Shown here one piece after another: positions 1 through 45,007 of a stretch of 45,007 bases of DNA. Position 1 is the stretch's first letter, and each line of letters opens with the position of its first letter. A program made the position numbers and the translations under genes. Under the pieces are notes generated by a model. That model was not told the origin of the DNA, did not search any database, and was given only the letters and a program-made list of their open reading frames with translations. Location of the stretch: NCBI GenBank assembly GCA_014469095.1, contig GCA_014469095.1_4330.1. The stretch is one strand, 5' to 3'. Source of the stretch: a phage.

Positions 1-30
1 AAAAAAAATCCCGGCTGGGTCAGGGCCGGG
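1..30 (-). terminator. Rho-independent terminator closing the leftward lysis operon
   Basis: Inverted repeat CCCGGC/GCCGGG (approx 10-15 and 25-30) followed on the minus strand by a T run (plus 1-8 is A8); lies 66 nt past the endolysin stop. Confidence 0.6.
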
Positions 31-96
31 ATAAAACTGGAGAGCAGAGGGATGGAGCAGGAGGTGATTTAAGTATCGTCGGATTAGTCTTATGTG

Positions 97-585
97 TCAA
101 CCTTTCACCGCGCGCCCGATAGCCTCAGCCTCCTGCCACGGTTTACCGTCGAACAGCGCCAGACGACCGGCGGTACGACGACGCAGTCCAAGTATCGGTT
201 TGCCGTTCTGGTTGATGAACAGCGCCAGCTTAGCCCGCAGAGTCGTGACGTCACCAGAACGCAGTGCCTTACCTGTGCCAGTAGTAGCCGCAATCACACC
301 GGCACCCGCGTTATACACCAGGTCGCACACTGCGTCGAACTGTGCCTGTGTCAATGAATGGTGTGCTGCTGCGTCAACCGCAGCTACGGCCTTAGCCATA
401 TCACGATTCAGTAACAGGAGGCCTTGTCCCGGGGTGATGGTCTTGCCTGGCGTTACGTCTGGCCCATAATGACCGTACCCAATAGTCAGGTACTTCTCAT
501 TTGGCGTAGCACGATACGCAGTTCCGCGGAACCCCTCAAACGCTGCGGTGAAATGCAACCCATTATCTGAAATGTTTCGAGACAC
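97..585 (-). CDS. Endolysin, T4/P22-type lysozyme (glycoside hydrolase family 24-like)
   Basis: ORF track 97..636; contains ISDNGLHFTAAFEGFRGTAYRATPNEKYLTIGYGHY, matching the catalytic Glu / TIGxGH core of phage lysozymes; start placed at GTG 585 (residue 18 of the track ORF) preceded by GGAGGA; TTG 636 is the alternative. Confidence 0.8.
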   Translation of the reverse strand: MSRNISDNGLHFTAAFEGFRGTAYRATPNEKYLTIGYGHYGPDVTPGKTITPGQGLLLLNRDMAKAVAAVDAAAHHSLTQAQFDAVCDLVYNAGAGVIAATTGTGKALRSGDVTTLRAKLALFINQNGKPILGLRRRTAGRLALFDGKPWQEAEAIGRAVKG

Positions 586-835
586 GCTTATGTCCTCCGT
601 ACGACAGCCACGCCTGACGAATCTGGCGCAGCGCAACTAAAGTGATTAATGTCTCAGGTAGCGTAGGTGACATGCTGCCCTGTAACAGGTGGATACATCC
701 GGCGGCGCAGACAATAGCAGTCAGAATATAAAGCACACGCCCGAACAGGCCATCATCTACGCTGGGGTGGTATACGTTAAACAGCGATGTGCTCCCGATT
801 GCGAGCATACCACCAAACCAGAATAACTCATTCAT
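563..835 (-). CDS. Holin/antiholin-like membrane protein, 2 predicted TM helices
   Basis: ORF track 563..928; internal ATG at 835 overlaps the upstream stop; hydrophobic segments LFWFGGMLAIGSTSLF and VLYILTAIVCAAGCIHLL; sits immediately upstream of the endolysin. Confidence 0.6.
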   Translation of the reverse strand: MNELFWFGGMLAIGSTSLFNVYHPSVDDGLFGRVLYILTAIVCAAGCIHLLQGSMSPTLPETLITLVALRQIRQAWLSYGGHKRVSKHFR

Positions 836-1136
836 TACCACCTCCGCGACGTGCGATGTATTCTCCGGCGACAATGCCAGAGAGACGGGAATAAATTGGC
901 ATCCAGAGAATAGCAATGATGAATCCAAGGCCCGCTATTTCGCGTTCACCTGCGATACCGAACCATTGAGCGGCGAGAGGCGCACCGAATACGGCGCACG
1001 CAAAGCCAGTGGCGAGAAAACAGAGAGCATCGACAGGGCCGGTAATAGTGGCTTTGTGTTGCCGTAAGCCTATTACCCCACCAGCTAATGCGGCAGCGAG
1101 AAGCCACCCCGTCACTGTTTCAGTAAATTTATCCAA
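828..1136 (-). CDS. Holin-like membrane protein, about 3 TM helices
   Basis: ORF track; TTG start preceded by GGAGGA; three hydrophobic helices; first gene of the lysis cassette. Confidence 0.6.
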   Translation of the reverse strand: MDKFTETVTGWLLAAALAGGVIGLRQHKATITGPVDALCFLATGFACAVFGAPLAAQWFGIAGEREIAGLGFIIAILWMPIYSRLSGIVAGEYIARRGGGNE

Positions 1137-1211
1137 GATGAATCCTCCAGGTGCGTATTAAGTACGCAGTAACTGGAGGATAGCACGGTTAGGAATTATC
1201 TTAATAACGGT

Positions 1212-1505
1212 TTATTTATGACGCCAGATGTATTGTCGTCTCTGCGGTTTAGTCGGAATATCATCGTATCCGAGCGATTTCCAGTAATTAAATAACCGAT
1301 TAGCGATTGCCGCGCGTTCCTGTGTTTTAAACTCTCCTAGATTCACGGCCTTTCCGTTCTGGAATCCACAGGCGCGGACCGCTTTGCGCCTGGCCTGAAT
1401 CTCGGGGTACAGCGCGTTACGGCGGCGCTTGTGTATACATGTCTTCGCTCTCGGTGACAGCGGCGCAAGGCCGCTTCGTTTCAGGATGTCAGTTGCAAGA
1501 GACAT
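1212..1505 (-). CDS. Hypothetical protein, 97 aa, basic
   Basis: ORF track 1212..1550; ATG at 1505 overlaps the upstream stop (TGATG) and follows GGAGG. Confidence 0.5.
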   Translation of the reverse strand: MSLATDILKRSGLAPLSPRAKTCIHKRRRNALYPEIQARRKAVRACGFQNGKAVNLGEFKTQERAAIANRLFNYWKSLGYDDIPTKPQRRQYIWRHK

Positions 1506-1687
1506 CACTCCACCCCCTCCACATGTGTAACTGACCCACAGTTCGCGCACTCAACGTAATCAGGAAACTGGTCCTTGTATTTCTGTAACTCGGCTTCGAG
1601 TTTCGCGTAATCTTCGTAAAGCACTAACACGCCCTCAACATCAGGAGTAAACCCGAATATCTGGTCGTAGGTATATCTCTGTACCAT
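1505..1687 (-). CDS. Hypothetical protein, 60 aa, C-terminal CxxC
   Basis: ORF track 1505..1759; internal ATG at 1687 preceded by AGGAGA. Confidence 0.45.
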   Translation of the reverse strand: MVQRYTYDQIFGFTPDVEGVLVLYEDYAKLEAELQKYKDQFPDYVECANCGSVTHVEGVE

Positions 1688-1688
1688 G

Positions 1689-1892
1689 TTATTTCTCCTG
1701 TTTACCAAGTCGCTTAGGTGAGCAGATAGCGCGTACCTCTGAATCGTTGGGCTTGTCACCCTGAAACAGAAAGTGCGCGTTCTCTGCGGCGCGTGCCGCT
1801 GACTGGCACGCCTCCATCGAGTAAAACGTTTCTGCTGCCGCTAGTTGCATCTGGCCTGCGGACAGTACCCAGATAAATAAGATGCTGGTCAT
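1689..1892 (-). CDS. Small secreted/periplasmic protein, 67 aa, predicted signal peptide
   Basis: ORF track 1689..1919; ATG at 1892 overlaps the upstream stop (ATGA); N-terminus MTSILFIWVLSAGQMQLAAAE is signal-peptide-like. Confidence 0.45.
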   Translation of the reverse strand: MTSILFIWVLSAGQMQLAAAETFYSMEACQSAARAAENAHFLFQGDKPNDSEVRAICSPKRLGKQEK

Positions 1893-2398
1893 AAGTTTAT
1901 CACCCCGCATTTGGTACAACGCCTACCGTCGGGGTAATAATATTCCCATTCATGCTCGCACTCCTGTGTATCGTTTTTCGGTTTATATTCCTTGTCGTCC
2001 CACTCACGTTTACCACATTTAGAGCAAAGCTCACTACCAGGAACGTTGTTCGTATTGCCTTCGCTGAGAAACAACCCAGGCATAATAATCCAAGAGTGCT
2101 CGCATTCCTGAGTATCTTCCTTACGGCAACCGGATTGCTCGGGCCCATGTTCACCTACTACGTAGCTCTCCCCTTTCGGCAGTGAGCCACCTCGCCCGGT
2201 TGCACGGTTAAAGTCCTCGTTCATTAGTTTTATTGTTTCATGTAACTCCGCCACCAGTGCTGACGCATCTCGTAACTGATTCTTAAGTGACTGCACCTCG
2301 TGCGCCAGGTCTTCACACTGTTGTTTGTATGGGTTGTTAATTACCTGCTGCCGTAGCTGGTCAATAAGGTACTCGAATACTTCGTTTTTACTGTTCAC
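1889..2398 (-). CDS. Coiled-coil protein with two tandem zinc-ribbon-like repeats, 169 aa
   Basis: ORF track; GTG start overlaps the upstream stop; N-terminal heptad-like region, then a repeated TQECEH(S/E)W...C(S/T)KCG unit. Confidence 0.55.
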   Translation of the reverse strand: MNSKNEVFEYLIDQLRQQVINNPYKQQCEDLAHEVQSLKNQLRDASALVAELHETIKLMNEDFNRATGRGGSLPKGESYVVGEHGPEQSGCRKEDTQECEHSWIIMPGLFLSEGNTNNVPGSELCSKCGKREWDDKEYKPKNDTQECEHEWEYYYPDGRRCTKCGVINL

Positions 2399-2568
2399 TC
2401 TGTTTCTCCTTCCACCTCATGTTTCCGTGTAAGGATAATCTCGTCATGAACTACCGTACACTCGTAACCTTCGGCTTCATAATGGGCGATCATATCCTCA
2501 CGCATTTCTGCCGCTAGCTTACCAAGTACCGTATTCTTCCGTAGTATGCATGTATATTGTTTATCCAT
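2395..2568 (-). CDS. Hypothetical protein, 57 aa
   Basis: ORF track 2395..2595; internal ATG at 2568 preceded by AGGAGA. Confidence 0.45.
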   Translation of the reverse strand: MDKQYTCILRKNTVLGKLAAEMREDMIAHYEAEGYECTVVHDEIILTRKHEVEGETE

Positions 2569-2587
2569 CTTCTGTCTCTCCTCTCGT

Positions 2588-2860
2588 TTACTCAACAGCG
2601 CCTGTTATTGTTATAAGCCCAGTGTTACCACGGCGGCGATACTTACGAATCACCGTTTTGAGTCCTTCATTGCTACTCTGATGCCCGAAAGTGATCGGCA
2701 GCTCTTCTCCACCAGACATCCCGAACTCAGTGTCTGTCGGTTTGTCCCGCCACCCCTGAATAAAACCGAAACGGTCACGGGTTATATACCGGTAGTTGTT
2801 AGGGAGGGGCAACTCCAGCCCCTCAAAATCAACGGTCACGGTGTAGCTTCTAAAATTCAT
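2588..2860 (-). CDS. Hypothetical protein, 90 aa
   Basis: ORF track 2588..2866; ATG at 2860. Confidence 0.5.
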   Translation of the reverse strand: MNFRSYTVTVDFEGLELPLPNNYRYITRDRFGFIQGWRDKPTDTEFGMSGGEELPITFGHQSSNEGLKTVIRKYRRRGNTGLITITGAVE

Positions 2861-2999
2861 AGTCAATTACCCCGAACTCGTTAATGATTTGAGCCTTGTA
2901 GAAGTTGCCGTTTGAAGCCAGGTGGTACGCCTGCGCCATAGTCATCTCTCGGTAAGTTGCGGGGCTGTTTTCGAACTCCATAATCATCAAAGTAACCAT
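2850..2999 (-). CDS. Small ORF, 49 aa (MVTLMIMEFENSPATYREMTMAQAYHLASNGNFYKAQIINEFGVIDYEI)
   Basis: Absent from the track (under 60 aa); ATG preceded by AGGAGAGG, directly downstream of the 3031-3059 promoter, overlaps the next gene start. Confidence 0.35.
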   Translation of the reverse strand: MVTLMIMEFENSPATYREMTMAQAYHLASNGNFYKAQIINEFGVIDYEF

Positions 3000-3030
3000 A
3001 TTCTGCCTCTCCTCTCGTTTGTGTAAATGA

Positions 3031-3059
3031 ATAGTATCCTATTCTTCCCCAGCGTGCAA
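3031..3059 (-). promoter_or_regulatory. Sigma70-like promoter, type A (TTGCAC-N17-TACTAT) with dyad core AATAG-N4-CTATT
   Basis: Minus strand reads TTGCACGCTGGGGAAGAATAGGATACTATTCA; near-identical to the elements at 4155, 27560, 37114 and 38953. Confidence 0.55.
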
Positions 3060-3206
3060 GTAAATTTTATTGGTGTTTGTATTATTGCATCTCCTGCAAT
3101 AGTCGCTTCGATTGTTGCGTTTGGTGAAATAGAACAAAAATGAGAAAAATGATACGCTGCTGTGTAGCAGCGTAAGTCACTCAGTAAAATCCCAAACTAT
3201 TGAACA

Positions 3207-3392
3207 TCACACCTCCGGCGGCTCAGGTAACGGCATCCAGTGCGTTATATCACCGTGATATAAACTCTTTGCAGGCCCCCAGTAGCCATCTGAATTAACA
3301 CGCATAACCTCACAGCCAACAAAACAATCAGTTACAAGAACGTATTCATAAGGCTCCGGCATCCGCTCACTACACTTAATCCACTTGCTCAT
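3207..3392 (-). CDS. DUF551-like phage protein, 61 aa
   Basis: ORF track; W-x5-ERMPE...VLV...THWMPLPEPPE pattern recalled for DUF551; a paralog lies at 9249..9506. Confidence 0.5.
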   Translation of the reverse strand: MSKWIKCSERMPEPYEYVLVTDCFVGCEVMRVNSDGYWGPAKSLYHGDITHWMPLPEPPEV

Positions 3393-3550
3393 AAATCGCC
3401 TCTCTTCTCAAATGCGCCAGCCATTACATTCGCACCAGCTTTCCACGCCCGCCACGCGAGACGCGTCTTAACGTTCAGGTACTCTTTCTTCGAACCCTTA
3501 TTAACCGGCAGACCCTCGACGATGGCCCACCGTTCGAATGCTTCTCTCAT
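3389..3550 (-). CDS. Small ORF, 53 aa (MREAFERWAIVEGLPVNKGSKKEYLNVKTRLAWRAWKAGANVMAGAFEKRGDL)
   Basis: Absent from the track; ATG follows GAGGT; stop overlaps the ATG of 3207..3392 (ATGA). Confidence 0.35.
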   Translation of the reverse strand: MREAFERWAIVEGLPVNKGSKKEYLNVKTRLAWRAWKAGANVMAGAFEKRGDL

Positions 3551-3702
3551 ACCAGAACCTCGCATTCATCCCGATACACGAACAATAATGACCCTTTGTA
3601 CTCAATCATAAAACCATAATGGTTGCTGCTGAACGCCAGAAAAACATCACCTACCGAGATACCGAAATCTATAAGCCTGCGGTCAGTTATTCGAATTTTC
3701 AT
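3547..3702 (-). CDS. Small ORF, 51 aa (MKIRITDRRLIDFGISVGDVFLAFSSNHYGFMIEYKGSLLFVYRDECEVLV)
   Basis: Absent from the track; strong SD GAGGGAGG; overlapping start and stop with both neighbours. Confidence 0.4.
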   Translation of the reverse strand: MKIRITDRRLIDFGISVGDVFLAFSSNHYGFMIEYKGSLLFVYRDECEVLV

Positions 3703-3935
3703 TAACGGCAACCTCCCTCAGAGTCGTCGGCACGAGCATCATGATTAGATGCCGTTGTGTATACCTTCGCTTCTGCCTTAGTTACCGGGATTGTGTATCT
3801 TCCTGTCTTAATCCACCAGCCATCCTCACAGGAATCCAGTACATTGAAAACATCTCCCACATTTACGCCTATTTTCTCGAGAGTATCACCATCTTCTTCG
3901 TAGATAACGGTGTTATCTGTAATTATGATTTGCAT
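3702..3935 (-). CDS. Hypothetical protein, 77 aa
   Basis: ORF track 3702..3938; ATG at 3935 overlaps the upstream stop (TGATG). Confidence 0.5.
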   Translation of the reverse strand: MQIIITDNTVIYEEDGDTLEKIGVNVGDVFNVLDSCEDGWWIKTGRYTIPVTKAEAKVYTTASNHDARADDSEGGCR

Positions 3936-4120
3936 CACTTCACCCCTTTGAATTTAAAATTGTTGCCGATGAGTGTTAAATTATCTCTGAAAGCGTAACC
4001 ATGTTTCTTTCGTACAAGACCCCATACGTCTACAGCGGTACTATATTCATCCTCATTCTGGGTAACTATTACGTACTGTCCGCCGCGTTTTGTTTTAACC
4101 AACTGACCCTTCTTAAACAT
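3935..4120 (-). CDS. Hypothetical basic protein, 61 aa
   Basis: ORF track 3935..4147; ATG at 4120; first gene downstream of the 4155-4183 promoter. Confidence 0.5.
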   Translation of the reverse strand: MFKKGQLVKTKRGGQYVIVTQNEDEYSTAVDVWGLVRKKHGYAFRDNLTLIGNNFKFKGVK

Positions 4121-4154
4121 AACCCTCACCCCTCTGTCTTGTTTCAATAAGTGA

Positions 4155-4183
4155 ATAGTATCCTATTATGTTGGGGTGTGCAA
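4155..4183 (-). promoter_or_regulatory. Sigma70-like promoter, type A (TTGCAC-N17-TACTAT)
   Basis: Minus strand reads TTGCACACCCCAACATAATAGGATACTATTCAC; heads the leftward small-gene block. Confidence 0.6.
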
Positions 4184-4242
4184 GAGAATAGTTACGTTGC
4201 CGTTGTGATTCTTTCGTTTCTTAAAAGAGTACGCAACGCAGT

Positions 4243-4262
4243 GGGTGGGCGTTAGCCCACCC
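4243..4262. other. GC-rich perfect hairpin in the 0.4 kb non-coding spacer
   Basis: GGGTGGGC-GTTA-GCCCACCC, 8-bp stem, no adjacent T run; function unknown. Confidence 0.4.
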
Positions 4263-4558
4263 CAGCGGAGTGAAGTACTCTCTACCTCGCCCACGGCAAC
4301 TATAGAAACTTTTAATTATCAGATACTTAAGAGATATGCTGCCGATGAGAATAGAGCTTGCCCAGGGCAACCGGAGATACTTAGAAAAGAAAGTTACGGT
4401 AATTTTTATGTTCAGTAATCTGCCGCTTAACACTTCGCTTGCGCTTTGGCGCAGCTGCGTTTCAAGCGGGTATTACAAGGTGAACAAGAATCAAAGTAAC
4501 TAAGATATAGAAGCACCTTAAACGAAGATTTTCATAATGTCAATAGGTGTGATTATGT

Positions 4559-4587
4559 TTGATTTCCCATTATTCGCAATGTATACT
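4559..4587 (+). promoter_or_regulatory. Sigma70-like promoter of the rightward early operon
   Basis: TTGATT-N17-TATACT about 30 nt upstream of the ATG at 4620; lacks the dyad core of the other promoters. Confidence 0.5.
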
Positions 4588-4619
4588 TGGTTTCGTTAAC
4601 TGATAATGAGGGTTTGAGA

Positions 4620-4772
4620 ATGGTTACTTTGACAGAAGAACAGTTGAAAGAGTTGCTGATAGAAGCGTGGTTTAACGGGCATAACGAGAGCAGATACTGC
4701 CCTAATAAATACGGCACAGCTACAGTGTTCGCACGGGAAACAATTAAGGAGATTAAAGATGACGCAGAATGA
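4620..4772 (+). CDS. Hypothetical protein, 50 aa
   Basis: ORF track 4587..4772; the TTG at 4587 lies inside the predicted -10, so the ATG at 4620 (SD GAGGG) is preferred. Confidence 0.45.
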   Translation: MVTLTEEQLKELLIEAWFNGHNESRYCPNKYGTATVFARETIKEIKDDAE

Positions 4773-4929
4773 AGTAGCTGAGCGTATCGGGGTTACTCGT
4801 CGCACATTGAATAACTGGTTAAAGAATGGGAAATTCCCGGATTGCTGTATCCGCATTATGGGTCGCCGTCAGCCAGGTACGTTCGACCCGGAGAAAGTGG
4901 AAGCGTGGATTAAGGAGAACGTAAAATGA
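4759..4929 (+). CDS. AlpA/excisionase-like HTH DNA-binding protein, 56 aa
   Basis: Not in track; MTQNEVAERIGVTRRTLNNWLKNGKFP... has the layout of AlpA-type HTH regulators; SD AGGAGA; stop overlaps the next ATG. Confidence 0.5.
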   Translation: MTQNEVAERIGVTRRTLNNWLKNGKFPDCCIRIMGRRQPGTFDPEKVEAWIKENVK

Positions 4930-5159
4930 CCGAGTTCCAGTCACGCGTATTTACGGCAGTAGTTTCGTTAACACGTAAAAAAAGGTCATGCAGCGTTATC
5001 GACTTGCGCCGCAGTTATTTTAAGTACTATAGTTCAGCCATTATTGAAGGGTCGTTGAAGGTACTTGTTAAAGCCGGTGTCGTGAAAAATGTTGGCGGGA
5101 AATATAGTGCCGTTGCAGAAGTTCGCGGAATGACAGCTACTTTAGAAGACCTGGAATAA
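4926..5159 (+). CDS. Hypothetical protein, 77 aa
   Basis: ORF track; start overlaps the preceding stop. Confidence 0.5.
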   Translation: MTEFQSRVFTAVVSLTRKKRSCSVIDLRRSYFKYYSSAIIEGSLKVLVKAGVVKNVGGKYSAVAEVRGMTATLEDLE

Positions 5160-5176
5160 AAGAAAGCCCCGACGCG

Positions 5177-7504
5177 GTGAACGCCGAGGCTAAATTACTT
5201 GCTGAAGGAATATACAATATGTCCGATGTAATTTTATCCTACTCGTGGTCCCGTCGCAACGCGCGGGCCGAGAAAAAGGATATAAACGTCAGAACCACAC
5301 ACACGGCAACACTGGACGACCTGAAAGAGTTAATCCAGCCGCTCGATGCTGTTCGTGACGGGATTAACCCGAAGACCGCCCCCGGATATATCACTGCTGC
5401 GTGCGACTCTACGCACGGCACCGTAAAAGACCCGGAAACCGGAGACTTTAAGCAAGCGCGTAAAGGCTTCTTCTACCGCTGCGACGCGTCTGTGACCAAA
5501 TCGTCGCTGGCATATCTGGACTTCGACAGCGCGACGCCGGAAGAGTATCAGGAAGCTGTGCGTCTGGTTAAGCGCAGCCGCCGGGCTATGTGTCTCTATA
5601 CCACGGCATCACATACCGATAAGTCTCCGCGCTTTCGCGTCGTCATGCCGCTGGCCCGTCCGGTTGAAGGTGGGGGCATCATCCGCGTTCGCCACGGATT
5701 GCTTGAGCACTTCTTCAAAGGCATGGGTGCCGACCGCAGCGGGTTCACTCTTTCGCAACCGATGTACCTGCCGCCGGTCGGCTCTCAGGTTATCTGGTCG
5801 CGCCGCAACGACCTGATTGACCCGGACGAGTTACTGGAAGGCATCCCGGATTACGAGGTGAGCAGCGCATCGGATTACCAGATACCGGAAGAACTGCGCA
5901 CCACGTTTACCGACGCATTCGAGGCACTGGCGTTCGAGTACGGTGGCGTCATGACGCCCCGCGGTCTGAAAATGCCTGCCACGCCAGAACATGCAGAAAA
6001 CTACAGCGACCCGACGCCACGCCCGGACGACTTCCTGCTGTGTTTCCCGCGTGAAGGGTACGAAGCACCTAACGTAACCATGATTCACGACACCGACATT
6101 ACGGCAACCGAAGGCATGTCACCGAAAGATGTGTGGAAGTATGCGTGCGATGCGACCGGGCTGCCGTTCAGTGAAGTCGCTGAGGCAATTGGCTGGGGCG
6201 CGCGGGAGTCCGTTTCATGCAGCCTGGACGACCTGGAAGACGACGAGGACTCAGAAGAGGACGAGTTACCAGAACCGGTAAAGGCTGATTTCGTCGTTGA
6301 GGGGTACATGCCGTCGGATTGTATCTGGGATATTGTCGGGGAATCCGGCACGTACAAATCATTCTATACGCTGGGGATGATGTACCTGAGCGCCGCCGGG
6401 TACCGGTTTGCGGGGGCTGACACCCAACGTTGCCACCATTTCTATATTGACGGCGAGGGTGGTGCAGCTACACGAACACGTATTGATGCACTCGCGGCTA
6501 AATATGGCGAGGAAGGTAAAGATTATGTACATGTCATCGATATGGGCGAAATACTCGCTACGCATGGTGATAAAAAAATTCCAGCTCTAATCCGCAGGAT
6601 GCGCGAAACCGCAGGGGATGAACCTATTGGCATGGTTGCCTTCGACACCCTTAACCAGACGCTGGCCCTGACGATTGATAAGTTCGACGAGAACAGTTCA
6701 TCAACGGCAATCGGTATGGGTAAAGTTATCGCCATCCTGAAAGAAGTGCGCGATGCAACTAAAGCCGCTGTCGGTGTCGTTCACCATACTCCGAAGGGCG
6801 GAAAGAAAGCCCGCGGCAGTGGAGCATTGTATGCGGGTGTCGACGTGGAACTGACAATCGAACGCGCTACCGACCGTCAGATAAACGTATACCACTCTAA
6901 ATTTAAGCACGGTCCGCAACAGAAGACGGTTGGCATGGTACTGGAGTCTGTACAGTTCCGTGAAGCACCGCCGCCGAAAGAGTACCGCGCGGTTGAGTTC
7001 CTCGGTAGCACAGAGGAATACGGCACAATAGTAAACCTCGACCTGCCTGAGCCGCACAAGGCGCTTGTATTGATGCCGTGGGGCTTCGAGCCATTCAAGA
7101 CCGACGAGGAGAAAGAGAGGGAAGAAGGGTTAACTAACGAAGGTAAACAAAATGTACGTAAAACCATAGAGAACGCCGTCAACAGTTCCGAGGCCACGAT
7201 ACTCGCGGCGTTTGAACTGGCGGAGGGGACCTACAACGGCAACGAGGGCATCACGGTATCCGCAGCGAATAAGCTCGCGCAGTCTGACCCCAACGCAAAG
7301 GCGTTTAACTCCAAAGAAGCCATAGAACGCGGGAAGATTAAGAAAATGGTTGAGGCTGGGTATCTTGTTCCGGGTACTGACGAAAACAATCAGATAATCC
7401 CAGGCCGTTACAGACTGAACACCATGATAACAGATAACAAGATTCCGAAGACAATATACGAGCCGAATGAAATGCTGACAGTGACCGAGGAGGATTTGGA
7501 ATGA
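5177..7504 (+). CDS. Putative DNA primase/helicase (primase-like N-terminal region plus RecA-like NTPase core)
   Basis: ORF track (GTG 5177; ATG 5219 with SD GAAGGA is the alternative); N-terminal LDFD and SHTD motifs suggest an archaeo-eukaryotic-type primase; C-terminal GESGTYKS, AFDTL and VVHHTPKG resemble RepA/DnaB-like cores, though the P-loop is non-canonical. Confidence 0.55.
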   Translation: MNAEAKLLAEGIYNMSDVILSYSWSRRNARAEKKDINVRTTHTATLDDLKELIQPLDAVRDGINPKTAPGYITAACDSTHGTVKDPETGDFKQARKGFFYRCDASVTKSSLAYLDFDSATPEEYQEAVRLVKRSRRAMCLYTTASHTDKSPRFRVVMPLARPVEGGGIIRVRHGLLEHFFKGMGADRSGFTLSQPMYLPPVGSQVIWSRRNDLIDPDELLEGIPDYEVSSASDYQIPEELRTTFTDAFEALAFEYGGVMTPRGLKMPATPEHAENYSDPTPRPDDFLLCFPREGYEAPNVTMIHDTDITATEGMSPKDVWKYACDATGLPFSEVAEAIGWGARESVSCSLDDLEDDEDSEEDELPEPVKADFVVEGYMPSDCIWDIVGESGTYKSFYTLGMMYLSAAGYRFAGADTQRCHHFYIDGEGGAATRTRIDALAAKYGEEGKDYVHVIDMGEILATHGDKKIPALIRRMRETAGDEPIGMVAFDTLNQTLALTIDKFDENSSSTAIGMGKVIAILKEVRDATKAAVGVVHHTPKGGKKARGSGALYAGVDVELTIERATDRQINVYHSKFKHGPQQKTVGMVLESVQFREAPPPKEYRAVEFLGSTEEYGTIVNLDLPEPHKALVLMPWGFEPFKTDEEKEREEGLTNEGKQNVRKTIENAVNSSEATILAAFELAEGTYNGNEGITVSAANKLAQSDPNAKAFNSKEAIERGKIKKMVEAGYLVPGTDENNQIIPGRYRLNTMITDNKIPKTIYEPNEMLTVTEEDLE

Positions 7505-7815
7505 ATATTTACGATTTTATAGATAACCCGTTTAAAGCAGTGAAGGCAGGATACCGCCCGTCATACCTGACATGTGTTTCCGCTGTAAGCAACAACTGGT
7601 GGACTTTTTGTGTGTATGCAGCGGGGATTTTTGCGGAGTTTAAAGACATTTTAGACATGACGCTGGCAGAGATTATAAAGTGCCTTTTCAAATTAATTAT
7701 ATCGATAACTATTGTTATAAGTTTTCCTGTAAGTGCGTGGTTTCTCGCCTGGATTCAGTACCTGAACGTGCAACACACTATTAAGAATTTGGAAGAACTC
7801 GATAAGTTGCTATAA
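7501..7815 (+). CDS. Small membrane protein, 104 aa
   Basis: ORF track; several hydrophobic stretches; last gene before the terminator. Confidence 0.5.
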   Translation: MNIYDFIDNPFKAVKAGYRPSYLTCVSAVSNNWWTFCVYAAGIFAEFKDILDMTLAEIIKCLFKLIISITIVISFPVSAWFLAWIQYLNVQHTIKNLEELDKLL

Positions 7816-7820
7816 AAAGA

Positions 7821-7839
7821 AAGGGGCTTTAAGCCCCTT
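7821..7839. terminator. Bidirectional intrinsic terminator between convergent genes
   Basis: AAGGGGCT-TTA-AGCCCCTT perfect palindrome with T-rich flanks; overlaps the stop of the HTH gene. Confidence 0.65.
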
Positions 7840-8044
7840 CACCTAACGCCAGCCACTTGGCGTCTACTTCCAGAACTTCCGCCAGTTTGAACAGCGTTGC
7901 CGGGCGGACGTCCTGAGTTACTCCAAGTGCCAGTTGGTTAATCGCGCCCTGGGAAACGCCGGTCAGGGCCGCCAAACGGCGCTGGGAGATGCCGAGTTCT
8001 TTACGGCGTTGTTCTACACGGATACCTAGTTCAGATGGTTGCAT
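7829..8044 (-). CDS. XRE/Cro-type helix-turn-helix transcriptional regulator, 71 aa
   Basis: ORF track; LGISQRRLAALTGVSQGAINQL is a classic XRE HTH; SD AGGAG; transcribed opposite to the flanking early genes. Confidence 0.8.
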   Translation of the reverse strand: MQPSELGIRVEQRRKELGISQRRLAALTGVSQGAINQLALGVTQDVRPATLFKLAEVLEVDAKWLALGEGA

Positions 8045-8064
8045 GTCAATTACTCCTTAGTCAG

Positions 8065-8094
8065 TTGATATGTGAATAGTACCATATTAATTAT
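8065..8094 (+). promoter_or_regulatory. Promoter/operator element with dyad core; its complement carries TACTAT for the HTH gene
   Basis: TTGATA-TGTGAATAGTACCATAT-TAATTA; the core GAATAGTACCATATT overlaps a minus-strand TACTAT about 30 nt upstream of the HTH gene SD. Confidence 0.4.
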
Positions 8095-8108
8095 TTTAGA
8101 AAAGCCCA

Positions 8109-8137
8109 TTGACATGTGAATAGTTCGCTATTATAGT
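8109..8137 (+). promoter_or_regulatory. Sigma70-like promoter, type B (TTGACA-N17-TATAGT) with dyad core
   Basis: TTGACA-TGTGAATAGTTCGCTAT-TATAGT; 28 nt upstream of the 8166 ATG. Confidence 0.65.
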
Positions 8138-8165
8138 TAGCCCATACCAAACGAGAGGGGCGGAT

Positions 8166-8393
8166 ATGAACACAATAACGGGAGCCATAGCTAAAGGTTT
8201 TCTAGCAATTTTCGGAGAATCGCAGGAAGTGTGCACAAAACATAAATTTGTACTTTCTTGCGTAGTCGGGGACGAGTTTGATGGGTTCGATAAACTTGTT
8301 GTCTGCGACCATTGCGGGCAAGAAGCTATTCAACACCCAAACGGTAAATTTGAATTAATAGACGATAGCCTTACAGAAGGCGACGGCGAGTAA
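8166..8393 (+). CDS. Small zinc-ribbon-like protein, 75 aa
   Basis: ORF track; C-x8-C and CDHC cysteine pairs; SD GAGAGGGG. Confidence 0.55.
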   Translation: MNTITGAIAKGFLAIFGESQEVCTKHKFVLSCVVGDEFDGFDKLVVCDHCGQEAIQHPNGKFELIDDSLTEGDGE

Positions 8394-8417
8394 CCCAAAT
8401 AAACAGGAGAATAAATA

Positions 8418-8936
8418 ATGTTAGAGAAATTCTTAGTATTACTGGAACGTTTCGTAGTTGCGCATGAACTGATTGCTGCGAACAGTGCACGCCGTACTGA
8501 ACTGCCGAAGGCTATCACGGCGCCATATGGTAAAGACGTCGACAGTGGTGTCGCAGAAACTGCAACAATCACGCCTACTGTTGTAAAAGAAGAAACAAAA
8601 GAAATCCCGGTCGAGGGTGAAGACGTAGTTGACACTAAACCGGCGGAGGAAGAGAAGCCAAAACGCAAGCCGCGTAAAGCTAAAGTAGAGGAACCTGCGC
8701 CAGAACCGGAAGAAGAGAAAGAAGAAGTCGATTACAAGTCTCTGCGTGACCAGATTCAGGCCATCGACGATGTAATTAATGAAGGTCCTAGCGATGCCGC
8801 GTGCGATGATTCTGATGAACTGCTGGAAGAGTTCACAGGTAAGAAGATGAAGATTGCCGCGATTAAAGACGAAGACCTGGTTGAGTACCTGGAACGCCTG
8901 ACAGCAATCAAGAACAAGTATTTCGAAGAAGAATAA
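8418..8936 (+). CDS. Highly acidic low-complexity protein, 172 aa
   Basis: ORF track; about 50 D/E versus about 27 K/R, with one basic patch KPKRKPRKAK. Confidence 0.55.
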   Translation: MLEKFLVLLERFVVAHELIAANSARRTELPKAITAPYGKDVDSGVAETATITPTVVKEETKEIPVEGEDVVDTKPAEEEKPKRKPRKAKVEEPAPEPEEEKEEVDYKSLRDQIQAIDDVINEGPSDAACDDSDELLEEFTGKKMKIAAIKDEDLVEYLERLTAIKNKYFEEE

Positions 8937-8943
8937 CTATCTC

Positions 8944-8964
8944 GCGGCCTTCGGGCCGCTTTAA
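8944..8964 (+). terminator. Intrinsic terminator/attenuator
   Basis: GCGGCC-TTCG-GGCCGC followed by TTTAA. Confidence 0.5.
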
Positions 8965-8979
8965 CTGAGGGTCGGAATT

Positions 8980-9252
8980 ATGATTTACCAACTCTACCGA
9001 GCCGTCGACAGGCGTGATAACACAGAGGCGCTATGGCTATTGCGTGCTCCGTCCGGTGCGCACCAGATGGAAGAGATGGCGTACTTAGGAAAAGTACCAC
9101 GGCCTAAAGATATAGGCCGTCACGTGTCACAGATTAAGCGCACAACTTTCGCCAAGCCTGACTTTTATGTCTTCGAGTCGATGTATGGGTGGGCCATGCA
9201 CTGCGACCATAAGACACGACATTTAATTGACCAGTGGGAGAACAGGGTATGA
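8980..9252 (+). CDS. Hypothetical protein, 90 aa
   Basis: ORF track. Confidence 0.5.
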   Translation: MIYQLYRAVDRRDNTEALWLLRAPSGAHQMEEMAYLGKVPRPKDIGRHVSQIKRTTFAKPDFYVFESMYGWAMHCDHKTRHLIDQWENRV

Positions 9253-9506
9253 ATTGGGTTAGCGTAAACGAAGCACTACCAGAGTCAAAAGATGATTCTG
9301 TTTTAGTTTGCTCAGTAGACGGAAGTAAATGTGACGATAATGGGTTCCCGGAAGGCGGAATTGATTTTGTGCATATACAGGACTATTTCGACGACATTAC
9401 TGCTGGGCTGGATGAAAACGGAAATCAGTTATATACGAAACGGTATATCGAGATGGGTATAACACACTGGATGTATTTACCAGAACTACCGGAGGAGGCT
9501 AAATAA
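9249..9506 (+). CDS. DUF551-like phage protein, 85 aa
   Basis: ORF track 9234..9506; ATG at 9249 overlaps the upstream stop; NWVSVNEALPE...VLV...THWMYLPELPE. Confidence 0.5.
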   Translation: MNWVSVNEALPESKDDSVLVCSVDGSKCDDNGFPEGGIDFVHIQDYFDDITAGLDENGNQLYTKRYIEMGITHWMYLPELPEEAK

Positions 9507-10744
9507 TGATTCTAAAAGAACGAGGCGGCAATAATGATGTACACGCCTTACTGTCACCGTCAGGCGCTAAAAAGTGGCTGTCATGCGCTGCGTCGCTGGC
9601 GTGTGAAAAAGATACCCCTAACACGTCGGGTAAAGCCGCTGTATTAGGAACCGCCATGCACACCATAGCTGAGGTCCATCTCAACGCCTATATACGCGGC
9701 ACTGCGTTGCCGTTGGAGCGTGAAGTCGGCGCTTACGTACTGGATGAAGGCAAAGGTCAGATTAAGGCGCTAATCAGCCCGATGAAAGGCGCGGTACTGA
9801 TTACGGCGGACATGATTGAGCAGGTGCGCAAGTACACCGACTACTGCAAAGCGATTATAGACGTAGCGACTTACGCCAAGCTGGAAATGCGTGTCAATCT
9901 TACTGAGGTATTGCATCCGGGGTATGAAGGCGTTGAGACGTTCGGAACCGCTGACCTCGTTGCTGTCCAGGAACTGGCAAACACCGACGAGCACATGCTC
10001 ATTATCGGCGACCTGAAAACAGGGCGGCATCGCGTCGAAGCGAAAGAAAACAAGCAGCTTATGCTTTACGCTCTCGGTGTTTATCGTCGACTCAAGAGAC
10101 GTTATAACATAACAACCGTTCGTCTGGTCATCTTCCAGCCTTACGCTGGGGGCGCGACAGAGTGGGACATCTCGGTTGAAGGACTGGAACTGTTCGCTAA
10201 GTTCGCACAGAAACGCGCGCTGTTAGCGCTTGATGCGTATTTCCGTGGCAAGAAGAACCTGAAAGCGTCGGACTTCAAGCCATCGGTAGATGGTTGTCAG
10301 TGGTGCCGGTTCTCTGAACAGTGCGCCGCGCGTACAAAGACGGTTAACTCTGTGCTGGCGGAAGAACTGGAGGACGACTTTGCCCTGGAACTTACGCCGG
10401 AGCAACTCGTAGCTGAGTATGAGAAGTTGCCGTTGTTGCGCCAGCACATCGACAAGGTTGAGAAAGCGATGGCTGCCGCGTTGCATTCCGGTAAGAAAGT
10501 GCCGGGGTACAAGCTGGTTGAAGGCCGCCCGGGTAATCGTGCGTGGAAAGATGCAGAGAAAGTGGCTGGCAAGTATGGCATAGCGCTAATGAAGCAAGTG
10601 CTCATGACGCCAACCGAAGCGGTTAAAGTCATACCGGAAGAAGAACTGAAAGACTTCATTACCCGTAAGCCAGGCGCACCATGTGTTGCAACGGCAGACG
10701 ACAAACGTCCTGAGTGGAATAGGGTAACAGAGGAGGATTTATAA
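9506..10744 (+). CDS. PD-(D/E)xK exonuclease, Cas4/RecB-like, with C-terminal Fe-S-type cysteine cluster
   Basis: ORF track; IIGDLKTG nuclease motif, N-terminal Cys (WLSCAAS) and CQWCRFSEQC; SD GGAGGAGG. Confidence 0.7.
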   Translation: MILKERGGNNDVHALLSPSGAKKWLSCAASLACEKDTPNTSGKAAVLGTAMHTIAEVHLNAYIRGTALPLEREVGAYVLDEGKGQIKALISPMKGAVLITADMIEQVRKYTDYCKAIIDVATYAKLEMRVNLTEVLHPGYEGVETFGTADLVAVQELANTDEHMLIIGDLKTGRHRVEAKENKQLMLYALGVYRRLKRRYNITTVRLVIFQPYAGGATEWDISVEGLELFAKFAQKRALLALDAYFRGKKNLKASDFKPSVDGCQWCRFSEQCAARTKTVNSVLAEELEDDFALELTPEQLVAEYEKLPLLRQHIDKVEKAMAAALHSGKKVPGYKLVEGRPGNRAWKDAEKVAGKYGIALMKQVLMTPTEAVKVIPEEELKDFITRKPGAPCVATADDKRPEWNRVTEEDL

Positions 10745-10947
10745 TGATTCAAGTAAATGAAATGCCCACAGATAAAGATTTTGTGATGATATGGCGCTGG
10801 GGCGGTTATATCCATTCGGAATCGTTTACGTTCCTGAACGGCACGATGGTGCGATACAACCATGTGGAGGATGAATTCGAACCCGTTGATATGAATGATT
10901 TCGAGAACATAGTCCGTATTGCGAAATTTTATTTGACACCTGAATAG
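10744..10947 (+). CDS. Hypothetical protein, 67 aa
   Basis: ORF track; start overlaps the nuclease stop. Confidence 0.45.
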   Translation: MIQVNEMPTDKDFVMIWRWGGYIHSESFTFLNGTMVRYNHVEDEFEPVDMNDFENIVRIAKFYLTPE

Positions 10948-10961
10948 TTAGCTATTATAGT
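10933..10961 (+). promoter_or_regulatory. Sigma70-like promoter, type B (TTGACA-N17-TATAGT) with dyad core
   Basis: TTGACA-CCTGAATAGTTAGCTAT-TATAGT; overlaps the 3-prime end of the upstream ORF. Confidence 0.6.
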
Positions 10962-11016
10962 TCTAATCACTGGCCGGGCAGCTCCCGGAGTAAACTGAAA
11001 ACTGAGGAATCGAGAA

Positions 11017-11643
11017 ATGGGACTGAAATTAAATCTGCGTAAAGTAAACACTGCTTGGGTTAACGTATTCGAACGTGAAAAAGACCGTGAAAATGATGAT
11101 GGTTCAATCACTAAAGGTCAGTACAGCGCGACTATTATCCTGCCGTCCGACCACGCGCAAATCGACGCGCTCTACGACACCGTTTACGCTGTAGTTGAAG
11201 AAGCGTTAGGTGCAGCCGCCGCCGAGAAGTGGATGAAGTCCAACTACGGCGAAGGTAAGCACATGGATAAATGTGCGATTAAAGACATTGCCGAGCGTGA
11301 CAATCCGTTTGAAGACTTCCCGGAAGGCTTCTACTTCAAAGCGAAGGCACAGAAGCAGCCGCTGATTGTAACCTCTAAAAAAGGTGAGACTCAGGTAGAA
11401 CAGGACTTCAATGTAGACGGTGAACAGATTGAAGGTGAACAGGTTTACAGCGGATGCTTAGCTAACGTAAGCGTTGAAATCTGGTTCAGCCAGAAATACA
11501 AAGTCCTCGGCGTTAACCTGCTGGCGATTAAATACGTTGGCGAAGGCAAAGCGTTCGGCGGTTCTAAAGTCGCTGCGAGCGTCAATGACCTGGAAGACGA
11601 CGAAGAAGATGAAGCACCGCGCCGCGAACGTCGCCGCCGCTAA
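11017..11643 (+). CDS. Putative ssDNA-binding / annealing protein
   Basis: ORF track; size, acidic DLEDDEEDE tail and position beside the exonuclease and polymerase; no specific family recognised. Confidence 0.4.
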   Translation: MGLKLNLRKVNTAWVNVFEREKDRENDDGSITKGQYSATIILPSDHAQIDALYDTVYAVVEEALGAAAAEKWMKSNYGEGKHMDKCAIKDIAERDNPFEDFPEGFYFKAKAQKQPLIVTSKKGETQVEQDFNVDGEQIEGEQVYSGCLANVSVEIWFSQKYKVLGVNLLAIKYVGEGKAFGGSKVAASVNDLEDDEEDEAPRRERRRR

Positions 11644-11662
11644 TATCTGAATCAATTTAACT

Positions 11663-11686
11663 AAGGCCCTTCATTGGGCCTTTTTA
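11663..11686 (+). terminator. Intrinsic terminator
   Basis: AAGGCCC-TTCATT-GGGCCTT followed by TTTTAC. Confidence 0.65.
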
Positions 11687-11702
11687 CTAGGGGTCAAAAA
11701 TA

Positions 11703-13874
11703 ATGAGTTACCTGTTCTTAGACTTTGAAACATTCTCAGAAGCCGATTTGAAGAAAGTCGGTTCTTACGCTTACGCCGAACACCCGTCAACCGAAGTGCT
11801 TATCTGTACATATGCTTTTGACGACGAACCTGTGCGGGTATGGGATTGCACCGACGGCAGCGACATGCCGGGGGATTTACACCGCGCACTGCGCCGCCTT
11901 GTTAAGCCCAACAGCCGCATCAAGATGGTGTGGCACAACGGTGGACTTTTCGATCGCCTAATCATGAAACACTGCTGGGACTTTGATATTCCGGTAAGTA
12001 ACACCATTGATACTATGATTTGGGCGTTCCGTCACGCGCTGCCGGGTTCTCTTGATGCGCTGTGCGAAGTGCTGGGCGTGTCTGCAGACAACGCGAAAGA
12101 TAAACGCGGCAAGGCTCTGATTAAGCGTTTCTCTAAACCGACGCCGAAGAACTACAAAATACGCCGGTATACCGCTGAAACGCACCCTGACGAGTGGGCG
12201 ATGTTCATCAGGTACGCCGTGAGCGACATCACTGCGATGCGTGAAGTCTTCCATAAGCTGCCGCGTTGGGGTAACTCCGAGTTCGAAGACCGTGTACTGG
12301 AACTTGACCAGTTAATCAACGACCGCGGATTTAAGGTTGACGTCGCACTGGCGGAAGCCGCGATTGAAGCCGTAGAGAAGCACAAGGCACAGTTACAGGA
12401 AGAAGCTCAACGTAAATACGGCGGCTCGCTTACCGGTAAAGACTTCCTTCCGATTCTGCGTGAACTTGCGCCCGCGCACCGCATACACAATGCACAGAAG
12501 TCGACGCTTAACGACCTGTTGGCAGATGATGATTTACCGGACGACGCCCGGATGATTATCGAAATGCGCCTCGGGGCCGCGTCAACAGCGTCCACGAAAT
12601 ATAACCCGCTGCTGTTAGGCCGCTCGTCGGACGACCGACGCCGCGGTTGTATCCAGTACGGTGGGGCAAAGCGTACGTTACGGTTCGCGGGTAAAGGCTT
12701 CCAGCCACAGAACCTGGCGCGTGGGTACTATCACGATGATGAACTGGATAAAGGCATTTCAGCGTTACTTAAGGGCCGGGCGCACCGCCGATTTGACGTA
12801 GCCAAGCTGACGGCATCTACCGTTCGTAGCTGCATTATACCGGAAGCTGGGCATAAGTTTGTCGTCGCCGATTACTCTAACGTTGAGGGTCGCGGGCTTG
12901 CGTGGCTGGCAGGTGAAGACGATTTAATCGAAGTATTTGTAAACGGGGTTGATGTGTATAAGAAACTCGCGTCAACGGTGTTCAACGTTGCATATGAGGA
13001 TGTAACAAAGGACCAAAGACAAATAGCCAAAGCAATGGTTCTGGGCCTCGGCTACGCGGGGGGTGTCGGTGCTTTCGTCACGTTTGCTAAAAACTTAGGT
13101 CTTGATTTGAACGATATGACTAACACTTTAGCAGGTACTTTCCCTGACCATATATGGGCCGCTACTGCACGAGGCTATGAGTGGGCGCGTATTCAGGAAG
13201 CCAAGCGACCACCACGTCCTGGTGAAAAAGATGACCGACCATCATATATTCTTGATAAGAAAGTGTGGCGTACCTGCGACGCTTTAAAACGCATGTACCG
13301 AGAAGCTAACCCCGCCATAGTCCAATTCTGGCGAGATATTGAAGACGCGGCTATGGCGGCTATCCGCAACCCCGGTAAAGAGTTCTCCGCAGGGCCGCGA
13401 GGCGTTAAGTTTTCGCGTAACGTAGAAACAGACAACAACGGCAACAAGGTCGCTGGTTGGTGGTTGCGCATGACGTTGCCGTCTGGCCGCGTTATGTCAT
13501 ACCCTGGCGTCGGATTGAGCGTATCTAAAGAGACAGACGAAGACGGGAAGGTGTCTACTAACGTGCGTATCAAGTACCAGGGAGAGAATCAGTTAACCCG
13601 TCAGTGGGGCTTCCAGTACACATATTCCGGTAAACTGGTGGAAAACTGCACTCAGGCACTGTGCCGTGATTTGCTGGCTAATGCGCTGCTGAACGTTGAA
13701 GCCAATGGCTACCCGATTGTGCTTCACGTACACGATGAGATTATCTGCGAGACACCAGATACGCCGGAATACAATGTCGCAGAACTGGAGCGATTGATGT
13801 GCGAATTACCGGAATGGGCAGAGGGTTTCCCTCTTGTAGCAGAAGGTGCGGAGATGAAGCGCTATGCTAAGTAA
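11703..13874 (+). CDS. DNA polymerase, family A, with 3-prime to 5-prime exonuclease domain
   Basis: ORF track; exonuclease motifs DFETFS, WHNGGLFD, YAVSDI; polymerase motifs DYSNVEGRG, KAMVLGLGYAGG, VHDEI. Confidence 0.9.
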   Translation: MSYLFLDFETFSEADLKKVGSYAYAEHPSTEVLICTYAFDDEPVRVWDCTDGSDMPGDLHRALRRLVKPNSRIKMVWHNGGLFDRLIMKHCWDFDIPVSNTIDTMIWAFRHALPGSLDALCEVLGVSADNAKDKRGKALIKRFSKPTPKNYKIRRYTAETHPDEWAMFIRYAVSDITAMREVFHKLPRWGNSEFEDRVLELDQLINDRGFKVDVALAEAAIEAVEKHKAQLQEEAQRKYGGSLTGKDFLPILRELAPAHRIHNAQKSTLNDLLADDDLPDDARMIIEMRLGAASTASTKYNPLLLGRSSDDRRRGCIQYGGAKRTLRFAGKGFQPQNLARGYYHDDELDKGISALLKGRAHRRFDVAKLTASTVRSCIIPEAGHKFVVADYSNVEGRGLAWLAGEDDLIEVFVNGVDVYKKLASTVFNVAYEDVTKDQRQIAKAMVLGLGYAGGVGAFVTFAKNLGLDLNDMTNTLAGTFPDHIWAATARGYEWARIQEAKRPPRPGEKDDRPSYILDKKVWRTCDALKRMYREANPAIVQFWRDIEDAAMAAIRNPGKEFSAGPRGVKFSRNVETDNNGNKVAGWWLRMTLPSGRVMSYPGVGLSVSKETDEDGKVSTNVRIKYQGENQLTRQWGFQYTYSGKLVENCTQALCRDLLANALLNVEANGYPIVLHVHDEIICETPDTPEYNVAELERLMCELPEWAEGFPLVAEGAEMKRYAK

Positions 13875-13995
13875 ACTGATTATCGCGGTACTGGCGGGAT
13901 TCGCCGCCGGTGTCTACTGTCACGAGGGGCAATACGGCATGATGGTCGCCGTATTGGGTATGCTAGTAGCAATTTATTTGTGGGTGCTAGAATGA
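13864..13995 (+). CDS. Small membrane peptide, 43 aa
   Basis: Absent from the track; hydrophobic MLSKLIIAVLAGFAAGVY...; overlaps the polymerase stop and the next start. Confidence 0.3.
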   Translation: MLSKLIIAVLAGFAAGVYCHEGQYGMMVAVLGMLVAIYLWVLE

Positions 13996-14081
13996 AAATT
14001 TACGGGTTTTATGAGGAAGACTGCCGAATCTGTCCGCGCTGCGGTATTGAGCATACAAAACGTGAAGGGTGTGTATTATGA
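13992..14081 (+). CDS. Micro-ORF, 29 aa, zinc-ribbon-like (CRICPRCG)
   Basis: Absent from the track; ATGA overlaps on both sides. Confidence 0.25.
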   Translation: MKIYGFYEEDCRICPRCGIEHTKREGCVL

Positions 14082-14230
14082 CAATGTTTGTATTTAGGAC
14101 CATAGTAACCATGCTCGCACTGTTACTCGGCGCGGGAATAGCTGCGATGTTCTGTTACGGCCTGTTCTTTAAGTTTGTTGGCGTTGCCGTTCTCGGAGGA
14201 GCGTTTATAACCTGGGTTCTGCGCTCATGA
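14078..14230 (+). CDS. Small membrane protein, 50 aa
   Basis: Absent from the track; two hydrophobic helices; ATGA overlaps on both sides. Confidence 0.35.
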   Translation: MTMFVFRTIVTMLALLLGAGIAAMFCYGLFFKFVGVAVLGGAFITWVLRS

Positions 14231-14511
14231 CCCCGGAAGGCAAGATTCAGAAATACGCAAAAGAGCGATTCGAGGCCATTGGTGGCCTCGTTCGCAAGAT
14301 GGCATTTGAAGGCCGGCGAGCCGCCATGGACCTGCTGGTAATTCTCCCCGGCGGTATCATCTGGTTCGTCGAGATTAAGAAAGACGAAAACACGAAGCCT
14401 GACCCCCACCAGTTACGCGAGCATGAAAGATTCCGTAAACGCGGTGCAAATGTTTTTGTCGTTGGTTCGTTTAAACAGGTTGACGACCTAATAGCGAACT
14501 ATTATAGTTAG
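14227..14511 (+). CDS. VRR-NUC domain nuclease, 94 aa
   Basis: ORF track; DLLVILPGGIIWFVEIKKD...PHQLREHERFRKRGANVFVV has the PD-(D/E)xK layout with EIK. Confidence 0.65.
   Translation: MTPEGKIQKYAKERFEAIGGLVRKMAFEGRRAAMDLLVILPGGIIWFVEIKKDENTKPDPHQLREHERFRKRGANVFVVGSFKQVDDLIANYYS
14480..14508 (+). promoter_or_regulatory. Sigma70-like promoter, type B (TTGACG-N17-TATAGT) with dyad core
   Basis: TTGACG-ACCTAATAGCGAACTAT-TATAGT; overlaps the 3-prime end of the VRR-NUC gene. Confidence 0.55.
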
Positions 14512-14541
14512 CCTTACACCAACAATATAAGGAATTGAGAA

Positions 14542-14733
14542 ATGAAACACGAATATGACCGTAAACCAGCACGTGACATCGTACCTGGCGACATGATTTT
14601 CAACGTTAAGACACGTCGCCCTGTTGCCGTTGATACGGTGTTCGTCGAGTCGAACGGTAAACTGGTTATCGAAGATGTAACTGGTAACGTTACGGCGTTC
14701 GGGCGTAAAGAGCTGGTGCTGGTGGCAAAATGA
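14542..14733 (+). CDS. Hypothetical protein, 63 aa
   Basis: ORF track. Confidence 0.5.
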   Translation: MKHEYDRKPARDIVPGDMIFNVKTRRPVAVDTVFVESNGKLVIEDVTGNVTAFGRKELVLVAK

Positions 14734-15413
14734 TTGTCTGGTCATTGTTTGACGGTTCGGGCCTTATGGCCCAACCGTGGGCAGAAGCGGGCCATACTTG
14801 CTATTGTTTCAACTACGACGGTGCCGACCACGGCGACTACGCGCGATTGGGCGCAAAAGTTGAACACGAGAACATCCACTATATAAACGCGTGGATTGAT
14901 AATAAGTTCGACTTCGAGGTTTCGCCAGATATTATTTTTGCGTTCCCTCCTTGCACAGATTTAGCCGTTAGTGGTGCGGCGCATTTCGAAACGAAGCGTA
15001 AGAAGAACCCAACGTTTCAGGTAGAGGCTGTTATCACATGCAAAGTGGCGGCACGCCTGGCTAAAAGGTATAACGTACCTTATATGATTGAGAACCCAGT
15101 TAGCGTCCTCTCGTCTTTGTGGCGTAAGCCCGATTATGTGTTCAATCCTTACGAATACGGCGGCTATCTACCGGAAGACGATACGCATCCAATGTTCCCT
15201 GAATACATAAAACCCCGAGACGCGTACCCTAAAAAGACATGTCTTTGGACGGGTAATGGTTTCGTAATGCCGGTTAAGTCAGGTGTTGCCGTGGGTGATG
15301 GGCATTCTGACCAGCACAACAAACTTGGCGGTAAATCAGTGCGGACAAAAACAATCCGCAGCCTTACTCCTCGGGGTTTCGCAAAAGCAGTTTACGAGGC
15401 TAATCATGTCTAA
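14730..15413 (+). CDS. DNA (cytosine-5)-methyltransferase-like protein, atypically short with variant motifs
   Basis: ORF track; motif I-like LFDGSGL, motif IV-like FPPCTDLAVSGA (PCT not PCQ), motif VI-like MIENPVS (ENP not ENV); at 227 aa there is no room for a normal target-recognition domain. Confidence 0.5.
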   Translation: MIVWSLFDGSGLMAQPWAEAGHTCYCFNYDGADHGDYARLGAKVEHENIHYINAWIDNKFDFEVSPDIIFAFPPCTDLAVSGAAHFETKRKKNPTFQVEAVITCKVAARLAKRYNVPYMIENPVSVLSSLWRKPDYVFNPYEYGGYLPEDDTHPMFPEYIKPRDAYPKKTCLWTGNGFVMPVKSGVAVGDGHSDQHNKLGGKSVRTKTIRSLTPRGFAKAVYEANHV

Positions 15414-16830
15414 GTTTCAAAGACGCGAGTACCAGAAGCTCATGACCTCGTTCATGCTGCAACACCCGCGCTGTAATATCTGGTGCGGAATGGGGGGAGG
15501 TAAAACCTCCTCCACTATGTGGGTGCTCAACCGCCTGTTCCGCAACGGGCAGCTTACGGAAGAGGACCGCGTGTTAATCCTTGCCCCGTTACGTGTTGCG
15601 TCCGGTACGTGGCCCGCTGAACAAGAGAAATGGCAATTCCCTTGTCTGCGTGTCGTAGATGCAACTGGTTCGGAGAAGCGCCGCATCGCAGCGCTGGAGT
15701 CAGATGCTAACGTGGTGTGCACTAACTACGAAGTTATCGAGTGGCTAATTGACTACTACGGCAAAGACGACTGGCCTTTTACGGTTATCGTTGCCGATGA
15801 AAGCACGAAGCTTAAATCGTTCCGCAGCCGTTCGGGTGGTAGCAAGCGGGCAAAGGCGCTCAGCAAGGTTGCGTTCGGAAAGGTTAAGCGTTTCATCAAC
15901 CTGACAGGCACACCGTCACCAAACGGCCTCAAAGACTTGTGGGGTCAGAACTGGTTTATCGACGCTGGCGAGCGCCTCGGCTCTTCGTACACAGCATTCA
16001 CCGACCGCTGGTTTAACTCGGTACAGAAAGGTAAGTCGGCTATGGCCCGCGAGTATCATGCACGACCGGGCGCAGATAATGAAATTCATCAGAAGATGAA
16101 AGACATCAGCCTGACCATCGACCCTGCCGAGTGGTTCGGTTGTGAAGCGCCTGTTATCGTACCGGTGGAAATAGACCTGCCGAAGAAAGCGCGTCAGGCG
16201 TACATCGATATGGAGGAGAAGTTATTCGCTGAGCTGGAGAGCGGAGAAGTCGAAGCGGCTAACGCCGCGGCGAAGACGTCGAAATGTTTGCAGATTGCAT
16301 CTGGTGCCGTGTATGTGTCAGGGCCGGATGGCGAAGCGACCAAAGACTGGGAGAAAGTGCACGACACGAAACTGGATGCGCTCGAGTCGATTGTTGAGGA
16401 GTTGCAGGGTGCGCCGTTGCTGGTAGCCTATCAGTTTAAACACGAACTGGAGCGTATCCTTAAGCGATTCCCACAGGCACAGGCGTTCGCCAAAGGCGCT
16501 AGGGGGAACAAGCAGATGGAAGCGTGGAACCGTGGGGAAATCGAGATTTTATGCGTGCATCCTGCGTCAGCCGGGCATGGTTTGAATTTACAGGACGGGG
16601 GTCATCATCTGGCGTTCATCTCGCAAGGCTGGAACCTTGAGCACTATTTGCAGGTTGTTGAGCGCATAGGCCCAGTCCGCCAGAAACAGGCGGGTCACGA
16701 GCGCCCGGTGTTCCTTTATCACATCGTTGCTAAAGACACTCTGGACGAGGTTGTCGCCGCGCGTACCGACGAGAAGAAATCGGTACAGGAAGAGTTGCTT
16801 AATTACATGAAGAGACGAGGTAAGAAATGA
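15406..16830 (+). CDS. SNF2/DEAD-like superfamily 2 helicase
   Basis: ORF track 15283..16830; ATG at 15406 overlaps the upstream stop; motifs GMGGGKTS, VIVADESTKLK, LTGTPSPN, HPASAGHGLNLQ. Confidence 0.8.
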   Translation: MSKFQRREYQKLMTSFMLQHPRCNIWCGMGGGKTSSTMWVLNRLFRNGQLTEEDRVLILAPLRVASGTWPAEQEKWQFPCLRVVDATGSEKRRIAALESDANVVCTNYEVIEWLIDYYGKDDWPFTVIVADESTKLKSFRSRSGGSKRAKALSKVAFGKVKRFINLTGTPSPNGLKDLWGQNWFIDAGERLGSSYTAFTDRWFNSVQKGKSAMAREYHARPGADNEIHQKMKDISLTIDPAEWFGCEAPVIVPVEIDLPKKARQAYIDMEEKLFAELESGEVEAANAAAKTSKCLQIASGAVYVSGPDGEATKDWEKVHDTKLDALESIVEELQGAPLLVAYQFKHELERILKRFPQAQAFAKGARGNKQMEAWNRGEIEILCVHPASAGHGLNLQDGGHHLAFISQGWNLEHYLQVVERIGPVRQKQAGHERPVFLYHIVAKDTLDEVVAARTDEKKSVQEELLNYMKRRGKK

Positions 16831-17342
16831 TGGATTTCGAAGAGTTTCTACTTAAAGCTCATCTGCTGGCGCGTGGGTTTGACGCTGACCGTCTCCAGGT
16901 AGTCTTAGCCCCTGGAGTAGCTACGTTTTACCTGTGGGGGTTTGACGGTAGGCTTCGCGGATACCAGCATTACAAACCACATGCCGAAAAGAACTGTAAA
17001 AACCCTAAAGACGCGCGGTACTTTACCAGAACAACAAGGCCGTGTTTATGGGGGCTTGAGTATTTGCCGGAAAGCGGGGTGGTATTTGTTACCGAAAGCA
17101 TATTCAAAGCCGTAGCCTTGATGAATTGCGGGTTCAATGCTGTAAGCGCACTGGGGTCAAATATATCAACAGACCTACGGCAGCAAATGTCACTTTTGCC
17201 GTATGACTGGGTGTGCGCTGGCGACAATGATAAAGCTGGATTAAAGTTCAGCAAAACATTCACCAGAGGATTTGTATCTAACGACCTTGATGAACTTTGT
17301 GAAGAAGAAATAACGTATCTTGCGAGGAAATTTACCAGATGA
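16827..17342 (+). CDS. Toprim-like domain protein, 171 aa
   Basis: ORF track; conserved Glu in VFVTESIFKA and a DxD in CAGDNDKAG. Confidence 0.45.
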   Translation: MMDFEEFLLKAHLLARGFDADRLQVVLAPGVATFYLWGFDGRLRGYQHYKPHAEKNCKNPKDARYFTRTTRPCLWGLEYLPESGVVFVTESIFKAVALMNCGFNAVSALGSNISTDLRQQMSLLPYDWVCAGDNDKAGLKFSKTFTRGFVSNDLDELCEEEITYLARKFTR

Positions 17343-17476
17343 ACATCATAGCCCCAATTCCGGCATTGCAAAAACGTATCAAGGAACTCGAAGAAGAGGT
17401 TCTGCGGCTACGTCAGCAAAGAGACGCCGCTAATGCGCAACTGGCGTTTGTACTGGAGAAGTTATCAGAAGAGTAG
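17339..17476 (+). CDS. Small coiled-coil protein, 45 aa
   Basis: Absent from the track; start overlaps the upstream stop; heptad-like KRIKELEEEVLRLRQQRD. Confidence 0.35.
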   Translation: MNIIAPIPALQKRIKELEEEVLRLRQQRDAANAQLAFVLEKLSEE

Positions 17477-17480
17477 AGAA

Positions 17481-17507
17481 AAGGCCCCGTTTGGGGCCTT
17501 AGTTTTA
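17481..17507. terminator. Bidirectional intrinsic terminator (AAGGCCCC-N4-GGGGCCTT family)
   Basis: AAGGCCCC-GTTT-GGGGCCTT then AGTTTTA; separates the rightward early block from the leftward tail genes. Confidence 0.75.
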
Positions 17508-19490
17508 AGCCAACGACATTCGGGAGTTAGCGAAAGCTAAAGCCTGAGCCTGCGTCGTAAACTCAGCGATGAAGAAGTCACTAAATCTGATAACAGCACC
17601 TGAACCTCCCCCAGTAGAGACGTACAGACCTACAGTACCGTTAGCGGAAGCTTTACCCACCCCAAATGTGCTAATCCACTCACCAGACTTAGTATAAACG
17701 CTACCCATAGTAATACCTAACGTTATACTCACATCTGCTGTTCCTGATTGGAGGCGAGAGTTGACGCCCCACACGTACCATCTACCGGATGTAAGTGTCG
17801 TTCTTGACGCTACCATTTCATATAAACCGGGCCCAGGGAATGAAAATTCGGTACATGTAGCGGCGTGAAGTCCGTCAGATACAGTCGAACCGTTAACGGT
17901 ACCGCTACCAGAAAAATTATGGCGACCTGAGTCAAATGTGATAGCTTTTAACTTATTCCCCGTCGGCGTATTAAACACTCGTCCCCTTGTTAAATTTCCT
18001 CGTAGAGACAAGTTTGTAGTGGCTATCGTTGCGGATTGCGACGCGACAGACTCTACAATAACGTCCTTTCCAGAGCTGCCGTTTAAATACACGTCGTGGG
18101 CTACGATGGTGCTTTGTGCATCCACTACAATATCCTGATTACCATCGGCGTTGTCAAAACGGCAACCATAAGTTACTAAGTTGGAGTTGGATAGCTCGAT
18201 GTTATTGAGATAAGAATACTCAGCAAAGAATATCGCGGTGTCTACCAACTTGAGAACTCGCGGTTTTTGCGCCACGCCGTCTACCTGAACAGCCGATGAT
18301 GTTGCAATAGATCCCATCCATACATTGGATACCCCGCATGGAGATATAGGACAGTCACCTGATTTGCTTTTTAAATATATCCCGCCGCCTCCGGAAGCCT
18401 CAATAATGGAGTCTTTAAGCCACCATCCGCCTATCCCGCCGTTATCGACAGTGCCGTTTAGGTAGACGGCATAGGTGGAGATGCCGTCGAAGTGGATATT
18501 GTAGAGGGTATCGGCCCCGCAATGCATCTCTGAGCCACTAATCGCGTAATACCCCCAATCACACGTAGATACCCCAATATTTCTCCATGTATTACCGATG
18601 TTCCCGGAAGGCTTCTGAATGGCCTTGTTGATGTTGTGGATGTATAAATCACTAAAATTATGACGTCCGGAATATTGGTCTGACGGGTCAAAACTAATAC
18701 CTACGGCCCCAGTTGTACCTGTACCATCTACGGCAAAACCACCGCTGTGTCGAAACTGCCAGTGCGGGGTGGATAAATTAACCTGTACAGTATTTGCATA
18801 GTTTGCCGATGGTTTTAATATTGCAGCACCACCTACACCTTTTATCTGCTTACTACCCAGAGTGATTGCTTCTGTATACTCACCCGGAGAAACAATTAAG
18901 TCGTTTTTAGTTAACGACGCATCTACCGCGGCTTGAAGGGTAGAAAAGTCGCCAGAATGCTTAATATCATTGTTACGTGCAAGCAAACTCCTTTCGCCAC
19001 TGCCTATGTTCTTGGCACCTTCCGCGTCAGATAATGTTTCAACGGTGTTACCGTTGGAAAAAGACACCAGTGAAGCCCCTAAACCGGCGGTACTTGACGC
19101 CAAATCATTACGCAAATTTGGGTCTGTCTGCGGCTTCCAGTTAGCGTTACCGACTGGATTAAAACTCGCGGGAACAACAACCGGCAACGTACCCGCATAT
19201 GAGTACCACGTCTTGCTTACGGGGTCATACACCACTTTGTCGCGGCCATTAACTGTTAACGTACCGCCGGTGGAAAAGTCCCACGATACGGGAGAAAAAC
19301 CCGCGTCGCGCAACACGGCAGGAAGCGTCTTCTGCGTCTGCCCGGTAACCTGATTTGTTGCGTAATCAATGTCTGCACCCGTAGCTACACCGCCGGATTT
19401 GCCAGTGATAACCTCGGCCTCGAAAATCTGATGTTTCTTGGCGGTCTGTAAATCCGCCAGGCTTAAAACGTCACCGCATCCGCTTGACAT
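17505..19490 (-). CDS. Tail fibre / tailspike protein, probable beta-helix receptor-binding domain
   Basis: ORF track; last gene of the tail module, 661 aa, Gly/Ser/Thr/Asn-rich repetitive C-terminal two-thirds. Confidence 0.65.
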   Translation of the reverse strand: MSSGCGDVLSLADLQTAKKHQIFEAEVITGKSGGVATGADIDYATNQVTGQTQKTLPAVLRDAGFSPVSWDFSTGGTLTVNGRDKVVYDPVSKTWYSYAGTLPVVVPASFNPVGNANWKPQTDPNLRNDLASSTAGLGASLVSFSNGNTVETLSDAEGAKNIGSGERSLLARNNDIKHSGDFSTLQAAVDASLTKNDLIVSPGEYTEAITLGSKQIKGVGGAAILKPSANYANTVQVNLSTPHWQFRHSGGFAVDGTGTTGAVGISFDPSDQYSGRHNFSDLYIHNINKAIQKPSGNIGNTWRNIGVSTCDWGYYAISGSEMHCGADTLYNIHFDGISTYAVYLNGTVDNGGIGGWWLKDSIIEASGGGGIYLKSKSGDCPISPCGVSNVWMGSIATSSAVQVDGVAQKPRVLKLVDTAIFFAEYSYLNNIELSNSNLVTYGCRFDNADGNQDIVVDAQSTIVAHDVYLNGSSGKDVIVESVASQSATIATTNLSLRGNLTRGRVFNTPTGNKLKAITFDSGRHNFSGSGTVNGSTVSDGLHAATCTEFSFPGPGLYEMVASRTTLTSGRWYVWGVNSRLQSGTADVSITLGITMGSVYTKSGEWISTFGVGKASANGTVGLYVSTGGGSGAVIRFSDFFIAEFTTQAQALAFANSRMSLA

Positions 19491-19502
19491 ATAGAGTCCT
19501 CT

Positions 19503-22070
19503 TTAATTAAAACCATTGCTGAATCCGTCGGAGAAGCTGCTGCCGTATGGCGCGACGCCGTCGTATTTATAGAATCCGTCATCATAGTTGTAGCCCGTAA
19601 TCTTGACCGTGCGGTCGTCGCCGGGGTCGATTGAAGAAACAACTATCTTCTGAGCATTATGCCTTGCTTCGTTGCCGAATGAAAACTCAGTTTTTAGCGC
19701 ACTATTCCCCGTGTAGATTGCCTCCTCCGGCGCGGAGAGCATAATCACTTCGCGGTCGTGGCTTCCTTTGATAACAGAAATACTCTGCACAGAGCCGTCG
19801 CGCTTCTTAAGAATGATGGAATGGTCATCACCAGGAGTAAACGTAACAGGCTGAGACAGCGTCAGCGTAAGGCCATTGACGGCAACAACATAACCATCCT
19901 GCGGCGCGATACGCGAGCCTTTAACCACACTGATTACGCCGCCGGGAGTAGCGAGAGCGCCTTCTTCGGTAGCTTCGAACTCTACGACAACTTTACTTAA
20001 CGTGTTGCGCTGGTAGCGACGCCACGCCAGCCAGTACGCTTGCTGATAGTTACGTACACCCTTCGATTCGTACTCCTCGGTGTTCGCGCCGAGTTCTTCC
20101 GGGATATAAATCGTCTCCTGTACGTTTGTATCCGGGTCAATGTACGAGAACGACAGGCTATCGTAGGTTGTCGAATCGTTGAACGTGCGCGTCCATTTCT
20201 CCGTACCGGTCGTTTTGCTGCGGTGGGTGAAAACCATCTCAGGCCCCGCAACAGGACGGTCGAATCGCAGCATAATATCAGCACCTTTACGGTATGCCGT
20301 ACAAAACACGGCTTCCGCGATGGTCTGAACGATGTCTTGCATGGTTGTGTCGTAGTCGTCGAATGTGTAGCAGAACTGCCCGGCTAATTCACTGTCAAAA
20401 TACGACTCAATTTCTTCCTGCACGGCAAGTAACTTGTCCATATTTGCCGTTGTCAGTTCCAGATTACCCACCACAGGGTCACGCGCCAGCCTGATTAGCG
20501 ACTGCACGGCCTGGGTGTTCGGTGTCATTACCGTATCGAATACGCCGTTACCTAAGTATTTGTAGCACATCTCGGTTGCAATCATGCGCAGTTCCGGTTC
20601 GGACACCTCGGCTGCACGTGGGGTTTGTTTACGGGCGCAGTGTACGGTAGTACGGTTGCCGTAGTGGGGGGTTGTGTCCAGCGACTGCCCATACAGATTA
20701 GTGAAAGTAACCTCGTCGCTAACAGTACCTTCAAAATCTTTATCGGTGTCCGAAACACGACGCATACGGGCGCGGAATCTGGAAGCAGTTGGTAAACTTC
20801 CGTAAAGAGTAATCCCTGTGTAATCCGTGTTCCGGCCTGTTACGGTTCCTCGTACGGTAAATATGTCACCTACAGGCTGTTTCAATTCATCTACCATCTG
20901 GTATTGCAGTTCGACTGTCACTGAAGCGCGGTTATAGTCGCCGTTGTATTTGTACATGCCGTTGCTGGCAGCCACATTGGCTACAACACGGTCGACGGTT
21001 CCGCGGGTGATGTACGCCCATCCAGAGAGGGAAGCCGCGTAAGTATCCGCCGGGCCTATAAGATGGTTGCCCTCTTCACCTATAAACCATACAGATGTTC
21101 CTAGCTGGTTCCATATTGATTGATTTGTACTGACGTCCACAATAAGGGTCGTTTCACTAACAGAAAGAACCGTGTACCTCCCGTCCAGGTTAACCTCATT
21201 ACCCAAAGACCCTGGGGTTGTATCTGCATATACGTTATCGAAGTATGCCAGGCCCCCGACCGCCAAAAACTCATCGAAACCAGCGTCATCGCCTACTACA
21301 ACGCCGGTTGTTCCCTGCCGCTGGACAGTGTAGTCCTGCACGTCTATAGCGATATCATTAGGGGCGGGAAGAACAGCGCCATCGACATCGGCGTTTTTAA
21401 ATGTAACGTACAATTTCTGGTCTATAGGGTCGCCGATATGCAATTGTGGTGTGCTGGTGTTATTCGGCGAAGTGTAAGGAGAATACACCGTCACCGACGA
21501 GCCAGTTATCTCGCTGATTCGGGTATCTGCCTCAGTTACACCGTCTTCCTCAATATGCAGATACCCTCGACCGGCGTCATAGTACGCATATTCAATAAGC
21601 GCCCCCGTGGCGTTAAACACCTTATACGTCTGCATCAGGTCATTGGGTATAGTCTGCACTGTCCCGCAGATGTCATAAGAACGTTCATAAGGACGTGGCT
21701 TGTTCGAGCGGTCAGTAAGACTGTTGTTAGGCGACGTAGCCTGATTGTTGGTAGCGGAATAATTAGCGTTAGCTGCTGTGTTTAGCCCGAACAATTTGGC
21801 GATTGGCTTAAGGATGAAACTGAATACACTCCCGATGGCGTCGCCAATGCCGCCGCCAGCGCCCTCAATAATGTGGTACACGGCGTCCTCGTCTTTGAGC
21901 GCGTCGAAGTCGTCTGTAACATCAGTATCATCACCAATCTCGCCAAGATAGACGCGTACCGGAACGCCGTCCGGGATACGGTTAACGACAAACTCCATCG
22001 GCATCCCGACGTGTTTTGTACGGTCGAAAGCGCCTTCAGCGTTTCGCGTGTAGTGCAGGATTATCGCCAA
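19503..22070 (-). CDS. Tail tip / host-specificity protein, lambda J-like
   Basis: ORF track; 855 aa, located between the K-like protein and the tail fibre; TTG start. Confidence 0.65.
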   Translation of the reverse strand: MAIILHYTRNAEGAFDRTKHVGMPMEFVVNRIPDGVPVRVYLGEIGDDTDVTDDFDALKDEDAVYHIIEGAGGGIGDAIGSVFSFILKPIAKLFGLNTAANANYSATNNQATSPNNSLTDRSNKPRPYERSYDICGTVQTIPNDLMQTYKVFNATGALIEYAYYDAGRGYLHIEEDGVTEADTRISEITGSSVTVYSPYTSPNNTSTPQLHIGDPIDQKLYVTFKNADVDGAVLPAPNDIAIDVQDYTVQRQGTTGVVVGDDAGFDEFLAVGGLAYFDNVYADTTPGSLGNEVNLDGRYTVLSVSETTLIVDVSTNQSIWNQLGTSVWFIGEEGNHLIGPADTYAASLSGWAYITRGTVDRVVANVAASNGMYKYNGDYNRASVTVELQYQMVDELKQPVGDIFTVRGTVTGRNTDYTGITLYGSLPTASRFRARMRRVSDTDKDFEGTVSDEVTFTNLYGQSLDTTPHYGNRTTVHCARKQTPRAAEVSEPELRMIATEMCYKYLGNGVFDTVMTPNTQAVQSLIRLARDPVVGNLELTTANMDKLLAVQEEIESYFDSELAGQFCYTFDDYDTTMQDIVQTIAEAVFCTAYRKGADIMLRFDRPVAGPEMVFTHRSKTTGTEKWTRTFNDSTTYDSLSFSYIDPDTNVQETIYIPEELGANTEEYESKGVRNYQQAYWLAWRRYQRNTLSKVVVEFEATEEGALATPGGVISVVKGSRIAPQDGYVVAVNGLTLTLSQPVTFTPGDDHSIILKKRDGSVQSISVIKGSHDREVIMLSAPEEAIYTGNSALKTEFSFGNEARHNAQKIVVSSIDPGDDRTVKITGYNYDDGFYKYDGVAPYGSSFSDGFSNGFN

Positions 22071-22426
22071 AATTCAATCTCCGTGTACGTGTCTCTGAGG
22101 TCCACCAGCCTGTCAAGCCGTACCTGACGGGATGCAAGCTCGCAATGACTCACCATCCCGTCGAAGTAAACTCCAGCGTGCCACACGATACGACCCCCGC
22201 GGCGATAACCCATAAGCACCGCGCAGAAGTTTTCAGGCTTATCAATTTTTGTAAGCCCCTTCGTGTCACGGTGGCCTTCGTCAAACGCTTCGTTAATTGC
22301 CGTTGGGCTTGTAACGTCGAACGCAGGGGTTTCTAACCCGGCATCCGCGCGGACAATGCGCACGTGATGCCAGCAATTGCGCTTGCGAAAGTCGTAAGGT
22401 ATGCCCGTGTAGTCGTTAATATTCAT
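22061..22426 (-). CDS. Tail assembly protein, NlpC/P60-like (lambda K-like)
   Basis: ORF track; Cys/His pattern NCWHHV...WHAGVY...SHC. Confidence 0.55.
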   Translation of the reverse strand: MNINDYTGIPYDFRKRNCWHHVRIVRADAGLETPAFDVTSPTAINEAFDEGHRDTKGLTKIDKPENFCAVLMGYRRGGRIVWHAGVYFDGMVSHCELASRQVRLDRLVDLRDTYTEIEFWR

Positions 22427-22938
22427 GTGGTCAACAGGCCGCGTAATAACGGTATCTCTTTAGGTGTCATCAGTATACCAGTGCTTCGCTGGTTCAGCAT
22501 AGGTGTACCAACATCCGCGGAGAACTCGCCCTTCTCCTGGTTGATGGCCTGCAACTCATACATGACAGGACCGTCAGCCGGATAAGACAGGTCTGTGCTG
22601 ACGTAACGACGGAAGACGAACTTCGGCAACTCGGTGTTACTCATAGGGATTTTATCCATCTCATCGTCAAGTTGATTGAGAATATCCGGTAAAGTAAACG
22701 TAGTCGTCTGGTCCATATCACTGTTGTTAGCCGCCCCCGACGCCTCCATCGGGGTTGGCTCGAACGTGATAATTTCGCCTGTCTCCAGTGTTGCCGTGAG
22801 TTCCTGTAACCCGCGCACAAGATAGTACGTCTTAGACAGCAACGGGTGGCTGATTTGCAACGTGATGTAGTCCATCTCGCCGTCGGGGTTGGAGGCCAGC
22901 TTACGGCGATAGGCGGCTTCTACTGATTCCTGGCTCAT
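22423..22938 (-). CDS. Minor tail protein
   Basis: ORF track; position between distal tail protein and K-like protein. Confidence 0.5.
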   Translation of the reverse strand: MSQESVEAAYRRKLASNPDGEMDYITLQISHPLLSKTYYLVRGLQELTATLETGEIITFEPTPMEASGAANNSDMDQTTTFTLPDILNQLDDEMDKIPMSNTELPKFVFRRYVSTDLSYPADGPVMYELQAINQEKGEFSADVGTPMLNQRSTGILMTPKEIPLLRGLLTT

Positions 22939-22941
22939 AAG

Positions 22942-24339
22942 TTAACTGTCCACATTAAAATCAATACGGGTGATGTACTTGCTTCCCCACGCAGAGTCTG
23001 CTTGAGGGATGGCGGCGTAACCGTCAACAGACGGAACGTTTACCACAGAGCCGTCTGAATATGTAATATCAATGCTTGTTGCACCGTTCATTACTACTTT
23101 TGCCGATGCCGTCGTTCGGGTTACCGGTGACGATTCGGTTACTATTGGCGACGTGGCAAAAGGTGATTTTTCTATTTGCATCGCGCACACTAATATCCCA
23201 CTAACCCCGTCACCGACAAATGAACCAACGGCGGAGTTGTTGTACACCCATGACGCTAAAAGCAGAGAAGATGCGCCGCCCTGGCGTATAGCTACCGTTT
23301 CTGTAAATCGATACCAACCATCGCCAAGCTCTGCTATATCGCTGCCGGGGGTGCCCGCGTAAATAACCCCTGTCGATAAGTTAGCAACACAATCCGCGAT
23401 AAACCCAGCATCATCAGCGGCGCGAAGTCTCGCATAATTATAACCATATGCCTTAGCAACGTAACTGAGAGTGTATACATCACCCTCCGCAAAAGCGGAA
23501 GACACCGATTGATATACGAGATGGCTGTCGTTTGTCTGGTTCGGGACTAGCGAGAACGTACCACCGTTTAGAAATCCGTCAACTGCATCCGACACTGTTG
23601 CTCTAGTTTTAGTCCACGATGCGTCAGATAATTTCGACGATTTAATCAGGATATTACTGGACGCGGATTCCGGCGGAACACGTCCAACAGCAACCCCATC
23701 AATAAACGTAAGAGGCCATTCATTAGCGGCGGACTGCACAAGATTGCCGTTGCGGTTGATGTAGTAAACCTGTGGCCCATCGTAAACAATGCGGCTATCA
23801 AGAGTCGACGCCAGAAGGTTAATCGGCGGATACCCGGCAGGCCATTCATTGCTCCAGATGCGCGGGAACGTAGTTTCGTAGTTCGCGTATATTTTCAGGA
23901 AACTACCCAGACAATCCCCGTAACAACCGTACAAATCTGGAAGATTGTTAATCAGGCACTGGTTCTCTTGGTCCTGGAACGGCGATTTCTCGGCGGTTGC
24001 CGTGAAGGTAATCGTCCAGTTAATGCCGTCTTCGGTGGACTCCGCGATGGTGGATGTAATTGTTACCTGGTAATCCTCAATGCCCATGCCGAAGTCGTGC
24101 GCCATCCAGAAACTTGACGCACCGCCGTCTACTTTTTCGAGGAACGACAGAAACGCCTGTCGCCCCATTGCGGATGTAATCAGGGTTACGCTAACAGGGA
24201 ACACGTCGTAATACGTGTCACGGCCCTGACGCACCCCGCCACCGGCTAAATCTACACTCCAGACGTTGTTACGTCTGGTCATTGAGTAGCCTTTTGATAC
24301 CACCGGCTTAAGGCTACGTGGAAAGTATAAGTCGCTCAT
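22942..24339 (-). CDS. Distal/minor tail protein
   Basis: ORF track; 465 aa immediately after the tape measure gene. Confidence 0.55.
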   Translation of the reverse strand: MSDLYFPRSLKPVVSKGYSMTRRNNVWSVDLAGGGVRQGRDTYYDVFPVSVTLITSAMGRQAFLSFLEKVDGGASSFWMAHDFGMGIEDYQVTITSTIAESTEDGINWTITFTATAEKSPFQDQENQCLINNLPDLYGCYGDCLGSFLKIYANYETTFPRIWSNEWPAGYPPINLLASTLDSRIVYDGPQVYYINRNGNLVQSAANEWPLTFIDGVAVGRVPPESASSNILIKSSKLSDASWTKTRATVSDAVDGFLNGGTFSLVPNQTNDSHLVYQSVSSAFAEGDVYTLSYVAKAYGYNYARLRAADDAGFIADCVANLSTGVIYAGTPGSDIAELGDGWYRFTETVAIRQGGASSLLLASWVYNNSAVGSFVGDGVSGILVCAMQIEKSPFATSPIVTESSPVTRTTASAKVVMNGATSIDITYSDGSVVNVPSVDGYAAIPQADSAWGSKYITRIDFNVDS

Positions 24340-26678
24340 TATTTAAACCCCGGCGCGTTTCTTGTGGCCCTGCGGGCCTTGCTAATCTTACTATTACTGT
24401 TCTGCAAAGAGGCAGCTACCTGCTCCTCGATGATGATACGCAAACGGCCTTCATCATCTTGCTCAGTGGATACGTTGCCGATTTGAGAACTCGTGTTGTT
24501 TACGATAGTAACATTAGACGGTCCGGAAGAAGACCCGTTTTGCCCCATAATTTCTTTCATCTGCTGTGCGGTGCGTACACGTGACGCACCAGCGGGCATG
24601 ATAACTTCTGGTTTACCGCGTTCGGCGATGGTTGAAGCCTGCCCCGCGGATAACTGTCCGCCCTGTTCACGTGCGGACCTGATAGCGGAAATCTGCGCCA
24701 TGCCCGCCCCAACGGCAGCAGCGGCAGCTACAGGAGCCAGGAACGGGCCAACTACAGGGATAGCCGCTGTTGACTTATACGCCTCAATAGCCGCGGTGTA
24801 CGTGGCTATAGTGGCCTGCACGATAGCGAATGCCTTGTACGCGCCAGAAGCCTCGCCCAAAGCCGAACCGATGTTTGAGGCCATGTTACCGAAGGCCGTT
24901 GCCGTTGCGTCGGCACGCTTCGTGGCGTACTGCTCGTTGATGGCATTAAGCGCAGCCTGATACTGCTTCTCACTAATCAAACCCTGCTCGCGGTACTTAT
25001 CTGCTACCGACAGTTTCTGCTGTTCCTGAATGTTGAGAAGCTCAAGCTCAGCGGCGTTCTGACCCATAATCTGAGTCATGAAGTCTTCACCTTTCTGCTG
25101 CTTCTCCTGGGCTTCTTTCCTTTTCTTGTCCAGTTCTTCCTGGCGGGCCTGTTCGGCAGAGAGCATAATCTGCGTCTTGGCGTTTTCGTACTGCTGGTCG
25201 CTAAGAAGCTGATTGCCGTAAAACTCCTGTAGCTTGGTTAACTGCTGTTCCTGGTTGGCTTCTATTTTCTGGAATACATCATCATTGAGATGAATTGACT
25301 GATAGTAGAAATCCTCCGCGGCTTTCTTCTGGCGCTCGAACGCATCCGCTGCTTTCTTAGCGGCTTTTGCACCCGCGCTATCATCTTCAGATCCGCCGCC
25401 GGTACCAGTTACCTTAAATTTACTAAGCCCTTCTTCCTTAGCGGCTTCTTTGTCGATGTCATACGCTGCGCGTTTAAGCGCGACGATATTTTGCAGAGCT
25501 TCTACCTGTTCGCGGAAACTTTTACGCGTAACGTCGGCGACATCGCGCTGGGTATCCAAAGCCATGCCAAGCTGGAAGTTGATATTTTTAGCTACGTCTA
25601 CTGATTCCCCGGGGGTAAAAGCGGCGCGTACAAGACGGCCAGCGTCCTGAGCACCTTTAACCATATCTTCAAAGAATCTCTCCATCGCGGTGAACTCTTC
25701 CGCGATGAAGTCAAGAGCATCGGCGGCGGATTCAGCGATGGTGGTGGCCGTTTGTTCTCCGCTATCGGTAATACTCTTGCTGCTGAAATCCCACAGTTCA
25801 TTAAGCCCGTTGATGGCATCACCAACAAAGCCAAACGCAGCGTCGAATGACATCTCGATAGCGCTTCCTACTTCCGACGCTATGTCGCCCCACATCTGCA
25901 TTTCAGCGGCTAATTCACCGGAAGCAACAGACGCGTTTAATTCCTGGATCAAGTCATTGATATACCTGATAGGTTCCGCAAGTGCGCCAACATCAAGACT
26001 GGTGGCAAGCGTCATTTTTAGCTGCGACCATGAGTCACTGGCGCTCGCGATAGCGCCATTAAGGGTGTTGGCCTGGTCCGCCATGGCACCGGCAAAATTT
26101 ACGTTACCAATATTAAGTAAATACTGCTCAATATCGGCAGCGCTTTTCTTAACTACGGTTGTTGTCCCCTGGAATGTAAACTCTACGTCGTTTTTGTTCT
26201 GCTTGGCTTTGATGCCGAATTCTTTTAGGCGTTCGAACTCAAACGTACTGGCGTCGGCTACCGCCTCAATCATCTGATTAAGGTCCTTGCCCATAGCCGA
26301 TGCGGTATTGCCGTAGGACCGCAACGCCTCCTCGGATGGGGTAAGGCCAAGGGCCACCAGCTTACGGAAGCCTTCCACCGCCTGCTCCAGTCCGTATGGG
26401 GTATCGCGGGCAAAATCTTGCAGGATACTTAGCGCCTGTTTAGCACCTTGGGTACTTCCTGTTAAGGTCTTCAAACTGGCGGACATCTTGTCCAGTTGCC
26501 GCTGTGAGTCAACCAGTTCTTGGGCAGCTTTATACGCGGTAGCCGCTACGATAGAAGCAAGGCCTGCTACGGCGGCCCCCGCTACTTTTGCGGACTTTGA
26601 AAGGTTGTCAAGACGGTCTGATGTGGCTTTCGCGCCTTGCTCTGTTACTTTTACTACTAAACTAGCTACATCAGCCAT
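24339..26678 (-). CDS. Tail tape measure protein
   Basis: ORF track; 779 aa, Ala/Gln/Glu-rich helical sequence, follows the two chaperone genes. Confidence 0.8.
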   Translation of the reverse strand: MADVASLVVKVTEQGAKATSDRLDNLSKSAKVAGAAVAGLASIVAATAYKAAQELVDSQRQLDKMSASLKTLTGSTQGAKQALSILQDFARDTPYGLEQAVEGFRKLVALGLTPSEEALRSYGNTASAMGKDLNQMIEAVADASTFEFERLKEFGIKAKQNKNDVEFTFQGTTTVVKKSAADIEQYLLNIGNVNFAGAMADQANTLNGAIASASDSWSQLKMTLATSLDVGALAEPIRYINDLIQELNASVASGELAAEMQMWGDIASEVGSAIEMSFDAAFGFVGDAINGLNELWDFSSKSITDSGEQTATTIAESAADALDFIAEEFTAMERFFEDMVKGAQDAGRLVRAAFTPGESVDVAKNINFQLGMALDTQRDVADVTRKSFREQVEALQNIVALKRAAYDIDKEAAKEEGLSKFKVTGTGGGSEDDSAGAKAAKKAADAFERQKKAAEDFYYQSIHLNDDVFQKIEANQEQQLTKLQEFYGNQLLSDQQYENAKTQIMLSAEQARQEELDKKRKEAQEKQQKGEDFMTQIMGQNAAELELLNIQEQQKLSVADKYREQGLISEKQYQAALNAINEQYATKRADATATAFGNMASNIGSALGEASGAYKAFAIVQATIATYTAAIEAYKSTAAIPVVGPFLAPVAAAAAVGAGMAQISAIRSAREQGGQLSAGQASTIAERGKPEVIMPAGASRVRTAQQMKEIMGQNGSSSGPSNVTIVNNTSSQIGNVSTEQDDEGRLRIIIEEQVAASLQNSNSKISKARRATRNAPGFK

Positions 26679-27030
26679 CGTTTCTACCCTCGAAAATAGC
26701 GTCTAAGCTCATGATGATGTCGGATTCGAACATCCCTATATTCTGGCCTGAAACGGTGCTGTACGCCACTAAATCTGACCATCGTAATTGCTCGCGCGGG
26801 TACATCTTGATGCCGTCGTCGTCCACTCGGCGGGTGAATTTAATTTCCCTGTACTTCTCAAATGTGGTTAGTAGCTCAGGGGGGCATTCCGGCCCAGCGG
26901 CCTGCGTTGCATCCGGCGCGTCTTGCATAACCCCCATAGCAATTAGCGCGGCTTTATGCCCATCGGCGATACTGTCAAATTCCCGCCGTTTGTGGCGGGT
27001 TATGAAGTTCCAACGGGCGAACTGGAGCAA
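26671..27030 (-). CDS. Tail assembly chaperone, distal segment (possible frameshift partner)
   Basis: ORF track; lies in the -1 frame relative to 27036..27452 and overlaps the tape measure start. Confidence 0.5.
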   Translation of the reverse strand: MLQFARWNFITRHKRREFDSIADGHKAALIAMGVMQDAPDATQAAGPECPPELLTTFEKYREIKFTRRVDDDGIKMYPREQLRWSDLVAYSTVSGQNIGMFESDIIMSLDAIFEGRNDG

Positions 27031-27035
27031 CGCGT

Positions 27036-27452
27036 CTACTTTTCCTGTAGCTGGTGCAGTTGTTCGTTATGAAACACAACAACAAGTTCCGCGAGTCGTT
27101 TATATTGCGTCAGGAGTGTGTTCAGATTCTCTTTATTGAATTCGTCGTCAAGGCTCCACCCGTTAACCAATTCAATCGCTAACTGACGGTTAAGGTCCGT
27201 CGCCGCGTCTTCCATCTTCAGGTTGTATTCAGAGAAATCTTTCATCTCTTCGCACTTATCACGAAGCGGTTTTAATTTCCCTAATACTGCCCGGTATGCA
27301 AGGGTGAACGCGCGCATAGCCTTAACGGCAACGTCCGCCTCAGGAGAAACAACATTAAGCCATTCCCCGGAATCAGTACCGTCTTTTAGCGGTATCGGCA
27401 TACGTGCGCCCTTTTCGGCTTCCGCTTCGTAATAAAAATCAGAAAGTTTCAT
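27036..27452 (-). CDS. Tail assembly chaperone (lambda G-like)
   Basis: ORF track; acidic 138-aa protein between the major tail region and the tape measure. Confidence 0.55.
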   Translation of the reverse strand: MKLSDFYYEAEAEKGARMPIPLKDGTDSGEWLNVVSPEADVAVKAMRAFTLAYRAVLGKLKPLRDKCEEMKDFSEYNLKMEDAATDLNRQLAIELVNGWSLDDEFNKENLNTLLTQYKRLAELVVVFHNEQLHQLQEK

Positions 27453-27559
27453 TCTTTAATCCTTTGGTTAAGAGGTTACTGGTTAAAGGAAATGCGCCAG
27501 ACGGGAACCACCCGCTTTTCGTGTGCGACACTAGGCGCAAAATTATTCTAGCACACTAC

Positions 27560-27588
27560 TTGCACACCCCAATATAATAGCGTACTAT
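27560..27588 (+). promoter_or_regulatory. Sigma70-like promoter, type A (TTGCAC-N17-TACTAT) driving the rightward cassette
   Basis: TTGCAC-ACCCCAATATAATAGCG-TACTAT-TCAC. Confidence 0.6.
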
Positions 27589-27630
27589 TCACTTACACCA
27601 ACGATGTTATCTCAAATCAGGAGTTATGTT

Positions 27631-27822
27631 ATGACCGGTATCACTATGTTCTTCTTAATTATTTTTGTAGCCGTTTATTTTATCCCGTTTTTGGTGGCAC
27701 ATATGCGTAACCATAAAGCAAAGCTGGCGATATTCATGGCTAACTTATTTCTCGGGTGGATTCTGTTGCCGTGGGTATTCATTTTAATCTGGGCTTGCAA
27801 CTCGAACGTGAAAGAGAAGTAG
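27631..27822 (+). CDS. Superinfection-immunity-like small membrane protein (T4 Imm-like)
   Basis: ORF track 27604..27822; ATG at 27631 with SD CAGGAG; YFIPFLVAHMRNHKAKLAIFMANLFLGWILLPWVFILIWA matches the recalled Imm-family signature YF-P...R-H-N...NL-LGW...W..LIWA. Confidence 0.6.
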   Translation: MTGITMFFLIIFVAVYFIPFLVAHMRNHKAKLAIFMANLFLGWILLPWVFILIWACNSNVKEK

Positions 27823-27860
27823 GCTACTATAAGACAAATCCTAAACACGAGGAAGTAAGC

Positions 27861-28991
27861 ATGGCCCAGAAGAAAATAACCGACGAGCAATTACAGGAAG
27901 AATTGAACGCCGGGATGAAGAATATCGATATCGCCCGTAAATACGGAATCTCAGACCGCGTTATCCGAATACGTAAAGCTAAGCTGGCTAAGAAAGGCGT
28001 AGGCCACGGGCGGGACGTAAGCCACCTTGTACCAGACGGCTACAAGATTAAAGGCACGTCGTCTCTGGTGGACGAGTTCGGTAACACTAAGTTGCAGTGG
28101 GTTAAGACAGACACCGATGCCGAACGTCAGGTTGAGTTGATGAAAGCCGTAGTCGAAGGCATGAAGTCGGAGATTACTCCCGTTCCGCCAGTTAAGGCCG
28201 CCCGGACTAAACGTGACGACAAGCTGCTTAACCTGTACACCGTGTCTGATTTCCATCTCGGTATGTTAGCCTGGGCTGACGAGAGCGGCGACGACTGGGA
28301 TATGAAAATCGCGGAGGACTTATTCTCTCGTTGGTTTGATGCTGCGTTTCAGAAAGCACCGGATGCAGGTACGGGGGTTATTAATCTTCTTGGCGACTTA
28401 GCTCACTTCGATAGTCTTGACGCCGTTACACCGGCGAGTGGTCATGTCCTTGACGCCGACACGCGTTACCAGAAACTTGTCCGCTACATGATTCGCATGG
28501 TCCGCCGTGTTGTTGATATGGCTCTGGTTAAGCATAAAACTGTTCGCTTGCTTATAGTTCAGGGGAACCACGACGAATCCGGGATGATTTGGTTGGCTGA
28601 GATGTTCAGTACGCTGTACGACAATGAGCCGCGCGTGTTCGTCGATACGTCGCCGGATGTTTACAAGATGGTGCAACACGGCAAAACGACGCTGTTCTTC
28701 CATCACGGGCATAAAGCACGATTCGACGCTATCGAACCGGTTATGATTGCCAAGTTCCGTAAAGCGTTCGGCGAGAGTGTTTACAGCTACGCCCACGTAG
28801 GCCATCTGCACCACCAGAAGATTGTAGAAAGCCGTAACATGATTGTTGAGCAACACCGCACCTTAGCGGCTAAAGACGCCTACGCCTCTCGCGGCGGATG
28901 GATGTCGGGCCGCAGTGCAAATGTAATTACTTATAGCGCCGAATATGGCGAGGTCGCACGTTTAACTATTTCACCGGAGATGCTGGGATGA
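27861..28991 (+). CDS. HTH-fused calcineurin-like metallophosphoesterase (Mre11/SbcD-type motifs)
   Basis: ORF track 27756..28991; ATG at 27861 with SD GAGGAAG; N-terminal HTH-like NIDIARKYGISDRVIRIRKAKL; phosphoesterase motifs VSDFHLG, LLGDLAHFD, LIVQGNHDESG, FHHGH. Confidence 0.65.
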   Translation: MAQKKITDEQLQEELNAGMKNIDIARKYGISDRVIRIRKAKLAKKGVGHGRDVSHLVPDGYKIKGTSSLVDEFGNTKLQWVKTDTDAERQVELMKAVVEGMKSEITPVPPVKAARTKRDDKLLNLYTVSDFHLGMLAWADESGDDWDMKIAEDLFSRWFDAAFQKAPDAGTGVINLLGDLAHFDSLDAVTPASGHVLDADTRYQKLVRYMIRMVRRVVDMALVKHKTVRLLIVQGNHDESGMIWLAEMFSTLYDNEPRVFVDTSPDVYKMVQHGKTTLFFHHGHKARFDAIEPVMIAKFRKAFGESVYSYAHVGHLHHQKIVESRNMIVEQHRTLAAKDAYASRGGWMSGRSANVITYSAEYGEVARLTISPEMLG

Positions 28992-29476
28992 AAGATATTG
29001 TAATTTTCGATTTAGACGGGACATTGGCCGACGGTACCCATCGCTTACACCTGTTACCAAAAGATAACTACGGAGAAACGTGGGCGTGGAAGCCATTTAA
29101 CATGGCCTGCAAAGATGACGCTCCGATATACGACAATATCCATTTGTGTAGCGTACTGTGGCATTCCGGACTTACTATAATTATCCTTACCGGGCGAAGT
29201 GATGACGCTGAGGAGGAGACTCGCGAATGGTTACGAGAGAATAACGTTAGGTTTGACACGCTAATCATGCGCAGCAAACACGACAACAGAAAAGACATCG
29301 TAATTAAAGAAGAGGTGTTGCGTGCTTTCGGACTGGAAAGAATCTTGTGTGCGTTCGACGACTCTCCAGCGGTAATAAAGCATTTCCGTGACCTCGGCAT
29401 AACCGCACACGCAGTTACCGAATACGACTGTAACGGGAACTCTACACACTTAAAACCACACGGGAGCGATAAATAA
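28988..29476 (+). CDS. HAD-superfamily phosphatase resembling the T4 polynucleotide kinase 3-prime phosphatase domain
   Basis: ORF track; IVIFDLDGTLADG (DxDGT), IILTGRSDD and RKDIVIKEE, recalled as close to the T4 Pnk C-terminal domain (VIFDVDGTLA, VVVSGRESG, RKDDVVKEE). Confidence 0.65.
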   Translation: MKDIVIFDLDGTLADGTHRLHLLPKDNYGETWAWKPFNMACKDDAPIYDNIHLCSVLWHSGLTIIILTGRSDDAEEETREWLRENNVRFDTLIMRSKHDNRKDIVIKEEVLRAFGLERILCAFDDSPAVIKHFRDLGITAHAVTEYDCNGNSTHLKPHGSDK

Positions 29477-30030
29477 TGGCTAAGGTAATTATTCTTAATG
29501 GCCCTGCGGGTTGCGGGAAAGACACGCTTGCTATGGCGCTGGTAGAAATGGGCTTTGCGAAAGGAACTACCAGTTTCAAGAATCCAATGTTCAATATTGC
29601 TTTGGCAGCGTTAGGCCAGGATGCTTACCACGAATTTCTCGACGGCTACGACGACCGGGCGCGGAAAGAAAAACCCGAGGGTTTTCTTAATGGGTTGTCC
29701 CGCCGCCGGTTAATGATTGCCATTTCTGAGCAATTCATTAAACCGGTATTCGGCGATGATTATTTCGGTAAGTATCTTGCTGAAAACTTGCCTGACGGCG
29801 ACGAAGTTTTTGTAGTGTCCGATGGTGGATTCGCCAGTGAAGTTGCCCCTATCGTCGCCGCGGGGCATGACGTGCGAATCGTCCGCCTCCATCGTGACGG
29901 CTATACGTTCATCTGCGATAGCCGTGGCTATCTGTACGATGTTAGTGGTGTAAAAGATTACGACACCTACATCATACCGGGTGACGTTAAATCGAACGTT
30001 ATAGACATTGCTTTAAAATTAGGTTTGTAA
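29476..30030 (+). CDS. P-loop kinase, dNMP-kinase-like (T4 gene 1 type); polynucleotide kinase is the alternative
   Basis: ORF track; P-loop GPAGCGKDT (the GKDT variant recalled for phage dNMP kinases), SRRRLMIAI; start overlaps the phosphatase stop by 1 nt. Confidence 0.55.
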   Translation: MAKVIILNGPAGCGKDTLAMALVEMGFAKGTTSFKNPMFNIALAALGQDAYHEFLDGYDDRARKEKPEGFLNGLSRRRLMIAISEQFIKPVFGDDYFGKYLAENLPDGDEVFVVSDGGFASEVAPIVAAGHDVRIVRLHRDGYTFICDSRGYLYDVSGVKDYDTYIIPGDVKSNVIDIALKLGL

Positions 30031-30034
30031 GAAA

Positions 30035-30061
30035 AAGGCCCCGAAAGGGGCCTTAGTTTTA
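30035..30061. terminator. Bidirectional intrinsic terminator (AAGGCCCC-N4-GGGGCCTT family)
   Basis: AAGGCCCC-GAAA-GGGGCCTT then AGTTTTA. Confidence 0.75.
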
Positions 30062-31231
30062 TGCGTAGGTGATACGTTGAATTACGATAGACGACTGGTA
30101 CTGATTGCCGGTAGCCTGGCCTTCAATGGACTGAGTGATTGACTCAGGCCCACCAATCTCAGGTGTAACCGCCGTAAGCTCTGCACGTTTCAAACTGAAA
30201 GACATAGCCCCGTTTACCCCTGCCAGAATAGAGTTAATCTCTACATGCTGCTCGTTGATAAACTTCTGAATCATCGCCATGTCGTACAGCTTGCCAGAGA
30301 TAGAGAATGTGTTAGCTGCGCGTCCACGTTCGACGAACGCCACGCTACTGTTACCGAGTTCGAACTGCGCGGAAGCTCCGTTGTCGTTGGTGATGGTGAG
30401 AGTATCGCAACGCAACGGCGTGGAGCCATCGAACACCGACACATCTACCGACGAGAACGGCTCATCGGTGAACGTAACCTGAGAGAAATCAGAGCCAGAC
30501 GGCGGCGCGGTAAGAATCTCCTGACTCAGGCCGATGAACGGGAAGCTGCCGGTGACCATGGCGTTAACCGCCTGCTCTACGGTAAAGCCAGAGATTTCCA
30601 CACCTTTGGTCAGCATGTACGCGTCCGGGTTACCACACTGGCCCTTGAACCACGTCAGGATGGAGAACGTCTTACACGCGTTACCGGTTTCCAGCTTGTC
30701 GCCAGTTTTTGCGTCAGTGGTTACTGTCTCTACTGTCAGCGTGTGCTGAATACCTGCGCCCGTAACTACCAGAGCGGAAACCGCGGTCACGATAAACGGT
30801 TTTGCGTTGTCGCCGGTTAAGTCGGTGAACGCAATAAGGTCGCCAACTTCTACACCGTCAGTAATGAAGCTACCGGCAGCGCGGGTGAATGTTTTACCTG
30901 CTGGGGCGACCGTAATTTCGGCGCCAGTAATCTCTACCCCAGCTTGCCACGTAGAAGTCATCGCTCCCGCAAGGAAATCATCCTGGCTACGAGAGCTAAG
31001 TTCGATGGCGTACTCCCCGCTAACCTGTTTGTTACCGGTTCGGATGGATGTAGTTTCACGGCTGCCGTCCAGTTCGTTGGAAGTCAGTGCATCGCGGGTT
31101 ACAGCGGGAACGCCGCCCGTGTTACGCAACGGCGACCATACCGGGTTAGTCGGTGTTACGCCAAAGGTATTTTCCGCCACATAGAATTGCGCGGTATTCG
31201 CGCCCTTAAAAGGAGTTGTAGCCATATTCAC
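30059..31231 (-). CDS. Major tail (tube) protein
   Basis: ORF track; 390 aa, Thr/Gly/Ser-rich, positioned between the tail completion genes and the chaperones. Confidence 0.6.
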   Translation of the reverse strand: MNMATTPFKGANTAQFYVAENTFGVTPTNPVWSPLRNTGGVPAVTRDALTSNELDGSRETTSIRTGNKQVSGEYAIELSSRSQDDFLAGAMTSTWQAGVEITGAEITVAPAGKTFTRAAGSFITDGVEVGDLIAFTDLTGDNAKPFIVTAVSALVVTGAGIQHTLTVETVTTDAKTGDKLETGNACKTFSILTWFKGQCGNPDAYMLTKGVEISGFTVEQAVNAMVTGSFPFIGLSQEILTAPPSGSDFSQVTFTDEPFSSVDVSVFDGSTPLRCDTLTITNDNGASAQFELGNSSVAFVERGRAANTFSISGKLYDMAMIQKFINEQHVEINSILAGVNGAMSFSLKRAELTAVTPEIGGPESITQSIEGQATGNQYQSSIVIQRITYA

Positions 31232-31644
31232 AGCCTCTTGGTGAATGCAATAAAGTTAATTGACAATGGTCGTTTGGCCCATCCGTTTTCTACAATCAGC
31301 GGCCCCAGGCTAACCGATTGAACCTCGGCGCAGATGTCGTTACGCGAAAATGCCTTACCTGATTTAAACGCCGTGTTAAGTAAGTCTGCCATTTTATTGA
31401 TTGGCGCGCTACCTTTCACCGATGCGTAGTTAATGTCTATCTGATAGACACCGGCGCGTTGTTCCGTGAAGAATAAGTCAGCCTGCTCGGTATCCGCCAG
31501 CAACATGTAACTTGCCAGATACGGCGTATCTGTTGACGTCGGCGCGTCGATGTTTTCAAGCGCTACCTTGATGCCGTTGGTGGTTCCGAAGGCTACCAGC
31601 GGCACATCAAACGCTTTTGTTAAGTCCTCAAAGTAGCCCATCAT
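31228..31644 (-). CDS. Tail completion / tail terminator-like protein
   Basis: ORF track; position only. Confidence 0.45.
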   Translation of the reverse strand: MMGYFEDLTKAFDVPLVAFGTTNGIKVALENIDAPTSTDTPYLASYMLLADTEQADLFFTEQRAGVYQIDINYASVKGSAPINKMADLLNTAFKSGKAFSRNDICAEVQSVSLGPLIVENGWAKRPLSINFIAFTKRL

Positions 31645-32036
31645 CTCACCTTGCTAGCTTCTTCGTTAATGAGTTGCTGGAAGCGGGACACGTTAGTCCT
31701 GACGAATCCTTGCGGGGCCTGTTGCGACCAGCCATACTCCAGCCGTTGTGCATACGGCAGGTTATTTGTCAGCGTGAACTCATGCCAGTCGGTGGCTTTC
31801 AGCACGAAACTTGTAGCGTTTCCGGTTGCTGTGTTTCCTGATTTATCCGTAGCATCCGTAATCCCGGAAGCAGGAGTACCGCCAGATGCCATCCAGTTCA
31901 TGCGAAACCGACCAGTATCTACCGGACTCGCCTTTATAATAGCGGAAAACAGCTTGATAGACACCTGACGCATCACCTTCTCAGGGTTCTTCTTCGCCTT
32001 TTCCACGAACTTAGAGACGTCCAGCGCGAAACTCAT
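31641..32036 (-). CDS. Neck protein, HK97 gp10-like
   Basis: ORF track; SPVDTGRFRMNW resembles the recalled gp10-family motif. Confidence 0.5.
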   Translation of the reverse strand: MSFALDVSKFVEKAKKNPEKVMRQVSIKLFSAIIKASPVDTGRFRMNWMASGGTPASGITDATDKSGNTATGNATSFVLKATDWHEFTLTNNLPYAQRLEYGWSQQAPQGFVRTNVSRFQQLINEEASKVR

Positions 32037-32392
32037 TTTCTCACCTGAATAAAGTAGGCCACAACATCATCGTTAACCACCTTCTTCTCAATGGCTACGA
32101 CGGACCATTGCTCGCCGCCGAATTGCACTTTGTCTTCCATCTTAGGAACGACGCTGTAATCGGCTTTAACAATCATGTCACCAGCCTGAATCGTCGTACC
32201 GTTCACCAGACCCGCATTAACAGGAACCGGAACGGCCTTCAACGGCAACACTTCGTCCGCAGACCAGACGTACTCACCGAGAACTTCATCCCACACTTTC
32301 GAGCCAGCGCGAATCAGAGATACCGTGCTACCGAATTTGGTTAACAGGCGTGTACCTACGCCTTGCATACGTTTACTGAAAGCTGTGCTCAT
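32033..32392 (-). CDS. Head closure / head-tail joining protein
   Basis: ORF track 32033..32446; ATG at 32392 overlaps the upstream stop; position only. Confidence 0.45.
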   Translation of the reverse strand: MSTAFSKRMQGVGTRLLTKFGSTVSLIRAGSKVWDEVLGEYVWSADEVLPLKAVPVPVNAGLVNGTTIQAGDMIVKADYSVVPKMEDKVQFGGEQWSVVAIEKKVVNDDVVAYFIQVRK

Positions 32393-33006
32393 CAGGCGGC
32401 CTCCAGTCTCGAAATAACCAGTAGCGCGGACGGTGCCGTGCCCCATGCAGTTACAGTAGCCACCTGCGGGTATACGCCTCCGAAGTTAGTCCCGGCGCTA
32501 TCTCGCATAATCTGAACGGCGAATGTTTGCCCGGCGGTTGGGTTAATCACTACACGGGATTCAATCGGGATTGTGGTGTCCGCGCTTACCAGTTTCGTGG
32601 CGGCTGGCGAGCCGTACTGAGCGCCGTTTACTAAAATACGTGATAGCAGGATTGACGTTCCGCTGGCCCCGGTGCGTCCCGCTTGTAACTTGATGCGAAC
32701 GGCGTAGTTACCCGCGGTGTTGAATGTAACCAGCCCCGCAGCATTAATCATTACCGGGTCAGATGCACTACCCTGAGCAGAGCCGAACGATACCCGCAAC
32801 GCCGTATCTACTGCGGTAGGCGCTTGCGCTACTGTCGACGCAGCGCGGAGAACTTCAACCTCTTTAACACCCGGAGTGGCGTAAATAGGTGAGTCAGCCA
32901 TCTGGGTTAATACCCCGCGCAACTTCGCAGGCGTAATAAGTCCGGTCGTGTTGTCCGGTAGCTCGGAACCGATTAGCGTGAATATCTCTGATTTAGTCTT
33001 CGCCAT
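32392..33006 (-). CDS. Structural protein, 204 aa
   Basis: ORF track; Ala/Thr/Gly-rich; position only. Confidence 0.45.
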   Translation of the reverse strand: MAKTKSEIFTLIGSELPDNTTGLITPAKLRGVLTQMADSPIYATPGVKEVEVLRAASTVAQAPTAVDTALRVSFGSAQGSASDPVMINAAGLVTFNTAGNYAVRIKLQAGRTGASGTSILLSRILVNGAQYGSPAATKLVSADTTIPIESRVVINPTAGQTFAVQIMRDSAGTNFGGVYPQVATVTAWGTAPSALLVISRLEAA

Positions 33007-33008
33007 TT

Positions 33009-33521
33009 TTAACCCCGGTACACGTTAAACGAGAAACCATTGTTAAGACCGCCACACAATAACGGGCGTAAAGCGTCGTCAGCAGCGGTAATCGCGGTCG
33101 TAGCGCCACTGTTGCCATTGTTGAAGTAGGTCACTGTTACCGCACCCTCGACACGCTCAGTCTGCACGGCGCGACCGTCTGAGTTAGCCCGGACTTCGGT
33201 GCCCTCGCCATATGTAGCGGCAGCGATTACCTGCGCAAGAATCACCTGTTTCGGAATGGCGTTGTTGACCACCGGGAACCCGTTTAACGTAACGCCGGTG
33301 CGGGGGTATGCAAGAGACTGTTCGGCGGATACTCGACGACCGCACATCTGCGGTTCTGCAAGCCCTACATAAGTAGCACCGTTGCGTAAGGCCACCTCTG
33401 CTGCGGTATCGTCTTCCGGCAGCTCAAGGCCATAATTAGCCGCTAACGCGCGGGCGTCAGCCAGACTAATGTAACTGTCGGCATTTGGGACGATCACCCC
33501 AGTTTCCACGATTAGCGGCAT
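33009..33521 (-). CDS. Head-tail connector (adaptor) protein, gp6-like
   Basis: ORF track; N-terminus YISLADARALAANYGLELPEDD is typical of head-tail adaptor proteins. Confidence 0.55.
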   Translation of the reverse strand: MPLIVETGVIVPNADSYISLADARALAANYGLELPEDDTAAEVALRNGATYVGLAEPQMCGRRVSAEQSLAYPRTGVTLNGFPVVNNAIPKQVILAQVIAAATYGEGTEVRANSDGRAVQTERVEGAVTVTYFNNGNSGATTAITAADDALRPLLCGGLNNGFSFNVYRG

Positions 33522-33524
33522 AAA

Positions 33525-33704
33525 TTATTCCTCTGACTTACGGCGACGACGCTTAGTACCACCGCCGTTGTTGTGCGCTTCTTCATTGTCTGGTTGGGTT
33601 GCAACCAGTTCATCCGCTTCTACCACACCGCGAACAGGCATCACCTGTCCGTCAACGATATCAACGTGGGTATACTTTTCGCGGATTACGTAATTATCTG
33701 CCAT
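33525..33704 (-). CDS. Small ORF, 59 aa, basic C-terminus
   Basis: Absent from the track; ATG preceded by AAGGAAAGG just downstream of a GC hairpin. Confidence 0.35.
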   Translation of the reverse strand: MADNYVIREKYTHVDIVDGQVMPVRGVVEADELVATQPDNEEAHNNGGGTKRRRRKSEE

Positions 33705-33740
33705 GACCTTTCCTTATTACGGCCCCGAAGGGCCGTTGTA

Positions 33741-34091
33741 TTAAGACACAGTTGCTACGGTGCTGCTGGAGATAATATTACCATACACATCGTGAACAAC
33801 CACTTTATACGTGCCTGAATCTGCGGTAGTAGTGGACGCCTTCGCATAGGTAGCTGCGGTGGCCCCGTCGATGGCGTTGTTATCTTTGTACCACTGGTAG
33901 GAATACGGCTCCAGACCGCCAGTTACCTCTACGGTAAGAGTCATAGTCTGCCCCACCGTAACTGCGGTGGTAGCCGCAAGCGCGGCAGAAAAAGACGCTG
34001 GCGAGATATTCGCCATATCGATTTCAACCTGACCATCGGCAGGAGAATCATCAGAAACACCGGTAATACGACGTTTGATTACATCAACCAT
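33741..34091 (-). CDS. Ig-like domain protein (head decoration / fibre-like)
   Basis: ORF track; YQWYKDN...ADSGTYKVVV is an Ig-like motif common in phage decoration proteins. Confidence 0.55.
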   Translation of the reverse strand: MVDVIKRRITGVSDDSPADGQVEIDMANISPASFSAALAATTAVTVGQTMTLTVEVTGGLEPYSYQWYKDNNAIDGATAATYAKASTTTADSGTYKVVVHDVYGNIISSSTVATVS

Positions 34092-34103
34092 TTTTAAGCT
34101 CCT

Positions 34104-34403
34104 TTAGCTTACGGTTCCTGCGTTTTTAAGCGCAGTCAACAGATTTGCTACGGTAGTGCGCAGCGCGGTAACATCGGTTCGGAGTTTGTTGTACTCCGCT
34201 ACAAGGGCGTCGAACTCTTCCTTAGTCGGTGCCGCGGCGGACTGCGCTCCTTTACCAGCGGTAACCGCCGCAGGTGCGGCTACAGTAGCTGACTTTTTAA
34301 CCCCACCAACTACGCTGGTAGTAGCAGGCGTGACTGGGATATCAAAGTCGCCGAAATCGACATTCTGAAGGCTGCGCGGCAAGCCTTTTCCGGTCTTGAC
34401 CAT
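34104..34403 (-). CDS. Hypothetical structural protein, 99 aa
   Basis: ORF track; directly downstream of the major capsid gene. Confidence 0.5.
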   Translation of the reverse strand: MVKTGKGLPRSLQNVDFGDFDIPVTPATTSVVGGVKKSATVAAPAAVTAGKGAQSAAAPTKEEFDALVAEYNKLRTDVTALRTTVANLLTALKNAGTVS

Positions 34404-34427
34404 AATTTACCTCTTAGTAAATGAAAA

Positions 34428-34445
34428 GAGGGACCGAAGTCCCTC
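34428..34445 (-). terminator. Hairpin attenuator/terminator after the major capsid gene
   Basis: GAGGGAC-CGAA-GTCCCTC followed on the minus strand by TTTTCATTT. Confidence 0.5.
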
Positions 34446-34462
34446 TCGATTATAGCTTAACC

Positions 34463-35512
34463 TTAAGCACCGACACCAGTTACCAGGAAGGCAATCGGTA
34501 CGTGCTTACGGTCAACAACACGGCTCCAGTTAGAGGCGTTCGCCAGGTCCTGCCAGGAAGCAGAACGTGCGACAGTCTCGGTGCCGTTACCGGTGATTAC
34601 TGCGCTGGTGAAGCTGTAACCAAACGGATGTAGCAACCAGGTCTTACGGGTCCACAGGGTTTCAACGCCGCCGCCGTTGCCGCGGGACGCTTCGCGCTCG
34701 TATTCCAGCGGGTTGGACGGAGAACCTTCACCGTAACCGATAGCGCCGTTGCCGAAGATGATGGAGATGAACTTACGGGTCGGGCCAGTGCCGACTACGG
34801 TCATGCTGTCGTCAACAATCACGCGGTAGCCCTGGTAGGTGGCGAACATGGTGTTGTTGTCCGCGTCACGGATGAAGTCGATAAGCTGCTGCTTACGTGC
34901 CTGCGCATAAACGAAGCTATGCATCGCGATAGCCCCCAGCACTTCACCGCCGTTGCCCATCAGAGCATCGCCCATAGTCTGGGTAGCGTCGATGAACGCG
35001 CCCACATCGAAGCCCAGAGTAGCAGACACGTCGATAACCATGTCGTTCTGCTCGTGGTAAGCATCGGTAGCAGCTACGTTGTCGTTGTACAGACCGAGCG
35101 CGGTAGCAATCAGACGGCGTTGTGCCTGGCGCTGCCAGAAGTTATCCAGACGGGACGCTACGGATTGCAGCGGGTTCTGGCGGGTCAGTTCGACAGTCAA
35201 ATCCGCCTGACCGAAACCTTCGTTCAGGTATGCAACGCGGGCCATCATCTCGCCGGTCTGCACGTTACGCGGGGTGGCGATGTCCTGGTATACGTCGTTC
35301 GAGTAGTTCGGCTCGATAGAGGTATCAATCGCTTTCCAGAAAGGAATATTAGCGACGTTGGACGGGCCGCGGGCAATCTCGGCGGCGTATGGGGTCGGGG
35401 TCAGAATACCAGACTGGAAGAACGCGGTTTTTTCTACCGGGTCCTCGGTCATATAAGACGCCAGGACCGGGATGTTGCCAGTTACGATATCGCCGATAGT
35501 GGTAATTGCCAT
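34463..35512 (-). CDS. Major capsid protein
   Basis: ORF track; 349 aa, immediately downstream of the scaffold gene, followed by a terminator hairpin. Confidence 0.8.
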   Translation of the reverse strand: MAITTIGDIVTGNIPVLASYMTEDPVEKTAFFQSGILTPTPYAAEIARGPSNVANIPFWKAIDTSIEPNYSNDVYQDIATPRNVQTGEMMARVAYLNEGFGQADLTVELTRQNPLQSVASRLDNFWQRQAQRRLIATALGLYNDNVAATDAYHEQNDMVIDVSATLGFDVGAFIDATQTMGDALMGNGGEVLGAIAMHSFVYAQARKQQLIDFIRDADNNTMFATYQGYRVIVDDSMTVVGTGPTRKFISIIFGNGAIGYGEGSPSNPLEYEREASRGNGGGVETLWTRKTWLLHPFGYSFTSAVITGNGTETVARSASWQDLANASNWSRVVDRKHVPIAFLVTGVGA

Positions 35513-35514
35513 TA

Positions 35515-36216
35515 TTATTTCCTCAGGGCTTTAAGTTGCCGTTCAAATTCGGCAGGGTTCGATTTATACAGGGCTAAACGCTCTGCTTCACTCATGTCTT
35601 TAAACGCTGGTGCGGCCCCGCCGCCTTTGCTACCGGAAGCCCCGCCGCCGGAAGCTGCATTTGCTTTGATCAAATGCGAAAACGCCTTGTGTTCGCGCAG
35701 GTATTTGCGGAACTGTTCCGGGTCAGTCGTGATTACGTTACCGTCTGCACCAACAAACTTAGTAACCACATCATCGCCTTCGAACTCAGTCTTAACGAAC
35801 GGCGCAAGAATGTCCACTGCTTCCGGGGTAATAAAGTCACCCGCGAAAGAGCCTAGCACCGCTTTACGTTCGCTGCCGAGGATACGCTCTGCCATTCTGG
35901 AGATGCGACCGTCTTTCTCGGCTAACACCGGGTCATACTGGCTACGAATCGTCTTTTCGAACTCGTCCATCTTACCAGCGGCTTTTAACGCCTCCTGGTG
36001 CGCGCGCTGCCGTTCTTCTTCGGCCTCTTTTGCTTTGCGAGCGGCTTCTTTCTTCTCCGCCAACAATGCTTCCTGATTAGCCTTAAGCCCAGCAACTTCT
36101 TTCTCAATCAGCGCCTGAACTTCTTCAGCGGTGAACATTTTCGGCGCGTCACCGCCACCAGCTTTATCTTCTGCCCCAGCTTCTTCCTGGAACGGATAAC
36201 GTAAAAAACGATTCAT
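35515..36216 (-). CDS. Scaffolding protein
   Basis: ORF track 35515..36270; ATG at 36216; Ala/Glu/Lys-rich coiled coil directly upstream of the capsid gene. Confidence 0.65.
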   Translation of the reverse strand: MNRFLRYPFQEEAGAEDKAGGGDAPKMFTAEEVQALIEKEVAGLKANQEALLAEKKEAARKAKEAEEERQRAHQEALKAAGKMDEFEKTIRSQYDPVLAEKDGRISRMAERILGSERKAVLGSFAGDFITPEAVDILAPFVKTEFEGDDVVTKFVGADGNVITTDPEQFRKYLREHKAFSHLIKANAASGGGASGSKGGGAAPAFKDMSEAERLALYKSNPAEFERQLKALRK

Positions 36217-36277
36217 AGTCAGTATGTCCCCTGGACGTTGGAACCCGGGCCACCCGGATTTACATGTCAAGAATAAA

Positions 36278-36305
36278 TTATTCCAACATGCAAGGCAACT
36301 ATTCC
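36278..36305. repeat. Repeat block TTATTCCAACAT plus CAACTATTC, copy 1
   Basis: Both short motifs recur at 37045-37072, flanking the spanin genes. Confidence 0.5.
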
Positions 36306-36562
36306 AGAATATTCCTCACGTAATCCTGCAACATAAACACTTTCAGCCTCAGTTGCCGTACACATTCAGCGTTCTGAACGTCGATAGCTAAATCTTCGTC
36401 GGCATCGCTACTCGGCGGTGCCAGCTTGCACGGCGGCTGCATCATCGTCGTATCCGGGGATGGAGTTGGCGTTTGCGACGGCGCGGGACTTGAGCTGCAC
36501 GCGCTCAGGGTCAAAAGCGCACACACTGCGACCAGGCGTTTTAATGTACTTAACGACTTCAC
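36299..36562 (-). CDS. Rz1: o-spanin (Rz1-like outer-membrane lipoprotein), overlapping the Rz gene in the +1 frame
   Basis: ORF track; GTG start with SD GAGGTGA; signal peptide ending in lipobox LSAC; Pro-rich mature region; starts inside the Rz gene and extends past it. Confidence 0.65.
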   Translation of the reverse strand: MKSLSTLKRLVAVCALLTLSACSSSPAPSQTPTPSPDTTMMQPPCKLAPPSSDADEDLAIDVQNAECVRQLRLKVFMLQDYVRNILE

Positions 36563-36794
36563 GGGTGATCACCTCTGATTTCGTCTTGCCTTCGTTGTCA
36601 GCGGCTGCGGCCTTTGATTCGTCCTGCTGCTGCCGTTGTGTTTTCTTAGTCATCTCGGCCTGTGCTTTCTGCTGTTGCTGAGAAACGAGATTCGCCCGGC
36701 CTTCGTTCCAGCCGATGCGGTACTGGTAGATGCCGTGTGTGTAAGCCAGGATGATGAAACATGCTCCCGCTACGACAGTTGCTTTAAGATTCAT
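36408..36794 (-). CDS. Rz: i-spanin (Rz-like inner-membrane protein)
   Basis: ORF track; N-terminal TM helix then a Gln/Lys/Ala-rich helical periplasmic region; SD AAGGAG; carries the embedded lipoprotein gene. Confidence 0.65.
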   Translation of the reverse strand: MNLKATVVAGACFIILAYTHGIYQYRIGWNEGRANLVSQQQQKAQAEMTKKTQRQQQDESKAAAADNEGKTKSEVITREVVKYIKTPGRSVCAFDPERVQLKSRAVANANSIPGYDDDAAAVQAGTAE

Positions 36795-37044
36795 GTTTCT
36801 CCTTTCTCGATAAGTAAAGCCCCGCCTTAAAGCGGGGCGCTAGTCCTTATCATTTAAACATAGAAACGGCGTAATCTCAGTAAACCAGTTACTTTTTACA
36901 CAAGCAATAGAGTATGGCCCGTCCGAACGCGTCAGCGTAACTACACTCAGGACTTACGTCCCGCTCCGTTACCTGCCCGCGCCGCGGTCGCTTGTTCATA
37001 CTTCACAAGCTCAGGTGGAGCTTATCATATTTTTAGTGAAAAGT

Positions 37045-37072
37045 CAACTATTCGAATAGTTTATTCCAACAT
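37045..37072. repeat. Perfect 16-bp palindrome AACTATTCGAATAGTT followed by TTATTCCAACAT, copy 2
   Basis: The palindrome carries the CTATT/AATAG half-sites of the promoter core in everted order; lies upstream of the spanin genes and of the 37114 promoter. Confidence 0.5.
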
Positions 37073-37113
37073 TTACAATTGAGCGGAATAACTGGAATAA
37101 GTAAATAAATAGT

Positions 37114-37142
37114 TTGCACACCCCAATATAATAGGGTACTAT
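37114..37142 (+). promoter_or_regulatory. Sigma70-like promoter, type A (TTGCAC-N17-TACTAT)
   Basis: TTGCAC-ACCCCAATATAATAGGG-TACTAT-TCAG, then SD GCAGGAGGTG. Confidence 0.65.
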
Positions 37143-37169
37143 TCAGTTAACTTAAGCAGGAGGTGAAAA

Positions 37170-37373
37170 ATGTATGCAATTTGCGAAGTAGTTCAAGAGT
37201 TCGATGAAGAGTTCGACGGTGACTTGTGCCGTGTTAAAAAGGTTCTGCAGGTTTTCCCTGACGTAAACTCCGCTAACAAGGCATTAGAGCTATTCGAACC
37301 TGGAAGATATGGGGATTATGACACTGTTCTGAGGGTGGTGCATGAACAGAAATTAGGTACAAAATTCCGTTGA
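37170..37373 (+). CDS. Hypothetical acidic protein, 67 aa (single-gene cassette)
   Basis: ORF track; own promoter and terminator, opposite in orientation to the surrounding head genes. Confidence 0.6.
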   Translation: MYAICEVVQEFDEEFDGDLCRVKKVLQVFPDVNSANKALELFEPGRYGDYDTVLRVVHEQKLGTKFR

Positions 37374-37377
37374 AAAC

Positions 37378-37401
37378 TAAGGCCCCGTAATGGGGCCTTT
37401 T
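37378..37401. terminator. Bidirectional intrinsic terminator (AAGGCCCC family)
   Basis: AAGGCCCC-GTAAT-GGGGCCTT then TTAT. Confidence 0.7.
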
Positions 37402-37402
37402 A

Positions 37403-37861
37403 TCAGTCTGGCTTAGTGACCTTCGCTGCTTTACTGACGGCCGCTACACCATCGGCATCGGTAACTTTAACGAAGTATTCACCGACCGCGTTAACCGTCA
37501 GAGACAAAGCCTCTTCGGGCGCGTTTACTACTTCCTTGCCGTCTTTGTACCAGGCCAGTGCATAGGGGGATTTACCCGCCTTAACTTCGACAGTGATAGT
37601 TGCGCTGCCATCTGCCAGTTCAACGTCCTGCGGTTGTACAGAGAAATACACATCGCCTGCGTCAGCCAGATACGGGATTTCATAAAGCATACCCGCCGCT
37701 GGTAGCGCAATGCCAGTCTTGTCTGCAAACGGCATATCGTCTACTGGTGTACCAAGTACACTTTCGTCTTCAATAAACACCACGTTCTCACCAGAGCCAG
37801 ACACGCGGGCGTACTGGACTACGCGACGCGAAGGTACATCAGTTACTTTGAAAAAGCCCAT
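37403..37861 (-). CDS. Ig-like domain structural protein, 152 aa
   Basis: ORF track; YALAWYKDGKEV...GEYFVKV is an Ig-like motif. Confidence 0.5.
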   Translation of the reverse strand: MGFFKVTDVPSRRVVQYARVSGSGENVVFIEDESVLGTPVDDMPFADKTGIALPAAGMLYEIPYLADAGDVYFSVQPQDVELADGSATITVEVKAGKSPYALAWYKDGKEVVNAPEEALSLTVNAVGEYFVKVTDADGVAAVSKAAKVTKPD

Positions 37862-37864
37862 AAA

Positions 37865-38908
37865 CTAAACCTCTTTCAGATAATCAGCAACACGTTTATC
37901 GAGTTCCGCCATCTCTTTAATAGTCAGCTGACGCCCGAAACCATCTACAGATATTACGCGAAACTCTTCCGGCGATATACCGCTGTTACGGAAAATCTTA
38001 CCTCGCACCGGGCCGAGTGCTTCATCCACGAACCATGCCGGTTGTTGTTTAAGGAACTCGTAATAGGTGGTGTCCGCGCTTACCTGAGTACCGCCGTCCG
38101 CGCCCTTAGCCGCTCGTTTTGCGCCTTTATCGAGGAAGTCGAACTCTGAACTGATTACCGGCGCAGTGGTACTTCGACAGTTCGGATGTGCTGGGGGCAT
38201 CGGCCCTTTTCCAATCGCCCACGTCATTCCGTCTCTGGCTCTGCAAATCGTACTGGTACGGCTGTCCAGCGTCGACACCCATTCGTATTTCTCGATGATG
38301 TCGCCGTTCTGCCGGTACGTCTCGTTACGTGCTTCGTTGGATACATGAGACAGCGCGGTGCGTATTACGGTAGCCGCGTTACGTTCTGAGATGTCCGCCA
38401 GCCCACCAGCACCAACAACATTCTTAACAATCTGTCGTGTGGTTTGGCCTTGTACAAAGCCCATCTTAACGCCAGTTACCAGGCGCGCGACCTCCGCTTC
38501 ACCCCAGCCAGACATCAGCTTAGTGAAATCAACAGGCTTGTCACTTAATGATAGCGGCTGAAATTCGGCGGCAGCCCACACCTGCTCGGCGGTAGGCGTA
38601 ACAAATTCTGCGTCTACGTTGGCGGTCAGTGTCTTTACATTCCACTCAGCCTCATACGCCGCCAGCTCCTTGAGGTCTTCTGTCAGCTTTGTTTGCCAGT
38701 CGCCTGTAAGCCCGGTTAGTGCTTCTTCTAGGTCGCGTAACAGTTTATTCAGGCGCGCTGTGCTGCGACCGTCGTCACCGAATAGCAGTACCTGCCGTTT
38801 GATTTCGTCTCGCATTTCCTGAATGAACGGTGCGAGGTCTTTCACTTCACCTGATGCGGTGCGTTGCAGCCATATCTGGTGGCTGATTAGCGATGTAAGT
38901 AAGCTCAT
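37865..38908 (-). CDS. Head morphogenesis protein, MuF / SPP1 gp7-like
   Basis: ORF track 37865..38968; ATG at 38908 with SD AGGAGG; C-terminal AHPNCRST resembles the recalled MuF motif; sits downstream of the portal. Confidence 0.65.
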   Translation of the reverse strand: MSLLTSLISHQIWLQRTASGEVKDLAPFIQEMRDEIKRQVLLFGDDGRSTARLNKLLRDLEEALTGLTGDWQTKLTEDLKELAAYEAEWNVKTLTANVDAEFVTPTAEQVWAAAEFQPLSLSDKPVDFTKLMSGWGEAEVARLVTGVKMGFVQGQTTRQIVKNVVGAGGLADISERNAATVIRTALSHVSNEARNETYRQNGDIIEKYEWVSTLDSRTSTICRARDGMTWAIGKGPMPPAHPNCRSTTAPVISSEFDFLDKGAKRAAKGADGGTQVSADTTYYEFLKQQPAWFVDEALGPVRGKIFRNSGISPEEFRVISVDGFGRQLTIKEMAELDKRVADYLKEV

Positions 38909-38952
38909 ATGCCCTCCTGTGGTATCGCCAGTGTAACGCATAAAAATAATAT

Positions 38953-38981
38953 TTGCAGACACCAACATAATAGGGTACTAT
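38953..38981 (+). promoter_or_regulatory. Sigma70-like promoter, type A (TTGCAG-N17-TACTAT)
   Basis: TTGCAG-ACACCAACATAATAGGG-TACTAT-TCAT. Confidence 0.6.
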
Positions 38982-39016
38982 TCATTGCATCGAAACGAGA
39001 GATAAGGAATTTAGAA

Positions 39017-39298
39017 ATGGCTAAATATTCAAACAGTGATTTATATCTTACATGTGTATGTGTTGATAGCGTTCAGGTAGAGTGTGTCGCTCAGGAGTGG
39101 ACTTCCAGTGAAGAAGATATATTTAAAATAGGGCGCAAGTATTGGCTACACCACGGGTGGTTGACTAGACCTAACGGGGACTCCGATGTGGAACTTTGGT
39201 GGGTAGAGTATCGCGGGCGCTCGTATATCTGTTGGCCCGAAACGAAAAACGGCGCCACCAGTTACACCGCTACCAGCACTGGATTTACATTTGTATAG
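39017..39298 (+). CDS. Hypothetical Cys/Trp-rich protein, 94 aa (single-gene cassette)
   Basis: ORF track 38909..39298; ATG at 39017 with SD AAGGAA; own promoter and terminator between the portal and head-morphogenesis genes. Confidence 0.6.
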   Translation: MAKYSNSDLYLTCVCVDSVQVECVAQEWTSSEEDIFKIGRKYWLHHGWLTRPNGDSDVELWWVEYRGRSYICWPETKNGATSYTATSTGFTFV

Positions 39299-39303
39299 AT
39301 AAA

Positions 39304-39330
39304 AAGGCCCCTTATGGGGCCTTAATTTTA
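39304..39330. terminator. Bidirectional intrinsic terminator (AAGGCCCC family)
   Basis: AAGGCCCC-TTAT-GGGGCCTT then AATTTTA. Confidence 0.75.
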
Positions 39331-39345
39331 TCTCTGTTGTTGGTC

Positions 39346-40824
39346 TTACGCAGGCAGCGCTTCCTGCTGTGCCGACTGCGGAATCTCTCCTGCTACCTGA
39401 GCAACAGCACCTAACGGCAGCGGCGCGTCCTCAATAGCGTTCTGAATGTCCTCGTCAGTCCAGTCAGTTATCCCCGCCTTGCGCAACGCAGCGTAGTAAG
39501 CGGTAGCCGGTAACAGGCCAGCGTTAATATCCGCCATCCACTGAGCGCGTTCCTGAGCGGTCATTGGTTGCAGGAAGAACTCCATATTCAGCTTGAACTC
39601 AATCTCTGTGCCTTCACGCAGCCCCAGCATCGCCGCTACCCAGCGCAACGCATCGGTATACGCCATGCTTACGTTACGTGCGATTGTTGCCATAACGGAC
39701 GTATCAGCACCGCGTTGTAGACGGGCCGATTCAGCGGTGATTTGCTGCGTCGGGGTGATAAGCTGCGCACCAATCTGGATGGCCTGATTCTCTTTATCCA
39801 GCATGTTCTGCTTGGCAAGGTTGTTCTCTCCTGCCTGAACCAGAAACGCATTACCGCCGTAACCAATGTTATGGCCTGAACGCGACCCCATGCGCACGCC
39901 GTGTGGGTTGGCTTCTTTCCACTGTTCCATGCTCATGTTCTCGCCCGGGGCGATGAACAGCGTGGGCTGACCTACAACGAAGCTGGACTCCTCATTGTCC
40001 GCGCTGTTTCGGAAATGTCCGATATTTAGCTCGGCCAACGGCAGCAAAGGTGCATCATCTATAGTGGCGTCGTTGTTGCTCGCCCCAATGAACGTGAACG
40101 GGATTTTGCCGCGTAACTGTTCGCCGAGTTCCGGGAAGATTTCGATTACTTCATCCTGAGCGCCACCTTCGGCATCGAAGCGGTAAATGCGCTGGCGGTA
40201 ACGGCCTTCAATCAGGTCGAGGACACGATATTGCTCGCCGAACTTTGTTTCGAACTCTGCGCCAGGTTCTGAGTATTCCCATACCTCACGCAACACGACC
40301 ATCGTCACGCGGTTAACGGATCCGATGCGGGTGAGTCTCCAGTTGATAATGTTCTCCGCGGTATAGAATGCGATTACCGGGTTTAATAATCCCGCGTTCT
40401 GCTCTGCCGCCGTTGCTGCGGCTGTTTCCGGGGCGTCCACCAGCAACCCGCCACGGCCTATCGAGTTAATCTCCATCAGCGTATCCTGCGCGTGCTGCCA
40501 CAGCCCGACACCTGAACCGTCAGCGTTGTGCAACAGGTACTCAAGTTCAGGCGGGATAATCTGCTCAGGGTCTTTGCGCATCACTGACCCCGTCATCCCC
40601 GCCAGCGTGCGTTTGGTGAAATTGTAGCAGATAGCGCCGTTCTCATATTCTTCCTGTCGCTGTGCTGCGTAGGTCTGGTCAGGCTCGTTCTTCCCGACGT
40701 TGCGCAGATAGCGGATAAGGTCGCCTTCAAGAGCGTGGCGTACCTTCTGCCATTTATCGAAGTGATGCAGCCATTCCCGGTGTTTTGTCTTAACACCCTG
40801 ATTCTGACCGTTCATAGTTAACAT
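39346..40824 (-). CDS. Portal protein
   Basis: ORF track; 492 aa, immediately downstream of the terminase large subunit. Confidence 0.75.
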   Translation of the reverse strand: MLTMNGQNQGVKTKHREWLHHFDKWQKVRHALEGDLIRYLRNVGKNEPDQTYAAQRQEEYENGAICYNFTKRTLAGMTGSVMRKDPEQIIPPELEYLLHNADGSGVGLWQHAQDTLMEINSIGRGGLLVDAPETAAATAAEQNAGLLNPVIAFYTAENIINWRLTRIGSVNRVTMVVLREVWEYSEPGAEFETKFGEQYRVLDLIEGRYRQRIYRFDAEGGAQDEVIEIFPELGEQLRGKIPFTFIGASNNDATIDDAPLLPLAELNIGHFRNSADNEESSFVVGQPTLFIAPGENMSMEQWKEANPHGVRMGSRSGHNIGYGGNAFLVQAGENNLAKQNMLDKENQAIQIGAQLITPTQQITAESARLQRGADTSVMATIARNVSMAYTDALRWVAAMLGLREGTEIEFKLNMEFFLQPMTAQERAQWMADINAGLLPATAYYAALRKAGITDWTDEDIQNAIEDAPLPLGAVAQVAGEIPQSAQQEALPA

Positions 40825-40836
40825 TGAATAATCCTC

Positions 40837-42108
40837 TTAAAGTGCGAAAGTCACCGGGACGTTAATAACTGGTTTGCGAATCGGCATTTCATACGCGATA
40901 GGGTATGTGGTTCCATCATTCTGGTGGTCCACGCCCCCGGATTTATCCGGTTCGCCGTTCTTGTCGTAGGCTTGCTGTTCCAGGCATCGCGCCGTAACTG
41001 GGCAGGCCTGTTCATTAATCATGACCATACCAGATTCAAGCGCCTTATTCATCGCCGCTACGCGGTCTTTAACCGGTGGGTTTGTCGATTTAGCGCGCAC
41101 TTCGAAGCCGGCCTGCTGTAACTGGGCAATATCAGATGTGCTGGCGTTGTTACTTTTACGGTTTTTACCGCTTGCGTCGGGGTACATAACGATATAGTGG
41201 CCCTTACTTTTCCAGCGCTCTGTTACGGCTCTCACCACATCGGGCGTATCGAACATATCCACCAACTCGGCGACTGCATGCCAGACTTTGCCACGTTGCA
41301 CGTAAACTGTACTAGCCATGTGGCCTACGTTAAAGTCCTGCCCGATATACAGAGTCTCGCCTGGTTTTATTGTTTCGCGGCTGCTGTTTTTCCTGCGGTC
41401 ATAGGCGTAATAGACAGTCCCCGCCGTCAGGTTGACGAACTCGCCGTTGATGTAGGCGTCAATCAACTGACCTGGGTATGTGTCGCGTAACGACTGCACA
41501 TAATCTTCTGGCAGGAACGGGTTAGACAGGGTGGACGCCTGAATCATCTCGTAGCCTGGATTCTTTTTGACTACCCAGCGGTCATGTACGAAACGGAATC
41601 CTTCCGGGGTAGTGAACACGGAAACGGTATTAGCAGGTTTCGGTGTAATAGGTTTATATGTCCGCGGCAACTGGCGGTTACGGGCGATGACTTTGTTCCA
41701 CGCGTGCTCGGCGTGCTCCATGTTAAGGGTGTCCAACTCGTCGATTTTCGCACGAAACGATTCGTAGCCAACGATTCGTGCTGGATTATCAAGTGTACGC
41801 AGAACAAAATCCCCAAATTGTCCGGAAGACGTATAGATTATGTTGTCAGACTTGTTGTATTTGTACCGGATACCCCAGTCGGTGAGCTTTTCTTCCATAC
41901 GCGGTGCAAGGATGAGGCGCACCAGGTCATAAGTCGGCTCATACATGGCGATGATAGAATCGCTACCACCTTCCATGCTGTCGAGTAGTGCAGAGTTGCA
42001 CATAACTTCGGATTTACCCGTACCGAAGCCAGCTACGAATGCCGGAAACTTGCAATGCATACCGAGAAACGCGCCTTGCGGCTCCGTTGCCGTGATATTA
42101 ACGTTCAC
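40837..42108 (-). CDS. terL: Terminase large subunit
   Basis: ORF track; N-terminal Walker A-like AGFGTGKS; 423 aa; overlaps the upstream small-subunit gene. Confidence 0.8.
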   Translation of the reverse strand: MNVNITATEPQGAFLGMHCKFPAFVAGFGTGKSEVMCNSALLDSMEGGSDSIIAMYEPTYDLVRLILAPRMEEKLTDWGIRYKYNKSDNIIYTSSGQFGDFVLRTLDNPARIVGYESFRAKIDELDTLNMEHAEHAWNKVIARNRQLPRTYKPITPKPANTVSVFTTPEGFRFVHDRWVVKKNPGYEMIQASTLSNPFLPEDYVQSLRDTYPGQLIDAYINGEFVNLTAGTVYYAYDRRKNSSRETIKPGETLYIGQDFNVGHMASTVYVQRGKVWHAVAELVDMFDTPDVVRAVTERWKSKGHYIVMYPDASGKNRKSNNASTSDIAQLQQAGFEVRAKSTNPPVKDRVAAMNKALESGMVMINEQACPVTARCLEQQAYDKNGEPDKSGGVDHQNDGTTYPIAYEMPIRKPVINVPVTFAL

Positions 42109-42607
42109 CGGACACCACCTTAATTGTTACTTCGCTGATTGGCTCGTCGCGTACTTCTTCGGCGACAACTGTTTTATTCAGGCCCAGTTTCGCGGCAGCA
42201 AACGTAGCAGAGATGCCCGCGGCCCCCGTTTCAGTGAAGTATGCCTCTTCCAGCGCCTGTGCTGTCTCCCAGGCTTCTGCAAATGCGGGAATCTCCCGCA
42301 GCCAAAGCTTAATAATCGGGATAGTGACTCCGATGTGTAAGGCGAAGCGGGCCAGTGACGGTGGTTTATCCTGAATCAGCGGGCGTTCGTCACCCTTAGA
42401 CGTAGGCACAAGCTCCCACGACGTGCGGTCGAAGAACTCGATTAGTGCATCGCAATAGCCCGGGTCCCACAACGCGGCGGAATTACGGGATGATTGATAA
42501 AGGCTCTGTTTACCGCGCGGTCGTTTACGGCGACGGTTTGCGCTAACAGCTTCTTCATGTGCAGCTTGTACCACCTCTGGCGATGGCTGCTTAAGTTTCA
42601 GCTTCAT
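42098..42607 (-). CDS. terS: Terminase small subunit (putative)
   Basis: ORF track 42098..42646; ATG at 42607 or 42622; basic N-terminal region; overlaps the terL start. Confidence 0.5.
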   Translation of the reverse strand: MKLKLKQPSPEVVQAAHEEAVSANRRRKRPRGKQSLYQSSRNSAALWDPGYCDALIEFFDRTSWELVPTSKGDERPLIQDKPPSLARFALHIGVTIPIIKLWLREIPAFAEAWETAQALEEAYFTETGAAGISATFAAAKLGLNKTVVAEEVRDEPISEVTIKVVSGER

Positions 42608-42700
42608 AGAATCCCCTTGCATATGCGTCTGACCATCAGAGCGCACCAGACGCGCCCTACGCGTCTAAAGGGATTATATAAGGGGATTGGGCGGAATGTA

Positions 42701-42724
42701 CAGAAAAGCCCTCCGTAGAGGGCT
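42701..42724 (-). terminator. Intrinsic terminator between the early block and the terminase operon
   Basis: AGCCCTC-CGTA-GAGGGCT followed on the minus strand by TTTCTG. Confidence 0.5.
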
Positions 42725-42783
42725 TGTATCAGTTATATAGGCCGTGGCGTGGCGCTCGTTTACCGTCGCCGCCGTAATGGTCG

Positions 42784-43056
42784 TTAGCTACCGCTATAAC
42801 CCAGGCATTCGGAAAGACTAAAAGTTGCATTAAATTCCTCAAGGTCTATTTTACGAATACATGGTGAAAGGCAATCAGCGAAAACCAACTCACCAGAATC
42901 AATAACGACGAATCGCCAGCCTTTGAATATGTTCTCGGAAATACCCTCCGCAACTTCGCGTACATTAGGCATGTGTTCTGGGAAATCGTGGAAGTTTCTG
43001 GACAAAAATTCAAGTGCCTCACACCGGTTTATGTGGTAGTTATCATATTCAATCAT
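42784..43056 (-). CDS. Hypothetical protein, 90 aa
   Basis: ORF track. Confidence 0.5.
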   Translation of the reverse strand: MIEYDNYHINRCEALEFLSRNFHDFPEHMPNVREVAEGISENIFKGWRFVVIDSGELVFADCLSPCIRKIDLEEFNATFSLSECLGYSGS

Positions 43057-43313
43057 TCCCCGCTCTCCTCTCGCGCAATGCGTTGCTCTGTTTTAGTGAT
43101 ACCACGGCGCGTGAATAACACCGGGCTTGTCTTAACGTGCGTCATAAGGCGGTTATTATAAATTACATGGCGCTCGCATTTCACGTCTTTGCTGTACTTC
43201 GCAATCGTCATTTCGTTGAGGCCTGTTTGTCGGCACGTCTCCGCCATCGTGCCAAATTCTTTAATAAGGTTAGGAATGCTGGTAATCATCCTAAGAAATT
43301 CCTCGTCGTCCAC
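43053..43313 (-). CDS. Hypothetical protein, 86 aa, possible HTH
   Basis: ORF track; start overlaps the upstream stop. Confidence 0.5.
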   Translation of the reverse strand: MDDEEFLRMITSIPNLIKEFGTMAETCRQTGLNEMTIAKYSKDVKCERHVIYNNRLMTHVKTSPVLFTRRGITKTEQRIAREESGE

Positions 43314-43471
43314 ATCGCATTCGGATATTTGTTATCGCGGTCCTGCACTACGGCGACCATGTTGCCGCGTTGCACCAGGCAGAAGTGCCGTTGCTGCTCG
43401 CCGTTGTAGCGTCGCCAGATTGCCTCTTCGATTGCTGCGTTGATGTCACTGAACATTAGTATCTGCCCCAC
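43286..43471 (-). CDS. Hypothetical protein, 61 aa
   Basis: ORF track. Confidence 0.4.
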   Translation of the reverse strand: MGQILMFSDINAAIEEAIWRRYNGEQQRHFCLVQRGNMVAVVQDRDNKYPNAMWTTRNFLG

Positions 43472-43543
43472 AGAAACCCAACCAATAGTCCGATGAAGTA
43501 ACTAAGACCGACCAGGCCAATAACAACCTCAAGACTCATACTC

Positions 43544-43744
43544 TTACCCCACTATCTCATCACCGAGCCACGCCGTTTCTCGTATATCATCGACCACACA
43601 GGCAGCATGCTCACGGCTAATTGCAAAAATGTAGAAGCTGAACTTCTTCCCGTCGGCGTCGATGTGGTTAACCGAGTATGGTTTCCACAGGACGCCATCA
43701 ATAACTACCGGTTCAGGCGCTTTCATCTTCTGGTCCGACAACAT
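43544..43744 (-). CDS. Hypothetical protein, 66 aa
   Basis: ORF track. Confidence 0.45.
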   Translation of the reverse strand: MLSDQKMKAPEPVVIDGVLWKPYSVNHIDADGKKFSFYIFAISREHAACVVDDIRETAWLGDEIVG

Positions 43745-44003
43745 TGTCGTACAGCGGGATTATCACATCAGCCCCATCCTTTGAAGCTGCGGTTGCCGTG
43801 TTGTAATAAGCCAGCGAAGAACTGTCTTCACCGACGAACAACCCCGCGTACACGTTCGGTTCTTGCGTCTTAATAGCCAGTAACTCCTTAAACGCCTCCA
43901 GTTGAAACTCACCGTTAATTGACAGTTGCCCGCCTAACGTCTGTTTCTCTGACTCAAGGACCAGAATACGACGCTCAAGTGACGCGATTGTGATTTTAGG
44001 CAT
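43713..44003 (-). CDS. Hypothetical protein, 96 aa
   Basis: ORF track. Confidence 0.5.
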   Translation of the reverse strand: MPKITIASLERRILVLESEKQTLGGQLSINGEFQLEAFKELLAIKTQEPNVYAGLFVGEDSSSLAYYNTATAASKDGADVIIPLYDNVVGPEDESA

Positions 44004-44227
44004 TATTCGGCTCCCTCATAAAAATCGCCATTTCGGTAATCCCCATCGAAATCGTCAGAAATAGCGCGCCCCTTGTTCATGTTGAAGCGGCTAATCAGCT
44101 CACGGCGGCGTTCCATAAGATTATCCACCTGCCGTAAGTGGTGTTCGATGTGGGTGTCAATCCACGCTATTTCAGATTCACCGGTCGCGGATTCGACGCA
44201 TGCTTTTTCATATTCGTTATTAGTCAT
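44003..44227 (-). CDS. Hypothetical acidic protein, 74 aa
   Basis: ORF track; start overlaps the upstream stop. Confidence 0.5.
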   Translation of the reverse strand: MTNNEYEKACVESATGESEIAWIDTHIEHHLRQVDNLMERRRELISRFNMNKGRAISDDFDGDYRNGDFYEGAE

Positions 44228-44382
44228 ACTTTACGCTCTCCCCACATGCGATTGAGATACTTGTTCTTGTCCGGCCCAGGGAAACTGTTACGTTTCATCA
44301 GTTCCTCGCGTGTCGGGAACGGGGTGTGGCTGACTTTACGGCCTACCCGTAGTGGTTGGCTTACTTGACCTTGTTCGCTCAT
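44224..44382 (-). CDS. Small ORF, 52 aa (MSEQGQVSQPLRVGRKVSHTPFPTREELMKRNSFPGPDKNKYLNRMWGERKV)
   Basis: Absent from the track; ATGA overlaps on both sides. Confidence 0.35.
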   Translation of the reverse strand: MSEQGQVSQPLRVGRKVSHTPFPTREELMKRNSFPGPDKNKYLNRMWGERKV

Positions 44383-44576
44383 TCTACAATCTCCCATTTA
44401 ACGCCGTGGAAGCCATCACCTTCATCGTTACCAAAGTCTATGAAAATACAGCAGTCGTCGTCGGAGTCTATATAACCGAAACCAGTAGCTGTCGGGTTGT
44501 ACACATCGTACACTTTACCCTCTGTCACATAGTCAAGGGCGGCTAACCAGAGAATTTTAGCGGCTTTAACTTTCAT
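44379..44576 (-). CDS. Hypothetical acidic protein, 65 aa
   Basis: ORF track. Confidence 0.5.
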   Translation of the reverse strand: MKVKAAKILWLAALDYVTEGKVYDVYNPTATGFGYIDSDDDCCIFIDFGNDEGDGFHGVKWEIVE

Positions 44577-44722
44577 TTCTTCTCTCCTGCATAAGCTGCT
44601 TTAAGTGTCTGCATCGCAGCGAACCAGAACGCGTCCGCTGGAATGCTGTTGCTCAGGTTACTAACTGCGATGCGCGCCATCAGTTGCGCGTCTTTGAATG
44701 CTTCGATATCTGTGATTTTCAT
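44573..44722 (-). CDS. Small ORF, 49 aa (MKITDIEAFKDAQLMARIAVSNLSNSIPADAFWFAAMQTLKAAYAGEKK)
   Basis: Absent from the track; overlapping start and stop with both neighbours. Confidence 0.35.
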   Translation of the reverse strand: MKITDIEAFKDAQLMARIAVSNLSNSIPADAFWFAAMQTLKAAYAGEKK

Positions 44723-44922
44723 TAGTTATTCTCCAGTATTTCTAACGCTTTCACGAGGTAACGTTTACGTAAAACATCAGTCTGCGCGCTATTAGCCCTG
44801 CGTATGTAGCCCGCAGCAGCCCTCATCTGTAGTTTTTCCACCGAACCATTCCCTATTATAGCTGATGCGATACATTTAACTTCGAGTTCTTCGGTTATTT
44901 CTATCGTCGATACGTTGCCCAT
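44722..44922 (-). CDS. Hypothetical protein, 66 aa, first gene of the right-end leftward block
   Basis: ORF track; ATG preceded by GGAG; directly downstream of the 44957-44985 promoter. Confidence 0.5.
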   Translation of the reverse strand: MGNVSTIEITEELEVKCIASAIIGNGSVEKLQMRAAAGYIRRANSAQTDVLRKRYLVKALEILENN

Positions 44923-44956
44923 TTCTCTCTACTCCGTTCTCGTTGTCGATGAAGTA

Positions 44957-44985
44957 AATATAATAGGGTCGAGGATAATAGTCAA
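44957..44985 (-). promoter_or_regulatory. Sigma70-like promoter (TTGACT-N17-TATATT) for the right-end early block
   Basis: Minus strand reads TTGACT-ATTATCCTCGACCCTAT-TATATT; the plus strand carries a partial core AATATAATAGGG. Confidence 0.5.
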
Positions 44986-45007
44986 CTAGTCATCACAGAA
45001 AATAGAT

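Follow-up and report, generated by a model that had tools for sequence, protein, structure and literature searches.

The spanin genes of a Kagunavirus lie in the head-gene cluster and are preceded by a conserved, putatively structured leader RNA

In the phage DNA analyzed here (45,007 nucleotides, referred to at its full length as the window), an apparent spanin gene pair lies far from the holin and endolysin genes and between blocks of repeated sequence, which raises the question of whether its expression is tied to the capsid operon or whether the region is a separate regulatory node. PHROG matches (cassette families phrog_2359, phrog_2508 and phrog_7/33703) identify two holin genes (828-1136 and 563-928) and the endolysin gene (97-636) on the minus strand, as had been read from the open reading frames. 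The predicted terminator that follows them on the same strand, CCCGGC...GCCGGG plus T8, is read from the sequence at approximately 28 to 1 and crosses the window start; beyond it are a new promoter-like site and then approximately 10 small genes at the window end. A megablast search reveals that the window is a complete, circularly permuted genome of a Kagunavirus (Guernseyvirinae). The closest relative, Escherichia phage vB_EcoS-22664BS2 (Kagunavirus), is 97-99.9% identical in the region and at the window ends, and window positions 1 and 45007 correspond to positions 1401 and 1402 of its record; the ends are thus contiguous, which indicates that the genome was opened at an arbitrary point. 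The original prediction placed the spanins about 35 kb from the cassette. They are truly apart from the holin and endolysin genes, but the 35.2 kb measured in the window results from where the circular genome was opened, and the distance on the circular map is only approximately 8.3 kb, on the same strand and with the spanins downstream.

The overlapping Rz/Rz1-type pair proposed at 36299-36794 is supported by its protein families and its N-terminal segments. The i-spanin (Rz-like, 128 aa; 36408-36794, minus strand) matches phrog_2536 (E=2.5e-55), has homologs in 665 phage records (tblastn) and contains one N-terminal transmembrane domain, ATVVAGACFIILAYTHGIY (residues 5-23; maximum 19-residue hydropathy of 1.59 at residue 5), after which the periplasmic part forms a Gln/Lys-rich helix. 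The o-spanin (Rz1-like, 87 aa; 36299-36562, minus strand) matches phrog_1267 (residues 9-86) and phrog_5672 (residues 41-87). Its GTG start codon has a good Shine-Dalgarno sequence (GAGGTGA), and its N-terminus, MKSLSTLKRLVAVCALLTLSA followed by CSS, reads as a signal peptide with the lipobox LSAC, cleaved before the Cys and with Ser instead of Asp at +2, ahead of a Pro-rich mature part. The transmembrane and lipobox calls come from a heuristic hydropathy and motif screen, which was used in place of TMHMM or SignalP. The reading frame of the o-spanin, which differs from that of the i-spanin, opens inside the i-spanin gene and continues past its end, which is the "overlapped" architecture, and both proteins have periplasmic cysteines that could form intermolecular disulfides (Cys92 of Rz; Cys45 and Cys67 of mature Rz1). 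The gene layout, the cysteines on both proteins and the sequence homology are all shared with the "Jersey" overlapped two-component spanin family, which includes K1G-like, Jersey-like and HK578-like phages (Kongari et al. 2018, PMC6139136). From its sequence, the pair is an ordinary two-component Rz/Rz1-type spanin of this family, and the proteins show no essential difference from those of the family or from Rz/Rz1 of lambda.

A canonical spanin next to the endolysin, which the original prediction had allowed for beyond the window, is not present. Every ORF of the genome was screened for the lipobox pattern [LVI][ASTVI][GAS]C without Asp at +2, and the o-spanin is the sole ORF that passes. Since the genome is complete, this lipoprotein-signal screen of all ORFs indicates that there is no second spanin, either by the endolysin or elsewhere.

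In lambda, the spanin genes lie inside the holin/endolysin cassette, whereas those of the present phage lie outside it. As established for lambda, spanins can build up without harm before the holin and endolysin come into action, so that no physical linkage to the lysis cassette is needed. The location of the pair between the head-morphogenesis and scaffold genes holds with the qualification that it is separated from the head-morphogenesis gene by a Hoc-like gene and by a small gene on the plus strand. In Jerseyvirus (Kenya-K2), Cornellvirus (VSiA), PhiSTP2 and Dhillonvirus (GeorgBuechner, in which the i-spanin gene directly abuts the minor capsid gene), the spanins likewise follow the head-morphogenesis/minor capsid gene and precede those for scaffold and major capsid, and this comparison of gene orders indicates that their place among the head genes is conserved and ancestral. 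The gene order is also the same in the published Guernseyvirinae genomes of Schulenberg (PMC6763661), fBC-Eco01 (PMC9825357) and VB_EcoS-Golestan (PMC7203180). The holin/antiholin pair and endolysin of Schulenberg are described as "genetically separate" from the i/o-spanins (PMC6763661), the holin and endolysin of fBC-Eco01 likewise (PMC9825357), and pseT.3/pseT.2 of T4 are another known case of unlinked spanins (PMC6139136). The separation is therefore already published for Guernseyvirinae, is routine there and needs no new explanation.

The repeats on which the original prediction was based are exact matches at the positions given for them. The 12-mer TTATTCCAACAT occurs exactly twice in the whole window (36278-36289 and 37061-37072), as does the 9-mer CAACTATTC (36296-36304 and 37045-37053), and the perfect palindrome AACTATTCGAATAGTT is at 37046-37061. 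A 12-mer pair within 1 kb is unremarkable alone: the window contains 10 such pairs (approximately 8 of them independent) against approximately 3 expected. The half-site GAATA/TATTC is more telling: of 121 occurrences in 45 kb, the two densest 80-nt windows are the two blocks, with 5 sites each, and in an alignment of 11 divergent loci the half-site words are invariant while the bases between them vary.

The blocks had been regarded as simple brackets of the spanin pair; this does not hold, and they appear instead to be the upstream regions of two successive promoter candidates, both on the minus strand. The sigma-70-like candidate P1 (37019-37047) consists of a -35 element TTGACT (37047-37042), a 17-nt spacer and an extended -10 element TGaTAAGCT (37027-37019). 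Candidate P2, upstream of the scaffold gene, consists of TTGCCT (36298-36293), a 17-nt spacer and TATTCT (36275-36270). Each matches the consensus at 8 of 12 positions, and both are below the threshold of a simple consensus scan. The P1 hexamers are conserved in all relatives examined, and in the GenBank record of fBC-Eco01 (OM272052) the P1 site is a predicted host promoter, with a terminator predicted just before the spanin.

The two blocks are built from the same parts. On the spanin strand, the upstream region reads TTATTCC-AG-TTATTCC, 17 nt, and GGAATAA-ACTATTC/GAATAG-TTGACT; its block at 37046-37072 has ATGTTGGAATAA first and then the palindrome AACTATTCGAATAGTT, with the GAATAG half of the latter adjoining the -35 element. 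The palindrome is kept in the Kagunavirus-type allele, and only one half of it (TATTC) in the Jerseyvirus type. The two direct TTATTCC half-sites, 9 nt apart at 37085-37100 (minus strand) and approximately 72-88 nt upstream of the inferred leader start, are invariant in both types. The downstream block (36270-36315, minus strand) covers the last o-spanin codons and the spacer ahead of the scaffold gene and reads GGAATAT-TCT-GGAATAG-TTGCCT, then GGAATAA-T-TTATTC, with three GGAATA sites spaced 10 and 21 nt apart and the palindrome GAATAAtTTATTC overlapping the -10 element of P2. Here, GGAATATTCTGGAATAGTTGCCTT and GGAATAATTTATTCTTG are essentially invariant in the 11 divergent loci, unlike the intervening sequence. 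The 9-mer common to both blocks consists of GAATAG joined directly to the first three bases of the -35-like hexamer. Downstream of P2, the scaffold 5' UTR contains a conserved hairpin, CCGGGTGGCCCGG (36245-36257, minus strand), seen in the sequence and in relatives, ahead of the scaffold ATG at 36216.

The half-site is also found in the repeated promoter core of the phage, GAATAGT-N3-ACTATTC, which is present at 4148, 8065, 8109, 10933, 14480, 27560, 37114 and 38953. This core was reported earlier as a PHIRE motif (fBC-Eco01, PMC9825357), and the Guernseyvirinae papers report a repeated promoter-like motif, tgAATAGTa-ccTATTat-T (PMC6763661, PMC9825357, PMC7203180); the half-site arrays at both promoter candidates are not described there. 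An XRE-type HTH gene (7829-8044) adjoins two of the cores, and its product may be the half-site binder. The blocks are thus best read as conserved promoter/operator-like arrays, the related upstream regions of P1 and P2, in which a DNA-binding protein of the phage probably recognizes the phased GGAATA sites.

Between P1 and the Rz ribosome-binding site (36795-36808, minus strand; AAAGGAG at 36805-36799) lies an element of approximately 200 nt, which appears to be a highly conserved, structured leader RNA running into the spanin genes and is the main new observation at this locus. Its 5' domain, as delimited by a covariance model (36901-37014, minus strand), is predicted to contain a hairpin H1 (37010-36990), a three-part rod H2 (36987-36923) and the linker GGA(A/C)GGGCCAUACUCUAUUGCUU, which is written GGAAGGGCC...CUAUU across types. 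H2 has the basal stem CCG(C)GGYGCG/CGCRUUCGG, then a middle stem and, at its tip, the distal hairpin. Read as a boxA, the linker (ACUCUAUU, compared with GCUCUUUA) agrees at only 5 of 8 positions, and this interpretation was set aside. The 3' part (36809-36900, minus strand) contains an AU-rich conserved stretch, CUGAGAUUACGCCGUUUCUAUGUUUAAAUGAUAAGGA, and then a GC-rich hairpin, GCCCCGC-UUUAA-GGCGGGGC (36838-36819), with the weak U-tract UUUACUUAUC (36818-36809); the hairpin is matched by a terminator scan and corresponds to the terminator of OM272052. Variants of its stem are compensatory (GCCCUGC/GCAGGGC, GCCCGGC/GCCGGGC and GCCCGAC/GUCGGGC). Both U-tract sequences, UUUACUUAU and, for the Jerseyvirus type, UUAGCGUAU, are poor, which suggests that read-through is probably substantial and sets the leader RNA apart from a typical Hfq-type sRNA. 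In the leader, no ligand-type motif was detected, and inspection revealed no conserved alternative (anti-terminator) pairing of H2 with the 3' hairpin.

The leader stretch is far more conserved than the surrounding genes. Approximately 320 nt upstream of Rz, including the element, are 95-99% identical in 181 phage records, whereas the Rz protein is less than 80% identical in more than 500 of the 665 records. Three allelic types are distinguished: a Kagunavirus type, a Jerseyvirus type and a third type, found in some relatives as a second copy located in their early region. All have the same fold, with H1, H2, the linker, the AU-rich stretch and the GC-rich hairpin. The covariance model R1, which was built from the Kagunavirus type only, scores 143 bits at the window locus, 75 bits for the third type and 38-44 bits for the Jerseyvirus type, and has no match in the Cornellvirus, Klebsiella phage, Dhillonvirus or HK022 genomes searched. 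Additionally, the gapped pattern CCGCGGYGCG-N25-55-ACGCRTTCGGA was scanned on bacterial and metagenome contigs, where chance matches in GC-rich DNA dominate. When R1 was applied to the pattern matches listed, no true homolog was found among at least 120 bacterial loci, and the metagenome loci among the matches listed yielded Kagunavirus-type copies only.

The alignment supports the predicted fold. In the model alignment, 95.2% of the cells are paired, compared with 80.1% in shuffles and 27-41% in slid controls, and compensatory change affects both sides of 15 of the 29 pairs. Covariation scores 0.385, compared with 0.143 in shuffles, and none of 500 shuffles reaches the observed value; these counts were made on an alignment fitted to the model, which leans towards the structure, and approximately three or four clades contribute, so that the independent covariation events are few. 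A MAFFT-based RNAalifold prediction recovers no more than the basal stem, because the distal hairpins of the three types are misaligned. As a result of G-U pairs, the fold gains 4-12 kcal/mol in stability on the spanin-sense strand relative to the antisense strand in 6 of 6 variants, which suggests an RNA transcribed in the same direction as the promoter candidate.

No RNA described so far was found to correspond to the element. Over the whole window, Rfam 15 has no family at the gathering threshold except int-alpA at 27477-27541, and a permissive search of 36700-37200 yields chance-level matches only (the best, wcaG, with 16 bits against a gathering threshold of 42, E=1.5). No description of the leader was found in the literature searched, including transcriptome and ncRNA searches on Guernseyvirinae, and the structured RNA, its allelic types and its second copy are not described in the Schulenberg, fBC-Eco01 and Golestan papers (PMC6763661, PMC9825357, PMC7203180).

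How the leader may act on the spanins is suggested by the signals around it. Upstream of P1 is a variable insert (37114-37402, plus strand; repeat families D2 and D3), which is absent from loci L007, L025, L035 and L038. It contains a promoter (TTGCAC-17-TACTAT, 37114-37149), a 67-aa gene (37170-37373; phrog_27256, unknown function) and a bidirectional terminator (37375-37402). At the other end, the gap between the 3' hairpin and the Rz ATG is approximately 24 nt, which leaves no room for another Rz promoter, and the spanin mRNA must therefore pass through the leader. From this we infer that the Rz/Rz1 mRNA is a read-through product of the leader.

A mechanism can be proposed on this basis. 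The head transcript arriving from upstream would be stopped by the bidirectional terminator of the insert, and a new transcription unit would start at the P1 candidate. The first 200 nt or so of its transcript would comprise H1, H2, the single-stranded linker and the GC-rich hairpin with its poor U-tract, and would end 15 nt before the Rz Shine-Dalgarno sequence, so that the spanin mRNA would be made by reading through. The leader would thereby set, in cis, the amount of transcription that continues into Rz/Rz1, and P2 in the downstream block would raise the transcription of scaffold and capsid, which are highly expressed. The upstream regions of P1 and P2, each with GAATAG fused to the -35 element and with phased GGAATA sites, would be bound by protein. 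Promoter activity, read-through and action in cis are all presumed in this proposal of a dosing leader, to which we assign an even chance. On the question of a tie to the capsid operon or a separate node, each answer of the original prediction is therefore partly right: the pair has its ancestral place in the head cluster, and it also constitutes a predicted regulatory node, with its own promoter-like region, structured leader and hairpin/terminator.

The late region of lambda contains PR', qut, the 194-nt 6S RNA and tR', followed by S-R-Rz/Rz1 and the head genes. The layout of the present locus resembles this, with a predicted sigma-70 promoter, a putative untranslated RNA of approximately 200 nt and a predicted hairpin/terminator, the U-tract of which is weak, just upstream of lysis and late structural genes. 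The 6S RNA of lambda is not known to be strongly structured and conserved, in contrast to the present leader, which appears to be both. Furthermore, no Q-family antiterminator gene is present in the PHROG-based annotation of the close relative Bas72, and the candidate HTH proteins of the window match only HTH_17/XRE-type domains. Nor is a -10-like, sigma-dependent pause element conserved in the initially transcribed region. A lead from the name AlpA was dropped: the AlpA of P. aeruginosa is a Q-fold protein of approximately 150 aa and the AlpA-like protein of the window is a 56-aa HTH_17 protein encoded at 4759-4929, so that, given the difference in fold and size, the shared name is no evidence.

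The arrangement of the leader in relatives bears on two other readings of the element. The leader and the start of Rz are mosaic segments, with breaks in identity relative to the flanks in L035, L036 and L029: the stretch in L035 is 93-98% identical to the window and the 3' half of Rz and Rz1 only 67-78%, and L029 shows the reverse pattern. The element thus behaves as an exchangeable module. The third allelic type, seen in L095, fKuEco01 and Golestan, has a near-identical promoter and lacks the half-site arrays. In some relatives, this second copy heads an early-left unit with the holin and endolysin and the other copy heads the spanins. Because of the second copy, two readings, in which the RNA acts on polymerase itself or in trans, remain serious rivals of the cis-acting leader.

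According to the first of these, the element is a put-like RNA for processive antitermination that needs no factor and, by binding the polymerase, lets it pass the leader hairpin and the stops further along the long late operon; the second copy in relatives would likewise serve the unit that ends with the holin and endolysin. Like putL and putR of HK022 (PMC9378689), the element is promoter-proximal, with two stem-loops (here H1 and H2, supported by covariation) right after the predicted transcription start and a long operon downstream. Two copies with near-identical promoters exist in some genomes, each heading a long operon, which mirrors putL/putR, and no dedicated protein factor is apparent: neither a Q-like nor an N-like gene is annotated in Bas72. 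There are also differences. The element is longer (approximately 115 nt against approximately 70 nt for put), the window has a single copy, and no sequence or structure homology is detectable, as a search of the HK022 genome with R1 gives no match up to E=10. The -10-like pause element of putL is not conserved either: TATGAA is present in the H1 loop of the Kagunavirus type, and the segment is missing from the Jerseyvirus type. Antitermination of the put type is hypothetical here, and we regard it as unlikely.

The second possibility, which we rate as improbable to the same degree, is a free-standing gene (promoter, RNA and terminator) for a trans-acting phage sRNA, with read-through into the spanins being incidental. 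The second copy in L095, with its own hairpin and then a separate promoter, is as compatible with a free-standing RNA gene as with a leader; the conserved single-stranded stretch could be a seed, and the element is module-like, with exchanged alleles. Against this, the 3' hairpin is followed by UUUACUUAU, or by UUAGCGUAU in the Jerseyvirus type, instead of the long U tail that Hfq-dependent sRNAs typically have, and Rz has no other promoter. A k-mer target search with the single-stranded part in the phage genome found only self-antisense and chance-level 10-11-mers, that is, no complementarity above chance. The features of an Hfq-type sRNA are thus not found, either in the tails or in a phage target.

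A much less probable reading treats the blocks as boundaries or scars left by recombination when a mobile cassette with the spanins entered the head operon. Direct 12-mer and 9-mer repeats at both ends and the mosaic structure in L035, L036 and L029 would suit such an origin, but Dhillonvirus and Cornellvirus have the spanins at the same position and both lack the blocks, which indicates that the position predates them. In addition, the words differ in order and distance between the two blocks, the 12-mer is only partly conserved across relatives, and none of the relatives examined lacks spanins at the site. Least probable of all is a function of the conserved stretch as DNA (a packaging site, origin or primosome site), which its extreme nucleotide conservation and hairpins might suggest, but against which stand the G-U pairs that favor the spanin-sense fold by the above margin in all variants and the promoter-like site and terminator-like hairpin that frame the element in the same direction.

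The interest of the finding is moderate and lies only in the undescribed, putatively structured leader RNA; the spanin interpretation is right but known. Kagunaviruses and Jerseyviruses are widely used as therapeutic and biocontrol phages, and to our knowledge their late-gene control is unstudied, so a conserved structured RNA between a promoter candidate and the spanin start codon is potentially useful. If the RNA gates or boosts late and lysis transcription, it would be the second case of RNA-only elongation control in a phage after HK022 put; action in trans would instead make the leader a new sRNA of phages. A broader and rather speculative proposal is that the element represents a new class of phage regulatory RNA, which is promoter-proximal, has two hairpins and exchangeable alleles and is followed by polymerase reading on into late genes, and that relatives with two copies use it to co-regulate separated lysis genes without a protein factor.

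Two annotations of this region in the databases are also affected. Annotations of the o-spanin widely omit its signal peptide, an omission that the start codon and N-terminus given above would correct. Additionally, a 36-aa ORF is annotated inside the element in relatives; its ATG is lost in the Jerseyvirus type, and this "hypothetical protein" is probably not a gene.

The int-alpA RNA at 27477-27541 (minus strand) is the sole Rfam match at the gathering threshold in the whole window (36.6 bits vs. a gathering score of 35.8), and it is flanked by a promoter of the D2 repeat family and by the tail-assembly-chaperone gene. Because an extended -10 element (TGcTAGAAT) lies upstream of this RNA, a terminator-like hairpin is located at its end and a late gene adjoins it, the locus is a second case of a promoter and a structured RNA combined with a late gene.

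A noncoding stretch at 4190-4550 (minus strand), upstream of the promoter for the unit that ends with the holin and the endolysin, carries a promoter-like site (TTGACA-17-TAAGGT) and a hairpin, GGGTGGGC-TAAC-GCCCACCC. Parts of this stretch are conserved in 368 phage records, and in approximately 20-43 relatives its slot is occupied by the spanin leader RNA, the structured RNA ahead of Rz, in a second copy (8470-8725 in the relative L095). The T-tract of the terminator downstream of the endolysin is split by the window start (1-28, minus strand); directly past this terminator, a promoter-like site at the window end (44957-45007, minus strand; TTGACT-17-TATATT, core CTATTATA) heads the next small-gene block.

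The minus-strand late cluster is interrupted by three plus-strand inserts, at 27560-30064, 37114-37402 and 38953-39333, which share an identical promoter (TTGCAC-17-TACTAT, core AATAG...CTATT) and a bidirectional terminator family, AAAAGGCCCCnnnnGGGGCCTTAGTTTTA. The gene at 37170-37373 within one of these inserts is missing from several relatives.

Two tandem promoter cores, GAATAGT-N3-CTATTAT (8065 and 8109), adjoin an XRE-type HTH gene at 7829-8044 (minus strand; region 7829-8138), a layout typical for an autoregulated repressor, and the encoded protein is therefore a candidate binder of the GAATA/TATTC half-sites.

A 36-aa ORF within the spanin leader RNA (36889-36999, minus strand), annotated as "hypothetical protein" in relatives, is probably not a gene, since its ATG is located in the loop of hairpin H1 and is absent from the Jerseyvirus type of the leader. 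Many GenBank records give the o-spanin as an ORF of 47-48 aa (36299-36442 in the window; also in the relatives Bas70-76), which contains neither a signal peptide nor a lipobox. As the match of the phrog_5672 profile (47 aa) is confined to residues 41-87 of the o-spanin, this shortened annotation has apparently spread.

What the first reader, a model, noticed from the sequence alone, without database searches (positions are those of the whole stretch)
37114..37401. Single-gene cassette (67-aa acidic protein) in the head module
A rightward gene with a type A promoter, strong SD and a palindromic terminator is wedged between the leftward head genes and the spanin genes. The protein (MYAICEVVQEFDEEFDGDLCRVKKVLQVFPDVNSANKALELFEPGRYGDYDTVLRVVHEQKLGTKFR) matches no family I recognise. 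Small acidic proteins in early-promoter cassettes are typical of anti-defence or exclusion factors.
Basis: inference. Interest (0 to 1): 0.6.

Follow-up and report, generated by a model that had tools for sequence, protein, structure and literature searches.

The report
Swappable accessory-gene cassette in phage head genes
A small gene with its own promoter and terminator sits backwards among the head genes of a Kagunavirus phage in one of two hot-swap slots, and it encodes a well-folded 67-residue protein of unknown function: an ordinary kind of phage add-on gene and a reasonable anti-defence candidate, but nothing here shows what it does.

Summary
The window is a Kagunavirus (Guernseyvirinae) genome. 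Positions 37114-37403 form a complete rightward transcription unit: promoter-like motif, AGGAGGT Shine-Dalgarno, 67-codon ORF and hairpin terminator. It lies between the leftward Hoc-like head gene and the Rz/Rz1-scaffold-capsid block.

The gene is real. dN/dS is 0.17-0.36, AlphaFold2 pLDDT is 90.5, and about 19 homologue clusters exist, all from lytic enterobacterial phage genomes or phage-like contigs.

The "type A promoter" is a 29-nt motif present four times in the window (0 expected). It also heads a leftward array of small ORFs (presumed early) and a T4 Imm-like superinfection-immunity operon.

This site and a second one (38953-39323) are hypervariable cargo slots. In related phages the promoter is near-identical and the terminator stem is largely shared. 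These flanks enclose at least 10 different cargo genes per slot, or nothing. The same cassettes occur in either slot.

This is a classical moron. The protein's function is unknown: no Pfam, NCBIfam or PADLOC hit, and no significant PDB fold match. A role in phage-host or phage-phage conflict is plausible but untested. Broad anti-restriction is unlikely, because all seven BASEL carriers remain highly restriction-sensitive. A membrane-type exclusion protein is also unlikely.

The parts
37114..37145 (+). 'Type A' promoter motif of the cassette (-35 TTGCAC 37114-19, 17-nt conserved spacer, -10 TACTAT 37137-42, then TCA)
   Evidence: Four copies in the window against 0 expected. 66 exact matches on about 30 Guernseyvirinae contigs in IMG/VR, each with an ATG-initiated ORF 15-91 nt downstream wherever enough sequence was held. 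Promoter activity itself is inferred.
37158..37164 (+). Shine-Dalgarno AGGAGGT, 5 nt upstream of the ATG
   Evidence: Read directly from the sequence.
37170..37373 (+). CDS for the 67-aa soluble protein (PHROG 27256, function unknown)
   Evidence: ORF. Homologues of conserved length. dN/dS 0.17-0.36. AF2 pLDDT 90.5 with a beta-hairpin, helix, short helix, strand fold.
37379..37403 (.). Bidirectional hairpin terminator AAGGCCCC-GTAAT-GGGGCCTT between the cassette ORF and the convergent Hoc-like gene
   Evidence: Sequence. The same stem follows most cassettes with other cargo. A hairpin is also present in empty slots: the same stem in T102 and the variant AGCCCC/GGGGCT in K1ind1. It is therefore backbone sequence.
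36795..37100 (-). Conserved non-coding leader upstream of Rz, forming the left flank of the slot. It contains the inverted repeat TTATTCC-N17-GGAATAA (37061-37091), promoter-like TTGACT-17-(TG-n-)TAAGCT (37047-37019), and a GC hairpin at 36838-36819 just before the Rz SD.
   Evidence: 93-100% identical to Jerseyvirus VSt10, while the flanking genes are 55-95% identical per 60-nt window. About 180 records are at least 94% identical. The features are kept in the diverged T102 version. The hairpin was scored as a terminator.
38953..39323 (+). Second cargo slot (between the head-morphogenesis and portal genes): type A promoter 38953-38981, 93-aa ORF 39017-39298, terminator AAGGCCCC-TTAT-GGGGCCTT 39304-39323
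   Evidence: The ORF has no hit in Pfam, PHROG, PADLOC or NCBIfam.
27560..27588 (+). Type A promoter copy heading the Imm-like superinfection-immunity gene (27604-27822) and the downstream phosphoesterase/kinase cluster
   Evidence: PF14373 E=1.8e-13. Annotation of the 96%-identical relative.
4155..4183 (-). Type A promoter copy heading the leftward operon of small ORFs (presumed early genes)

Best explanation
The feature is a moron: an independently transcribed, horizontally exchanged accessory gene. It occupies one of two dedicated cargo slots in the otherwise leftward head-gene module of Guernseyvirinae phages.

Shown:
- The unit runs from a 29-31-nt promoter motif to a GC hairpin terminator.
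- The promoter motif is near-identical across related phages and the terminator stem is largely shared. The sequence between them is replaced by unrelated genes or is absent.
- Identical cassettes occur in either slot. Their homology starts 5-14 nt before the promoter motif and, in three of four pairs, ends at the terminator.

Inferred:
- Cassettes are swapped by recombination within these short shared flanks during co-infection.
- Host sigma-70 RNA polymerase transcribes the cassette from the start of infection, together with the small-ORF operon and the Imm-like immunity operon that carry the same promoter.

The product is a compact, soluble, mildly acidic beta-beta-alpha-beta domain. It is under purifying selection and was found only in lytic phages of Enterobacteriaceae.

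The mechanism I consider most likely, which is inference only, is that it acts alone in the cytoplasm as a stoichiometric binder and inhibitor of one host protein. The target would be a specific immunity component or nuclease, not restriction enzymes in general. This would give a conditional advantage on some hosts.
For: - Gene reality.
- Promoter family.
- Four conserved promoter contexts and cargo diversity (4 of 15 slot-A sites hold the 67-aa gene and the remainder at least 9 other cargo types; slot B has 10 cargo types in 10 sites; four cargo families occur in both slots).
- Cassette-precise homology between the slots.
- Shared terminator stem.
- Empty sites.
- Homology breakpoints at the promoter or RBS in 184 phage records, of which only 20 carry this gene.
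- Alternative cargo annotated as clamp-like or methyltransferase.
- The same gene family in slot B of Jerseyvirus VSt10 and between the MuF-like and portal genes of Klebsiella phage Geezett.
- The family in small-ORF or replication operons of other phages.
- Low GC, 43% against 51%.
- Shared promoter with PF14373 Imm.
- Absence from 185,579 species genomes (one dubious archaeal match) and from 5,426 complete E. coli genomes, so not prophage-borne.
- No conserved neighbour gene, so it probably acts alone.
Against: - All seven BASEL carriers stay highly RM-sensitive and variably Old-sensitive.
- Early timing is unproven. The only Kagunavirus time course classed the Imm gene, which has the same promoter type, as late. 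That experiment peaked at 8.9% phage reads and sampled over 120 min.
- In some phages the homologue sits next to DNA polymerase or primase. This fits a DNA-metabolism or takeover role equally well.
Confidence: 0.5

Rival explanations
1. It is a host-takeover or DNA-metabolism accessory factor. The protein would bind a housekeeping host component, for example a nuclease such as RecBCD, a replication or transcription factor, or a protease adaptor, to favour phage replication. It would not target a dedicated immune system.
For: - Homologues lie immediately after DNA polymerase A and before a VRR-NUC-like gene (identified by my reading of its sequence) and an SNF2 helicase in two contigs.
- A homologue lies just upstream of the primase in Klebsiella phage vB_Kpn2-P2.
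- Other cargo of the same slots includes a beta-clamp-like protein and a DNA methyltransferase.
- The best, though non-significant, fold match is the ClpS adaptor.
Against: - The gene is absent from most close relatives, which grow on similar hosts. It therefore cannot serve a general need.
- It has no conserved partner gene.
Confidence: 0.25
2. It is a phage-versus-phage competition factor. It would act inside the infected cell against a co-infecting or superinfecting phage or satellite, as intracellular exclusion.
For: - It shares its promoter type with a T4 Imm-like superinfection-immunity gene.
- It occupies hypervariable slots.
- The family is restricted to lytic phage genomes.
Against: Well-studied exclusion proteins such as Imm, Sp, Cor and Llp (from general knowledge) act at the envelope. 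This protein has no membrane or export signal. No target is suggested by any data.
Confidence: 0.12
3. It is a passenger with little or no function. What matters to the phage would be the slot's promoter and terminator, for instance to insulate or attenuate leftward late transcription, and the ORF would be evolutionary filler.
For: Empty slots keep a terminator hairpin, and one keeps a promoter remnant. Cargo is highly interchangeable.
Against: - dN/dS is 0.17-0.36, with saturated dS between distant members.
- Length and motifs are conserved (D16, V22, A35 and the C-terminal FR are invariant).
- The fold is confident.
- The family persists in at least five phage lineages in different genomic contexts.
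Confidence: 0.06
4. It is a head-assembly or virion accessory protein, as its position in the head module might suggest.
For: The only support is its location between head genes.
Against: - It is on the opposite strand to all structural genes and has its own promoter.
- It is absent or replaced in relatives with identical head genes.
- Homologues sit in replication or small-ORF regions elsewhere.
- No structural-protein family or fold match was found.
Confidence: 0.03

Closest known systems
Morons, as defined for HK97/HK022 and other lambdoid phages (Juhala et al. 2000; Hendrix et al. 2000; cited from my own knowledge)
   Same: It is an extra gene with its own promoter and terminator inserted between two genes of a conserved module. 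It is present in some relatives and absent in others. Its base composition differs from its surroundings. All of these were tested here and met.
   Different: - The classical morons are in temperate phages and are expressed from the prophage. This one is in a lytic phage, and nothing like it was found in bacterial genomes.
- The promoter motif is near-identical, and the terminator stem largely shared, across many different cargos and between two slots. The units therefore behave as interchangeable cassettes and not as one-off insertions.
Small phage anti-defence proteins (anti-CRISPRs, Ocr/ArdA-type DNA mimics, T7 gp5.9 and similar)
   Same: It is small, soluble, mildly acidic, single-domain, accessory and patchily distributed. 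It lies in a variable locus with other accessory genes.
   Different: - Net charge is only -4.4, far from a DNA mimic.
- Carriers are not RM-resistant.
- No activity data exist.
T4 Imm-type superinfection immunity (Pfam PF14373), present in the same genome at 27604-27822
   Same: It is driven by the same 29-nt promoter motif and so is probably co-regulated.
   Different: Imm is a small membrane protein. The 67-aa protein has no hydrophobic segment and no sequence relation to it.
PHROG 27256 and uncharacterised phage proteins (Salmonella virus VSt10 A0A385EGZ4; Enterobacter phage EcP1 E9NID7)
   Same: These are true homologues with the same fold: PHROG E=6e-5, and BFVD TM-scores of 0.95 and 0.81.
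   Different: None has a known function, so membership adds no mechanism.

Membership tests
Moron (independent accessory transcription unit in a phage module) | Own promoter immediately upstream of the gene | tested here: met
   A 29-nt motif with TTGCAC-17-TACTAT lies 27 nt before the ATG. It recurs upstream of ORFs at 4 window sites and 66 IMG/VR sites. Promoter activity was not measured.
Moron (independent accessory transcription unit in a phage module) | Own terminator immediately downstream | tested here: met
   An 8-bp GC-rich stem, 5-nt loop and T-rich tail lie at 37379-37403. The same stem follows most other cassettes. Caveat: a hairpin is also present in empty slots. It is therefore shared with the backbone and is bidirectional.
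Moron (independent accessory transcription unit in a phage module) | Present or absent (or replaced) between otherwise collinear relatives | tested here: met
   20 of 184 records with the conserved left flank carry this gene. Others carry a clamp-like gene, a methyltransferase, other cargo, or nothing.
Moron (independent accessory transcription unit in a phage module) | Base composition distinct from the flanking genes | tested here: met
   The cassette is 42.7% GC (GC3 43%). The genome is 50.6% and the flanking head genes are 52-57% (MCP GC3 69%).
Moron (independent accessory transcription unit in a phage module) | Expression from a repressed prophage (a feature of the original examples) | tested here: not met
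   The phage belongs to a lytic group. The cassette is absent from 5,426 complete E. coli genomes and from 185,579 species genomes, apart from one dubious archaeal match.
Known anti-defence proteins (Acr, Ocr/Ard, other solved ADPs) | Sequence or fold homology to a characterised member | tested here: not met
   [not shown]
Known anti-defence proteins (Acr, Ocr/Ard, other solved ADPs) | Carrier phages escape a defence that non-carriers do not | tested here: inconclusive
   Bas70-76 all carry the gene. They are reported as highly RM-sensitive and variably Old-sensitive (PMC11990801). This argues against broad anti-RM activity. That panel has no non-carrier comparator and covers few systems.
Known anti-defence proteins (Acr, Ocr/Ard, other solved ADPs) | Direct inhibition of a defence system | not testable with these tools
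   This needs deletion or complementation and plating assays.
Envelope-acting superinfection-exclusion proteins (Imm, Sp, Cor, Llp, Sie) | Signal peptide, lipobox or transmembrane segment | tested here: not met
   The 67-aa sequence has no hydrophobic run and GRAVY is -0.35. The predicted fold is a globular beta-beta-alpha-beta domain.
ClpS-like adaptor fold | Significant structural superposition on ClpS | tested here: not met
   [not shown]
PHROG 27256 | Profile match over the full length | tested here: met
   E=6.1e-5, residues 2-67 against profile positions 4-65 of 65. The family has no assigned function.

The most novel reading that the evidence does not exclude
The 67-aa family would be a new single-domain inhibitor, with a fold not represented among solved structures, of a specific enterobacterial immunity or nuclease function. 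The two promoter/terminator-delimited slots of Guernseyvirinae would form a naturally modular 'cassette exchange' locus. Its dozens of unknown cargos would be largely counter-defence or competition genes. In effect this would be an anti-defence island in a small lytic phage that could be mined and engineered systematically.
Probability: 0.3. Interest if true: 0.65.

Novelty: new member of a known kind. Interest (0 to 1): 0.4.

Why it matters
The gene itself is an uncharacterised small phage protein, one of very many. Three things make the locus useful.

- **Defined slots.** Guernseyvirinae carry two precisely delimited plug-in sites in their head module. Each has a near-identical promoter and a largely shared terminator stem, and natural cargo turns over freely. 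This gives a short, well-defined list of candidate conflict genes, about 20 families in the small sample examined. It also marks natural, tolerated insertion sites for engineering these 41-45 kb phages, which are already used for synthetic-biology and therapy work.
- **Tractable carriers.** The 67-aa family is present in all seven BASEL Kagunavirus isolates. Deletion and plating tests on standard E. coli K-12 strains are therefore straightforward.
- **Possible new fold.** If the protein proves to be an inhibitor, its fold would be new among solved structures.

Tried and rejected
**Searches that found nothing**
- Pfam, NCBIfam and PADLOC scans of the protein gave nothing. A PDB sequence-profile search gave only noise.
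- A profile search of 1.84 billion cluster representatives found only about 19 short phage-type relatives. It also returned three repeat-protein false positives (P0028, P0036, P0038), which I discarded.
With the narrower alignment it gave one dubious archaeal hit, 37% over 47 residues, which I discounted. There was no match in complete E. coli genomes.
- The downstream neighbours in Geezett, vB_Kpn2-P2, L076/L077, Shemara and VSt10 are unrelated to each other and to the clamp-like cargo.

**Literature**
- The only temporal transcriptome of a Kagunavirus (PMC12645636) has too little phage signal and too coarse a design to time the cassette. Its phage also lacks this gene.
- The papers I searched describe neither the slots nor the promoter motif.

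**Other checks**
- Rfam found nothing credible in 36300-37900.

**Ideas considered and set aside**
- *DNA mimic:* the charge is too low.
- *Structural protein:* wrong strand, and the gene is dispensable.
- *The 29-mer as a recombination site rather than a promoter:* it also heads two conserved, non-variable operons at a fixed distance from their start codons.

Full report
**What the window is.** Megablast places the window in the genus Kagunavirus (Guernseyvirinae). The closest record is Escherichia phage vB_EcoS-22664BS2, 96% identical over 20 kb. The region around the finding is collinear with annotated relatives. Reading leftward, the order is terminase, portal, head-morphogenesis protein, Hoc-like decoration protein, then the finding, then Rz/Rz1 spanins, scaffold and major capsid.

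**Checking the observation.**
- The ORF is 37170..37373 on the + strand and translates to the quoted 67 residues.
- AGGAGGT lies at 37158-37164, 5 nt before the ATG.
- The hairpin AAGGCCCC-GTAAT-GGGGCCTT (37379-37399) with a T-rich tail fills the 29-nt gap to the stop codon of the convergent Hoc-like gene at 37403. On the opposite strand it is followed by AGTTTTCA, so it can serve both directions.
- The 'type A promoter' is the 29-mer TTGCACACCCCAATATAATAGGGTACTAT at 37114-37142. It occurs four times in the window with at most 3 mismatches: 4183-4155 (-), 27560 (+), 37114 (+) and 38953 (+). The expectation from shuffles is 0.00.
- It reads as TTGCAC, a 17-nt spacer and TACTAT. As a generic sigma-70 match this is mediocre and the consensus scan did not report it. 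The conservation of the whole 29-31 nt is what stands out.
- The protein has pI 4.8 and net charge -4.4. It is acidic, but not strikingly so.

**Is it a gene?**
- The word-indexed search found 18 homologues at 62-93% identity, all 67-68 aa apart from one 53-aa fragment.
- An exhaustive HMM search of 1.84 billion cluster representatives found 22 hits. About 19 are genuine relatives of 51-130 aa. The other three are repeat proteins that I discarded.
- D16, V22, A35 and the C-terminal F66-R67 are invariant across the family.
- Codon-level comparison gives dN/dS of 0.33-0.36 between the window and Bas70-type alleles and 0.17 between two close alleles. Synonymous sites are saturated for the distant members.
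- AlphaFold2 on the 18-sequence alignment gives mean pLDDT 90.5. The fold is a long beta-hairpin (2-12, 17-29), a helix (32-41), a short helix and a third strand (53-58).
- Independent BFVD models of homologues superpose at TM 0.81-0.95.

This is a real, folded protein under purifying selection.

**What the protein resembles.** It resembles nothing characterised.
- Pfam, NCBIfam and PADLOC give no hit. PHROG 27256 matches but has no assigned function.
- The PDB sequence-profile search gives only noise.
- The best Foldseek E-value against 350,542 PDB chains is 0.6.
- The protein has no hydrophobic segment or signal peptide.

**The cassette is one of a set.** I scanned IMG/VR for the promoter motif, allowing only the variants seen in the window. 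This returned 66 matches on about 30 contigs of roughly 41-45 kb. In every case with enough sequence, an ATG-initiated ORF of at least 30 codons starts 15-91 nt downstream. Upstream context sorts the matches, together with the four window copies, into four sites.

| Site | Location | What follows the promoter |
|---|---|---|
| 1 | Window 4183 (-) | Leftward small-ORF operon |
| 2 | Window 27560 (+) | Operon beginning with a membrane protein that matches Pfam PF14373, 'Superinfection immunity protein' (E=1.8e-13, above threshold). Next come a weakly matching metallophosphoesterase and a polynucleotide kinase/phosphatase as annotated in the relative |
| 3 | Slot A, the finding | 15 occurrences: the 67-aa gene four times, the remainder at least nine other cargo types |
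| 4 | Slot B, between head-morphogenesis and portal genes (window 38953-39323, a 93-aa ORF with no known family) | 10 occurrences with 10 different cargo types |

Four cargo families occur in both slots. They are a 57-aa, a 61-aa and a 94-aa protein, and a 173-aa beta-clamp-like protein.

Pairwise comparison of these A/B pairs shows 88-91% identity. The homology begins 5-14 nt upstream of the promoter motif. In three of four pairs it stops at the terminator. The fourth extends further and probably holds more than one gene.

Most cassettes end in the same stem, AAGGCCCC...GGGGCCTT, with different loops.

**Empty and occupied states.**
- Phage K1ind1 has an empty slot A. The conserved left flank ends at the equivalent of window 37100 and is followed within 15 nt by a hairpin (AGCCCC/GGGGCT) and the Hoc-like gene stop.
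- Jerseyvirus T102 is likewise empty but keeps the AAGGCCCC/GGGGCCTT hairpin.
- Bas70 has an empty slot B that retains a -10 remnant next to a hairpin.
- Across the phage database, 184 records share the left flank but only 20 carry this gene. Homology to the window breaks off at query positions 301, 346-350, 365-366 or 373-374. These correspond to just before the promoter, just after it, at the Shine-Dalgarno, and at the ATG.
- Cargo annotated in the others includes 'DNA polymerase III beta subunit / possible moron', adenine methyltransferase and 'RusA-like'. The RusA-like cargo probably belongs to the clamp-like family by its PHROG match.
- The cassette is 42.7% GC against 50.6% for the genome and 52-57% for the neighbouring head genes.

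This meets the classical definition of a moron on every testable point except prophage expression. In addition, the promoter motif is near-identical and the terminator stem largely shared across cargos and between two sites. Recombination within those flanks is therefore the obvious exchange mechanism, but this is inferred and not shown.

**Where else the 67-aa family lives.**
- In Jerseyvirus VSt10 it occupies slot B.
- In Klebsiella phage Geezett (Jedunavirus) it lies between a Mu-F-like head gene and the portal gene, again on the opposite strand.
- In Cornellvirus Shemara it is the first gene of a long array of small ORFs after the endolysin.
- In Klebsiella phage vB_Kpn2-P2 it lies between an annotated RNA ligase and the primase region.
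- In two metagenomic phage contigs it directly follows DNA polymerase A.
- Its downstream neighbours are unrelated to one another, so it probably acts alone.
- It is absent from one-genome-per-species bacterial and archaeal collections apart from one dubious hit. It is also absent from all complete E. coli genomes.

**What it probably does.** The evidence supports 'dispensable, mobile, cytoplasmic, stand-alone small protein co-regulated with an immunity gene'. That is the profile of conflict genes, but the evidence goes no further.

Two constraints narrow the options:
- All seven BASEL Kagunavirus isolates carry the gene. They are nevertheless described as highly sensitive to restriction-modification systems and variably sensitive to Old (PMC11990801). 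It is therefore not a broad anti-restriction factor.
- The lack of any membrane feature argues against an envelope-type exclusion protein.

My best guess is a stoichiometric inhibitor of one specific host immunity or nuclease function. For that guess alone I would put the probability at about 0.35-0.4. A housekeeping-target takeover role is the main rival (about 0.25), and the placement of homologues next to replication genes favours it.

'Early' expression is inferred from the host-type promoter and from the company it keeps. The single published time course for the genus peaked at 8.9% phage reads and sampled over 120 min. It classed the Imm gene as late, and I consider it uninformative.

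**Comparison with what is known, and novelty.** The cassette is a new member of a known kind, a moron, carrying an uncharacterised protein family. The two-slot arrangement with interchangeable cassettes is a tidy variant that I did not find described in the papers I could search. That library is incomplete.

**Adjacent feature noticed: the leader upstream of Rz.** The 300 nt between the cassette and Rz (36795-37100) are 93-100% identical between this Kagunavirus and Jerseyvirus VSt10. The flanking genes are 55-95% identical per 60-nt window. About 180 records are at least 94% identical over the element. Roughly 30 other Jerseyviruses carry only a diverged version.

The diverged T102 version keeps several features:
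- an inverted repeat, TTATTCC-N17-GGAATAA;
- a promoter-like T(T/A)GACT-17-TA(A/C)GCT on the leftward strand;
- several GC-rich blocks;
- a hairpin just before the Rz ribosome-binding site, with a compensatory C-G to G-C change.

A five-sequence consensus fold shows 8 pairs with double changes. That sample contains only two sequence types, so it is weak evidence.

The 36-codon ORF that several records annotate here (36889-36999, -) has no start codon in T102, so it is probably not coding.

I read this region as the control region and leader of the leftward Rz-scaffold-capsid operon. Its architecture recalls a late promoter with a terminated leader. Its near-identity across genera may reflect recent recombination rather than constraint. 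Homing endonucleases may contribute: VSt10's slot A cargo looks HNH-like by my reading of its sequence, and fEg-Eco19 has an annotated HNH gene next door. This part is speculative.

Noticed in passing
window 38953-39323: A second rightward single-gene cassette lies between the head-morphogenesis and portal genes. It has the same promoter motif (3 mismatches) and the same terminator stem. It encodes a 93-aa Trp/Cys-rich protein with no hit in Pfam, PHROG, PADLOC or NCBIfam. The slot is empty in Bas70, where a -10 remnant and a hairpin remain.
   Followed up: partly
window 36795-37100 (- strand): This 300-nt non-coding leader upstream of Rz is 93-100% identical across Kagunavirus and many Jerseyvirus genomes whose flanking genes are only 55-95% identical. 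It contains the inverted repeat TTATTCC-N17-GGAATAA, a leftward promoter-like TTGACT-17-TAAGCT, a GC-rich structured segment, and a hairpin (36838-36819) directly before the Rz SD. The diverged T102 version keeps these features with at least one compensatory stem change. It is possibly a late-operon control region or leader RNA. There is no Rfam match.
   Followed up: partly
window 36889-36999 (- strand): Several GenBank records annotate a 36-aa 'hypothetical protein' inside that leader. The diverged T102 leader has no start codon at the corresponding position, so the ORF is probably not a gene.
   Followed up: partly
window 37120-37137 and the three other promoter copies: The spacer of the type A promoter is conserved as strongly as the hexamers and is an imperfect palindrome (ACCCCAATA|TAATAGGGT, 7 of 9 pairs). 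It also contains a perfect TATAAT at 37127-37132. This may be an operator. An early-region HTH protein is encoded at 4759-4929 (PF12728, E=3.5e-7).
   Followed up: partly
window 27560-30030: A third rightward island sits between leftward tail and head-tail genes under the same promoter. It holds a T4 Imm-like superinfection-immunity protein (PF14373), a weakly matching metallophosphoesterase, a protein annotated in the closest relative as 3'-phosphatase/5'-polynucleotide kinase, and a 184-aa protein with a weak P-loop match. It may be an RNA- or DNA-end repair module. In some relatives a 108-aa secreted-looking protein precedes Imm.
   Followed up: partly
L003 1826-2365 (Salmonella virus VSt10 slot A); L002 3145-3651 (fEg-Eco19): VSt10's slot A cargo looks like an HNH endonuclease by its sequence motifs. 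fEg-Eco19 has an annotated HNH homing endonuclease inserted in the Rz/Rz1 region next to the slot. Homing-associated co-conversion could explain why the adjacent leader is nearly identical across genera.
   Followed up: no
L049 / L027 and fEg-Eco19_23c (L002 4370-4891): A 173-aa cargo found in either slot is annotated as 'DNA polymerase III beta subunit' or 'RusA-like'. It matches PHROG 3007 and, over part of its length, a processivity-factor PHROG, but no Pfam family. A single-domain clamp-like protein carried as a moron is an unusual accessory gene.
   Followed up: no

Follow-up and report, generated by a model that had tools for sequence, protein, structure and literature searches.

The gene for a 93-amino-acid (93-aa) protein that lies antisense between the portal and head-morphogenesis genes of Escherichia phage vB_EcoS-22664BS2 is part of a discrete unit bounded by a conserved promoter-like motif and a terminator-like hairpin. 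In the reading that we favor, with a probability of roughly 0.55, this unit is an exchangeable accessory cassette whose product is a dispensable, early, soluble all-β factor that serves in host interaction or counter-defence and is not a virion component. Sequence comparison confirms the cassette and its boundaries, which lie among the head genes of a virulent Kagunavirus, and shows that the 93-aa open reading frame (ORF) is a real gene under purifying selection. Comparison of related loci shows that cargos, the 93-aa gene among them, have been transferred from slot to slot and from genome to genome. Guilt by association and a predicted fold together suggest that the protein most likely acts in counter-defence or host takeover by binding a host protein early in infection.

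Organization of the cassette and its flanking genes

The window, i.e. the whole stretch of DNA that was analysed (45,007 nucleotides), represents Escherichia phage vB_EcoS-22664BS2 (MZ234010; Kagunavirus, Guernseyvirinae); a 701-base segment that includes the cassette is 100% identical to the deposited genome in reverse orientation. vB_EcoS-22664BS2 is a virulent siphovirus that was isolated on an ST131 E. coli strain. The cassette is flanked by a Phage_Mu_F gene (Mu-F gene) on its left and a DUF4055 portal gene on its right (Table 1). Both flanking genes occupy the minus strand, and the preliminary description was thus correct in placing the cassette between these two genes and on the strand opposite to the late operon.

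The promoter had also been described as overlapping the coding sequence of the head-morphogenesis gene, but no overlap is found. The Mu-F gene starts at ATG 38908, which yields the MSLLTSL N-terminus shared by all homologues and has AGGAGG just upstream, and the promoter-like motif begins only at 38953. A longer, 367-aa Mu-F ORF from 38968 was rejected because the comparative data place the conserved start at 38908; the longer ORF requires a C within the promoter spacer, a position at which most relatives have T.

The cassette differs from its neighbors in composition. Its GC content is 43.7% (46.1% in the coding sequence) versus 53.2% and 55.4% in the flanking genes, and the GC content at third codon positions is 46.8% in the cassette gene versus 54.9% and 63.9% in the flanking genes. 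An Rfam scan of positions 36700–39450 retrieved no RNA family.

Table 1. Positions of the cassette elements, the flanking genes and the related units in the window
Feature	Position	Strand	Details
AT-rich, UP-element-like stretch upstream of the −35 element	38941–38952	+	Slot-specific flanks become alignable about here
Conserved 32-bp promoter-like motif ('type A'), TTGCAGACACCAACATAATAGGGTACTATTCA	38953–38984	+	Conservation, position
5' untranslated leader	38985–39016	+	Shine-Dalgarno sequence AAGGA at 39004–39008, 8 nt before ATG 39017
93-aa protein gene	39017–39298	+	ORF, stop codon TAG at 39296–39298; database homologues of 93 aa
Predicted intrinsic terminator, bidirectional	39297–39333	both	Stem AAGGCCCC / GGGGCCTT at 39304–39323, loop TTAT
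Head-morphogenesis gene, Phage_Mu_F / SPP1 gp7-like, left flank	37865–38908	−	Pfam E 5.5e-13; GenBank CDS 22664BS2_019
Portal gene, DUF4055, right flank, convergent with the cassette	39346–40824	−	Pfam E 1.6e-24; portal annotation in relatives
Full copies of the 32-bp motif	4152–4183; 27560–27591; 37114–37145; 38953–38984	−; +; +; +	Four copies
Additional copies of the motif core	3031; 8076; 8120	−	Core only
Sister cassette, slot A	37114–37399	+	Same promoter-like motif, 67-aa gene at 37170–37373, same stem
Slot C antisense unit	27560–30056	+	Same promoter-like motif and terminator stem
Slot D motif copy	4152–4183	−	At the head of a small-gene run next to the replication module
Slot ends	A, 37113; B, 38952; C, 27559; D, 4184		Upstream-flank mapping of motif copies

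Promoter-like motif, leader and terminator hairpin

The 32-bp motif contains a proposed −35 element (TTGCAG, 38953–38958) and a proposed −10 element (TACTAT, 38976–38981) separated by a 17-nt spacer, and its core (AATAG-GGTA-CTATT) is quasi-palindromic. At up to three mismatches, the window contains four copies of the 32-mer, against zero expected from 100 shuffles. The cassette motif agrees with the sigma-70 consensus at 7 of 12 positions, and a promoter scan gave no call; its conservation and position argue for its assignment as a probable promoter. A by-eye search within the quasi-palindromic motif for a minus-strand promoter of the head gene found nothing convincing. The conservation over 32 bp and the quasi-palindromic core could also reflect control by a phage factor instead of simple early use by sigma-70.

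The motif is widespread among relatives of the phage. An exact 18-mer (ATAATAGGGTACTATTCA) is present in 49 IMG/VR loci, all on Kagunavirus-like contigs that are 34–45 kb long or fragmentary, and an 80-nt query covering the promoter and leader (38940–39019) matches 216 records, all from Guernseyvirinae of Escherichia, Salmonella and their relatives. The 'conserved promoters' reported by PHIRE for phage Golestan correspond to the same seven sites as the four full and three core copies of this motif (PMC7203180, Table S4). The motif has therefore already been seen, though never analysed. The leader (atcgaaacgagagataaggaatttagaa) likewise precedes unrelated cargos elsewhere, namely a 61–64-aa MTNTYELT protein, a membrane-protein cargo and a slot D gene.

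At the other end of the cassette, the hairpin at 39304–39323 has a predicted free energy of −20.6 kcal/mol on either strand, with z scores of −4.2 and −5.7, and is not equaled by any shuffle. The T-run is better on the minus strand, and the hairpin lies 22 nt past the portal gene; owing to this better T-run, it is also a predicted terminator for portal gene transcripts. All three antisense units (A, B and C, B being the cassette itself) close with a GGCCCC/GGGGCC stem, which is located at 37379–37399 in A and 30033–30056 in C. The same stem also stands at the end of cassettes that carry other cargos in other phages. The arrangement of promoter-like motif, Shine-Dalgarno sequence, single gene and hairpin, as noted in the preliminary description, is matched element by element in the slot A cassette at 37114.

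The other units headed by the motif bear on its timing. The slot C unit begins with an Imm_superinfect gene at 27604 and encodes Imm-type superinfection-immunity, phosphoesterase-like and PNKP-phosphatase-domain proteins and one further protein. The motif is called an early promoter because its slot D copy heads small genes beside the replication module. The annotation of the phage lists no RNA polymerase gene, and a homologue of the 93-aa gene in Wifcevirus myoviruses belongs to an extended array of small hypothetical genes, where it immediately follows a hairpin overlapping a TTGCCT-16-TATACT promoter. Because of the slot D and slot C contexts, the Wifcevirus array and the missing RNA polymerase gene, we infer that the cassette is probably transcribed early by the host polymerase. 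The literature yielded no transcript map for any Guernseyvirinae phage.

Exchange of cargo between slots

The cassette occupies one of a small number of fixed slots. All but two of the motif copies in the 49-locus set have a placeable upstream flank, and these copies fall at the four sites found in the window (slots A–D; slot B is that between the portal and Mu-F genes). The occupants found in IMG/VR, 11 in slot B and 25 in slot A, represent about 15 unrelated cargo families. At least five cargo families besides the 93-aa gene can occupy slot A as well as slot B, among them 173-aa β-clamp-like, 94-aa, 57-aa and 61–64-aa proteins and N6/N4 DNA methyltransferases of roughly 240 aa. Two of the slot cargos are orphan N6/N4 DNA methyltransferases. 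Most other slot cargos are hypothetical proteins, and an anti-defence role for the set as a whole is hypothetical.

Presence and absence among otherwise syntenic relatives, which had been suggested as a check, bear out the cassette. Slot B is empty in phage BUCT789, where the portal–Mu-F gap measures 69 bp and retains only a degenerate −10 element (TTAATAGCATACTATAA) abutting a hairpin. Other cargo occupies the slot in phiWAO78-1 and in many IMG/VR contigs; in phiWAO78-1 and locus L059, the occupant is a multi-gene cassette, with three different genes following the same promoter and leader. The 93-aa gene itself is carried by 6 of at least 78 related GenBank records.

Alignment of slot A and slot B copies defines the ends of the unit. 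Homology extends from the AT-rich/−35 region, with its left edge in the AT-rich stretch (38941–38952), to the hairpin; the flanks on both sides share no relationship. What all occupants of slots A and B have in common in sequence is limited to the promoter and leader on the 5' side and the terminator stem on the 3' side. The edges of homology thus coincide almost exactly with the single-gene unit, with its own promoter-like motif and terminator, as it was originally drawn.

The 93-aa gene resides in slot B in the window and in loci L060, L061 and L062, and in slot A in EP-B-K_E2 (L004) and L059. The copy in slot A of L004 shares 94.7% identity with those in slot B of L061 and L062, with a dS of 0.05–0.09, whereas dS is 0.5–0.7 between the neighboring Mu-F genes of the four sequenced comparison genomes. 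Because the gene is present in both slots and its silent divergence is far below that of the flanks, the unit behaves as an exchangeable cassette, like a moron or a PeSL (promoter-early stem-loop) cassette. The 93-aa gene is itself mosaic: the window copy resembles that of L059 over the first ~25 codons and is divergent afterwards.

The 93-aa protein

The gene product comprises 93 residues; the length of 94 aa given previously is obtained only when the stop codon is counted. The 129-aa version annotated in GenBank, which starts at 38909 (22664BS2_018), is probably too long, as the homologues have 93 aa and the sequence upstream of the gene in slot A is unrelated. Among the six Kagunavirus copies, the more diverged pairs (dS 0.3–0.7) have dN/dS ratios of 0.15–0.32. 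Homologues with 35–42% identity are encoded by Wifcevirus myoviruses, and word-indexed homology searches returned only 15 clusters, all of which belong to the Kagunavirus and Wifcevirus groups. No homologue was found in 5,426 complete E. coli genomes, searched at the DNA level, or in PLSDB plasmids, and a host or prophage origin was therefore dropped. Neither the 22664BS2 isolation paper nor the BASEL paper on Wifcevirus reports anything on the 93-aa gene.

The protein had been described as rich in Trp, Tyr and Cys, which holds for Trp. Trp accounts for 6 of the 93 residues (6.5% versus 1.4% in the phage proteome; P = 0.002), whereas Cys (four residues) is only weakly enriched and Tyr (six residues) is not significantly enriched relative to the phage proteome. 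Across the family, C72, W61 and W62 are invariant and C23 is nearly so, with no other conserved Cys residue; a zinc-binding or disulfide reading of the composition was rejected on this basis. The product is predicted to be acidic (pI 5.0) and soluble. It contains no signal peptide, lipobox or membrane segment, and the maximal 19-residue Kyte-Doolittle mean is 1.07. Searches of Pfam, PHROGs, NCBIfam and PADLOC gave no match for the protein or its Wifcevirus homologues. The earlier statement that no family is recognisable stands for these databases, but it leaves aside the Wifcevirus homologues and the two resemblances described below, a Gp54-like predicted fold and a PLL blade-like motif.

Predicted fold and similarity to Gp54 and PLL lectins

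An AlphaFold2 model built from 14 sequences (pLDDT 83.8, pTM 0.75) is all-β with six strands and a 14-residue β1–β2 loop. The predicted structure thereby displays the six-stranded β-barrel and prominent β1–β2 loop of the Gp54 type. Gp54 of phage Bas11 (PDB 9AXB, PF25180) is a direct trigger of the defence protein CapRelSJ46, and the activation is specific in that even close Gp54 homologues fail to activate CapRelSJ46 (PMC11578894). Foldseek searches of BFVD and the PDB returned no significant match and did not recover Gp54. The Pfam PF25180 (Gp54) HMM did not match the 93-aa protein at E ≤ 10 (Gp54 itself scores 116 bits), and an hhalign comparison with the Gp54 family was insignificant (Prob 0.2%). 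Homology to the Gp54 family is therefore unsupported by sequence. The sole stretch that hhalign aligned with Gp54 is I-F-K-x-G, which in both AlphaFold2 models is positioned at the end of the 14-residue loop and ends two residues before the β2 strand. The glycine of this stretch in Gp54 is G24, the site of a CapRel-escape mutation.

A second resemblance involves the W-motif blades of PLL lectins. A search of the PDB with the family profile gave a single match, the lectin PLL3, with an E value of 0.0011 summed over five blades and 9 bits for single blades. An exhaustive search of 1.8 billion representatives returned PLL-like repeat proteins, P0029 (E 6e-7) and P0036 (E 1e-5). The top non-family matches of this search, P0016 and P0048, were discarded as translated tandem-repeat junk, and FG-GAP_3 Pfam labels on other matches were set aside as weak and secondary to the PLL-type blade. 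An hhalign comparison with a blade alignment, itself of the PLL/PHL family and assembled from blades picked post hoc, aligned residues 18–55 with a Prob of 93%. Across five targets, the real scores of 41–64 bits exceed the maximum of 9.5 bits obtained with 300 composition-preserving shuffles each (z 5.4–8.0). The spacing of the conserved residues (F, G, L, H, W, T, P-N, W and G) matches that of a blade.

The PDB search, hhalign and the shuffles all point to one W-motif-like unit only. PLL lectins are seven-bladed, and their sugar sites are formed between neighboring blades (PMC6943638). Since the 93-aa protein provides one blade-length match and is modeled as a barrel, it lacks the seven tandem W-motif blades of the propeller, and membership in the PLL/PHL family fails.

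Alternative explanations

The blade-like signal raises the question of whether the protein is a small lectin-like module, built from one or two PLL/PHL blades, that oligomerises into rings resembling a propeller and binds a sugar or another small ligand, such as an envelope-precursor or nucleotide-sugar moiety. The PLL3, P0029 and P0036 matches, the hhalign result, the shuffle control, the blade-like spacing of the conserved residues and the Trp-rich composition all speak for such a module. We nevertheless judge it improbable. The blade-like stretch has the length of just one blade, its single-blade scores are weak (9 bits) and the alignment that gives the highest probability was selected after the fact; the monomer is modeled as a closed barrel that resembles Gp54 and not a blade. 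PLL lectins, moreover, act outside the cell, whereas the 93-aa protein carries no export signal, and PLL sugar sites require adjacent blades of a seven-blade ring (PMC6943638). The missing signal peptide, lipobox and membrane segment (maximal mean of 1.07) also weigh against a superinfection-exclusion or competition factor directed at other phages in the manner of an Imm-type gene, in that known envelope-acting exclusion proteins are different in this respect. The same promoter-like motif heads the Imm_superinfect gene in slot C, and membrane or lipoprotein-like cargos are found in the same slots; even so, exclusion appears to be a rather remote explanation.

Two further explanations start from the position of the cassette. 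The cassette could be a transcription element only, in which an antisense transcript or the hairpin tunes the portal and head genes and the ORF is a neutral passenger or merely incidental. Transcription of the cassette would converge with that of the portal gene and diverge from that of the Mu-F gene, and the hairpin is predicted to be a good late-strand terminator after the portal gene; it is kept, with a −10 remnant, in empty slots. However, the ORF evolves under purifying selection (dN/dS 0.15–0.32), the protein is conserved in an unrelated phage genus in which this context is missing, and cargos swap while the promoter and terminator stay. The coding content is therefore what varies and is selected, and there is little to recommend a purely transcriptional role. 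A small protein encoded between the portal and Mu-F genes might also be a capsid accessory or assembly factor, i.e. a decoration, scaffold-associated or portal-associated protein. A capsid role of the 93-aa protein is unlikely, and we give this version of it very little credence. The gene is oriented opposite to the late operon under its own promoter-like motif, which is of the type found with small genes on the replication side, and it is missing from most Kagunavirus genomes with nearly identical head genes. The same gene occupies the other slot in other phages, the Wifcevirus homologue lies in a small-gene array outside the structural module and the slot otherwise houses methyltransferases and other non-structural genes. 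Homology to a known capsid accessory protein, which had been named as evidence against an independent cassette, was looked for and not found, and the protein has no similarity to structural families.

Proposed mechanism and significance

The exchangeable accessory cassette would operate as follows. Co-infecting phages would recombine at the conserved promoter-leader segment (~45–75 bp) and hairpin (~20–30 bp) and thereby swap cargo. Host sigma-70 RNA polymerase is proposed to fire the promoter early, and the hairpin would halt transcription of the cassette before it enters the portal gene in antisense orientation. The soluble 93-aa protein, modeled as a six-stranded barrel, would then bind a host protein early in infection. 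Homologous recombination is the most economical account of the exchange, as suggested by its end-products only. Genes for a DUF2800 PD-(D/E)XK nuclease and for an Enc34-type ssDNA-binding protein provide the phage with recombination functions of its own.

If this reading holds, the genomes of Kagunavirus phages and of their Salmonella relatives contain two or three slots at fixed sites, each defined by the promoter and subject to fast turnover of its content. A search with the 18-mer then retrieves ~15 families of small accessory genes, orphan DNA methyltransferases among them, as prime candidates for counter-defence or host takeover. With the 93-aa protein, the rare Gp54-type barrel would be predicted in a second lineage of phages, which could help to explain the fold and its sensing by bacteria. 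The annotation also changes: the start of 22664BS2_018 is corrected, and the antisense 'hypothetical' genes of the head module would not be structural. Kagunavirus-type phages are in therapeutic use, and the BASEL collection now provides them on derivatives of E. coli K-12.

A bolder version of the reading is possible but doubtful. The promoter and hairpin would form a recombinase-free 'expression slot' through which counter-defence genes are traded across Guernseyvirinae, and the 93-aa protein would belong, as a remote relative, to a wider superfamily of Gp54-like proteins based on the propeller W-motif. If true, the promoter motif would mark each gene behind it as a candidate for anti-defence or host takeover, like promoter-marked Acrs of archaeal viruses, and the orphan CapRel trigger Gp54 would be linked to proteins of unrelated sipho- and myoviruses, hinting at the native role of the fold.

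Comparison with known systems

The cassette resembles the morons of lambdoid phages (Juhala/Hendrix; review PMC3594210). Like a moron, it is inserted with variable presence between genes that are adjacent in a relative (BUCT789), appears dispensable and horizontally spread and has a lower GC content than its flanks; its conserved promoter-like motif and predicted terminator would make it an independent transcription unit as well. Unlike a moron, the cassette resides in a strictly virulent phage that offers no prophage state from which the bacterium could benefit; the lysogen benefit of the classical moron does not apply to a virulent Kagunavirus gene that is absent from the 5,426 E. coli genomes. 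Phage Golestan, a relative, was likewise reported without lysogeny genes. The promoter also differs in being the conserved type of the phage itself and not foreign, and insertion is limited to fixed slots whose boundaries are shared.

T4-type phages offer a further parallel in terms of exchange, the PeSL cassettes (Arbiol et al. 2010, PMC2839356; Comeau et al. 2014, PMC4122927). In PeSL cassettes, repeated sigma-70-like promoters with AT-rich upstream sequences and GC-rich stem-loops bracket variable ORFans, and recombination between the repeats explains the replacement, loss and relocation of genes. The window has four full and three core copies of a probably early promoter-like motif, with variable cargo behind the motif in 49 loci, and the same cargo families occur in both slots with homology bounded by the promoter and hairpin. 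The two systems differ in architecture. The PeSL motif is a composite of promoter and stem-loop, whereas the promoter and hairpin of the cassette constitute two ends ~320 bp apart and abut only in empty slots, where a −10 remnant persists. They differ in scale as well, with ~50 motifs in hyperplastic regions on the one hand and two or three antisense slots in the late module of a 45-kb siphovirus on the other. Mini-circles and promoter and terminator activity have been shown for PeSL cassettes (PMC2839356, PMC4122927), whereas the present case is built from sequence.

At the protein level, Gp54 of Bas11 (66 aa) and the cassette protein share a predicted fold type with no significant sequence similarity. 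PLL lectins act outside the cell and comprise ~370 aa with seven tandem blades, while the cassette protein shares with them the W-motif blade signature, with the same spacing, over residues ~18–67.

The use of a promoter motif as a marker of accessory genes has a precedent in archaeal viruses, in which a conserved strong promoter motif marks small variable accessory genes with demonstrated anti-defence functions (PMC11065993); the parallel suggests that regulatory sequences can guide the search for counter-defence genes. The archaeal viruses belong to another domain and use another motif, and anti-defence is a hypothesis for the phage genes; common to both systems is a set of accessory genes marked by a conserved motif.

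Promoter-like core and terminator-like hairpin of the cassette

The best-conserved portion of the promoter-like motif that heads the cassette is quasi-palindromic in the window (AATAG-GGTA-CTATT; 38966-38984) and in all other motif copies. Most copies also include a perfect TATAAT, which precedes the proposed -10 by 13 nt. This pattern is suggestive of dual -10 elements or, alternatively, of an operator that a dimeric regulator encoded by the phage would bind. In GenBank entry MZ234010, the 93-aa gene of the cassette is given a 36-codon N-terminal extension that spans its own promoter (CDS 22664BS2_018; window 38909-39016, also 38909-38968), and CDS 22664BS2_040 overlies the promoter of slot C, the motif-headed site at 27560. 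Both the extension and CDS 22664BS2_040 are probably annotation artefacts.

The cassette hairpin (39304-39333) is predicted to be a better intrinsic terminator on the minus (late) strand and is located directly 3' of the portal gene. The hairpin is also kept in empty slots (L003:1640-1670, from phage BUCT789). Given this position and retention, late transcripts of the head-morphogenesis gene and the downstream genes would need readthrough, antitermination or restart.

Exchange of cargo, with probable deletion and recombination

In the 'empty' slot B of BUCT789 (L003:1618-1665), a degenerate -10 (TTAATAGCATACTATAA) is retained and is immediately followed by the hairpin. This arrangement resembles the scar that loss of the cargo from between promoter and terminator would leave. 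A mosaic structure is also seen within the 93-aa gene (columns 120-200 of A4, the alignment of its cassette copies from slots A and B; window 39035-39110). The gene's first ∼25 codons are identical between the window and the Kagunavirus locus L059, and the rest of the L059 gene groups with that of a second Kagunavirus carrier, L060, which indicates that recombination has occurred within the cargo and not just at its borders.

A 173-aa protein is a frequent alternative cargo of slots A and B (L020:1924+, L030, L033, L040, L043, L048 and L050). Weak similarity links it to the DNA polymerase III beta-clamp or to families of phage processivity factors (E 0.007 in Pfam; E 1e-10 for PHROG 947). In phage fEg-Eco19 it is labelled 'DNA polymerase III beta subunit', and it could act as a mimic of the clamp. 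Slot B of one phage and slot A of another (L035:2579(-) and L052:3859(+)) house N6/N4 DNA methyltransferases (PF01555), two distinct proteins that have the C-terminal half in common and are plausible anti-restriction cargo as orphan methylases. The antisense unit of slot C is located inside the tail-gene module, and its first gene is swapped for that of a 108-aa secreted or lipoprotein-like protein in other Kagunavirus contigs.

Features of the slot C unit and the Golestan counterpart of the empty slot
Feature	Position	Strand
Third antisense unit (slot C); promoter and terminator stem same as those of the cassette	window 27560-30056	+
Imm_superinfect protein gene, first in the slot C unit	window 27604-27822	+
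376-aa protein, calcineurin-like phosphoesterase-related	slot C unit	+
PNKP-phosphatase-domain protein	slot C unit	+
184-aa protein, function unknown	slot C unit	+
PHIRE site, counterpart of the empty slot B remnant	Golestan 2775-2794	

Profile-search matches and the Wifcevirus homologue

The top non-family matches of the exhaustive profile search, P0016 and P0048 of the representative library, were rejected as translated tandem DNA repeats (for example, CHWLQHGVCTRPN x8). E-values of 1e-15 for such matches came from summed repeat matches without biological meaning, a warning about E-values driven by repeats.

The Wifcevirus homologue of the 93-aa gene is preceded by a hairpin (L007:3417-3486 and L005:3417-3486) whose 3' arm doubles as the -35 (TTGCCT) of a putative TTGCCT-16-TATACT promoter. 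As a composite terminator-promoter predicted from sequence, this element resembles the promoter-early stem-loop (PeSL) cassettes of T4-type phages, although its host phage is a non-T4 myovirus.
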